Assembly (NCBI RefSeq): GCF_037042905.1
Contig: NC_087247.1
Location: 51,460,001-51,524,000, forward strand
DNA length: 64,000 nucleotides
Origin: Lytechinus pictus
Lineage: Eukaryota
Reading direction: 5' to 3'
The notes under the pieces were generated by a model. That model ran no database searches. It was given only the letters and a program-made list of their open reading frames with translations, and was not told where the DNA came from. Made by a program: the position numbers and the translations under genes. Shown piece after piece: positions 1 through 64,000 of this stretch (positions within the stretch are counted from its first letter, which is position 1; each line of letters opens with the position of its first letter).

Positions 1-33
1 CCGCCGTCGGAAAAGCGGCGCCTAGCAGTCTCG
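1..33 (-). mobile_element. Terminal fragment of the Helentron-associated (HINE-like) element family
   Basis: CCGCCGTCGGAAAAGCGGCGCCTA is identical to the terminus at about 19965-19990 and, reverse-complemented, about 63020-63045. Confidence 0.7.
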
Positions 34-1866
34 TGGTTGTGGGGGGGGGGGGTGATACACGACTTAATGGGAGAGACGCGTTTATTGTCATTAAATTGGC
101 GTCATTTAAAAGTGGAGTATAAGCTGTATTATGGTTGATAGAAGCTTATTACGCTCTTCAATTAGCGACTCTGCGCTCGAGGATAGCTGAGGAGTAAAAG
201 AAGCGGCACATATTTCATTCGACTTTATGGGATTGTTGTATTGTTAGTATCAAACTGTTTTTCAAAGGACCATACCATTTTGTTCACTGTAACCACCCTG
301 CCTATGATTAATCTAAATGTCGAACTATGCAGTACACAAAACACACTTATAAATCTTCAAAATACCACTTTTGTAACCAAGAATACTTATTTCCATATAG
401 TTGTGATCTATTTTTCATGAGTAACTTAAGGATCGTCACCATAGCGCTCAAAAACTTTAACTTTCAGCATTTTTGTGCAGGCCCTCTGTAGGTGGAAAGT
501 AAAATTGCTTCAGAATCGTTAAAAACAATCTACAGTTTTATTTAGAAAAAAATAACACGAATTTAAGTTACATCAGAGCCAATTTATTGTTCTAATGGAA
601 ACTGACAGTGTCTAAAGTCAAGCATTTGTCCCGCAAATCATGAGAAAATAAACCAAACATTGCCAACCTTATTTCACCACACATGGAATCCTAACAGGGG
701 GCAAGGTTGTATCATAATTACCTTGTTCATTGAATGAGTCAACCATACATTTGATTTTGGTGCCATCTTACAGTAAAATGTAATAGGTATAACAATACAC
801 CTCTATACCCTTAGACTTTGATGAAATGAAAGTTAAACGGACAAAGGGATATTTTTCATAAGACGTGAAAGGTTCACCTTACCTCGCTTTTAATGCCACT
901 TTTGTAGTTCTAATTAAATTTCATTTCAGAAACAGTAGGCCTCTACTTTTGCATGGATTATAGGCTAAATATTTTTAAGGTTATGATCATCTTTATGCCA
1001 AAAAAAGCGTTATCATTAGATTGGGGTGACGTAACACAATTAGGCTTAGTTCACATAGAAGTATACGGTATACGTAAATAGCTATTCGCTATTCACTATA
1101 CGCTATACGGGCATGGCGGGTCACATAGAGTAGCACGCATCTCCTATACTTAAATATAAATTTGGCGCCGTCTGAATGGATACCTCAGATGAAGAATTTT
1201 TTACTCTTCTCCTCTCATTTGAAATAGGGGGAATAAATGATATCATTAATTATCTATTTGAAATCGTTTCTGTATTTTGTGTGTGTTTATTCATCTGGAT
1301 TTATATGTATGACAATAAATATCTATTTCTACCTCAAGTAAATTTCTGCTAAAATAAAAAGAAAAGAAAACACCCTCATTTATGCATGATTTGTAGATAT
1401 CCGAAAATAAATATGTTTTAGAATAACTAGAATTAGATATATCACCTCTACAAATCAGCAAACTTCTGTTTAATACAATTATATGAAAAAAATGAGGAGC
1501 CTATATAAATCACGTAAATATATATATATATATAAATATATAAATATATAAATATAAATATATAAAAGAGTTGCCAAAGCTGTGTACATGTATAACTTTA
1601 CACATTTATATATAAATATATATATAGGAGATATTGTTCTTTCAGTAAAAAAAAATATGGGGGGCATTTGACATCGCAATCCCGAATTGCTTTCAGATAA
1701 CTTAACTATATGACATGTATTATAAAATTGCAATAAAATGAGAACCAAGAAATAATTTTATTTGTACTTTACCTTATTTCACCTTAGCACAAAATCTGCC
1801 ACATCTAAACTGGACGCTATACGCTGCATGAAAATCGAACAAGTTCGATTCAACTATACTATATAC

Positions 1867-3290
1867 CATAGGCGGATCCGAGGGGCCCGCCATAATAATT
1901 TTCCCTTTTTCAGAATGGAATATCGAATGGAATTAGTTTTATCTCTTAGGAAGAGGAATAGAAAGATAGTCATTATTTTCATATGATGACAAAATGTCAT
2001 TAGAATGTCCCGGTCCTATATGTCAAAACTCAGAGTAAAAAATATCAGCTGTTTATTAAGTGTGATACATATCAACCTCACAATTTTCCTACAAAGTGCT
2101 TGAAATATAGAGCTTATCAATTAAAGGGATGGTCCAGGTTGAAAATATTTATATCTCATTAAATAGGGTAAAATTCGCAAAGCAAAATGTTGAAAATGTG
2201 ATCAAAATCGGGTAACAAATAAGAAAGTTATTGAATTTTTAAAGATTTGCATTATTCCGATGAAACAGTTCTAGGCACGTCTTTATGAATATTCATTTGG
2301 TGGACTGATGTCATATCCCCACTTGTTCTTTTGTATTTTATTATATGAAATTAAGTTTATTCAAGTTTTTTCTACAAAGAGCTAAAACAATTGGATTGAC
2401 AACTGATTAAGTGCATTAGTTTTTTATTGTCGCAACTTATGGAGACACATCATTTGCACATGCATGAAAAATGAAACATTCATGACATCATGCAATAACA
2501 CAAGAAAAAGAAATTCAAAGTGTGGGGATGTGACATCATCTGCCCACCTAATGAATATTCATGACGATCTTTAAAATTCAATAACTTCGTTATTTGTTAT
2601 CCGATTTTGATGATATTTTCAGCATTTTGCTCTGTGTATTTTACTCTATTTATAGATATTAATATTTTTAGCCCGGACCATCCCTTTAACCCTTTTTTTT
2701 CAGATCAGAATATTAAATAGTTTAAGCTCGCGCTTCATGATAAAAATCTATAAGAATGCCCAGATTCTAGGACAAAAAATCTGAAACATGCGCGTGCATG
2801 TTTATTCAGATACGCAGCTTGTTCTCCATTTAAATCATTATCCAGTTTCAGATCAGAATATCAAAAATTTTGTGCTCGCGCTTTAAGCTCGCATTATTAA
2901 TGTAGGAAGATCCCTAATTACTTATCCTTTTCAAGATTTACAAAACACCAATTGAGTGTCCCATTTTTAGGTCTAAATCTCGAGTTTTTCCAATTGTTTA
3001 GTTAAATACCTGTCCTGTTTATGATTACAAAAAGTGCTTAGAATTTCCATTTTTTAGGTAATGTCAAAAATGTCAGCTCGCACTTGCATCAACTGTTTAC
3101 GTAACTTCCTGTTCATGATTACAAAAAGTGCGCTCGCGATAATTTAGTTGCCTACATATCTTGTTCAGGATCACAAACATTGCTCACAATGTTCAAATTT
3201 TAGGACAAACAATTTTTTTTTAAATTAAATAGCTCGCGCTTCGCGCTCGCACTATTTGAATAAGGCTAATGAGATTGTTATACATCTATG
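1867..3290 (+). mobile_element. Deleted copy of the hAT-like GGCGGATCC / CGCGCTTCGCGCTCGC family
   Basis: Starts CATAGGCGGATCC; body colinear with 57770-59260 and 7725-8640; right end missing. Confidence 0.7.
2125..2685. mobile_element. Kolobok-like MITE (TTAA TSD, AGGG termini)
   Basis: TTAA|AGGGATGGTCC...GGACCATCCCT|TTAA with long imperfect internal inverted repeats; absent from the paralogous host copy at about 57945. Confidence 0.8.
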
Positions 3291-5325
3291 TTGATACTAT
3301 ACGCAGCTATACGGCGTTCCCGAATATTCCCCTCTAATGTTAACCGGTATGTGGTCATCCATGTACGATTCAAGCTATTCGCGTGACCTTCGAAAACGTG
3401 CATCTTATACCGAATAGTACACTTCTATGTGAACTCAGCCTTAGGCCAATTTAAAACGCTTGGTCATCAATGAAATATTATGTCATACGTACACTTCATT
3501 AGTCAAAGGATAGGTATCCATCTTCATGCATGGTATGATTGTTTTATTAGAACTTACGGGTTTAGATAAATCATGTTGAACTTGCGTCTTCAATCATTTC
3601 AAGGTCAAAAAGAGAAAGAAAAATGACGAACCCACATAAATCACTCAAACTGGATGGTGTAGGCCTATGCTGCACGAAAATCGTACAAGGGTGATTCCAT
3701 TATATTATACTATACGTAGCTATACGGCATTTTGGGCCTATCGTCATGAACCGGTATTTAATCATAATTTCGATTAAATCTATACGCGTGCCCCCGAAAA
3801 CGTGCATCATTTCCCGGAATCGGATATTCAAAAAAAAAATTAAAAGGCTTATACTACTATGTGAACTCAGATACTTAAAGCAACGCGTCGGTTTCACACA
3901 TTATTTGCAATTAAGAGTCTGATTAAAACATAATCAAGATTACAAAAAATCATCATCATACATGTAAATAATATCAAATTCTGAGTCATTATCTATAGGA
4001 AATGCATATATAGTAACATAAATTAACATGTATTTTTGTATAACTGATAACATGAAATGAATAAAATGTTAGTTATCAGAACGGAAAAATATAGATATAA
4101 ACTACAAATCATATTATCTATTCACTGTTTAAAACAACAGTGAAATGAAAGTAATGATTCAATTTGGGGGCACTACAGGAATAGAAATTTGGGTAAGAAA
4201 AAAGTATAAAGTAATTCATCATTATGTACAGCGTGAAGACATTGACTACTTAATTAACACACACACACTCACACACACACAAAACAAGTTCAAAGTGGCG
4301 CCACATTGTTGTGCCATGATGCAGAATACAAGTTCGGAGTGCCGGAATGGGATGATGATAGAATAACATAATAGGAATAGTATAATGATATGGGATGTTT
4401 AGTATATCATGATAGGCCTGCCTATAATATCAATAGTCGTACTATAATTAACCCATTACTTAACTACGAAATAAAAAGTGGTCACTTACCAATAGCTTGA
4501 CATAAATGTGAAGTTTTTTGTTAAGTGGGTCGTATTTATACGAAATCATGACCGGACCCCTACTATTGAACGTGACCACTGGACTTTAGAAATTCAATTG
4601 ATTAAAGGGCAGTCTTAATATCAAGCAGCTTAAACTCCTATTATAACTTTGCTTGTCCTAAAGTTCGCGGTAAGACTTCTTTTCATGGTATTGTCCATGC
4701 ACGGTCTAGTCTTATACCTAGATGCCTTCGGGGTACCTTTGGTAGAACTATTAATTTGTTATAAAAATACAGCATTTCCTATAATTACTGTTATTTATTA
4801 TTATAGCTATCATTGTTATTTCTTATATAAATATACTAAGTATAGATGCAATGACATGAATTCATGACAGAGTGGTGGAATTCCAATGAATAAAGTTATC
4901 ATCATGCAGTTCTCTCCGACAATTAACTATCTACATGAGATTGAACATTTAGACTATGCATTTTGTAAACAGGGCGACGAAGGTACATCTTCAGTGGGTG
5001 CAGCAAAGGCGTATCCAGGGGGTAAGGGGGAGGGGGTAGAACAATTCAACGTAAAGGCGAACTATCAAACAAATAGATTTACGCCAATATATTAAACCAA
5101 GACTTTTGGAGTCTCGATTCAAATCTTCTTTTTCCATTTCACTTTCTCTTTTTTTCAAATTCAAATCATTTTTACTACTAAAAAATTATGGGCGCCCTAT
5201 GCTCCCTAGCTGTTGTTCCGTCCGTCTCTGCTGGGAGTTTTCATTCTTTGTAGAATTGAATTGTCTTCCCATGATAGGAAAGAATAACTACCAGTCTTTT
5301 AATGTTTAAAGGCCTATATACCACA

Positions 5326-5439
5326 CAGTGGCGGACCGTGACCCGGAGGAGACAAAGCATTGGAGGGGCACAGCATTGTTCACAAACAATACAGTGCCCC
5401 TCCAATGCTTTGTCTCCTCCGGGTCACGATCCGCCACTG
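5326..5439. mobile_element. 114-bp hairpin hAT-like MITE
   Basis: Arms of about 55 bp with 3 mismatches, CAGTGGCGG termini, perfect 8-bp TSD ATACCACA. Confidence 0.9.
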
Positions 5440-5473
5440 ATACCACATATAACAGCGAAAGAATTCCATGGAG

Positions 5474-6460
5474 CAGTGGCGGCACCGGGAATTTAAAAAT
5501 AGGAGGGTCAGTGCCAAGGCAACATATATATATATTTTTTTTTTTGGGGGGGGGGGGCAGGGAACCAACTTTTTATATTCCGACCGGGTAACTGGACATT
5601 TTAAGCTTCATTGTAATAATGAAAAGGATAAGTCTCTCATTGAACATTAAATTAGTGCGCGAAGGGCTAGCTAAAAGCATTTGTAATTCCGAATCGAAAA
5701 GCTTCGCAGTTGAGGCACATTTTTATAATGAACAAGATCTTTGAAGCAAATATTGCATGCGCAAAGCGCTAACTGATTTCTTTTATTTGGACCTAAAATA
5801 GGGCATTCTATTCACATTTTATTTTGATGAAAATGATGGGTATCTTCCTACTCAACTAATGCAAGCGCGAAGAGCGAGGTGATTTTTTTTTTAGTACTCT
5901 GAGCTGATAACTGGATAACTGAACTGAAAATTCTGAGCACTTTTTGTACACATTAACCATGTTAACAGAAAAGTTCCTATGTGATATGAGTGGTTACTTT
6001 TTATATTCCGACCTGATAAACTGGCAAATCAGATCGAGCACGTTTCTAATAAAGTAAAAATATGCGTCATATAAAACTATTGATTTTTTTCTATTTAGAC
6101 CTAAAAACTGAACACTCTGTCCACAATTTGTAATCATTAGATATGATGGGTACCTTTCTTCTTAAATGATACGAGTGCGAAGCACGAACTTACAATTTTC
6201 AATAATTTGACCTGATAAAAGCATTTTGTGTTATAATGAACAGAATAAGAATCTAACTTATCAATTGATGCAAGTGAAAATCTTTGATATTCCCACCAGA
6301 AAAACTTTGCAGTTTGCGCACATTTTTATAACAAGATATTTCAGGTAATTATTGTATGCGCAAAGCGCGAGCTAATTACTATTTGGGCATTCTATTCACA
6401 TTTTATGATGATGAAAATGATGGGTATCATCCTAAATAAGATAACGCAAGCGCGAGGTGA
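5474..6460. mobile_element. Degenerate hAT-like element with GCGAGCGCGAAGCGCGAGC-type subrepeats
   Basis: Starts CAGTGGCGGC and contains decayed copies of the subrepeat seen intact in 24013-25193. Confidence 0.5.
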
Positions 6461-6469
6461 TGATATTTT

Positions 6470-6715
6470 GCTGCTTTCACACCAAGGTACGATCGCAGAG
6501 ACCGTACCCAGCGACCGATGAAATCATGATGTGAAAGCACATCGTACTCGACGACCGATCGAAATGCCTTATTCATCCTTGGTCAGAATCGATCGGTAGC
6601 CGAGTACGGTCGAAGAGGTACTTCAGCGACCGATCGCGACCGATGCAAGCTTAAATATAAAAGCACATCGTATTCAGCGACCGATCGAGATGCCCTGTTC
6701 ATCCTTTTTTGACAC
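6470..6715. repeat. GC-rich CGACCGATCG motif cluster, likely a Harbinger-type MITE remnant
   Basis: GCTTTCACA...TGTGAAAGC inverted pair and several GCGACCGAT(CG) copies. Confidence 0.45.
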
Positions 6716-6860
6716 AGCGGACCATTTTTTTCTACCTCCATGAGCGGACAAAGCCGTTTGTTCTGCACGTTGTGGACGGGATTGTATTGCCTTTTCCGGT
6801 GTTTTAGCATCGCAAAAAATAAAATCCTACATCATTTTTACAAGGCTAATAGCCCTTCTC

Positions 6861-9030
6861 CATAGGCGGATCAACGGGGCCCCCTATTGGCAGAGCAACA
6901 AAATGAAAAAAAGGGAAAGAAAGAAAAAAAAGAAAAAGAAGGGGAAAGAAAGGAGGAAAAAAGAAGAGAAAAAATGAGAGGAGGGAAAAGAGTGAATAAA
7001 ATATGGTCAGGGGAAGACTTATAAGATAATTTTCAAAAATACTTCATGTCACTATATTGAATTTTCGCTCGCGCTTCGCGCTCGCATTGCCTGTTTGATG
7101 AGATACAAATCCTACTCAATAGGCTGATATGTAGCTTAAAATGTCAAGTTTTGAAGTCAATATACAAAACATATTTCAGCTCGGACATCGAGCTTTCATT
7201 AATTTGTTTGATTTACCTATAGATTTTTTCGTGCTCTGTTTTATGGTGTGAATATCAACATTTTCATGCTTGCGCTGCGCGCTCGCATTGTTTGATTTGC
7301 CAAGTAGGTCTACCTATTGTCTTTGTGTATTCCATAAGATTATCAAAATATCCCTTTTCAGGTGTGATTGACAAAAACAAAGGCCAATCTGCTAGCGCTG
7401 CGCGCTCGCATTTTGATTGGTGAGTTATGCATACCTCTATATTAATTCTATTACAAACTACTTAAAACCACCATTTTATGACAGTGTATCAAAAATTTCG
7501 GCTCGCGATTTGCGCTCGCATTAATTGTAAAAATATATCAATCCATGAATCCTATTCATAAATACAAAAGTGCTTAAAATATTCAGTTTTCATGCCTCGA
7601 CGTTAACAAATTTCACGCACTTATCAGGCTTATTAGATTAATAAATATGATAACAATTTTTTTATGAATTCCTAATATCTAAATTCCCTTTTTCAGAAAA
7701 TATCGACAAGTTTCATACCGCGCTTAGGAAGAGGAATAGGAAGATAGTCATCATTTTCATATGATGACAAAATGTCCATAGGCCTAGAATATCCCGGTCC
7801 GAGATCCAAATGATAATTAAAATATCATCTCGCGCTTCGCGCTCGCATCATTTATTACGTGCTTTCCACATCTACTTCACAATTTACCTTATACACAGTG
7901 CTTTAAACTGTGCTTAAATTGACCCTTTTCGTACCGGAATATCATTTCATTTCATTTATTATATTTCAACACGGTAAACGAACTTCAGCCAATGGCTGTT
8001 CTTCTGAACGTCGTGTGTACATATTAAAATCACATTACATGTATACAATTACTCTGTCTAACTTGAAATCACGCGCACGCATGTTTATTGAGATACGCAT
8101 CTTCATCTTCATTCAAAACGTGCTAAAATTATCCAGTTTTAAATCAGAATATCAAAAATTTAGTGGTCGCGCTTTGCGCTTGCATTATCAATATAGGAAG
8201 ATACCAAATTACCCATCCTTTTTCATGATTTACAAAACATAAATAGAGTGTCCCGTTTTTAGGTCAGAAATATCATTTTTTCCGCTCGCGCTTCGTGCTC
8301 GCATCAATTGTTTGGTTAAATACCTATACCGTTAATGATTACAAAAAGTGCTGTCAATTTTTAAGGTCGGAATGTCAAAAATGTTCAGCTCGCGCTTAGC
8401 GCTCGCAAAATATTATCGTTGTAATATGTAGGGTCTTAATGACTAACTGTAAAACCGTAACGTCCTTAACAAGTCCCTTTTCGATCAGGCTAGAACGCAT
8501 ATTAAATAATTCTAGAATCTAGAATGTCAAAATGTTCAATTTTCAGGACAAAATACATGAAATTAAAAAAAGATTAGCTCGCGCTTCGCGTTTGCACTAT
8601 TCAAATAGGGCTTATGAGATTATTACACATTTATGTTGTTTTATAAGAATAAAGCTAAGAAATGACTGTTGTAGGGCATGAGCGGTTTGCCCCCCCCCCC
8701 TCATTTTTCACGCGACCAAGAAAAAAAGAAGAAAAGGAAAGTGATAAGGGTGAAATATATTATTTTCTAAATGTTATGTCAAAATCTATCACAAACTTGG
8801 ATTTTTGTAATAAAAATGTCAAAATTTTTGCTTGCTCGCTTCGCTCGCAGCTTTTTATCAATTTCACGCGATACGCTATATCGAGCTCCCTCAAAATTTT
8901 GGCTCATTACACCACTGGGACAACTCCTTCACAGAAACAAACAAAAATCAACTTAGAGTGGCCGATCGGGGAAAATATGGGTGAAAAAAAATTGCCACCC
9001 CCCTATTGGCGGAAGCTAGATCCGCCCCGG
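6861..9030 (+). mobile_element. About 2.2-kb non-autonomous hAT-like element (GGCGGATC termini, CGCGCTTCGCGCTCGC subrepeats)
   Basis: CATAGGCGGATC...GATCCGCCCC termini; colinear with 56997-59414; no clear TSD. Confidence 0.8.
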
Positions 9031-9514
9031 CCTGCACCAGAAACGGAAGGAGCAGGGACATTTGTTCCCCTCCAATCAGTCAAAGTCAAGAGGAGAAAAA
9101 ATATAGAGAGAATACGTATATAGGGGGAATTGCCTTCCCCGGGTCCCTGGCAAATGGAAACAAAAATACAACTACATAGGTGAAAAAAAAACTATTACGT
9201 GCTCAAAAACGCCAACTTTCAGCATGAAAAACCCACCCATTTTCTCAATGGTCGCTCCATTTTCTCAATGGTCGCTTCATTCCCTGGTATATATTGACCA
9301 AGATAAAACACTGTCTTCAATCTTCCATGAGCATCATGACAAAGGAAATTGGAGGGGGTTTGTCAAAATCAGTTGGGCCCCTCCCATGTAAATATTGGAG
9401 CAATGTGATCAACCTAATACCATTTTAAAAAAGAGATAAATTTCAACAAGCGTGCCGAAAGCGGAGGGCCAGGGCGGTCACCCACACCCAACCTCAAAAG
9501 GGTAGGCAGAGTTC

Positions 9515-9599
9515 AGGCCCGTTTACACAGCATCCGGCACGGCGACCGTGCCGGAATGCCGTGCACGGTCGCCGTGCCGGATGCAGTGTAAACGGCCCT
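9515..9599. mobile_element. 85-bp GC-rich hairpin MITE (Harbinger-like)
   Basis: CCGTTTACACAGCATCCGGCACGGCGACCGTGC pairs with GCACGGTCGCCGTGCCGGATGCAGTGTAAACGG. Confidence 0.75.
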
Positions 9600-10629
9600 T
9601 TAGACGATGTTATTACGTGCTACAAATCCTTTAATTTCAATAACAAAGATAAAGAGCATCAGAGTAAAGGAGCTTCAAGAAATTGGGAAAGGAGTAGGGA
9701 GTACAACCCCGATTGCCACAAAAATTGTAACAAAGCACCCCCCCCCCCCATTCGTAATTGCTTCAAGCGCGCCTGATGTGACAGATGCTAGAAATATTGA
9801 ACGAGGAATTGAAGTTACAAGAATCTGATTATGGGATCAATTTCTATTAAGGGCAAACCAGCATTCATTAATCTCGAAGATTAAGAAGTCCATCATAATC
9901 CCTCCTTGGAATACCTACCTCATCCCCGTCCTCCACTCCCCCTTTTCTTTCCCTCTCTCCCTTCTCTATTTCTTCCTTTTCCCTCTTTTTCTTTCATCTC
10001 CCCCCCCCCCCCCCGTCTCTAGTGAGTAAACCTCTACCTCTCTCCCTTTAGGGGAAACGCAGTTATTCATGAAAAATAACACCTCCTTCTCCCCTCCCTC
10101 CCTTCTGTTCTATTGTTCTCTCTCCTCTTCCCCCCCCCCCCCCCACTCTCCCCCGCCTCTCTCTCTCCCTCTCTTTCTCTCTCTCTCTCACACACACACA
10201 ATTTTTGTCTCTTTCTCTCCAACCTCCTCTCTCCCTTTAGGGGAAATACAATAATAATTTATCAGAAATAACATCACATCATACTTGTTACAATACTTGA
10301 AGGAGGCCATATATCATAAATTATTCTTTAAGAAAGTACAAGTAATCAAAATCTGGTAGGATTTGTGTTGTCAATTATGTTAACTTCACCAGTTAACATA
10401 TCAACTAAGTCTATATCCAATTTCACATTACTATAGACAAAACAAAGACGCTTTGTATATTCAATATTGTCTTTATTACTCTAAGACTAGCATCTTTTTA
10501 TACACCAATGCACCACATGGACATCAATATTTACTTATCAGATGTTCACAAAATGTTGCATTGAAACAAAATGACCAAATGGCATAGTCACACTGCTGAA
10601 TCAACTCTTTATGAAATCGTTTATAGGGA

Positions 10630-10872
10630 TAATTGATTGCCCGTATTTTCAAGTTTCATGAACTAGATCCATAAAATTTCAAAGTTATGATCACAATTCC
10701 ATAAATATCTCCAACATGGCCAAGTTCATTGACCCTAAGTGAACTTTTACCTTGGTCATGTGACCTGAAACTCAAATAAGATGTTCAGTAATACTTGATT
10801 ACCCTTATGTTCAAGTTTCATAAACTAGGTCCATATACTTTCTTAGTTATGATGACATTTCAAAAACTTAAT
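10630..10872 (-). repeat. Internal fragment of the HINE-like tandem unit
   Basis: Colinear with about 19510-19740 (CAAGTTTCATGAACTAG...GGTCATGTGACCTGAAACT...CAAAAACTTAA). Confidence 0.75.
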
Positions 10873-12093
10873 TCTCATACTGAAAGATAATAATTTTCAG
10901 ATATTTTTCTTGTATTTGGAAATCATGGTATAGAAATATTTGTTACAGTATCCTTCCAACCAAATTAAGGTAAATTTGTTAAAAAGTACATTCCATTGTA
11001 ATCTAAGACAGTTGTTGATTAATGAACAGTAATAAAATTAAACTTATCACAGATTTAATTCAGCATTATCATTAAAATGGGTACCAATTGATTGCAGTGG
11101 AGAAAAAAGAAGGGATACACATATGACAGAGAATTGAACTCGAAGATCAATGTTACAATTGCATTTTAAAACATCAAAATATTCAAAAATAACTTATGCA
11201 TTATGGCGAAATATTTGGGTCATAGACGACTGGTACCAACATGATATCACACAATCACGGTCAACCATGACCTGATCTCATATGATATGTTATAATGAAT
11301 TGATTTTTATTGCAATTTCTGTAGATAATGACAGGAAGTAATGCATGGGTGGAGTCAGGGAACATCGCCCCATGGATTTTGTGTTTCAGGGGTATGAGTT
11401 TGAAGAAACAGAATATTTAAGAACATTCCTTTTTTTCCAAGAAATTAGATTCACCTTCTTTTCACATTTTAAATAAACCTGTTTTTCTGTAAAAAAAAAA
11501 TCGATTCAAGAGAATTTATATAAGGAACACCTCTATTCAAAGAAAAGAGGGCAGTGAAGAATATGATCTAATTTCTTTGTGCAGAAACTGAAACAAGCCA
11601 AATGTGTATGGTGCTACCCAAAAAAAAAACTCTCCACAAGCACAGTCCATATCCAAATGACATTATTCCATGTAAATTTGCCCACATTTCTTGGATCAAA
11701 TTATGAACTTCTCAACTTAAGAGAAATTTTAAATAGAGATGTATCATGCAAGTGTTGCATGACTTGTTTTAATAATTAAGCAAGTTATGAAAGTTACTGT
11801 ATAAATATTACTTATAAAAGCATTATCTTCATTTTTTTAAATTAACACCACCAGTAATCACTCTATGGGAATAAAATAGCATTACAATTACACGTGCTCT
11901 GAGGTGACTACAGCAACCATCCCACTTGATAAAACAAATCAAATTAATGTAGCTACATCAAAATGGACTTCACAGGCAGGAATGGTGTGTTTTCTCCAGA
12001 TACAAATGCTTCATTGCATTTCCAGAACTACAATTGTCTCTTTGCAGTATATTCTCTTTAGAGTCTTTAAACAATCAAGATTTAAGCGTTCTC

Positions 12094-15000
12094 TCAGTAT
12101 GTTGGCATCTTGTGGATTGCAATTGTGACATCCTGGTGCGACTTGATCATAACATTCCTGGATTGTGAAGAGATTTTTACGAAAAGTTAATTAATTCAAG
12201 TGTTTTATTGTATTCAGAGATTTAGAAAGATAGAACGCTAGAATGATGTCATGATGAAAGAAAAACTATGATCTTTAATATTTATTTAATCAATTAGGGG
12301 AGAGTGGGGTAAATAAGGCCACTTGTTAGTTTTTAGCTTACTGCTGAAGAATGGTAGGGTCAAATGGATGACTGTTTTTTACGTAGTATTTGAGGCAGTT
12401 CTTTAGCACAGATCTTGAGCATAGAGAACATGTCACAGCCTAGTGCACATGGCTAGGAGGAGCACAAAATTTTGAAAGTAGCATTGTCACTTACATGTAA
12501 GTGATGCGAGTAATGTATCTACCCAGTAATGTGTATTAACTTTTATCTTAGTTTACTTGTGTAAGGTATTATTGTGCATGCCAGAACTGTAGAAAATGTC
12601 ATCACTTTCCCTCTTTGTTTTCTGACTGGATGCCTATGAACTCAACATGTCTAATGGGGCAAATGAGGCCATCCGGATTTACATAAATAAAACTCTATGG
12701 TTACATATCTTAAAACTTTAAAATGCAATGTAGACATCACTACACTTGATTAATGTATGTGCACTGTCAACTACCAATAAAATATGTAGATACACAATGA
12801 TATAACTGTGACAGTAGAAAACACAATGCATGAATTTTTTTCCATAATATTAGATAGGATTAATAAATTAATCCTAAATAAAATGGGGGTATTTTGGTAA
12901 ATAACTAAATGTTAATAACATGATTGTTAATAGTAAATGTGATTGCATCAAACCAACTGAATTATTCTTATTTTGAAAACGGCTACATAAATTAGGTTTT
13001 AATCAGACAGCCTCATTTGTTCCATTTAGGTGGGCAAATAAGGCCACCCGGCAGAAATATTAATGTCTCATTAATATGCAAATTAGGCTGATTAGTTCTA
13101 ACATTTCTAATGGATAATGTCAGTCTACTCTATATCTAGTAATAGACATCTAATCATGTTTCTACCGGCTGCTTTACTTTAAAAAGATATAATTGGCCCC
13201 TACTATCTTTGACTCTACATCTTTCTTTGGCTGCAAATTTAATGAATGAAATAATATCATTGCATAATTTCCAAATCTTGTCTTAACAAATATGACAACA
13301 AAATGAACAAGAACTCTGCCATCAACCATAATGTACAACTGGATAGAGTGGCATGTTTATGGATTCCACATGAGGAAGTTACAAGGTAATTCTGCAGACC
13401 TGGATTTTTTCCTAAGTTAAGTCTTTTGAATTACAAGTTGGTCTCTAGATTACACATGCACAGAAGTAGTGGATGACTCAACGGTCAAATCCGTCTCAAT
13501 CAGTTGATTTGAAATTTAAAAAAAAATAATCAAACAATCATAATGCTGAAAAATTCATCATAAGTAGGATATAAAATCAGAAAGTTTTGACTTAAAAAGT
13601 TTCACTTATTTTCTCAAAACAAATGTATACACAACACAGGTGATACGCAAATGAAAGAAACAATGATGTCACACACTCATTCCATGTACTTTATTATGTG
13701 ATGTAGCAAATACATTTCAATTGTTGCTAATTTGATAATTAGGGAACTCTTTATAGGACACAACAATGGCAATTCCACATTTTAGAAGGAACAAAGCAGT
13801 GCTTCATAATCAAGAAGAATTGAATATTCATATCAATTCAATAAATTACAAAAGAAAATGTGAGTGATGCATACATGTATAATTCTTTTGTGACATTAAG
13901 AGAAAGTTTAAAACATCATTAAGTTGCTTATTTTACATCCAATTTCGATGAAATTGTCAGCATTATATAAAATTTTCATGAAATTGTCCTCATTATGCTT
14001 GTTTGATGTTCTCTTGTTTTATTTGGCCTTTCATCGCTAAATTGTTCACATAGTATACATTTGCTTTCTGAATACATGAACCTCTTCTCTATTGGCATAT
14101 TAGTACCTACCCTTTATCTGACTCTAAACAGATAACTGGAGTACTGTTGTTTTCTGGTACTAGAAGGGATGCTTGCTGAGAGAGAGAGGCTATGATTCCT
14201 GCACATCCTGATGAGACTGTCCCTTTAGCTGTAGAAAGGAAATGAATTGTGAGTGGAATTAGTCTTAACAAAATTTGAAAGAGATAAAGTTGAGTAAATT
14301 TCAATTTAAAAAATTGAACAGATGAGATTATTAAAATCATCTCCATGAAACACAAGAAACTAAAAAAGAAATTACTGTTCACTCATAGGATATCAGTAAT
14401 AAGCTTTAGAAATCCGGGTTTAGAACTAAGAAGTCCATGAAGTATCCAGAATCTATTTAAAGAATACAAGACAAAGCATCTAATCACTTTGACAAGATGC
14501 AAAGAGGTACTCCTGGCTGAAAAATAATTGTATCTAAAGAAATAAAGTGAAATTCACCAAGCAAAACACTGAAAATCGAAATTTGATAATAAATAATTAA
14601 GTTTTGAATTCTAAACTTTAGCAATAGTTTGTGAAAACAGTTATCTACATGCTGTCATGAATATGCAACAGGCGAGCTGATGATGTCATGTCCCAACATT
14701 CCCTTCTCTTACATCATTACATGAAATTAAACCATACTTCATATTTTCATACATGTGTGTACTACCTTGTAAAAAATATGTAGCAGCAAGGATTTTCTGA
14801 TACAATAAATCAGTTGTCAATCCATTTTTTCCTCATCCATAGAGGATAAAAATATAATTTTATATAATTTCATTCTCACCCCCCCCCCCCCCTGTTGAAC
14901 TCTCCGTGTATCACATCATAATTGTCTCCCACAAAGTTTAATGTTGGACCATACTTACCACTGTAACAAAGTCCCTGTTTGTCAGCACAAAGAACTCCCA

Positions 15001-17525
15001 TAACTCCAGGGGCATCCATTCTAAGAAAAATAGGAAAATAGACATGACAAATATATTGAAATTTATGCTGGTTGCCAAAATCTAATAGTTCCCTGACATC
15101 AATAAACAACTATGAGGCAACAACAATTTCACTGAAGTAACTCAAAAACTTACTGTATCTTATAAAATATTTGTGCTATCATGATAAATTTGATATAAAA
15201 CAAATGAGTATTTAATGCCCCTTCATCACATTGCTTTGTCATCAGGAGCTGATGAATATTTAGGTGTAATTTTTTTCCCAAAGAATCTTCATAAATTAGA
15301 TAAATTAGAATGAAAACTTGACAAAAACATTTCATACCTGTGCTAGTTTCTTCTCAACACAAACATTTCAGATTACACTTTTTTGTTCAGTGGTGACACA
15401 TCATGACAGAAAATGTAATATAAATCATAGATTTGACATTTATATATTTTTATGAAACAATGTTTGAAAATATAATATCAAACAATAGAACACATTTGGC
15501 ACGAATATTACTTTTTTTCTTCAAAGAAAATTCCACCTGAAATACACTTTAATTCCAACTGCATCCCAATCATGTGAAAGAGCTTAACACACTCTTTTAT
15601 CTTTTATTTGATACCAAATTTGTCATGGTAGTATTTATATTTCTGAATATATAGTAAATTTTACGATTTTTGGCAAGTGAACGAATTTCAATGAATTCCA
15701 TGGGTGTATGTAAACTTTTGGCCTCAACTGTGTAAGGGCGAAGTCTATGAATGGGTTTATTCCGTTATAATACACATTTAGACTTTAAGTCAAAGGTAGA
15801 GGGCGTTAAGGCGCATTGCGAACATTGAAAGAAGACAAATAATTTGCCTTAAATGCAGATGTAGAAAGATATATATATATACGCACTCACAGTGCAACTG
15901 CGTCCAACAGTAGAGGAAACCCATTTCCAGATATAAATTTCACAATTATTAAATATGTTTTAACTATAAATTTGATACTTATGGTAGGAGTGGAATCTCA
16001 TCTTTAATTTGAGACCAACAGCATAGCAAATCACGCATGGTGGGTAAAAAACAATATTAAGGTCTTTAAGAAACAATTTGCGCAGAAACTCACGTAAAAA
16101 TCCGAATAGACTCTTCAGGGATCAGTGAAAGAAACTTCACAAAGAATCCGAAAGAAATGCTAACGAGTCAATTATCGAATAAGCATGGTTGTCGTACACG
16201 AACCAATCTTGTCCAATTTTTCTGCACAACCTGATTTTTACATTAAAATTTCAAACTCATCTTGCTTATTAATGCGCAAAGTGTTTGTCACATATTAGGT
16301 ATAAAAATGTAGAGGAATGATTGATTGTATGATGACATAAATGGAACATAATTAATTTGCCCTTGAAGAAAAATGATGTGGGGAACCCATTTTCCTTTTT
16401 TGTGGGATGCAGTGTAAATCTGGAGAAATAATTAATCTGCAAACTGAAACTGATGGGTTTAAAATTTAAGGAATATTTTTAAAAAAGGAAAAAACAATAC
16501 AGGTTCAGATATGAGCAAAAGAAAATGTTTGTACAATATTAATGAAATGCACACTAACCTCGCATTTAGTGTGAGTTACATACATCTAAACCCAACTTGC
16601 CCGAAAGATACATGTACTTGCTCCTAAGCACTGCTTAGGAGTAAGTATCTTTCAGAATTTGCTAAGCAAAGTTCTGAAAACTTCATTTTTTTCCACATCC
16701 AGATATTTTATAGATCTAATTGGGCCTATGATTTCTTTATTCACAGGTTATATCATAACCTTGTTCATTGAATTGGTTCATTAAATGAGTGTTCACAGGC
16801 TTAAGATTTGTAAATGTCCAAAATGAAGTCATACCTGTTCATTTTTTAATATCTCTTTGTCTGATAGGGGTCTATGTTTTCCGTAATTATGAAGCTACAT
16901 GAGCTAACCAAATCGTTGTTCTTGTTAACCAAATATCAACTGAATGAAATTGAGTCTGAGGATTTTTACTACGTTAATAAATAATAGCATGAGTGAGTGG
17001 CTAGTACTTTTATCATGGAGCTATAAGCCTATAATTCTTGGACTCGTAATCACATGAACAAACAAGGACCTTAACTCCCTTGATTTCTGCCGTCAGCAAA
17101 ACAAAAACATAATTTCGAACAAAAACCACCCAAGGGTTCATTACATGCCGCCGCGCACAGAAAAATCAAGCCATAGAAGTCGTGTGTTGTGGACCCAAGA
17201 AGTGAGATCCCAGCACGCGCGACCCACTAGTTAGAAATCCACTGCCAAACGCGGTTCGTGGTGCGAGGCTAGTATACTAATACTAACCTCGCAATACGCG
17301 TGAGTGAACAAAAACTAGAACATAGAAGCTTACTGCTTTACATGAAATTGAACGCACGGGACTGGTATAAACTATAATTTCCATGTAAATATCCCCGCAT
17401 ACGACCTCGAAAAATTGAGTCTCCCTCACAATTTAAGAAAAATTACTATATAGTAATACTATACAGTATTAAATCAAGTTAAATACTCACGTGTCGTCTA
17501 AAAGTTTGTCGAGATTTTGTTCCAT
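12094..17525 (-). CDS. LAMTOR5: Ragulator complex subunit LAMTOR5 (HBXIP), 4 coding exons, 92 aa
   Basis: Exons 17525-17491, 15020-14959, 14228-14111 and 12157-12094 are all GT-AG and in phase (35+62+118+64=279 nt). Translation MEQNLDKLLDDTMDAPGVMGVLCADKQGLCYSAKGTVSSGCAGIIASLSQQASLLVPENNSTPVICLESDKGNVMIKSHQDVTIAIHKMPTY matches recalled human LAMTOR5 ([29 protein letters not shown]...[29 protein letters not shown]) end to end. Confidence 0.96.
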
Positions 17526-17585
17526 TTTTTAAAGAGAGTTTTCAATTTCAGACGGATCACGATTTATTGATACATGTTCTACTTT

Positions 17586-17612
17586 GTCATGTGACCGCGG
17601 AATATCATGTGA
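17586..17612. promoter_or_regulatory. Tandem M-box/CLEAR-like E-boxes in the LAMTOR5 promoter
   Basis: GTCATGTGAC (17586-17595) and TCATGTGA (17605-17612) lie 60-90 bp upstream of the LAMTOR5 ATG. Confidence 0.55.
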
Positions 17613-18246
17613 TCGACCGTGCAGCTGTCCCTATATTCGTAGTCTGCGGGTACAGACCAAAATTTGCACTTAAATTAAAAAAAAAAGATGGTATCTACAG
17701 AAGTCTATCTGTATTTTCTGTACCTGGTACCGAGGATTTATAGCCATATAATTTTCATTTTTATCAGGTAGTCTAAAAAAACAACAACAGAGAACAGAGC
17801 ACCATAATACGTTTCGATGAAGGGGGGGGGGGGGGGGCGGCCGGGGCCAGCTCCTGCGCCGAACGGAGCACCAGCCTCGATGCTCGAATCCATATTTTTT
17901 AAAGGTGTTTCTATTAATTTGCCCCCCCCCCCAAAAAAAAAAAAAAAAAAATGAAGAAGAAGAAGAATCGGGTAGCCTATCAACTCTATCTTGCTCTAGC
18001 GCATCGAAGGGGCGTTGAGAAAAAATTCACAAAAAAAAACACCTAAGTTTGTCATCCTTTTTGGCCACACACAAGAAAACTGACAAAGAAAGTGGTATTC
18101 CGGGGTGAAAATAATGATATGAACAGATAAAGAAAAATCAGACAAACACAGCACTGAAAATATGATCAAAATCGGACAAGGAATAACGAAGTTATTACAG
18201 ATTTGCATTATATCACAGCTAGTCCTAAAGCGCATGTCTTCATTAA

Positions 18247-18831
18247 AGGACAAGTCCACCCCAACAAAGAGTTGATTTGAATAAAAAGAGAAAACTCCAA
18301 CAAGCATAACACTGAAAATTTCATCAAAATCGGATGTAAAATAAGAAAGTTATGACATTTTAAAGTTTCGCTTAATTTCACAAAACAGTTATATGCACAT
18401 CCTGGCTGGTATGCAAATGAGGAGACTATGATGTCATCCACTAACTATTTCTTTTGTATTTTATTATATGAAATATTCTAATTTGTTCCTCATTGTCAAG
18501 TGATACAACTATTAATTCCTCCCTGAACATGTGGAATTAGCATATTGTTCAATACTATATGGTTCATTCAAGTTGGTCCTTATGGTCAAATCTATAAAAA
18601 ATGAAATATTGTATAATTCAAACAATAAAGAACAAAAGAAAAAGTGAGTGAAGGACATCATCGACTGACTCACCAAGTTGTGCATATCACTGTTTTGTGA
18701 AAAATAAGCGAAACTTTGAAATGTCATAACTTTCTTGTTTTACATCCGATTTTGATGAAATTTTCAGCACTATGCTAGTTAGATTTTCTCTATTTATTCA
18801 AGACAGCATTTTCCTAGGGTGGACTTGACCT
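18247..18831 (+). mobile_element. Kolobok-like MITE family 2 (TTAA TSD)
   Basis: TTAA|AGGACAAGTCCACCC...GGGTGGACTTGACCT|TTAA; near-identical copies at 33277-33910 and 58176-58778. Confidence 0.85.
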
Positions 18832-19068
18832 TTAATATACAATGAGGAAACCGATGATGTGATATCCCCATCTGTTCTTTGTATTTTATTACATGAAAAT
18901 GTGTTCATTCATATTTTGTACCACAAGAACTAAAAAAATTGGATTAAAAACTGGTTTAACGCATTAAATACTCATTGCTGCAACTGACTTTATTATGTGG
19001 TGAACATAATCATACACACATGCATGAAAATATGAAGTTATTATGATTTCATGTAATAATAACATAAG

Positions 19069-20018
19069 ACAAGTGGAATGCCTCTGGCCGTCTCACCTGC
19101 ATCACGCGATTCAATATAGCAGCAGTGCTGATTTTGAAAACTACTATAACTCGCACAAGATGTTCAGTGATACTTGGTTACTCTTATTTCCACGTTTTAT
19201 GAACTAGACCAATACACTTATAGAGATATGATGGCAATTCAACAAGTACCCCCAACGTGGCCAAAGTTCTTTGACCTTACATGACCTTTGACCTTGATCA
19301 TGTGACCTGAAACTCGCACAGGATGTTCAGTGATACTTGATTACTATTATGTCCAAGTTCTATGAACTAGACCAACACACTTTCAAATTTATGGCTGTAA
19401 TTCAACAAATACCCCAATTTGGCCAAAGTTCATTGACCCTAAATGACCTTTGACCTTGATCATGTGACCTGAAACTTGCACAGGATGTTCAGTAATACTT
19501 GATTACTAGTATGTCCAAGTTTCATGAATCAGATCCATAAACTTTCAAAGTTATGATGGTAATTCAACAGATACCCCCAATTCGGCCAAAGTTCATTGAC
19601 CCTAAATGACCTTTGACCTTGGTCATGTGATGTGAAACTCATGCAGGATGTTCAGTGATACTTGATTAACCTTATGTATAAGTTTCATGAACTAGGTCCA
19701 TATATTTTCTAAGTTATGATGACATTTCAAAAACTTAACCTTAGGTTAAGATTTTGATGTTGATTCCCCCAACATGGTCTAAGTTCATTGACCCTAAATG
19801 ACCTTTGACCTTGGTCATGTGACATGAAACTCAGGCAGGATGTTTAGTAATACTTGATTAACCTTATGGCCAAGTTTCATGAACTAGGTCCATATACTTT
19901 CTAAGTTATGCTGTCATTTCAAAAACTTAACCTCAGGTTAAGATTTGGTGTTGACGCCGCCGCCGCCGCCGTCGGAAAAGCGGCGCCTATAGTCTCACTC
20001 TGCTATGCAGGTGAGACA
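19069..20018 (-). mobile_element. Helentron-associated non-autonomous element (HINE/DINE/pearl-like) with about 163-192 bp tandem core repeats
   Basis: 13-bp subterminal inverted repeat GTCTCACCTGCAT/ATGCAGGTGAGAC, terminal hairpin, (GCC)n microsatellite, 4-5 tandem units, no TSD, inserted in an A/T run. Confidence 0.75.
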
Positions 20019-22050
20019 AAAATGAAGTGTGGCTATGACACCTAATGAATGTGCATATAACTCTTTTACAAAATATTGCTAAATTTTGAAATTCTATAAT
20101 TTTATTATTTGTAATCAGATTTTGATGAAATTTTCAGAACTTGTTTGCTTGATGAATTTTACTCTATCATTTTCAGCCCGAAGTACCCCTTTAAGGAAAA
20201 CACCTGACGATATACAAGTCATGATGTCGAAGTGACATTCACTGAGCAACGAGCTTCAATCCAATAATAAACATGCATGAAATTGTTAAATTTTCTGTTC
20301 TCTCCGATCCGAGTCTATCTCCCCGCCCCCCCCCCCCCCCTTCCGCTCCCTCTCTTCTCTCTTTCTATCTATCTTTCCCCATTTCACTCACTTTCTCGCC
20401 TTCCCTCCTTTCTAACAGTATCTTTTTTTAACATCTTCTTTCTCTCAGTTGTTTTCCCCCCAATTTTTAGATGTGTAAGATGCAGGGGGTAGCGTGTGTA
20501 TGTAATGACGACCAGCCAAGTCAACTCCCCCTTGTTTTCTTATACTATCTAATAAATGATTCATTTTACTTTTAATGTGTTATACGGTCATGTTGGGCCC
20601 TCATTCACAAATACAATTATTTCCTATAGGAATAAAAAAATCTTCCACTGATTGCTTGTATTGTATTTGCAGAATTATTTTCTTTGTATTTTTTATGATT
20701 GGTGAAATAAACTAAAAACTTGAAGATTTGGGAAGAAATTAGTAGCAACAGCAGTTATCACTGTACAGACTGAACCAAAGTACATTGTAGAAATATACAA
20801 TAAGACTCTTCACACACAATATAAATTACAACGAATGCAGTATATACTGTGGCAAGATATTTATTTTTCAATAATTCAACACAATTATCACCTTACTGGT
20901 AATATAGTTTGTTTTGAAAATTGGTGAATCGGAACAGTAGTATGGTCCGACGTTTTGGAGCTGACAAAAAGGCAAATATGTCATTTTGTCCGATGTCGAT
21001 GTCACGGACGAAACTGTTGTTTCAATTCACCGACTTTCGATAAAGACTTCATTGTAATGAAGGGCATTTGACAATAGATTCTCCCCGTTCCAGATACTGT
21101 TCTGCATAGCGATTGCCATAACTCCCTATAATGAGTGACGCAATACGCCGTAAATTGTGACATCAGATGAGACTATCGATGGTGTTTTGGACTTATAATT
21201 ATTTCATATGATTGATATGATATTAGTTAGGATAAATTTAGTTATGATATCTTTAATAATTATATAATACATCATAATGATTTTCTATCCTTCGGTATAT
21301 ATTCTCTACGACAAAACAGAACACTACAAAAAAAATAAGTAATTACAATCTAATTCATTAAAGGGGTATATATTCTAGCCAGAAAACCAAACTCCACACT
21401 AAATTTTCTTTAAATTTGACATGGAGCAATAATGTTAAGCCATTTTAATGTTTAGCATTATACATGTCATCATGAATAATTATGTACTAATCGAGCTGAT
21501 GGATTTCACCCCCCCCCCCTACACACACACTTATTCTTTTGTACTTTATTATGTGAAATAATGTTTATTCACCATCGATAAGAATGTAAAAATATAATTG
21601 AACTGAACTGAATAGAATAACTTTATTGTCCATAAAGGAAATTCTTTTTTCACTGGTTTATACACACATGTATATACACAGAACAAAACAAAATATGATG
21701 AAAACATGTCAACATGAGGAAATAATTCCAACTCAGGTATACATGGTTCACTCAAAAATGTACAATACACAAGTATTTGAAATACAAGTCAATGTTAAAG
21801 TCGGGTTTAGGAATAAATTCATATTCTAGAATAATCATGTTTAGTTATACAAGTACTGTAGTTATCGGCAAGAAGTAATGGATCATGCTGATAGGATTGA
21901 CTACTGTTCTGATGTATAAGATCATCACTGCTAAAACTTATACAGCCCACCTATTAGAAATTCATGACGGCATGCAGGCAGTTTGTTAGTCATGACTTGT
22001 GTTTTCAGAAAATGTATTGCTGAATAATGGGATTCACTAATTTCGTTTAA

Positions 22051-22620
22051 GGTCAAGTCCGAAACAAAGTTGATTTTAATAAAAAGAGAAAAACCAAACG
22101 AGCATAACACTCAAAATTTCATCAAAATCGGATGCAAAATAAGAAAGTTATGAAATTTTTCACTTTTGCTTTATTTCACACAATAGTTATATGCTCATCC
22201 CGGTCGGAATGCAAAAGAGGGAAATGATGACATCACTCACTCACTTTTTCTTTTGTATTTTATTTTAATAAATATGAAATATTCTAATTTTCTCCCCATT
22301 GTCCTGTAAAACAAAGTTTTATTTCTCACTGAACATGTGGAATCACCATTGTTTAACATTATATGGTTCAGTCAAGCTGGTCCTTATTGTCAAATCTGTA
22401 AAAATTGAAATATTGTATAATTCAAAAAATAAAAACAAAAGAAATAGTCATGGACATCATCGATTTTCTCATTTGCGTGTGAACAAGCGAAAATTTTTAA
22501 ATGTAATAACTTTTTTTTTTTTTTTTTTAATATCCGATTTTGATGAAATTTTCAGCATCATGCTTGTCTGATTTTTCTCTTTTGATTGAAATCAACATTT
22601 TTATGAGGTAGCCTTGATCT
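22051..22620 (+). mobile_element. Older, diverged Kolobok-like family 2 MITE
   Basis: TTAA-flanked, colinear with 18247-18831. Confidence 0.75.
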
Positions 22621-23343
22621 TTAAACTTTTATGAAATTTTGATGATTTTTATTTTTACTTTAGTTTAACACTTTAAATTCAGATATTAGTATTTCCAGCC
22701 TTAAGCCCTTTAAACAAAAATAACTGAAATATCAATAAACATAATTGTATGAGATGATTATACATCTGCCTCATTCGAATAATCGATACGAAAAATATTA
22801 TAGCTCACATTGGGAATGATCTACTTCTATCATCATCTCTAAATTGAGTAGGGGAGGGAATCTACAGAAAAATTGGGGCGCTAAATTACGAAGTGTGTTT
22901 GATTAGAAGAGCCCATTTAGCTTCATTATAAAGAATTGTTTTCCTGTGAAACTGTTCACAGAGAAAGTTAAGTAAATTAATTTAAAAAAAAGAGCATGGC
23001 GGAGTCGGGGGCGAAGTTCAATAATTGTGAAGAATCTCACACAAGTCGTTTTTCAATTGCCTGACAATGCAACCTTGACGATGATTGTGTTCCCCATGAT
23101 TCAACAAGCAGTTTCAACGAGAAATTTCGAACGAGATGAATCAATGAGATAATAGATGGAGTGAATGTGATTGATTCCAAGATTCTATTCACTTATTTTA
23201 CAAAATCTCAATAACCTCATTAACCTGCATTATGTGCACGGCTGTAAAAAAATGCAAATTTATAATTTTCCAACAGGCATATAACACATTTGGATAGCCT
23301 AATGGGTTTTTTCAATAGTGTGCACTCGAAGAAGAATATTCAC

Positions 23344-26300
23344 TTAATTGGCAGAATCTCTGACGTTCTCAATGGCCTGTGCAACCTTAAAGACGGTAAG
23401 TTCATCATAGTGTCTTCCAACTAGCGTAAGACCTACAGGTAAACCATCGATGAATCCTGCATTTACACTGAGAACGGGGTGACCAGTCAGATTAAAGCCA
23501 ATTGAATTATGGGCCATCTCAAGGCAGTTCTTGAAGTATTCTGTACAAGAAAAGGTTAAAATAGAAAATTTCAAGCACTTGCGGATCCAGGGGGGCACAG
23601 CCGGCCCGTGCCCCCCTCCCCTTAAGAGGCACAATTAAAATTGTTAATTTAAAAATGCCGTTAAAACAGAAGTGTCCCCCCCCCCCTTTGAAAGTGAAGT
23701 TTTTTTTTTTTTGCTTATCAAATATTTCGTTGAAGAAATACCCTTAATTTTTGGTGAAACCCGTTTTTTTTTTTTTTTTTTTTGCTTGTCAAAATTTTCC
23801 TTGGGGGTAAATGTTCCCCCTCCCCTTTCGAACAATCTTGGATCCGCCCCTGATTTTCAAGCATTTTTTTTAACTTATTATATTATCCAGCATGGTTATT
23901 ACATAAATGCCTCATAATCAGTGCATTTCAACACTCTTCGTATGTTGGATTGAAAACCATTCGAATTGGAAAAAACGAAAGAAAAATATATTGTATATTA
24001 TACTGTTAAACACAGTGGCGTACCGTGGGTCACGGCATTGGGGGGGCACGAGCAAAAACTTTGAGTCACTTAGTGAGCGCAGCGCGCCCAGTTGCCAGGT
24101 ATACTGACCTAATAGAGACATTTTAAGGACAGTGCCATTAAACGGATATGTATCTCACTGGTCAAATAATGCGAGCGCGAAGCGCGAGCTTAAAATTTTT
24201 GATATTCAGACCTAAAAAAGGACATTATAAAATTCTTTTGTAATCATGATACGTACCTGTCTCGCTAAATAATGCGAGCGCGAAGCGCGAGCTGAAATTT
24301 TTGTAAATATTGACCCCAAACAGGAAGATTTTAAGGACTATATTTTAGGAATCCGTTAAGAGTATACACATCTCACCATAGTCATCTAATGCGAGTGCCA
24401 ATAAGCGCTTGCTGATTTTGTTAGAATTACATCTAAACATATGCACATAAAGCACTTGTAATCATGATTAACATACCCATCTCACTAATCAAATCTTGCG
24501 AGCGCGAAGCGCGAGCTGAAAATTTAGGAAATTCAGACCTGAAGAGGGGCATTTTAAGGCTTGTTTGTAGGAATTCACGAAGACCATACGTAGTTCACTA
24601 ACCAAACGGTGCGAGCGCGAAGCGCGAGGTGAAAATTTTTGATATTCAGATCAGAAAAAGGAACATTTTAAGGACTGATTCTAGGAATTCATTGAGAGCA
24701 GACATATTTCACCAATCCGCTACTGCTAACGTAAGCACGGACAGGAAATGTTTTATATTAAGACCTTAAAATGGGGCAATCACTTTAGTCATGAAAAAGA
24801 AGCATACTATTGTACATAAAACAATAACTCGAAGTGCGAGGAAATATATTTGGCAGTTTGGTATATATTGACTTGAAAACGGGAGGTTTTAGTTTTTATC
24901 AGGGTTATATATCTCGGTAAACAGACAATGCGAGCATCAGGAGCAATGAAAACATAGGCCCTGAGCAAATTATGTTTCATTAAGTTATGAAAAATGTTTC
25001 TTATGTAATATAACATAACATATTATTATGAAATAATATAACATTATAATGAACAATAATGTCTTTTTTCCCACTACGTTTCTCTTCCTTTCTCCCTCTT
25101 TTTCTCCTTTTCCCCGTTTTTTTTTTTTTTTTTTTTTGGTCAGCCGATTGGGGGGGCACGTGCCCCCCATGCCCCCCCGTAGTTACGCCACTGAACATGT
25201 TAAAGGCAACATCTTTTGAGGTGTTTTTCGGTGAAAAGTGTAACTTCGATAATATTTGTGTCATTGCGACATTAATTATGGATTCATTTGTCAATAATAC
25301 ACAAATACACATAAAGTCTGTATGTTTGATTCTTTAATTCCTAACCTTGCATCGTTGTCCCTTTCTGGAGAAGCTTAGTGGCTGTGAATGGAATGGTTGG
25401 TAGAGCTAATACATCTACCGTCTTCAATGCATCATCGTATGACTGGCGGAGAGGAAAGACAAGATTTCTACCTCTACAGTACACCTGGCTCATGTAGTTC
25501 TGCTTCAAATATTCGCTTTGTAACATAACTAGCTGTAAAAAAGGAGTTAAGGACGTTCCACAGTTAAAGTGAAATCCATGTCATTTTCACCAAACTTTGC
25601 ACATAGATACTTTAGAACCTTAATATTCGAAATATGCAAAAATTAACATAGGTCCATGTGCTTGATTTTTTGCTATAGAGCTTCAAAGTTCACCCAAATT
25701 GATGTTCTTAAGAATTGCGCATTCAAAAGAATTTGGCATTTTTAGACCGCCCAAGATTACTACAATGAGTTTAAACCTCCATTACTCATTCAAAATACAT
25801 GAAAAAGTCATCAAATTTCGCAAGAGAGTTAATAATTGTATCGTTAGTATGGAGAATCTATTAATAGTGCTATTTGTTTGCAATTTTAAGTTTAACATCA
25901 CTGTCAGTTCTTAAAAATGGCGTAAAAGATAACAAAATCCCAATCTGAAAAATGTAAAATTTCAGTAACAAACTACAAACGTACAATAAATGCTGCACTT
26001 TATTCAAAATCCATGTCATTTTCACCAAAATTTGCAGAGTTGTAGAGGAAGGTATACCTAAGAGGTACAAACATTAAAAATAGGGGTTCATTTGCTTGTT
26101 TTTAAACTATCAGCATTTTTATTAGAGCAAATGTGCTTTTTAAAACACCAAAAATGGGCCGAATGCTTAGTATCTATGTGAAGAAAAAATCAAAACCACT
26201 CTACCATTTATTCAAACTCGGGCTAATATTCGTGATTCTTGGCAGCACTGCTGAGTAAAGTATTTTGAAATTGTAGAGAATATTTTTTTGAATGGTCCAT

Positions 26301-29300
26301 GGAATCATTCAATTTTTTAGCTTCATGAAATAACGCATCGGATCTGCAGTTAAAGTGCAGAAGATGAGAAAAATCAGCTCTTACCCGCAGCTAATTAAAA
26401 CCTGTTCATCCATTGTGACGTCAGCGCGCAGAGTGTAAACTATGCGCACAAATATAACTGTGGAACATCCTTAACCCTAATTCTCCAGGGGGGGGGGGCA
26501 TAATGGCCCCCTCCCCCCTCGACAATTTTCGCGATATATCTGCTGCGCAAAATTTTTTGACCTCGCCGCTCACAGACTTTTTACTTTCAAGTCTCGCGCA
26601 AATTTTGAGACCAAATTTGTGACGCCCGGGTACGCGGTTACGACATTACGCAACAGTATGTAAGTGCATGTCAGACCCCAAATTGCTCATAAACGTGATT
26701 TAATGTACAAATCCATTGCATATTGTGTATTAGCCAAAATTCATAGATGTATCATTATTTCTACTTTTACTGATTAAACTTAATTAATTTTGCCTTGTTT
26801 ATGATAAGAATTAAGTCTGGAACGATTTCCATCGAAAAAACAATAAAAAAACAAAAAGTAAAAAAACAAAGAAATACATAAGAAATCGGTCTTGGTACCA
26901 GAATTTTTTTCATTCACAATTGTTAGGAATGCTATAAAGAATATTTTCACCAAAAAATAGCATTCTAGGAGCTTTATTTAGTGAATCAGAGCAAAAAGTA
27001 GGATTTCATGAATAAATTGAGCATAATTAATTCATATAAAATAAAAATATATGAATTCAGTGAAATTTACCAATGCAACTGCGTAGATTACGTCATTCTC
27101 TACCATCATGCAAATTTTCGTTGTGATCGCGCAATCCGTGGCTGAGATCTTAAGGGGGGCCATAATGCCCCCCCCCCCGGAATGACAAGAATAAAAATAC
27201 CCCGGGAGATTTAGGGTTAAAGAGCCCTAAATTAAAAGAAACATAACAGTGACTTATCAGCATTGTATACTACTTGTCGGGATCGCTCCCTGTACACATT
27301 TCGAAAAAAACATGACACAGGTTCTTCAACATGCATGATGTGGGTTTCTTAATCACAGGGTAAACAGCTTAATATTTAAATGTACAATAGAAAATAAGGA
27401 AAGTAGGAAAGAAATTTAAGATTGTGCAAAGTTATGAATGGAAAGATATACCTTCATTGTATCTGGTAAATCATCTGGTCTCGACGTGAACATTTTACCC
27501 AATGCGATGGCAAAACTTGTTGGATAATATCCCGTGTGCCCAGTTCCGTTTCCTGTAAAATATAATCTCAGTTAACTTTTTTTGTATTTATAAACACATC
27601 GATTCAAATATTAAGCCCTATAATTAAATGAAAATTAGACACATCTGTATATTAAAGGTAACATTTTACGTATACCAAAGGGCCACTTTTATCTCAATGA
27701 TGATATTGCGAAATAAATATTTGATAGCCATATTATTAAAAAGTTTGTTATATACGCATACTTTACTTCCATTATTATTATTATTTTTAAACTTTTATTA
27801 CCCTATTATGTTCTTCAAAAGGGAATTATTCACACAAATTCAAGCGAATGGTCTTAATGAAGATATACACACCTCCAAGTCTGAACATGTTTTCGTGATT
27901 ACCCTCTTCTGTACATTGCCAAATTGCACCTCCTGTACACAAGTCAAAAAATAAAAATGTTTCCTAGCATGATCATCATAATGCATTAAAAGAGAAAATT
28001 TTCATTTAAATAGGCCAAACCCAGTGAGATTCATGAAAACTCGAAATATCAAACATTTGAGTTACATGCGATCGCTCAAGTTTTTTTTTCTCTTCTATTC
28101 TCTTCCTTCCCTTCTCTCAGCCTTTTCTTTTTATTATTTGTTGTTAATGGTGCAGTCACATTTCCCCCTACGGCGGCCGTACGGCAAGTCGAAAACAGCC
28201 TTTTTAACATTTATACAAAATGTAGGTGGTTTGAATAAAAATGAATTAAACGGCTGTTTTTTACTCGCCGTACAGCCGCCGTAGGGGAAATGTGACTGCA
28301 GCACTAGTCATACATGCAATTTTACAGTAGAAAGCCACTGCTTTCTGGATTTAATGGCTTCTTCCATACACACATAGTGTATTAATCTTCATTATTTTTT
28401 GTATTATAATATTCCATATTATAGATGAAATGTCAATCGGAAGAAAAATAAATGTTTACTTGATTTGCATTGAACATAACATTATTCAACAAATATTTAC
28501 GATACAGAAAATGAACATGTCTACATCCGTACGAATTTATAACCATCTTATCACGGCGTATACGTCTTTCGTAATACACCACCTCTCAATGTATATATTG
28601 GTAGGCTTATATCATAGTCTTGTGTCATTTTTTAAAAATAGCCCGGTAAAATAGTCAAAATGAGTATTCTTGGCCGGGAATCTTGCTCGCGGAATATCAG
28701 TGTGAAGTAGGCCCAAGTAAATTTTGGTTTATTTCCAATTCGTCTAATGCCAATTCGTCCAATTGCCAACTCGTCTGCTATCATTTGGTCTACTATCAGT
28801 TCGTCCACTCACCACAAGGTCTACTTTCATTTAGTCAAATGCCATTCCGTCTAATAGCCAGTTGGTCCAATAGCCATTTAGTCCATATACCATTTGGTCT
28901 AATTAAACTAAAGTGTTAATTGTGCAAAACGAATGAAAAGGAAATGGGTATTAGACCAACTGGTTATTAGACGAAATGGTAATAGTCGAACTGGTGATTA
29001 GACGAAGTGATGATTGGACCAAATGGTTGTTAGACGAAATGTTGATGGACGGAATGGCATTAGACTAAATGAAGTTAGACCATGTGGTGAGTGGACGAGT
29101 TGGCAGTGGAAGAAGTGGCAGTTTACCGTAAATTTTTAAACGGCTGACTGGATGTGATTTCAAGGTTCAAAGTTTATTCATATCGACATTTCACATTTTC
29201 ATACATCAATAACTCAATACAAGCAATATCTAAAGATTTTCATTGATAAGCATGAATAAATATCCTTATGAAATATAAAATGCATACATAATTAAAAAAA

Positions 29301-32300
29301 ACAGTAAGAAAGTATTGTAGTTGGATCTAAAATAATGACAAAAAAGAAAATGAGAGATGTGGATATTAGGGAGCTAAAAGTATAGGCAACTGTTGTTATT
29401 TTAAGGCTCCTTTGAATATGCAGTTAGAGTCTCATAAAAATGTCAATCACAAGAAATAGTAGGAGAGTGAATAAAAAATAAAACAAAAAGGGGTAGACAC
29501 GAATACATAAATGAATAATGAGTCAAGTGTACAAGCAACACATTTGAATTGGAACCTGAAAGAACACGCAAATAACTATTTCTAAGAGTAATGAAATAAT
29601 AATGAGATCAATGGTCGATGGCATCAGACAGCAACACTCAAATAGGAGTAGCCACCAACCCGTAATGAACTCCAGTCCGATCAAAGATCCCTGCGCCAGG
29701 GCTTGACTTCCAATGATATGACTACCCATGCGTAAAGGTAAGGAGCAATAAGCAGAAAAAATATGAATGTGTAACAAACAATACTGATAATAAAACAAAG
29801 TGCAGACCTTGACATTTCAGGATACTTAGAAGGTATAATATTTATTTTAAAAAAATGTCCTCAATTTACTCGTTTGTGGATTCAAAATATAACTATGAAC
29901 ATTCACCTTGTGTATGTAGAGGTATAGATGTGTCCTCGATACCAACTCCCACATCAGCTAGTCTGTTGATGACGTCTTTTAAAAGAGTGTTGACTCGTTG
30001 ATCAGCATTGGGTGCCGTGAACCCTTCTTCAAGTATTCCGATCTTCAGTCCGTTGACATCTGAATTCTCCAACTGAAAATCATGCATTATCATACTAAAT
30101 GAGGGAATTTCATAAATACGTAGGAGTAAGGGCTATTTTTTAATGAATAGGGCCAGGTGGGTACTGTTCGATACACAAGGCTCTGACTTTGCTAGATATA
30201 GCCGATTAACGACGTTACATCCAAAGGAAGATTAACAACCCTCGTTGTGATATTGATCATTTGATCCTTGGATGCATGCAGAAAATTCATTTGAAACACA
30301 CACATATACAGTGCGTCCCAAAAAAAACTATACACTTTTGAAATGGCTGCCAAATAAAAAATATAGCATTTTGGGGAAAAAATTTACATATATGGAAAGC
30401 CAATAAAGTTAACTTTCAAATGACCCCAAAAAGTTGGAAAACTGTTCATGCTTGAGCGAGCACTGCCCACTGAAACAAAGGGTATGAAAATTAGGGTGGG
30501 CTGGAATTAGCCTTCCAATTTATGTCAGTTTTTAAGAGGCAAATCCTTTCGAACTTGCAAAGTTAAGGGCGTTGTTATAAATTAATGATCAACCGTGACC
30601 AGTTTTGGTTGCTTATGCAAATTCTATAACTTATTAAATTGAACTTTAATGCATGAGTGAACACAAATTACACTTTTGGGGCAGCATTTCAACTTTATCA
30701 TTTGGATCTCTTTTTGGGCAGCATTTCAACTTTATCATGTGGATCTCAGCATTGTGTTCATGGGAGTCGGGAGAATAGGGGGTGAGATAGGAGAAGTAGG
30801 TTGATGGAATAAGGGTCAACAGAACATTCAGCCCCCGCCCCCTCCCTCTTTCCCGCCCTCCCCTCCTGTTGAGAGACTGATGGCTATTATCATGTACGCG
30901 TGAAGTCCAGAGCGGAATGTTGATTTAATGATTAATTCTGAATTGGGGCATCAACTTTTTCCTATCAATCATTTCATCAACAATTTATCAGTAAATCAAC
31001 TCATTCAATGTGCAATGTGATCAATCAAACATTCAGTTTTTTTTTTCAATAAATTATTTCATTAATCATCATAATCATTAAATTTCTTGGTAATAATTCA
31101 ATAAAAAGGTGACCATCAGACACCGGTCACTTGGCAGCTAAGTTTTGAATAGGCTACAATCCAGGAAGTGAGACAGAGAGGGGGGGGGGCTGGGAAATGG
31201 AGGTGGAGAGGGGAGGGTACATAATTATGACTTTTAATTTGTAAAAGGACAAAAAGAAGAGGAATGCCCTTTTAACCAAGTCTTAGCATATCTCGCCCTC
31301 TTGCTTGTAACAGGTACCATCACATTACTCCGACTCTCACGAACACACTTCTGAGGTCCACAAGATGAATATGCTATACACTAAAATTTCAATTCATGTT
31401 CACTCATGCATTAAATTTCAATTTAGTAACTCATGAAATTTGCCTAAGAAACCAAAACTTATCTCACTCATTAATTTAGCTTAGCAAGTTCCAAAGGACC
31501 TAACGGCTAACCAATTAAAAAAAACTGTAAGGCTAATTCCTGCCCAGCCTAGCCGAGCTTAGTGTCTGAGGAGGAAAGAAGCGGGGGGGGGGGTTGAGAT
31601 GGAGGGAGGGGTTGCTAAATGTTCTGTTGACCTTTATCCCATCAACGTACTTCACCTACCTAAGTCATATTACCCCCTCTTCTCCTGACTTCTGTTCATA
31701 AACACATTGTTGAGATCCACATGATAAAGACAAAATGCTGCACTAAAAATTGCAATTCACGATCACTCATGCATTAAATTTCAATGTAATAAATTCAATT
31801 TAATAACGCATTAAATTTTCACAAACAACAAACTATCACAACTGATCTTTAATTCACCAAATAACCCTCAACTTTGCAAGTACCAAACAAAAAACCTGAA
31901 AGAAATTGGAAGGCTAATTCCGGCCCACCCTAATTTTCATACCCTTTGTTTCAGTTGGCAGTGCTCGCTCAAGCATGAATAGTTTTCCAACTTTTTGGTG
32001 TCACTTGAAAGTTGACTTTATCGGCTTCCCATATCTATGAGTTATTTCCCCCAAAGTGCTATATTTTTTATTTGGCAGCCATTTCAAAAGTGTATAGTTT
32101 TTTTTGGGACGCACTGTAGGGATTGCCTGCCAAAATGGTCTACAGTCTGCAAAATTAGGTAGAAAGAATATAGCATAATCATGATAGAGGATACAAAATC
32201 ATATTATCCTATATGGTTAACATTTATATGACATGATAGATTTTTTAAATAAATATTTGCATGGTATGTATAAAATGCTATAATAGGAACAAGGGGGGTC

Positions 32301-35300
32301 ATAAAATTGAAGAAATTCCATTACTGTATTGATAATAAGAAAATACATCTTTTTCCAAACATGTTATAGATATGGGTTGGAATATTCTACCAGAACAGGT
32401 GAAGGACAACATCGCCTATAAACTCTTCATGGCAAGGCTAGACTGGTTAAACGTACACGGGTCCACATAACCATCGTAACAAAAGCTGTTAAATTAAGAA
32501 TAACTGTATTACCGTATACCTCTTTTGTATATTCTGGAACAGTAATGTTCGGTTGCTGGCGAGGATCCATTCCACCATCGTAGCCAGCAATAACCTAGTA
32601 CGAGTAAAAAAGGGGAATTATTACTTTTTAACTTCATTCATATATCGACGTATATTGGCGTACCTTGGGTCACAGCATGGAGGGGGGGGGGGGGTGAAAG
32701 AGCAAAAAAAAAAGAGTCACCAATTACTTAGCGCTCAATAGCAAGGTATACCTAGCCATGCTAGCTGAAAAGAGACATTTATTGTACGGATTTTTGGTAA
32801 GAATTTATGATTTATATCTCACTAATCAAATAACGCGAGCGCGAAGCGCGAGCTGCATTTTTATATTCATTCAGACCAGAAAAGGGACATTTTAAGGACT
32901 ATTTTCTGTTTCTGTTTCTGTTTGTGGTAACTCCCGTAGGAACTCGGCAGGACAGCATTTTGCTGGTAAACGCCAAGCTGGTATATAACCAATTACCTTG
33001 GAAACATTTTACGTCTAGATTAATCAGTCATAGTGGCTGACGTAATAGACGACAGATATCACTCTTGGGCCTTTTTATCAAAGTGGAGACAATGGCAGAG
33101 TTGGGATTCGAACTCACAACCTTGCGATTATGAGTCCAATGCTCTAACCACTGGACCACACGACCCGTTTTTTTACGAATTAATGAAGAGCATACATTTT
33201 CACCAATCCTCTAATGCGAACTCGAAGCGCGGACTGGATATTTTCTTTTGACTTTGAAAGAATGCAATCACTTTAAAAGACAAGTCCACCCCAACAAAAG
33301 TTGATTTTTTTTTTGTAAAAAAGAGAAAAATCCAACAAGAATAACACTGAAAATTTTATCAAAATCGGATGTAAAATAAGAAAGTTATGACATTTTAAAG
33401 TTTCGCTTAATTTCACAAAACAGTCATATGCACATCCTGGCTGGTATGCAAATGAGGAGACTATGACGTCATCCACTCACTGTTTCTTTTGTATTTCATT
33501 ATATGAAATATGAAATATTCTAATTTTCTCCTAATTGTCAAGTGATACGACGATTAACTCCTCCCTGCGCATGTGGAATTAGTTTTGTTTAATAATATAT
33601 GGTTCAGTCAAGTTGGTCCTTATTGTCAAATCTATAAAAAATGAAATATTGTATAATTCAAACAATAAAAAACAAAAGAAATAGTGAGTGAAGGACGTCA
33701 TCGACTGACTCACCTATTTGTGCATATCACTGTTTTGTGAAAAATAAGCGTGAAAAAAATAAGCGTGAAAAAAAAATGTGAAAAAATATAAAAATAAAAT
33801 GTCATTACTTTCTTATTTTACATCCGATTTTGATGAAATTTTCAGCACTATGCTAGTTTGATTTTTCTCTATTTATTAAAGTTAGCATTTTCCTGGGGTG
33901 GACTTGGCCTTTAAGTAATAATAATCATGAAAATGATGCGTATATCACTAGATAAAATAACAAAAACTCGAAGCGTGATGAAGAATGTTTGGTGTATATT
34001 GACTTGAAAACGAATAACGCTATTTAAATCCTCTTAGTCATTATATTACGTCTATACTATTGCAAAGTTTCGCGCCAACGAAACTTATATTACAAATACT
34101 AAATTTCCCATGAAGCTTTAATAGCATGCTTATAGTAGACTTTAGGTGAACTACCTCGAGAAGGAGGGCACAGTCTTTGACCGTCCGTGCCATAGGTCCA
34201 AGATGGTCAATGGCAGCATCCATCCCCAAGGCTCCGGTATAAGGCACGAGACCATGGGTAGGTTTTATTCCTACTATACCAGTCCATGATGATGGTAACC
34301 TGACAGATCCACCCTGATCACTACCGATCGCCATGTCTGCATCCCCTACCTGCACCTATAGGATCAAGGAAAACATGGTGATCAATGTTTCGCACTTCCC
34401 TTCAGAGGGATATACCAAATATTCAAATAATGTGCAAGATTGGTTAATTTTGCAATGTACATCTGTGCTAGTATCTCCAATATTCCACTCATAACGAAAC
34501 ACATAGGGACAATAAGCAAATACCAGCCCTAAACCCCGATAATTTAGACCATGGACCTTGTAGTAGGTCCATGTGTAGACTTACTACAACAGCACTTCCA
34601 GAACTCGATCCTCCACTTGTGCGCGTTGTATCATGTGGGTTAAGTACAGGACCCTTTGCAGCCGATGAGCTTCCTCCAGATGAGATTAGGTTCTCACATA
34701 CAGTTTTCCCATTGATTATTCCTCCTGGTACAAAAGCAAATTAGAACTAATTGAATTTTGAAGCTGCTTCTTGATTGGCCTATAAAAAGTTTGATACGGA
34801 TTGGTTTGGTTTTATTCAACATTTCATAACACAGCGACTTAACATCTGTAACTAATATATAGACATAGATAAACAAAAATACGAATGATAACATTAATCA
34901 CATAACATTTCTTTCTCATAATATAAACATGAGATGATACATTAGAAATGCAAAAAGTTTGAAATTGATGGAAACATCGAATCCAAAGTAAAGAAGAAAA
35001 ACAGTAGTGCAATAAAAAAATGTAGTGCAATAAAATGATAATCAGTTTACAGGCACTTTACATAATGATAAAGGTGAGTTATTATAGTCAAAGACTTACG
35101 ACACTTATTCATTATACGAGCAGATGAATGAAGAATTATTAAAAACAAACAAACCAGCATCTAATATCTTTGTGATTACAGTGGCATCAAAGTTTGGTGT
35201 ATAGCCTTCGAGGGCGTGGCAGCCATACATCATTGGCACCCCTGCCACGGCGATGTTATCCTTGATAGCAACTCTTTTTCCCGCCAATTTTCCACCAGAG

Positions 35301-38300
35301 GTTGCTCCGTGAATTTCACATTTCCAGTACCTGATTGTTACAAGAATATGATTTCTTAATCTATTTACGATGTACACTTTATGTAAATCGAATCGATGAA
35401 GTATAAAAATAATATTAATTTACTGTATTTTACTTGATTAAAATGACATTAAAATGATTTAATCAGATTCGTAATCATTTGATCCTATAACTAATGACGT
35501 ATGTCCATTGGTTTTCCTTAATCATTCGGTTCGGCAACCTATCAAATTGCCTATGTTCACTTAATGAATCACGTCGACTATATTATACTCAATTTCTTAA
35601 TGAATTGTTAATACTGTATACAGCTTTAAAACTAATCCACGTCATTCAAGAGCTGCCAACTTAAAAAAAAGAATGATACATAACTTGTGAACTATATATG
35701 AATGTAATTAATGATAAATTTTAATTTTGCACTCATAGTAAAATAGGTAATGAAACTGTAAAATGTTCACTCCAATATCACACCGGAAGAAGCATTACAT
35801 GCATGTTTTTTTTTTCCTTCACATTTTCACAATGGGAGTACCTTTAGAGATGCGAATTTGCATCTTCCTGGTCTGAGCCTGCACATATAAAGGTGACCCT
35901 CCCCTTTTAAGGTGCAAAGTTGAACCTTTTTTTTTCTTGTAGTGTACATTTGAGTTACACCAAATTAGTATTAAATATCTGAAGAATTAAATGCATAAAA
36001 ATGAAATTAGTTATATACTTTACCACGCATTGTATGGGTTCTCTGTCGAGTCTGGTCTGTAGCCAGGTAATCTGGGATACCTTGTCGGTAACTGGGGCTC
36101 GACCAAAGACTCGGTACTGTTGATCACATCGATGTTACCTTTTATCATTGTATGGAAAGCCTGCATAAGAGAAAAGGTATAGTCATTATTGAGCAATAAT
36201 CATGATAATAACAATTTTCATTCATTTAACATTGAAACAGGAGGATATGGTCTAGGCCTATACTCGTTACAAAGTATAATGATGGATCAATATCTATTCA
36301 ACGTATATTGATTCTCAAAGTACATGAACAATCGCGTTTTCTGGTGTGATATTTTTCGGTACGGAGAGATACTGTAATGGACATAATAATATATCCATGT
36401 TGTAAGTTAATAACCGCATAGTCTTTCAAGATCAAACTTGACTAAGATTTGGAAATGAACACATCAATACGGAATCGTTTAGGTCTACTTGCTTTTGCAA
36501 CTTAATTTCGTAAACAGTGGCGTGGCAAACATTGAAGTTGCCCCCCCCCCCTTCCGACAGCGGTAATGTGTTTCCATTACAGCATATTAATCCCAAGATC
36601 ATCGAGAAAAAAATGAATTGTTTCAACCAGGGTCATCAGTCATTATCATTTTTATTTGGAATGATTGCACCCTCCAAGGGGGGGGGGGGGGGTACACGAG
36701 TACTTCACCTTGAGTTCTTCATCCTCTAAATGAAATCCTAGATTTTTCGCCACATCTGCAAGTTGTGCAGTAGTAGGGTTCCTAACCCAAGGGGCAGAAT
36801 ATAACTCTGTTAAACAATAATATAAAAAGTATGTTAATTTATCATTCCTCTTTGAAAAAAACAAAGCTTGTTTCAATTAAGAAAGCATTTGACCATTTTC
36901 TCTATTTTGCCATATTCACCTCAATGGGATCAAAACAAAATAAACCAAGCCAAATAGTTTGCTGTATGTTCCCGTACACAACTACTGTTTTTTAGACAGA
37001 ATGAGAATGATAATTCCACGGTTTTCCACCCCTATCTCGTCGCCTTGCATGATTGTTGTACATCAGGGTTAGATATAATAATAATGTCTCTTCACGGCGT
37101 TTTTATATAAAGTCTTCATTTGTATATATATATATATGTATATATATATACAAAATATTCGTAGACTCGCAGTCCCCAAACAAGCTGGAATGAGTAGGCT
37201 TTCTGTGCCACAATGTTCAAACATAGCCATTTTATCCCCTAAACAAAGCAACACAAATCTCTCATACAGTACAGAATAACAGAATAGTATTATTCCGATT
37301 ATGCTTGCACATCGATTCCAAATAGAACGGGGATAAAGGGCAAACCAAACATAATAGCCCGCTAGTCCAGGATAGAAGAGGCGTAAGCTTGTTTTTTTAT
37401 TATACAATATTCTGATAGTGTTTTCATATTGTTGTTGGTACTTGTGAAATATGTTAAAATAAAGTCAAATCAAATCAAATTCGAGGGTGCTGATTACGAA
37501 TCTGAATGATGCCACTCGTGTAACCTTGAGCATTTTCCGCAAATTGGCAAAATCCAATATGGCCGCCAAATATGCAAATTACCCATGAAAATAATAAAAT
37601 TGCCCGCACATTGGCTAAAAAATGCATGAATTGTGTGGCAGGAGTGAAATACTCTCTGAAAAAATAGTTTTTGACAAAATATTTATTTTCTGGATATTCA
37701 AAATGGCCGCCATAGGCCCCTGTATACTCTATTATGTACAATATGAATAGGGAAAACTATTATTCACAAAAATGAGCACTAAACTGCACAAAATTTTGAT
37801 CTATGAACGAAGTACTGTATGCAAACCATCATTAATAACGAGATGTATCATTTATTATTTCATGTATGGGAACATGGCTGTATTTTGATAGTTAAAATAG
37901 CCGCCACTGGCCCAAACAGTATTATGTACAATGGCAATGGGGGCCAAAAAATCACAAGAGTGAGTACTAAAATACATATTATTATGATAAACGAGTGGAA
38001 TACTGACTAAAAACATAATTGTTAACAAAATATATTATTTACTATGCCATGTATGTGATAAATGTTGTATTCTGATTTTCAAAATGGCTGCCAAAGACCC
38101 TAACAGTATTATGTACAATGCGAAAGAGGACCAAAGAAATCACAAGAGTAAGCACTAAAATGCATATATATGTGATAAAGTAATGGGATACTGTCTAAAA
38201 AAATTAATTTTAACGAAATATATCATTCATGTTTCAAGTTTGTGTTAAATACTGTATTTTGACTTTAAAAATGGCCGCCATAGACATTGACTGTATTATG

Positions 38301-40406
38301 TATAACGCGAACTGGGAAACCAATATTCACAGGAGTGAGCACCATAAATGCAAGTAATAGTGATCCATGAGAAAAATACTGTCTGAAAGCATAATTTCTA
38401 ATAAGATATATCATTTATTCTGCAAGTTAAGTGATAAATACTGTATTTTGAAAGTCAAAATGGCCACTACAGGCCCTACGGTATTATGTAAAATGTGAAT
38501 GGGAACAAATTATTTCAACAGATTTTGGCTTTGCTCGACTAAATGGTGCTGTATGAGTGAAATATTGTCTGAAAACATGATTTATAACCAAATTTATCAT
38601 AACTTATATAATTTAGGTGATAAATACGGTATTTCAACATTCAAAATGGCCGACATAAGCCATTTTGTGAAAATTATCTAAAGGGCCTATGTAGGCCATT
38701 TTCAATTTCAAAATGCAGCATTTATAAACTTGATCACACAAGATATGATATATCTCGTTAGAAATAGAAACCATGGTTTTAGACAATATTTCACCCTTAC
38801 ATCCCAATTATATGCAATATCTATAGTCAAGCAAAGCCAAATTGTGTCAAAATTATATGTCCCAAGTTACAATGTACATAATACTTTTAGGACCTATGGC
38901 GGCCATTTTGGATTTCAAAGTACGGCATTTATTACCTCCATGACCAACATGTGATGTATGTAGTTAGAAATCATGCTTAGGACAATATTTTTACTCGTAC
39001 ATCCCAGTTACATGTATTTTATGATTCTCAATCTTGTGAAAATTAGTTTCCATATGCATTTAACATAATTTAGTTAGGGCTTAATTGTAGCGGCTATTTT
39101 GAATGTCAAAATACATAATTTATCACCTACATGGCAGAAGAAATGCTATAATTCATGAAAATTATGTTTTTTAAATAATATTTTACTCTTACAACATGAT
39201 TATATGGATGTCATAGTCAAGCAAATCCAAATTCTTACAAAATCATATGCCCCCATTTACATTGTAGATAATACTGTTAGGGCCTATAGGGGCCATTTTG
39301 AATTTCACAATAGAGCACTTATATCATGCATGACAAAAGAAATGACATGTCTCGCTAGAAAACATATTTTCAGTCAATATTTTACTCGTAGATCACAATT
39401 ACATGCATTTTATGTTTCTTACTCTTGTGAAAATTAGTTTTCTCCATTCGCATTGTACATAATAAATATAGGGCCTATGGCGGCCATTTTGAATGTAAAA
39501 CTACAGCATTTATCACATACATGGCATATTGAATAATATATTTCGTTAACAATTTTGTTTTAGTCTGTATTCCACTCGTTTATCATAAGAATATGCATTT
39601 TAGTGCTCACTCTTGTGAATTTTTGGGCCCCCATTGCCATTGTACATAATACTGTTTGTGTCAGCGGCTGCTATTTTAAGTATCAAAATACAAAAATTTT
39701 CCCATACATGACATAATAAATGATATATCTCGTTGGTAATGGTGATTTGCATACAAGTTCATATACCACAATTTCTTACAGTGTAGTGCCAATTTTTTTT
39801 GAAAATTAGTTTTCCCTATTCATATTGTACATAATAGAGTATACAGGGGCCTATGGCGGCCATTTTGAATACCCAGAAAATAAATATTTTGCCAAAAATT
39901 ATTTTTCAGAGAGTATTTCACTCCTGCCACACAGTTTAATGCATTTTACAGCCAATGTGCGGGGAATTTTTATGATTTTCATGGGTAATTTGCATATTTG
40001 GCGGCCATAAATTGGATTTTGCCAGTTTGCGGAAAATGCTCAAGGTTACACGAGTGGCATCATTCAGATTCGTAATCAGCACCCTCGAATTGACAAAAAA
40101 CCATCACAAAATATTGTATAATGAAAAAACAAGGTTTAGTCAATTTTCTATGGGGCCTATCCTGGACTATGCGATCGGGAGTTTAGAAGGAATAAATGGC
40201 ACCTTCGCATGTTGACGCGTGTGATTCGTATTGACCGTGAATGTGTACGAGCCACCATTCCTACAAGCTACAGTTATGATTAGCAGAACGTAAACAAGAG
40301 ATAATACTTGCTCACGTAGTTCTGAGGAAGCTCTTTTCATGGCAGTCTTACCTCTTGTATAATTTCCTCTGGTTTGGCTGTTATTTGTCTGCTGTTTCTC
40401 TTCCAT
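23344..40406 (-). CDS. Amidase-signature (Ser-cisSer-Lys) family amidase, microbial amidase/urethanase-like, 12 coding exons, 530 aa
   Basis: Exons 40406-40352, 36806-36709, 36160-36024, 35330-35155, 34724-34585, 34355-34155, 32594-32520, 30072-29907, 27932-27873, 27552-27452, 25532-25346 and 23540-23344 are all GT-AG and in phase, total 1593 nt. Motifs: VAIKDN (catalytic Lys), GGSSSGS (cis-Ser), [11 protein letters not shown] (nucleophile Ser), [18 protein letters not shown] and the C-terminal FNLTGHP...GLPVG. Exon 1 (AACCATGG context, GTAAGA donor, correct phase) is the least certain. Confidence 0.93.
23576..23852. mobile_element. Short hAT-like MITE (GCGGATCC termini) in the last amidase intron
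   Basis: CACTTGCGGATCCAG...GGATCCGCCCCTG flanked by ATTTCAAG and ATTTTCAAG. Confidence 0.7.
24013..25193. mobile_element. hAT-like non-autonomous element with GCGAGCGCGAAGCGCGAGC subrepeats
   Basis: TIRs CAGTGGCGTA and TACGCCACTG; motif repeated roughly every 110 bp. Confidence 0.75.
25551..26470. mobile_element. Kolobok-like non-autonomous element (920 bp)
   Basis: TTAA|GGACGTTCCACAGTT...AACTGTGGAACATCC|TTAA (RR...YY termini). Confidence 0.8.
26475..27216. mobile_element. piggyBac-like non-autonomous element (742 bp)
   Basis: TTAA|CCCTAATTCTCC...GGAGATTTAGGG|TTAA, with subterminal inverted GGGGCATAATGGCCCC / GGGGCCATAATGCCCC motifs. Confidence 0.82.
28148..28303. mobile_element. Short hairpin MITE (Harbinger-like)
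   Basis: TGCAGTCACATTTCCCCCTACGGCGGCCGTACGGC pairs with GCCGTACAGCCGCCGTAGGGGAAATGTGACTGCA. Confidence 0.75.
28726..29127. mobile_element. Merlin/MuDR-like MITE with 9-bp TSD
   Basis: GG...CC termini flanked by GTAAATTTT on both sides; opposed arrays of short TCGTCTAA / TTAGACGA subrepeats; second copy at 44690-45046. Confidence 0.7.
30309..32116. mobile_element. Tc1/mariner-like non-autonomous element with long TIRs (1.8 kb)
   Basis: TA|CAGTGCGTCCCAAAAAAAACTATACACTTTTGAAATGGCTGCC...GGCAGCCATTTCAAAAGTGTATAGTTTTTTTTGGGACGCACTG|TA; inverted similarity runs on for several hundred bp; no transposase ORF. Confidence 0.88.
32903..33166 (-). mobile_element. tRNA-derived SINE with (AACAGA)n tail
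   Basis: Minus-strand head GGTCGTGTGGTCCAGTGGTTAGAGCATTGGACTCATAATCGCAAGGTTGTGAGTTCGAATCCC (A and B boxes), a body of about 170 bp and a tandem hexamer tail. Confidence 0.8.
33277..33910 (+). mobile_element. Kolobok-like MITE family 2
   Basis: TTAA-flanked, near-identical to 18247-18831. Confidence 0.85.
34550..34573. mobile_element. 24-bp palindrome with 7-bp TSD (putative P-superfamily footprint or mini-element)
   Basis: TTTAGAC|CATGGACCTTGTAGTAGGTCCATG|TGTAGAC. Confidence 0.6.
37363..40169. mobile_element. 2.8-kb foldback element: palindrome built from about 188-bp subrepeats, in amidase intron 1
   Basis: Termini TAGTCCAGGATAG and CTATCCTGGACTA; 37478-38100 is the reverse complement of about 39480-40090; CAAAATGGCCGCC-type cores every ~188 bp switch orientation at about 38670. 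Confidence 0.85.
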
Positions 40407-40909
40407 GGTTTCTGATCAGTCCAAGAGTCAAACCAGACACATTAATATCAGTAGGCCTATATCATGTGATTTATAATCGCTTGAACTTCAGTCTAAAAGG
40501 TCAAGTCAGGCTCGATACACGTTTACATTTAGGGTTCATTATTTTCAGTTCCCATACTAGATAAAACCGAAGCATCCATGTGTATTTTCCTTGTTCTCAG
40601 CAGTTATTTCAAAAAATCATGTTTTGTGCAATTAAGCGATATTCACATGTATTAAAAACATGATATTATCCACATTTCAAAGTTATATATTCTGATAAGG
40701 CCTGGATGGAACAATTCATCATATCCTCTTCTTCTTCCATAGCCTTCGTCATCATTGTGACGAAAATTGTTAAGAGGGTGCGTTGGACGACCCAGACGTA
40801 TCATTTATTTTCCTCACGGTTCTTCCTTTCTCAGTTCACGACTTAAAAAAAAACAGAGGAGGCAGTCGTCCCCTGTCTCCATGTTGCGCCACGCCCCTTA
40901 GTGTTTTGT

Positions 40910-41010
40910 CATTGTCGTCGTCGCCATCATCATCATCATCATCATCATCATCATTGTCATCATCGTCGTCCTCATCATCATCACCACCATCATCACCAAC
41001 ACCATCACAA
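40910..41010. repeat. (TCA/TCG)n trinucleotide microsatellite
   Basis: Direct reading of the sequence. Confidence 0.9.
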
Positions 41011-41082
41011 TCATTAATATTACTGTTATTTGGTTGTCATCATAATTTTTTTGATTTACCTATCACCTTTTAGTGATTGATC

Positions 41083-41285
41083 CAGGCGCGGATCCAGGGG
41101 TTTTTAGGCACAGGGGGCACGCCCCCCCCCCCCCCCTTTTGAGAAGCAAAAAAAATTAATGTAAAAATGCCATGAAAACATTGAAAACCTTTTCTTTTTT
41201 TTTTGCTTTTCACATTTTTTCGCGGACGAAATATCCTCCGAAAAATTTGCCCTTCCCCTTTTGGGAAATCCTGGATCCGCCCCTG
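41083..41285. mobile_element. Short hAT-like MITE (GCGGATCC termini)
   Basis: CAGGCGCGGATCCAGG...CCTGGATCCGCCCCTG with TSD GATTGATC / GATTGATT. Confidence 0.8.
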
Positions 41286-42636
41286 GATTGATTCACTTCC
41301 TTGCGATCTGACCCCCCCCCCCCCCCCACCGACTTGCCTCCATTTCCCTCTCCTCTCCATCCCCTCCCTTATCTCAAGCCAGCCCTTTCTATCTAATAAA
41401 TAGTGTGTCTTGATCATTTTAATTCGTACTACTGGACAACTCTTCGTATCATGAGTAATATTTTCCTTTCAGACGAAATAAATATCCCCGCGAATATTAT
41501 TTTGTCCTATTCAAGTAAAAACAAGTTAACTAAAACAATTCCAAATTGAAATTGTTCAAAATTTGTGAGATAAAAGTGGTAAAGGCGCTAGTTTGTTGCT
41601 TTAATCATAAATTACGATTGTAAATTACAATGATATCAGCGCCCTCTTTCTATCATTGACTGAAAGAGATTATGATAACATTTGAAATATGGTATGTACG
41701 GTAGATAGAGTGGTATTATTTATTGCACAATATACTCTAATACAGAGGTCATTTTCATTTCTCTGTGAATTATAGTCACAATGTATTAATTAATCAAATT
41801 ATCACAACAGCACTATTGTGTCAAGAGTAGAAATGTACCAGCATCCTTTATGATAATTTGTCCATTATAAATGGTATTTAAAACGGTATTGTTGTCATGA
41901 TAAAAATGTGAAGGATATGGAATATAAGTTATAACTAAACTCATAATTAGTAATGGTATAATGTATAATCATTTTGAAGATATTTAATTGACATACAAGT
42001 CATGTTTGAGACCATCGTAAATGAACCATTGAACTGCCATATTAAGATGGGAATGAATCGTTCGGTGTTACCACTGAACCATTATTGACATGACACGATT
42101 AAGGGATGTTACATTCCGTCTTTTGTTTCAATTACATTGACTGCATTTTGACCTGTAACTCTCAGTTATTTGTATTGTAGTTCTTATCATAGATTTTGGC
42201 GTTGGCGAAATTAATGTTATACTCGTTTTTAATGAAACATGCCAATTTTCACTTGGCATACATGCTTCATTAGTCAAGTGTTTTGTCAGCTGTTTGTCTT
42301 CTGATTATGAACTGATCTTATCTTGAAATCTTGCAATAACGTTTGTGATAATTTGTCACCCGAAGTCATAGATCAGTATACGGACAATATCTATGAACAT
42401 GATCAAAACCGATTTCCAAGATATCAAATTGATACCTATCCTACTTCTACAACGAAATGTGTCAAGCCTTGTAAGAAAATAATAGTGTATCTCTTTACAT
42501 TTCTATAATCATATGAAAATATGTAAGTTTGATTCCACTTTCTCCATGTATATTATCTATGATTTTCATATTATCTATGATTTCGGACCCGAAAACTGCG
42601 TACGTACACTTATGGCCGCTTGGTACGGGATGAATT

Positions 42637-43112
42637 CGTGCGCAAGTTTTGAGTTCGAAATCAAATCACAATGTAATCGTGCACAAGTTTTGAGTTCGAA
42701 ATCAAATCACAATGTAATCGTAAATGAATTAAAGACTTGTACAATACTTTTGTGCTTGATATCCAAATAATTCTTGCAATAGTCTTTCGTTCGAAATCAA
42801 GAGATATCTTGCAATAGTCTTTCGTTCGAAATCAAGAGATATCAAGAATTTATTTCTTGATATCAAGAAATGAATTCTTGATATTAAGAATTCATTTCTT
42901 GGTTTGAAGAAAGCAAATTCTAATATAAAAAAAGCGAATTCTTGATATCAAGAAATCAAATTATTGATATAAAGAATTCTTATTCTTGATAATATCAAGA
43001 ACTGAATTCTTGATATCAAGAAATCGAATTCTTAATGCAATAGAAATCGAATTCTTGATATTAAGAAATCGAATTCTTGATATCAGGAAATGAATTCTTG
43101 TTATCAAGAAAT
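42637..43112. repeat. Tandem duplications (about 41 bp x2, about 35 bp x2) followed by a minisatellite of about 21-22 bp with a palindromic TTCTTGATATCAAGAA core
   Basis: Direct reading; about a dozen degenerate units over 42835-43112. Confidence 0.85.
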
Positions 43113-43552
43113 AGGATTGAAATGTTAAAACGGCTTGCCATACGCCCTCACGAACTCGTTGCGCTATAATTTAATCATGAAATCTCTCTTTGTGCATAAA
43201 AAAAAGAGATCAAAGCAACCATCATTAAGGGCTTCGGTCCCTGGACTCAAAAGGCGTCTATTCTGTTCAATCTTTGCAATTCGCCCATCCGTGTCCCCTA
43301 GACCAGTAGGTGGTGACAAAGCGACTCTGCTCCTATACCATCAGTACTCGCAATATGAAAGATTTGCTCTTGCAGTTTGGCTGCCTACTTGAGGCATGTG
43401 GAGGAATTTGGAAGTATTTCGAGAGAAAGTGATTAGTAGGACAAACTACGCTTAGGAATACAAACCTTCAGTTGAATTGGTCGAAACTCTTACAGAATTT
43501 AAACCGTGAAACTACTACATACTTGTCACTTTGTTTTGTTCGGTGAGAAAAC

Positions 43553-46500
43553 ATGATTCGGTATTGCCTGCTGATATTAGTTGGTTTTATTGGGTCTGCC
43601 GTGGGTCTTTTCAGCAACATGGGCCCAGCCGTAGATCTTTGGCTGTCCGCAGATGAAGTGTCTCGAATTTTAGGTACGTATATGAAAAATCACGTCTAGT
43701 GTATGCTTTGAGGTAGGAATTCATTTTGTTAAGTCTAATATGGTGATGTCTCAGATAGCTAGGCAGAAAGGCCACACTTTGAAATTGCCATTCTTTTTGT
43801 CATATAAAATACCTGTGAAATATTTTGTAAAGTTCACTGCATGTATTTCTGTTGTTTGAACCTATATGAGGGAGCTTAATTCAAAAGTTTAAAAAAGAAT
43901 GATGCCATTAAAACAATAACAATGGTACTAATTGTGTTAATTAAGGTCTGTTTGAAAATAGAAATAACCGACGATTAGAAAAGTTATGTGTCATAAGGCC
44001 AGTAATCAATACCGGTAAGGGCTAACTATACTATTTATTGTTATTTTGGCCAATTAGTATATGTTTTTTATGTGTTGTCTCATGATAAATGCATATTGTC
44101 AATTTTTTTCAATTTAGTAACTGTTTTTATTGCTGAAATTGATAAGGAAGCTAATAAAAAATGATAAAAGGATACCTTGCTAGAACTTCTCATGAAACAT
44201 CAAGTAATACAAGCTGAAGATATCGTTTCAAACATTATTTCCGTTTCCTATAAATTCTGATGACTGAGAAGATGTTTCCAAAGGTAGGCCGCCCAGTTAA
44301 GCGTCATGTTTAGGTGATTTTATTTGGTTTATTTTGTAAACAAAATCCAGATCTTGAGCCTATAAAGACTACCGTCTCCCCTCAAGAGATTAAATAAAAT
44401 CGATATTGGATCAGTTAATGTCTTTTTCTTGTGGAGGAAGTACACGCATTGTTACTATGAAAAGCGATTGATCTTCGTCGCCAGACTAGATCAGATAATC
44501 CTTTAAGAGTAGGTTCATTACCGATCTTAACGACTTCAGATGGGGGAGCAGACAATTGGTGGATACTGTAAAAGAAACACATTAGCCAGCAATGAAGATG
44601 AAGGTTGTGTAGACCCCTCCACCATTCAAGGCTTTAGCAGCGAGGTTAAGAATATTTAGTAAACATGATGTTTGTATTCGTGAGGTTTTGTTCGTCCACT
44701 CACCACATGTTCTACTTTCATTTAGTCTAATGCCATTCCGTCTAATAACCAGTTGATCCGATAGCCATTTAGTTCATATACCATTTAGTCTAATTGGAAT
44801 AAGTGTTAAATTGTGCAAAATGAATGAAAATGAAATGGATATTATTTAGACCAACTGGTTATGAGACGAAATGGTCAAAGACAAAATGGTGATTAGACGA
44901 AGTGATAATTGGACCAAATGGTTAATGGACCAAATGGTTGATATACGAAATGTTGATGGACGGAATGGCATATTAGACTCAATGACAGTAGACCATGTGG
45001 TGAGTGGACGAGTTGGCAGTTACTTTAGACGAATTGGAAATTTACCGCTATTCATTACACACAGTTAATAACAGACCACAGTGGTGGTCAATTTTTTCCC
45101 CATTTAACATTTTTAACGAAATTTGCATTTTGAGCTTTAGATAGTGCTTCTGATTCATATTCTTACGTTTTAACACCAATCTTCCAGATCCGGTATTAAA
45201 TTTCAAATCCTATATAATGCTATACCTCACCTTCGGGTCACTGTTACGATAATGACCGTGACGTTATTCTTACCTCCCGTAAACACTTTGACCTTAAATG
45301 ACCTTTGCATAAACTAGGAATGATGATCACAACAAACCCATGTGCGGGTATACTGCAAAGCTATATTCAGAATGAATATCCTCGGCCATATTTCTATTTT
45401 TGCTTTTACACCCCCCCCCCCCTCTTCCTCTCCCATTCCCTTTCCTTTTATATGTAATGATATATATTATACATGTGTTTATCAGTCTTCTGAATGCGTT
45501 CGATTGAATTCCGATTTAACTCTTTATTAGTTCTGTAACGTTAGTTGGTTCTGTAACGTACTTTTTAGCGCGAAAGCGAACAAATATGTATGCTATATTT
45601 GTTTTTCTTTTACATTCCACTATGTAAATTGAATGTTTGATATTGGCGAACAAGAGAAATGCCCCAAACCCTTTAACGGTAGAGAAGATGAAACAAAACG
45701 ATTCGATATTTCATCTTGTAAAAATGTTTTGTCTGATCAAACTTGTTGCCAACCGGAATAAGGAGAACAGAATGAAAAAGTGTAAAATCAATGAGCATGA
45801 TGAGCAGAAAAGAAGTCCGAATTATAACTTGTGTTTATTTTGCGAAATCTTTGATGAAAGGTTCAATTTAATTTCGTTCGTGAAGATGGAATCATAATAC
45901 CCCCTGGGCAGATCTCGAATGAAATTGGTTAGAGGGTTTAATATGTTTTGAATTAGAGCGAAAATTGGATTTAGGTGGGCTGGTACGGTAAGAGAAATTT
46001 GATTTTGAAGAATACATAGACTGTGAACCTATATATGCATGGAAGTCACTCCCCATAATTGTGTTTTTGTAACTTTAATTTTCATGGAAAAAAAAGGACT
46101 TTTTCCTTCATTGTATGATATGCAATATGAGATTTGTATAAAGTACATTTCTCCAAAATATTGAGTTGCTATCTTAAAATACTTTTTTAGTTTATATCAA
46201 GCTTTGATTTATGATGGAATAGTTTCTACCATTATCAGCGTGGATTAATTACTAAGGTGTTATCTTTATGAAAAGTGCCTATTTATGATTTTTATCAATT
46301 TTCATTTGCCACTATCTTATTTTTTTGTATTTAACAAAACAAGGTAACAAAAAGTTTAACAATAATATATTTGAAAAAAAAATAAAAATGAAATTCGTTG
46401 TAAGTTTTGTTTTGTGTACCCCTGTCGATTATAAATTTCTAATAGAAGTGATCATTAATTTTATGCAAGTTATATTTGAACAATTTAGTTTAATACATAT

Positions 46501-46693
46501 TGAAATTTACACTTGTGATTTTAGATATTGAAATTAACGTTTATGGATGGAACATGTAACAAACATATATGGATTACTCTTTCTATGTAATGAATTTCTT
46601 CGTTGTAATATACATTACATTCCATGCTATTGAAAAAGTTATTTCCAGTATACCAGTATATACGTATATATATATATTTTCAATAGCATATTA

Positions 46694-46732
<39 letters not shown>

Positions 46733-49700
46733 ACTTCGGCATATGGAATAAGATAATCACAAATAGTTTATTAAATGCCGTAGAAATAAAAATCTTTTAT
46801 TTCCACGGCATTTTCTAAACTATTTGTGATTATATATATATATATATAACGATATTACATTCCGCGTGTTGGACACAGATGAGATAAAAGAGGCAAAGAG
46901 GTAATGCATTGTTATAGTTCCAACAAAGTTTATTTCCAAGTATATATATATATATATATATTCATAAATAGCCTTTATACATTACAAGGAAATTTCAATG
47001 ATTAATACCTGTGTTTATCAGTATCTTGAATGTGTTCGATTTAATTCCGATTCGATTAATTCCGCAAAGTCTAATCCCAATTTTGATAATTGATTTTATT
47101 TATCTTTACCTCAAAGGGAGGCGTGTCTCTGAGCCTCTTTATATCATCCAAGATGGGTTGGCCAACCCTTCTATGTCCCCTTCGTTGTTGAGGATCAACA
47201 ATGATTCACTCTATGATCCGAACTTCATTGATCAAAAAACGAGATTTATTCTTCCTGCAAACATCGACTCACTGAAGATCTCTTGGCGAGCCCCTAAACC
47301 AGTAAGTATAACATATCAAGAACAAAAAAAATGAATGGTGAAGAAATAAGTATCAACCGAATGTACGTATATCATGTACCGTTCATCTGCAAAGTGCAAA
47401 TTCACAACTGTACTTTGCATTTTAAGCTTTATTATTAATATTTTCAGCAATATCAATTATATTTACTGACAACTTGTTGCTTTTCTTACGATGTTCTTGT
47501 ATCTCATACTCCAAAAGGCCTTAATGAATAAAGTTATCAATTTTAAAGTCCAGAGTAGTTGCAGTGCCTAATCTAAAATGTTACACTGTATGTTCATCAT
47601 TTGCCATGCTATACGTTGGCAACAGTTATTTATAATCTACTAATATGCTTTTCACACTGCACTTTTTTCCCTTAACCCCAGGAAATTGGTGGGGCTAAGG
47701 GGGGGGGGGGGTCTTAGCCCCACCAATTTCCCGGGGTTAAGCTTAGCCCACTTCGTTTTCACACTACGTTTTAACAAAGTGGGCTAGCACGGTAAATAGC
47801 ACGGTACTATCTGGCCCTGCAAAAAAGCAGGGTTAGCCGGCTTATTGTGGTGCTAGCACCACAATTGCGGTGCTAAGAGATGCAGTGTGAAACGAAACAG
47901 GGCTAAGCAAAAATGGGGCTAAGCATTAGCCAATCACAGAAGTCGAAATTGCACGTTAATCGCGCTCTGTATGGTAGAATAATCAATATTCATGAGCTGT
48001 GTGATTGCCCGGGGTTAAGGCTTAACCCCAGCTAAGCAAATAGTACGGGGTTAAGAAAGACAGTGTGAATCGAAAAAAAGATAGTATGGGGTTAAGGATA
48101 GTCCGGGGTTAAGGATAGTATATATGGGGTTAAGGAAATGCAGTGTGAAAAGCATATAACTGTTATCAAGTACTAACTAATCACTATCTCAAGCAAAGTT
48201 CAGTTTTCTCATTCTAATTTCATCTGGAGTTCAAGTTGTAAACGTGTATTATTCATAATCGTATATTTATTAGTGTAACTCTTTACTCCTTTTCGAGTTA
48301 TCGCCGTCTATTTATCTTTGATTCACAGTTGCATGATGAAGAAATAAATGATAATGTAATTTACATTTTTTTTTTTTTTTTTCACACTGGTTATTTGAAA
48401 TTAGACACCTCACGCTCCACCACTCGCTCCTCTTGGCACACTTTCAAACTGAAAATGAACATTAGTGATCTTCCATATATTATTTCCTGTAGACAGAACA
48501 TAACTAAATCAAACAAGTATTTCCTCAATACCCCTATAACTTTCAACACACTTTGGGCACACCGGTTATTGCAGTCGGCTTGTGAAGGATAACTTTTTTC
48601 TAAGTGGATACTGCACTTGGTCTTTGAAATATTGACATTCCATTATATGGCTAATCGTAGTTGAAATACGTATTTCTAAAGATTAGATCCAAAGATACGA
48701 CCGACAACACGCGATCATATTTTTAAACCAAATGAAAACCAGATGTGATGGGTGTTTTTGCCATTAAAACACTATGAGACAGACTACGAGTTGCTGACTA
48801 ATAGATACGAAAAATTGTATCGGGAGAGGGGAGGAAGAAGGACAGAGAAGGGGAAAAAATATATAAATTAACAGAAAGAGAGAAGGGGGAGAAAAGAGAT
48901 GGGAAGGGAGAAAGAGGGAGAGGGGTAGAGGCGGAAGAAGGAGGGAAGGAGAGAAAGATCACTGAATAAAATGATATATATTTCACGGAATCTCCACCTA
49001 ACATATTTGTATAACTTCCACATTTTCTAAGGGCTACGAAGCCCAACAAAAGAAAATATTCTTCGGCAACCCATCATTCTTATTTTCTGCTGAAAGGCGA
49101 AAGAAAAAGTTAAAAGAAGCAAATACAATGGTCACAATATTGGCTCATTTTATTATGTGCTGTTACGGGTGAAAAGAGCCGTAAATTGTAGTCCAAATGG
49201 ATGAAGCCATTCTTGCTTTGACTGAATTTCGTCACCCGTGACCTGGGCCTTTAATGGGCAGTGAATGGAGCAGTAATTCATAATTAGAACAAAATAAAGA
49301 ATAACACAACCAGTTGTAATTCTGCGTAACCACAGGAGGCATTTTGTTTGTTGACTAACAATACCACATAACTGTTATTCGGTTTTTGTATATCAAAAGT
49401 GTACCAGATTCCTTGTATTCTATGCAATTGGCACACCATCAATGCAATCCTGCTTCCTGGTATCAGGCAAGGGTGGTTTTTATGTTTTTTTTCTCTCATC
49501 AAAATATTGGGATTGAGATTAAATCTATTTAGATCCCATGCAGATAATATCAGCAGTTACATGTACTTCATTAGTCAATCCCAGTCCATAAAATATATTT
49601 ATTAGATGATGCAAGGTTTGGCATGGTGAGACAGAGATGTTATCAATGATAAAGTATGCAATATAGAGAGAGCATAGATATTGTTTCAGTTTTAGCACGC

Positions 49701-52700
49701 TACGCTAATCAGATAACTTGGTATGATAATTTCACAGTATAGTCTTCATTTACCACACTGCAAAAAAAACCCTCCGGTGTTGATTTACCACCACCCCGGA
49801 ATTATGTCCACAGACTCCACACCAGAGAAGTATTGAAACAACACCAGTTTTGAATCAAACCAATGCTGTTTTAATATTTATTGATGTTGTATAAACACGT
49901 ATATTTCATAAAGGAATTGCAACTGTTGTAACTTTGCCATAATGGCAACTACCGTGGTAACAGAGCTCAGCAGCCAATCAAAATCAAGGTTTCCATGGTA
50001 GTTGCCATAATGGCAAAGTTACAACAGTTGCAAGTCCTTTATGAAACGGGCTCCTGGTGTTAGACCAAAACCAAACTGGTGTTGTTTAACAATTATCTGG
50101 TGTAGACATGATATAGATTCCGGGCTGGAGGTAAATCGACACCGGAGTTTTTGCAGTGCATGTTTATTTTTTTCTATAGTTAATTTTATGTCTGGAAAAC
50201 ACTGTCCTTGAAGAATATATCAAGTATTTAATTGAGATATATGGAAAACGTAATCGACAAGACAAAAAAAATCAATTTACCCAATATTTGCTGACTAAGA
50301 GGTAGGAATTTATGCCAACTTCTTTGTCTCCCTTTATTTGTCTCCAGGCTATGGAGATTTCCCTTCCACCATTCCATTTGTCAATTTTAACTAATAAATT
50401 TTACCAGTTAATGTGACCCGTCATTTGATTGAATTGTTGATTAATGCAGAGTCATTCTTTCACATCGCATTCATTATGTTCAGTTTGGGCTTTTAGATCG
50501 AAATTCTTGAGAACATTATGGAATCTCAACAACATGTAAACGGGAAATAGTGTGTAGCACCTATTGAAGAATGAAGAATTTGGGGGTAATTCACTTAAAT
50601 AACTGCGCTATTCACGCTATATAAAAGCTGATTGTTATTCAGATACATCATCTTATCATATCTCCTATTACCAAAAGAAAATATTTTTTGAAATTTCGTA
50701 TTTTACTATTTCAATTCAACTGAATGTGAGACAATTGAAAACAACTTTTTAATAGTTGAAAAGCTTATCCATGCATTAGGTAACCTCACCCCCGTTGCAT
50801 ACCAGATAAAACCTCTGCAGAACACGACACATTTGTCATGAGTTTTGTCTAGTTAGCGAGCGAGCAAATAAAACATCTGCCATTATCACCAGATTATTGT
50901 TTTCGTCAACGGGGCTGTCCAAAAATCACGAAATCTGAAAAACTTTGTGACAGAGATCACCAAATGTATGATAATCATAGAACCAAAATAACAATGCAAA
51001 GGAGAAGAGAGAAATGGGGTACAAAATGACAGATCCAGACATTTAATTCAGTGGATCTAGTACGTGTCCCATCTTAAGTTGGAAGACTATTCCTAAATGG
51101 TGTTGAAATATGAATGCATAGGGGAAATTTTTTTCAAGATAATATTTTTTATGATTTCTGAGGGGGGGATATTCTTCAAATCCCATACAATTTGGGCTAA
51201 ACATTTCAGGAGAACCTTTCCTGCATGGTTATTGCGATCCAAATTCCTTTTGCTCAAGTAACCCTTCACAGAAAAATCAGTGAGAGTTCATGAACTCACG
51301 TAATAATTTCTCAAAGTTTTAGTTTTTTATTTTACTAGCCATGTAATGGTTTATGTCTAATGCTGCTGTCAAGCCCTCGGTCCATAAACGTATGTAAATG
51401 AATTGATTTTACGCATTTTTTTGCCTATATATATGAACTCTAATAAAGCCCTTAAAATAGGATACATACGTTGATTTGTTTATGTTTTATTTCATTTTTT
51501 TTGCTTTTTTTATATTTTGTATTCTTCAAACAATATTTTTACACTAAGAAAACATAGTTAGTTTGATTATAATACGTGATCTGGAGGTGAATGAAGAGTT
51601 TAGATTGAGCACCGTGTGTGTTGAAAGGATTGGAAGGTGGTAAACCATAACGAGCAAGTGTGTTTTGAGAGAGAAAAAAAAGCACATGCCACCTACGGAA
51701 GTAAACATACTGTTTTGAAATTTCATAAGGGCACATGAATATTAAAAAGGTGGTATGCTTATATAATCGCCATGACTACCAAGGGTGGTGGTGAAACAGC
51801 ATTGCCAACATGTACACAGTGTGCCAGTGTCATTCAATCCAGTTTGTGAAAAAGCAAGATTACACTGTGGAACGAATACACTGTATGTCAATTGTATGTT
51901 GAACCACACTTTGGGAATGTTTACCGTTATAAGAAAACATTGAATCCGATCGAACGTCACATTTTTTTATTTTTCGAGTCGACTATTAAGAACAAACTGG
52001 ATGTGAAACACCAGGTTTTTATAAATTTTGCCCAATACTCCATTTCTGGTCCCCTCGAAATTTTTGGCTCATCACGCTTTGTACAGCATCAGGAAAAAGA
52101 CAGGTCAAAATAAAAAAATCCAACCCATCGACCACCAGGAGTGTCCATAAAATGACCACAGTGTGCGATTAATTAAGAGTATACACCCACAATTTGTAAA
52201 ACTGTGGTAAAACTGTGATTTGGTATCATTCGTAAAATGAGTACATACAAAAATAGAAGCGAATTCTGTTTTATGTGATGATAATGTAAGGAATAACCAA
52301 TATACTATTTTTCTCAGTTTTACCATGGACCTATTCGTAATAGGTCCATGGTTTTACCATGCAAGTTGGTACCTAACCGATAACAAAGAGTTCTCACAGA
52401 AAATGCTTCATTATACCACAATCTGACAAACTGTTTTAGAATGATGCAATCCTCTTGTGACCTGTAAATTAGAAAATAAAATTGTATGTAGGCCTATCAA
52501 TCGCAAATGTAAGCATTGTACTCATCAGCTCACACAAACCATAACTACCAGTAGGTCCTTATGACTGGATCCCCATAATTTTCAACACTATGCCACGCAT
52601 TATCTTTATATATTTCATAGGGTATATTTAACTTATCTTTTTTGTGTGATTGATTTCCTCAGTTCCATTATACTTTCATGCAACTTCAATCAAGCGATCC

Positions 52701-55700
52701 TTCTCTCATGGGGCCACCATTACTCAGCATCACATTGGAAGATAGTATGCCAAACAATAACACAGGTATGTTTTCCTTCATTTTCCTCTTTCTTGGTAAT
52801 TAAAAAAAAATAGATTTATAAATTTCATGAAAAACTAATCTAACTAATACTATTTAAGAATAGACAAAAAAATAGGGCTCCTTGGGTGTGTATGCATTTT
52901 ATTTTCGTAGAGGTTTTCGTTGATTTTTTTTTTGTCCCAGCTAGATAGACGCCCTCTCCAAAAGTTATCAACGAATATCATTCACTCCAAACTACAGTTC
53001 TCACTAGCTACGTTCCCATCCATGTTCAAGCCAGTCCACTACCACTACTCCAGGGCTCCAGGTTCGGTTAGGAAACCGTTGATATCATATTTACTTCGTT
53101 CAGATTGAGCCCCTTTTTAGTAATATTGTAAATAACGTATAGCATGTGTAATGAGAAAAGAGTGGAGAAAATTGAATACTCCCCTCCCACACACACAATG
53201 AATTTGTTAGCTGTAGCCACCGGCATGGCAAAGGAGATATAGATGTTACCGTACTTTCGTATATCATGTATATGTACACACTCTAAAAACAGCGGAGAAA
53301 AAAAAATAACCCAATATTGGGTAAAAAGGGAACATGCATGTTTGCTGGGTATTTTTTTTCTCTCAATATTGGGCAAAATGCATCTCTGAAGGGTAAATTT
53401 CAACGCAACATTGCGTAAAAATTTACAAAAAAAATATTTGGTATCTTTCCCAACAAACATTCATGTTCCCATTTTACCCATGCAATATTGGGTAAACCTT
53501 TTTTATAGTGCATGTATAATATTTCTAAGCAATTAGTTAGAATGTTCCCTTCATCAAATGGCATGCTGATAGGACAATGCGTCAGATTTTTTTTTTATTA
53601 AAAGCTTTTTAAGTTGAAAATGGAATGAACAGTGACTTTATTTGCATCACATCAATTAAGAGGGGTAAGAGTGCATTAAAAAGAGAAAGGAAGAGATAAG
53701 TATTAAACCATGTTGATTCTTTCTTGGAAATATGGTGGCTCTGAAAAGAGCCGTTTGTAGTAAATATGGTAAAGACCAATTTACTTGGAGGTGGTGTACT
53801 TGGTGACAGCCTTGGTGCCCTCAGAGACGGCGTGCTTGGCCAATTCACCGGGGAGGAGGAGACGAACAGAGGTCTGGACCTCACGGCTGCTGATGGTGGA
53901 CTTCTTGTTGTACTGGGCAAGACGGGAAGCCTCACCGGCAATACGCTCGAAGACATCGTTGACGAAGCTGTTCATGATGGACATAGCCTTGCTTGAGATG
54001 CCAGTGTCGGGGTGAACCTGCTTCAGAACCTTGTAGATGTAGATTCCGTAGCTTTCCTTTCGCTTACGGCGACGGGTCTTGGAGACACCACTTGGGCGTC
54101 CCTTGGCCTTACCGGCCTTCTTTGCTCCCTTTCCGCTGGTTTGTTTGGCAGGCATGATGATTACTTGATTGTGTCGAGTAGATCAACTGAAGCTACAACG
54201 AACATCGCCCCTATTTATACGAACTCCCAAGACCGGATACGCTTGGGCGACGCTACTTTATATCGGTAAACTTCGCGCCAACCTCAATCCCGAGTACAGA
54301 TACAGAGGATCCAGTAGAACGAAAGACTGGTCGATATATTCAATGGGGAGAACCTTCGCGGGTGATAGACTCTTTTCACTGCTGTCGTAACCTTGGTCAG
54401 TACTTACAGATGATATGAAAATTTTCAGTGCAGAAACCAAAGTTTGACTATATACTTTTGAAGTATTCCCCCTGGATAAAGAATGTCGTGAAATGTGAAA
54501 CAAACCTAAAGTTGCGTACCACACTAATATGCTTATCAAAAGTTATTATTTTTATCGAGTGGTCGGTCATTTCTTACAGCTTTCAATTAAGCATTACTGT
54601 ATTCAGTGCCAAACTTCCGTTTTTCGATTTCATTATTGATATTTGGTAAATTTTCTTTTACCAACGTTAAGTGATTATCATTGATACCGACTCTTGGGAA
54701 AAATGTGTTTTCAAAAATAAAATCAAAATATATTAATATTATGAATTATACATACATTAATATATTTTTATGCAAATTTCAACTCATAAATCCAACATCT
54801 AGCCATATACATGTGCATGTATACCGATGCATAATATCCTACTTTATCATTTCCAACTGATGAATTATTGTGCGAGGTCTTCAATACCCTGTTATTTGAT
54901 AATGTGCTTATGGCAATTTATACTACCCTAAACCATCCGCTTATTAGAAGTTGCAAACAATTATTTTGCCAACTTTGAAGAAAACGAACCCAAAAGAATA
55001 ACCCAATTGTAAGTAATAATTTACCTAATAGCCATGTAAGAAAATCCATGCATGGTAGCAATATGATTTCACTGAGCAATGCATGATTTAACATGGATTG
55101 GTCGAATTATCTTTATAAAGTGATACCCAACTAATTAATATTCTCAAGTCATTGTGTGCCGATTTCAGATTTGTTCCAAACACACAGTATTATTTGTCTT
55201 CCCATGCAATGAAATGATGGTTGGGTTTTTGTTCAATACATTTTATAATAATTAAGATATGCTAAAAAGGAATCAAATTGTGAAACATAATATAATACGC
55301 CATTTTCAATCGCTTTGGTAATACTATGTTCAAGAGCGTCATTGTCTTAGGTTTTGAACATTATTATAGATAAACATGTTGGGAAGGTCACCGTATCTGT
55401 TCCTCGTTTATCACGATTGTGGTGAATTCTTAATTAATACAGTTGCTCCTCTCTCTTCTGGTCACTTGAACTTTTAAGAAGCATTGATGTTGTTGGTGGC
55501 GCCTGTTTACTTCATTGAACGTTGAGAGTTTAGCTGAGTATTTACAGAGCTTCACATTTTCTTTATAGAAGGTGAAGCCAAGGGGGGCCTGTAGTGGCTC
55601 GTTTGAAAGGAGTACGTTTATTTTATTGAAAAGCGCGGAATATGCAAATAGATCTCTCTATTGTTCTTCTCCAGTGGCCCTGATCGATTTCGGTGTACAT

Positions 55701-58700
55701 CCCAGCCAGGTAAGGTATAGCATTGCGGGGCTACGTTAACGAACTTATTGATCGCTTTTTGGTACTTTTTGATCACCCGTGGGGGTATATATAGCGGAGC
55801 GCCAGTTTCAAAAGCTAAGTTCGTTTTCAGTTCTCAACGACGACAACAACTAAACTAAATCATCATGTCTGGACGTGGTAAGGGCGCTAAATCTAAGAGC
55901 AAGGCCAAGAGCCGATCAAGCCGTGCAGGGCTTCAGTTCCCTGTCGGTCGTGTCCACCGTTTCCTCCGCAAGGGAAACTATGCCAACCGTGTTGGTGCTG
56001 GAGCTCCAGTCTACCTGGCTGCCGTTCTCGAGTACCTGACTGCTGAGATCCTCGAGCTCGCCGGCAACGCCGCCCGCGACAACAAGAAGAGCAGGATCAT
56101 CCCCCGTCACCTTCAGCTCGCCATCCGCAACGATGAGGAGCTCAACAGGCTGATGAGCGGAGTAACCGTCGCCCAGGGTGGTGTTCTCCCCAACATCCAG
56201 GCTGTCCTCCTCCCCAAGAAGAAGTAAATGCTTCATCTTGCCTTAAAAACTCAAACGGCTCTTTTCAGAGCCACCAAATCAACAAGAAAGAAATTCAATT
56301 AGAAAATCTCTTTAAACACATCGCATTAGTTAATTCATAATACTTTTCTGTCTTTATCTTCACTACCAATCAAGTGTTTGGAAAATTATAGTAGACTTAT
56401 GAGGTTAACGAAATTGTCTGAGGTTAAGAAACCATCATGAGGGGTATAAGAGTGGTCCCTCATCCACTCCCTTACATCTGTTTCTTACCACTTAAGTGTA
56501 CGCATTAATCAGAGTGCTCATTCTAATAAATTGTGCACTAGAAACTCTGAAATATTTTGATAGACCTGCAAGAAAAAAATTTATATTTTCCACTCTTCAG
56601 GACCAACTCCATTAAATAATAATAATTGCAACAGTCAATACCCATTCTGATTACCTAAGTGAATCAAATCTGTAAACTGTGTCCCAAATTCCATACCACA
56701 AACCATCGAAATCAATTATCATGATATATATATATAGGCTTATATATAGCGCATAACGTCCCTATGCGCTTACAAAGGACTTGGAATAAAATCATGCCAG
56801 GTACCAATTCACGTCACCCGAGCAATGTGCTAAGGAAATTACGCCATGGCTGGGATTCGAACCCATGACCCTCTGTTTCAAAGTCAGAAGACTAATCCAC
56901 TGGGCCACAACGCTCTACAAATATCACTCAGTATACAATGCCCCAAATAAATGGACAAAAAAATAAATCCCTTTACCATGCAAGGTTGTTATACTGCATA
57001 GGCGGATTCAGGGGGCCGAGGGGTACGCCCCCCCCCCTATTGGCGATGCAAAAAAGAAAAAAGGGGGGAAAGAAAAAGAAAGAAATGAGGGAAAAGAGAG
57101 GAGAAAAAAAGAAGGGGAAACAAAAGAGGAGGAAGACGAGTAAATAAAATAAGATGAGGGGAAGACTATGTTTTTTTAAATAATCATGTCACTATATAAA
57201 TTTTCGCTCGCGCTCGCATTGCCTATAGGTGATTTACATATCTTGCTCAATATGAAGTCAATATACAAAACATATTCATTTTCATTATGTTGGTTGGTTT
57301 ACAAATTTATTTTGGAAAAGTGCTGTGTAAAAAATGTCTGTTTTATGGTCTGAATATTAACATTTTCTGATCGCGCTGCACGCTCGCAAAATTTTATTTG
57401 TCAGGTACCTATTATTTTCCTGTATTCCGTAAAGTTCTCCCTATTTAGGTCAGATTGTCAAAACGTATGAGCTAGCGCTGCACGCTCGCATTTTGATTGG
57501 TTAGTTATGTATATATAGGTCAATATTAATTCTATAACAGAACTACTTAAAAATCCCTATTTCATGACAGTTTATCAGAAATTTCGGCTCGCGATTTGCG
57601 CTCTCATTGATTGTTGAAAACATATTAACTCATGCATCTCATTCATAATTACATAAGTGCTTTAAAAGTCCAGTTTTCAGGCCATAATATTAATAGATTT
57701 CGCGCTCTCATTAGGCATATTAGATTAATAAATAAGATGGAATATTGACAAGTTTCATCTCGCGCTTGGGAAGAGAAATAGGAAGATAGTCATCATTTTC
57801 ATATGATTACATAATGTTCTTAGAATGTCCCGGTCCTATGTCAAAACTCAAAGTAATAATAATGAAACATATCAGCTCTTTTTTAACTGTGATCCACATC
57901 CACCTTACAATTTTCCTACAAAGTGTTTGAAATACAGAGCTTAGATTGACCCTTTTTCAGATCGGAATATCAAATATTTTAAGCTCGCGCTTCGGGCTCG
58001 CTTTACTGATTTTCATGATAAAAAAGGTATTTAGAATGTCCAGATTCTAGGTCAAAATCTGAAACACGCAGGCATGTTTATTCAGATACGCAGCTTGTTC
58101 TCTATCTAAATCATTATCCAGTTCCAGATCACAATATAAAAAAAATCTGCTCGCGCTTTGCCCTCGCATTATTAAAGGTCAAGTCCACCTCAGAAAAATG
58201 TTGATTTGAATCAATAGAGAAAAATCAGACAAGCACAATGCTAAAAATTTCATCAAAATCGGATGTAAAATAAGAAAGTTATGACATTTCAAAGTTTCGC
58301 TTATTTTTAACAAAATATTTATATGAACGAGCCAGTTACATCCAAATTAGAGAGTCGATGATGTCACTCACTCACTATTTCTTTTGTTTTTTATTGTTTG
58401 AATTATACAATATTTCAATTTTGACGAATTTGACGATTAGGACCTCATTGCCTGAACCACAAAATGTTAAAATAATGGAATTCTACGTGTTCAGGGAGGA
58501 ATGAAACTTCATTTCACATGACAATGACGAGAAAATCAAAATATTTCATATTTCATATAATAAAATACAAAAGAAATAGTGAGTGAGTGATGTCATCGGT
58601 TCCCTCATTTGCATACCGACCGGGATGCGCATATAACTGTTTTGTGAAATGAAGCGAAACTTTAAAATGTCATAACTTTCTTATTTTACATCCGATTTTG

Positions 58701-61700
58701 ATGAAATTTTCAGTGTTATGCTCGTTGAATTTTTCTCTTTTTATTCAAATCAGGTTTTTGTTGGGGTGGACTTGTCCTTTAATGTAGGGAGATTTCCAAT
58801 TACTCATCCTTTTCGTGATTTACAAACCTGAATAGAGTGTCTCATTTTTAGGTGTAAATCTTTTTCTGCTCGCGCTTCGCGCTCGCATCAATTATTTAGT
58901 TATATACTTATCCTTTTTACGATTACAAAAAGTGCTTGGAATTTCCATTCTTCAGGAAATAATGTCAACATTTTCAGCTCGCGCTTCGCGCTCGCATTAT
59001 TTGATTGATGAAATATGTAACGTCTTCACGGCTAACTGCAAGCAGCCGTTAACAGATTTGTTTTATCAGATCAAAACGTATATAAAAAAAATTTGCTTGC
59101 GCTTCGCGTTCGCAGTAATTATTTTAGTTGGATACACATCTTGTTTAGGATCACACATATTGCCCAGAAATTTAAGAAAAAATACATGAAATAAAAAAAA
59201 ATAGCTCGCGCTTCGCACTATTTAAATAAGGCTTATGAGAGTATTATATATTTATGTTGATTTATAAGAATAAAGCTTAGAAGTGACTATTAGCACTACC
59301 CCTCAAAAGAAACAAACAAAATCAACTTCGAGCGGCCGATCGGGGAAAATGTGGCTGAAAAAAAAATCCGCCCCCCCCCCCCCCCATTATTGGCGAAGGC
59401 TGGATCCGCCCCTGTACTGGGCAAAATTCATATAGAAACGACATGCAGTATAGAATGACCCAGAACGTACTTCCGCTCTGGTGAATTAATTCTGTTGTAT
59501 TTCAGATTTAGAATACGATTTCTTGGGAAATTGATGTTCTCCCTTATTAGTTGGCCTTTTAATCCCAACAATATAATGCAGGGTCAGGTTTTAAATTTTT
59601 TAATGTCAGAATTTGATATACTTAATACTAATCATGAGATCTCGCAGTGTATGGATATTATTCAAACGGGGAAACAAAATATTATTCACTTTTTAAAGAA
59701 TGACAAGGTTATCAGTCGAAGTGGGGGAGGTATACCAAAAATAACGGATAATATGCCCGTGGTCCTGTACAATACAAAAGAAAACACAATGAATTCCATG
59801 ACTGAATGTATGGCATTCCACGTACAAAAAGTTACAATTCATTTTCAATAACAATTGTCTCTGTTTGATAATTATGTGTACCCCCAGGTTTGGAAAGAAA
59901 TTCGAATATACTTTGTATTTTCCCTTTTTTCTGGAGTTTGGCATTTTACCACCTTCACTGTCCTTATATAGGCCTACTTACTGGGGCATATTCCTGTTTA
60001 CTTCTTTAAGTTATTAATCCTGTCATAGGCTGTCTCGCTATATTAAGTGAAATGTAAAAGGGTGTATTTTTATACCCCTTTTGCACGCAGCGATAACAAA
60101 ATTAATTAATTATAATCTAGGTTATGGGATGATGATAACGGATAATGAAAGTGATATGGGAAGGGATAATGAATGCTGTAATATAATGACACTTTGTATT
60201 TCTATCAATTCTAGAATTTCGGATGGATTTTCCTTGTACTGGTGAGAGGACTGGCATAGCATCAGTAAACGTCATTCTGAGAATTCGACACTTTAAGAGC
60301 GGTCTCGACATCCCTGCATCACCTATACATCTTAGTTTCGACAAACAGTGTGTGGAAGGTATGACAGTCCATCATCTCTCCTGGCCTCCATCGGTGAATT
60401 TGATAGACACTCTTCATTCGAAAATGTTCTTATCATTACAGAGCATAAAACTGTTTTTGTTTACTCTTGTGTATTCAACATTTTTGCCTGGGATAAAAGT
60501 GTTCCGATTTGTTATTTTGTAAACTATTTTTTTTAACTTTTCTGCCCAACTTTGGCAAAAGCAAGCAAGTGGCACATGAGTCAATTTGAGTTATTGTTGT
60601 TTCTGAAAAACCCTTTGTATGTTGCACGTTCAGTCAAAATTTTGGGAAGAAATGAGCGTTCTATGGGAAGATATTGAAGAAAATATGCTGTTAAATTGCA
60701 TTGACGCCTGTGTAAATGACGAACACACTAGCTCATTTACAACAAATGATACTTTTGTAAGTTGCTTCATTTTGCCAAAGTACGGCAGTATTACAAATAA
60801 TTTCATAACTAACAAAATAGTCTTAAATAACTTTTCCATTATCTTTGAATGAGCGTACAAATACCTTATTTGAATACGATTTCTTGAGAACATGAAGTAT
60901 TGCACTCATCATAATTTGCTTCATTCTTCAGTAAGTTTTCAGTTGTTCATTTTTTTTCATCAGCGCCCACTTGTGAGCCTCGTTGTGCAAATGGAGGTGT
61001 CTGTAATCAGCTTGGACGATGTGACTGTGCCGAGGGATTCTATGGTCATTCTTGCAGAATCAGTGAGTAAAAATGGGCCCTAGCTAAATAAACACTTTCC
61101 ACTTTAGTTTTTAGATTCTGGCGGTTTTATTTGTTTGTTCCCGATCTACATGGCAAAGTTGGCTAAATCAATATATTCAACACGATCACTATATCATTGG
61201 TAGAGCAAACCATATCATAGGTAGAACAAACTTTTCTCATACAGTTCGATAAATATATTAGTTTAAATATTGCATTTCTCATGAACATTGTAAAAATAAA
61301 TAGGGCCTATCATGAATACCCCGATCTTAAACATAGAATACAACTGGGGGAAAGGAAGCTTCTCAAAGATGCTCGGCAATGTCGACTATTTTTTTATACG
61401 AATGTTAATTGAATAGTCATACATTAATGTTTCATTATGATTTCTCCAGACCGTTTTTGGTGAATTAATGTCATCACTTTCTGATTATGTTTTGAAAAGT
61501 ATTCTGCATACCACACTGTTACAACTCGGGAACCTGTGTAGCTCCGGGTGTGTGCGAGTGCAAGAAAGGATTTATTGGAGATCGGTGTCAAAAAGGTAAG
61601 CTCAGCATAAATTCCATATTTTTCTTTCTTTTTCCCCCCAAAAAAAATTGGCTGGTGAGGTAAAAAAAAAACCACTTAATTCAGGTCATCAATTCTGAAT

Positions 61701-62527
61701 TAGTTAATCGAGAAAAATATATTCCATCGTTTGCCTTTATTTTGTAGAAAATGGGTTTATACTATTATGATGAAGAAAAAGAAGAAGGAAGGAGAAGAAA
61801 AAGGGGGAAATTACATCGGTGTTTTCACTCCTCGATGTACTGAAGATTCAAGAACAGAGTACAAAACGTATTGTCAAATGCCCGCAAAATTAAAAAGAAG
61901 AACTAACAAGTCTATCGAAAAGTGGTGAACCCGAACAGCAGTCCTAGTTTAAAAGGTGATGAAAAATTGCAAATGCATCCGTTTGTCCAAGATCAAGGAA
62001 TAAACTGCTGTTTTTATTTTCGACAAACGGGTATATTTTGACAACACATTTACTATTATCATGGACCTATAGGTCCATGCTATTATTGAATCCTCCACTG
62101 ATACGTCGCTGAGCGATAGCAAACGCTAGCAAAACTTTGTTTCTTTGACAGAATGCGCTTTTATGATATTTTTTTCCTGAAAAAAAATGAAATAAAGATT
62201 TCGTATATGAAAGCAAAGTCTTGTTGTATTAGGAAATCGATATCCACTGGCTAGCGTGCATGATGGATTGAGCATTGTTTTAATTGAAATCGCCACTGCG
62301 AGATATATTTACCATTTCAAGCCAATGCTTCTCTCATCTATCATGTCTATACAGCCTATTGTGTATTAAGTGTAAACAAGACAGTGAAAATTGAGAAATA
62401 TTCTTGAACTTTCCTTATATTTTCTTTATAGCTATTTGCAAAGACGATTGTAATGGTCATGGATACTGCTATAAACCTGGAAGCTGCTACTGCTATCGAG
62501 GGTGGACGGGACCAAAATGTGACAAAC
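43553..62527 (+). CDS. WIF1: Wnt inhibitory factor 1 / shifted-like secreted protein (signal peptide, WIF domain, at least 2 EGF repeats); 3' partial
   Basis: Exons 43553-43673 ([18 protein letters not shown]...[15 protein letters not shown]), 47117-47301 (LYIIQDG...[14 protein letters not shown]), 52663-52765 ([19 protein letters not shown]), 60215-60358 ([13 protein letters not shown]...KQC), 60964-61062 ([31 protein letters not shown]) and 62432-62527 ([31 protein letters not shown]) are all in phase. WIF followed by EGFs separates it from RYK. No stop codon is reached in the window. Confidence 0.9.
44690..45046. mobile_element. Left-truncated copy of the 28726-29127 MITE family
   Basis: Colinear from TTCGTCCACTCACCAC to GGACGAGTTGGCAGT and ending TTTACC. 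Confidence 0.75.
46753..46833. repeat. 81-bp imperfect palindrome between (TA)n tracts
   Basis: ATAATCACAAATAGTTTA..AAATGCCGTAGAAATAAAA pairs with TTTTATTTCCACGGCATTT..TAAACTATTTGTGATTAT; (TA)n at about 46698-46728 and 46831-46848. Confidence 0.75.
47644..48156. mobile_element. PIF/Harbinger-like MITE
   Basis: TAA|TATGCTTTTCACACTGCA...TGCAGTGTGAAAAGCATA|TAA with many internal GGGGTTAAG / GGGCTAAG motifs. Confidence 0.85.
49756..50158. mobile_element. EnSpm/CACTA-like MITE with a nested hairpin MITE (49904-50056)
   Basis: CA|CACTGCAAAAA...TTTTTGCAGTG|CA (2-bp TSD); inner arms TTTCATAAAGGAATTGCAACTGTTGTAACTTTGCCAT and ATGGCAAAGTTACAACAGTTGCAAGTCCTTTATGAAA. Confidence 0.75.
52324..52350. mobile_element. 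27-bp palindrome with 7-bp TSD (putative P-superfamily footprint or mini-element)
   Basis: GTTTTAC|CATGGACCTATTCGTAATAGGTCCATG|GTTTTAC. Confidence 0.65.
53279..53510. mobile_element. EnSpm/CACTA-like MITE just downstream of H2B
   Basis: CA|CACTCTAAAAA...TTTTTATAGTG|CA with internal (ACC)CAATATTGGGTAAA motifs. Confidence 0.65.
53718..53755 (-). terminator. H2B histone 3' stem-loop plus U7 histone downstream element
   Basis: Minus strand reads AACGGCTCTTTTCAGAGCCACCA-tatttc-CAAGAAAGA (stem-loop 53737-53752, HDE 53718-53726), the canonical sea urchin histone processing signal. Confidence 0.97.
53781..54155 (-). CDS. H2B: Histone H2B, sea urchin late type (H2B-2-like), intronless, replication-dependent
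   Basis: 124-aa [26 protein letters not shown]...[33 protein letters not shown]...AVTKYTTSK, with an upstream TATA and a 3' stem-loop plus HDE. Confidence 0.99.
54211..54255 (-). promoter_or_regulatory. H2B promoter: TATA box and possible Pax2/5/8 paired-domain site
   Basis: TATAAATAG at 54219-54211 (minus strand), about 56 nt upstream of the ATG. Just upstream, GCGTCGCCCAAGCGTATCCGG loosely resembles the Pax5 3' half-site AAGCGTRAC. Confidence 0.7.
55642..55793 (+). promoter_or_regulatory. H2A promoter: octamer and TATA box
   Basis: ATGCAAAT at 55642-55649 and TATATATA at 55786-55793, about 72 nt before the ATG. Confidence 0.65.
55865..56227 (+). CDS. H2A: Histone H2A, sea urchin late type (H2A-2-like), C-terminally short (120 aa)
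   Basis: [35 protein letters not shown]...[16 protein letters not shown], with an upstream TATA and a 3' stem-loop plus HDE. Confidence 0.99.
56254..56291 (+). terminator. H2A histone 3' stem-loop plus U7 histone downstream element
   Basis: AACGGCTCTTTTCAGAGCCACCA-aatcaa-CAAGAAAGA (stem-loop 56257-56272, HDE 56283-56291). Confidence 0.97.
56735..56916 (-). mobile_element. tRNA-derived SINE with an L2-type tail, internally short
   Basis: Minus strand GAGCGTTGTGGCCCAGTGGATTAG...GGGTTCGAATCCCAGCCATGG (A and B boxes), ending GTAAGCGCATAGGGACGTTATGCGCTATATA. Confidence 0.7.
56997..59414 (+). mobile_element. hAT-like GGCGGATCC family element with a nested Kolobok MITE
   Basis: CATAGGCGGATTCAG...TGGATCCGCCCCTG; colinear with 6861-9030; TACTG on both flanks. 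Confidence 0.8.
58176..58778 (-). mobile_element. Kolobok-like MITE family 2
   Basis: TTAA|AGGTCAAGTCCACC...GGTGGACTTGTCCT|TTAA; the empty site GCATTATTAATGTAGG is visible at 2891-2906. Confidence 0.88.
62060..62079. mobile_element. 20-bp perfect palindrome with 7-bp TSD (putative P-superfamily footprint or mini-element)
   Basis: CTATTAT|CATGGACCTATAGGTCCATG|CTATTAT. Confidence 0.65.
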
Positions 62528-62991
62528 GTAAGTTCAGTAACCCTATACAAACTTAAGGCCCGCGGGCATTAAGGATCACAACACCAGGAGATTTTCATAG
62601 CATTTGATTAATGCATGGAATCCCATCCCCTCGAAGTTATCAATGATTCATCTCTTTTGAAAATTTTACAAAGATCTACCAAAATTGTGTATCGTATTCT
62701 AAACTCTAAATTTAAAAAATGCAAATAAATTTTTAAAAGTGAATAAAAAATGAACTGTAGCTAAGACCCGGATTTATTATTGGTTTGAAATGCTATCCCA
62801 TTGCCCACCCCCTAAAAAAATCCTTTTTATAACCATGGAGAAGTGAAAACTACCGATTTTGATAAGTAATTTTATTTTGACTTTCGGCAAAAGACTAATT
62901 ATCATTGGTAATAAGTAGGAGGGAAAGGATGACATAACGATGACTAATACGTCAGTTCGTCGTATAGTTTATAACAATAGATTGTGTTTTT

Positions 62992-64000
62992 GTCTCACCT
63001 GCATAGCAGTGTGAGACTATAGGCGCCGCTTTTCCGACGGCGGCGGCGTCAACATCAAATCTTAACCTAAGGTTAAGTTTTTGAAATGACAGCATAACTT
63101 AGAAAGTATATGAACCTAGTTCATGAAATTTGGCCATAAGGTTAATCAAGTATTACTGAACATCCTGCGTGAGATTAATGTCACATGACCAAGGTCAAAG
63201 GTCATTTGGGGTCAATGAACTTAGACCATGTTGGGGAATCAACATCAAAATCTTAACCTAAGGTTCAGTTTTTGAAATGTCATCATAACTTAGAAAATGT
63301 ATGAACCTAGTTCATGAAACTTAGACATAAGGTTAATCAAGTATCACTAAACATCTTGCATGAGTTTCACGTCACATGACCAATGTCAAAGGTCATTTAG
63401 GGCCAATGAACTTTGGCCGAATTGGGGGGTATCTGTTGAATTACCATCATAACTTTAAAAGTTTATGGATCTAGCTGATTCATGAAACTTGGACATAATA
63501 GTAATCAAGTATCACTAAACATCCTGTGCAAGTTTCAGGTCACATGGTTAAGGTCAAAGGTCATTTAGGGTCAATGAACTTTGGCCAAATTGGGGATATT
63601 TGTTGAATTACCATCATAACTTTGAAAGCATATTGGTCTAGTTCATTAAACTTGGACATAATAGTAATCAAGTATCATTGAACATCCTGTGCAAGTTTCA
63701 GGTCACATGGTTAAGGTCAAAGGTCATTTAGGGTCAATGAACTTTGGCCAAATTGGGGGTATCTGTTGAATTACCATCATAACTTTTAAAGTTTATGGAT
63801 CTAGCTGATTCATGAAACTTGGACATAATAGTAATCAAGTATCACTGAACATCATGTGCGCATTTCAGGTCACATGACCAAGGTCAAAGGTCAATGAACT
63901 TTGGCCGAATGGGGGTATCTGTTGAATTACCATCATAACTTTAAAAGTTTATGGATCTGATTCATGAAACTTGGACATATGAGTAATCAAGTATCACTGC
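62992..64000 (+). mobile_element. HINE-like element with tandem core repeats, truncated by the window edge
   Basis: Reverse complement of the 19069-20018 family: GTCTCACCTGCATAGCAGTGTGAGAC hairpin, (GGC)n, at least 5 tandem units. Confidence 0.8.

What the first reader, a model, noticed from the sequence alone, without database searches (positions are those of the whole stretch)
52766..60214. Divergent late histone H2B/H2A pair nested inside WIF1 intron 3, splitting the WIF domain
Seen: WIF1 exon 3 (ends 52765, phase 1) and exon 4 (starts 60215, phase 1) flank two intact histone genes with their own TATA boxes, stem-loops and HDEs, 1.7 kb apart head to head. Known: sea urchin late histone genes are dispersed divergent H2A-H2B or H3-H4 pairs. 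Inference: hosting such a pair inside a developmental Wnt/Hedgehog regulator is unusual. H2B runs antisense to WIF1 and H2A sense, so transcriptional interference or shared enhancers could couple cell-cycle state with WIF1 output.
Basis: partly seen in the sequence, partly recalled or inferred. Interest (0 to 1): 0.75.

Follow-up and report, generated by a model that had tools for sequence, protein, structure and literature searches.

The report
Histone gene pair inside WIF1 intron
Two intact histone genes (H2B and H2A) sit back to back inside an intron of this sea urchin's Wnt-inhibitor gene WIF1, as they do in three other urchin species that split about 250 million years ago; nothing found here links them to WIF1 regulation.

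Summary
The window is Lytechinus pictus. Seven GT-AG exons reproduce residues 1-282 of the RefSeq WIF1-like protein exactly. Intron 3 (52766-60214, phase 1) lies inside the WIF domain.

The intron holds an intact H2B (53781-54155, minus) and an intact 120-aa H2A (55865-56227, plus), 1709 bp apart head to head. Each has a TATA box, a histone stem-loop above Rfam's gathering score, and a CAAGAAAGA downstream element.

The same pair, in the same orientation and the same intron, is present in L. variegatus, S. purpuratus and Diadema setosum. That dates the nesting to about the Permian-Triassic boundary. It is absent from the same intron in a brittle star and a crinoid. dN/dS between orthologues is 0.05-0.17, so these are not dead orphons.

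Apart from one 61-bp weak match, only the histone genes and 60-120 bp of their promoters align between L. pictus and S. purpuratus in this intron. This gives no support for shared enhancers. Coupling to WIF1 remains speculation.

All three genes are already annotated in RefSeq. An earlier scan note, untested here, reports H3/H4 pairs nested in other host genes of this genome. This is a well-supported, fairly ordinary nested-gene case.

The parts
43553..43673 (+). WIF1 exon 1 (coding part, starts at the ATG)
   Evidence: Exact match to XP_063953403.1 residues 1-40; GT donor
47117..47301 (+). WIF1 exon 2 (start of the WIF domain)
   Evidence: Exact spliced reconstruction
52663..52765 (+). WIF1 exon 3 (WIF domain, residues 103-136; ends in phase 1)
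   Evidence: 100% tblastn match; AG acceptor and GTATGT donor
52766..60214 (+). WIF1 intron 3 (7449 nt), host of the histone pair
   Evidence: The orthologous intron is 6.9 kb in L. variegatus, 4.4 kb in S. purpuratus and 4.1 kb in D. setosum
53713..53757 (-). H2B 3' processing signal: stem-loop at 53737-53752 and downstream element CAAGAAAGA at 53718-53726
   Evidence: Rfam RF00032, 38.3 bits against a gathering score of 34; sequence read
53781..54155 (-). Late-type histone H2B gene, 124 aa, intronless, antisense to WIF1
   Evidence: 100% identical protein in L. variegatus, 96% in S. purpuratus; dN/dS 0.08-0.16
54212..54219 (-). H2B TATA box (TATAAATA on the minus strand), conserved in all five pairs compared
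   Evidence: alignment
54156..55864 (.). Spacer of 1709 bp between the two ATGs; only the promoter-proximal 60-120 bp at each end is conserved
   Evidence: Spacer length varies from 1430 to 2567 bp among species
55642..55649 (+). Octamer ATGCAAAT (ATTTGCAT on the H2B-sense strand), about 220 bp upstream of the H2A ATG; present at the matching place in L. variegatus and S. purpuratus
55786..55793 (+). H2A TATA box
55865..56227 (+). Late-type histone H2A gene, 120 aa, ends LLPKKK, sense to WIF1
   Evidence: The 120-aa form is conserved in L. variegatus, S. purpuratus and D. setosum; dN/dS 0.05-0.13
56252..56296 (+). H2A 3' processing signal: stem-loop at 56257-56272 and downstream element CAAGAAAGA at 56283-56291; lies in sense within the WIF1 pre-mRNA
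   Evidence: Rfam RF00032, 39.6 bits
60215..60358 (+). WIF1 exon 4 (end of the WIF domain)
   Evidence: Pfam WIF profile positions 90-131; exact reconstruction
60964..61062 (+). WIF1 exon 5 (EGF repeat)
61500..61595 (+). WIF1 exon 6 (EGF repeat)
62432..62531 (+). WIF1 exon 7 (EGF repeat); the last exon lies beyond the window

Best explanation
This is a working pair of replication-dependent, late-type sea urchin histone genes of the type RefSeq names H2A.2.2, with its H2B partner. Each gene has its own TATA promoter and its own stem-loop plus downstream element for U7/SLBP-dependent 3' end formation.

The pair entered a pre-existing phase-1 intron inside the WIF-domain coding region of WIF1. 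This happened before diadematoid and camarodont urchins split, about 250 million years ago, and it has stayed there since.

Most likely the three genes are independent transcription units. WIF1 is spliced across the pair. The nesting persists passively, because any rearrangement that removed the pair would risk breaking the host gene. It is probably not kept because the histones regulate WIF1.

Shown here: gene integrity, the signals, position, orientation, conservation in four species, and purifying selection. Inferred: expression, late timing, independence from WIF1, and the passive reason for persistence.
For: Structure and signals.

Host gene model: it reproduces the RefSeq protein exactly across the intron.

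Conservation: the same pair lies in the same orientation in the orthologous intron of L. variegatus, S. purpuratus and D. setosum. All eight orthologous stem-loops score above Rfam's gathering score. The intron exists without histones in Amphiura filiformis and Anneissia japonica, so the intron is older than the insertion. The Euechinoidea crown age straddles the Permian-Triassic boundary (PMC8940180).

Selection: dN/dS is 0.05-0.17 between orthologues.

Independence from WIF1: apart from one 61-bp weak match, only the transcription units and 60-120 bp of promoter are conserved between L. pictus and S. purpuratus or Diadema, while intron and spacer lengths vary freely. Diadema has a second, near-identical pair that is not inside any gene.

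Class: the genes lie outside the ~7.3-kb early tandem repeats and are closer to other dispersed copies (92-94% aa) than to early copies (88%). RefSeq names the H2A 'late histone H2A.2.2'. A reviewed Swiss-Prot H2A of exactly 120 aa is 97% identical to the S. purpuratus copy (name masked).
Against: About 250 million years of unchanged position and orientation is also what a functional link would predict, so passive retention is an inference.

The H2A 3' processing signal lies in sense inside the WIF1 pre-mRNA and could in principle cut it.

An older RefSeq model of L. pictus WIF1 (XP_054751261.1, 174 aa) starts only in exon 4. At one time, therefore, the annotation pipeline did not join the exons across this intron.
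Confidence: 0.7

Rival explanations
1. Regulatory coupling. Transcription of the antisense H2B and sense H2A in S phase interferes with WIF1 elongation, or the three genes share enhancers. WIF1 output would then track proliferation.
For: The arrangement and orientation are conserved in four species over about 250 million years. H2B is antisense to the host, so polymerases would collide if both genes are active in one cell.
Against: Apart from one 61-bp weak match, no non-coding sequence in the intron aligns between L. pictus and S. purpuratus beyond the histone units and their proximal promoters. Intron and spacer lengths drift. Diadema runs a near-identical pair outside any host gene. An earlier scan note reports other late histone pairs in unrelated host genes (untested here). 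There are no expression data.
Confidence: 0.12
2. S-phase-gated attenuation. The complete stem-loop and downstream element of H2A, in sense within intron 3, is recognised by SLBP and U7 snRNP on nascent WIF1 pre-mRNA. The transcript is cut before exon 4 is made, lowering WIF1 in cycling cells.
For: The signal is complete and in sense. It is retained in sense in all four species. It lies 0.7-3.9 kb upstream of exon 4.
Against: The signal is needed for H2A itself, so its conservation says nothing about WIF1. All four RefSeq models join exon 3 to exon 4. No reads could be laid.
Confidence: 0.07
3. An inert orphon pair or an assembly artefact: dead histone copies, or misplaced sequence, inside the intron.
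Against: Four independent assemblies agree. The ORFs are intact, dN/dS is 0.05-0.17, and all promoter and 3' signals are conserved.
Confidence: 0.02

Closest known systems
Late H2A-2.2 / H2B-2.2 gene pair of Psammechinus miliaris (Kemler and Busslinger 1986, Mol Cell Biol 6:3746; title seen in the reference list of PMC8857922; the paper itself is not held)
   Same: Both are low-copy late-type H2A/H2B pairs of a camarodont urchin. RefSeq names the nested H2A 'late histone H2A.2.2' in S. purpuratus and D. setosum. A reviewed Swiss-Prot H2A of exactly 120 aa is 97% identical to the S. purpuratus nested copy.
   Different: The Swiss-Prot name was masked, so the identification with H2A.2.2 is an inference. 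I could not read the paper. I do not know whether the genomic context (WIF1) or the orientation of that pair was reported.
H3/H4 late histone pair nested in the last intron of an SLC46 transporter gene of this same genome (earlier scan note s1-323361)
   Same: It is also a divergent replication-type histone pair inside an intron of an unrelated host gene, also annotated in a sister species.
   Different: The histone types and the host differ. I did not test that note. The depth of conservation shown here (back to Diadema) is not stated there.
Vertebrate divergent H2A-H2B pairs with a shared bidirectional promoter (my own knowledge)
   Same: Head-to-head H2A/H2B with TATA boxes, an octamer, and stem-loop 3' ends.
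   Different: The spacer here is 1.4-2.6 kb and mostly unconserved, with separate proximal promoters, rather than one compact shared promoter of a few hundred bp. Here the pair sits inside another gene.
Sea urchin early (alpha) histone tandem repeats
   Same: Same protein families and the same stem-loop and CAAGAAAGA 3' signals.
   Different: Early genes are in ~7.3-kb tandem quintet repeats on many unplaced contigs. They are only 88% (H2A) and 86% (H2B) identical in protein, and about 75% in DNA, to the nested genes.

Membership tests
Replication-dependent (stem-loop) core histone genes | Intronless ORF with a core histone fold | tested here: met
   PF00125 at 70.5 and 61.6 bits (cutoff 26.4); PF16211 for H2A; uninterrupted ORFs
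Replication-dependent (stem-loop) core histone genes | Conserved 3' stem-loop shortly after the stop codon | tested here: met
   RF00032 at 38.3 and 39.6 bits, gathering score 34; also met in all three other species
Replication-dependent (stem-loop) core histone genes | Purine-rich histone downstream element for U7 snRNA | tested here: met
   CAAGAAAGA lies 10 nt after each stem-loop; U7 pairing itself was not tested
Replication-dependent (stem-loop) core histone genes | Non-polyadenylated, S-phase-coupled mRNA | not testable with these tools
Sea urchin late histone genes | Low copy, outside the early tandem repeat, sequence of the late type | tested here: met
   Single locus on chromosome-scale contig C3. 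92-94% aa identity to three other dispersed H2A copies against 88% to the early repeat copies
Sea urchin late histone genes | Expression from blastula onward and in adult tissues | not testable with these tools
   No reads could be laid
WIF1 (host gene) | N-terminal WIF domain followed by EGF repeats | tested here: met
   PF02019 at residues 29-182, 58.8 bits (cutoff 25); EGF families at 185-309. RefSeq names it WIF1 in S. purpuratus
WIF1 (host gene) | Binds Wnt and inhibits signalling | not tested
   No experiment or paper on the urchin protein was examined
Nested (intronic) gene | Guest genes lie wholly inside one intron of the host | tested here: met
   Guest units span 53713-56296; the intron spans 52766-60214
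Nested (intronic) gene | Host mRNA is spliced across the guests | tested here: inconclusive
   The in-silico splice gives the exact RefSeq protein, and four species' models join the same exons. No junction reads were seen

The most novel reading that the evidence does not exclude
The nesting is functional. In cycling cells, either antisense H2B transcription or SLBP/U7 cleavage at the sense-oriented H2A 3' signal cuts short nascent WIF1 transcripts. A secreted Wnt antagonist would then be turned down whenever a cell replicates its DNA, through a link fixed in euechinoids for about 250 million years.
Probability: 0.07. Interest if true: 0.7.

Novelty: new member of a known kind. Interest (0 to 1): 0.3.

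Why it matters
Nested genes are common. The host gene and this histone type are both known, and all three genes are already annotated in RefSeq for four urchins.

This gives a clean dated case of a replication-dependent histone pair living inside a developmental signalling gene. A complete histone 3' processing signal sits in sense within the host pre-mRNA. It would be a convenient natural test of whether such signals or S-phase transcription affect a host gene. Without expression data it remains an ordinary, well-documented nested-gene case.

Tried and rejected
Expression and the splice junction are therefore unconfirmed by reads.
- Run search. The look-up of sequencing runs gave no holder on record as RNA. 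Four small runs of the same species hold 12-13% of the words, about the size of two histone mRNAs. That is suggestive only, and I do not count it.
- Transcript contigs. Exact-protein look-ups for the S. purpuratus, L. variegatus and Diadema H2A returned only genome assemblies.
- Papers. Kemler and Busslinger 1986 and Marzluff et al. 2006 are not held. No paper holds WIF1, sea urchin and late histone together. 'Late histone H2A.2.2' appears only in fish papers.
- Structure. Models of H2A were poor (pLDDT 45 and 49). I used the Swiss-Prot fold search only for its identity and length columns, and all names were masked.
- H2A tree. It did not resolve the nested copies as one clade. L. pictus paralogues are closer at silent sites than the S. 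purpuratus orthologue (dS 0.19 against 0.39). This suggests some gene conversion, so orthology rests on synteny.
- Promoter scan. The bacterial-type scan is irrelevant here.
- Further WIF1 orthologues (cidaroid, sea star, sea cucumber) could not be reached; the word-based protein searches found none.
Full report
**What is there**

Between 53.7 and 56.3 kb the window holds two uninterrupted ORFs: H2B at 53781-54155 on the minus strand (124 aa) and H2A at 55865-56227 on the plus strand (120 aa). Both match the core-histone Pfam family well above its cutoff, and H2A also matches the H2A C-terminal family.

Each gene is followed by a histone 3' stem-loop that passes Rfam's gathering score: 38.3 and 39.6 bits against 34. 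Ten bases after each stem-loop comes the sea urchin downstream element CAAGAAAGA. Each gene has a TATA box about 60-80 bp upstream of its ATG. The two ATGs are 1709 bp apart, head to head. No other Rfam family passes threshold anywhere in the window.

**The host gene**

A phmmer search with the exon-4 peptide found a 311-aa WIF1-like protein. Later searches showed it to be from Diadema setosum, and found the L. pictus RefSeq protein XP_063953403.1 on a contig of the same length as the one that carries the window's own H2A.

Seven exons with canonical GT-AG boundaries translate exactly to residues 1-282 of that protein. The Pfam WIF domain covers residues 29-182, and the intron falls in codon 137, so it splits the domain.

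**Conservation**

The called genes around the orthologous WIF1 genes show the same three-gene arrangement in L. variegatus, S. purpuratus and D. setosum. Local tblastn places the pair between the exon 3 and exon 4 equivalents in each species, with H2B antisense and H2A sense. All stem-loops in these species pass Rfam's threshold.

The intron exists at the same position in the brittle star Amphiura filiformis and the crinoid Anneissia japonica, but holds no histone gene there. So the intron is older than the insertion.

Diadema (Aulodonta) and the camarodonts (Carinacea) span crown Euechinoidea, whose age straddles the Permian-Triassic boundary (PMC8940180). The nesting is thus about 250 million years old. 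Four independent assemblies rule out a misassembly.

**Are the genes alive?**

Between orthologues dN/dS is 0.05-0.17, and the promoters' TATA boxes, cap regions and 3' signals are conserved. This rules out an inert orphon.

The H2A is 120 aa and ends LLPKKK in all four species, whereas the other dispersed L. pictus H2A genes have 124-125 aa with a further short tail. RefSeq calls it 'late histone H2A.2.2'. A reviewed Swiss-Prot H2A of exactly 120 aa is 97% identical to the S. purpuratus copy (name masked). I infer that this is the type cloned from Psammechinus miliaris in 1986, in a paper whose title reports embryonic and adult expression (reference seen; paper not held).

The genes lie outside the ~7.3-kb early tandem repeats and are closer to the other dispersed copies than to the early ones.

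**Expression**

I could not show expression. The run search listed no holder on record as RNA.

**Is there a link to WIF1?**

Nothing found supports one.
- Between L. pictus and S. purpuratus, only the two transcription units and 60-120 bp of proximal promoter align in the whole intron, apart from one 61-bp weak match. Against Diadema, only the units align.
- Intron length (4.1-7.4 kb) and spacer length (1.4-2.6 kb) drift freely.
- Diadema has a second, near-identical pair beside a BCD1-like gene and outside any host. It shares only the transcription units with the nested pair.
If true, nesting is a habit of dispersed histone pairs rather than something special to WIF1.

The simplest reading is three independent genes, with the arrangement frozen because rearrangements inside WIF1 would be harmful. 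Coupling by interference, or by cleavage of WIF1 pre-mRNA at the sense-oriented H2A signal, is not excluded. I give these 0.12 and 0.07.

It needs a correction. In this genome two other late-type H2B/H2A pairs are tandem on one strand (C18 and C7, 2.3 kb apart). One pair is divergent, with its two genes 9.8 kb apart, and two H2B genes stand alone among the scored matches. The nested pair is the only close divergent one seen.

**Verdict**

The regulatory idea is untested and unsupported. All three genes are annotated in public records, and no paper I could search describes the nesting. It is a new, well-dated member of a known kind of arrangement, of modest interest.

Noticed in passing
window 56140-56227; L045 10001-10363; L049 15916-16278; L043 27135-27497; L047 10001-10363: The nested H2A is a 120-aa form ending LLPKKK, without the last 4-5 tail residues. 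The other L. pictus late-type H2A copies have those residues. The form is conserved in L. variegatus, S. purpuratus and D. setosum, and in a second Diadema pair, so it is an old variant and not a recent truncation. Only the Lytechinus copies also carry NRLMSGVTV in place of NKLLGGVTI.
   Followed up: partly
window 54270-54300 (minus strand, about 125 bp upstream of the H2B ATG): S. purpuratus and both Diadema pairs have an ATTTGCAT octamer upstream of H2B. At the aligned place the two Lytechinus species have a degenerate version (ATCTGTAC / ATCTGCAC). Near the promoters, the only intact octamer in L. pictus is the one at 55642, close to H2A.
   Followed up: partly
G000 C18:24509138-24512177 and C7:3932858-3935923: Two other late-type H2B/H2A pairs of this genome are tandem on the same strand, H2B first, 2.3 kb apart. 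They are not divergent.
   Followed up: no
L047 (D. setosum OZ188202.1), L046 and L048 (D. antillarum): Diadema has a second divergent H2B/H2A pair with the same 120-aa H2A, beside a BCD1/zf-HIT gene and not inside WIF1. H2B silent-site divergence from the nested pair is only 0.02. This points to a recent copy or to gene conversion. Only the transcription units are shared.
   Followed up: partly
window 60223 onward (Met in WIF1 exon 4): An older RefSeq model of L. pictus WIF1 (XP_054751261.1, 174 aa) starts at the methionine in exon 4, just downstream of the histone pair. It could be an annotation artefact of the long intron, or a hint of transcripts that start inside intron 3.
   Followed up: no
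H2A coding sequences, window 55865-56227 against G000 C7:3935567: The nested H2A is closer at silent sites to a paralogue in the same genome (dS 0.19) than to its positional orthologue in S. purpuratus (dS 0.39). This suggests gene conversion among dispersed late histone genes.
   Followed up: partly
G000 contigs C57, C66, C76, C83, C95, C101, C106, C145, C150, C153, C155 and others: Early histone repeats with a period of about 7.3-7.45 kb fill many unplaced contigs; more than 140 H2A copies were scored.
   Followed up: no
window 57051-57131: A purine-rich, low-complexity tandem stretch lies in intron 3, downstream of H2A.
   Followed up: no
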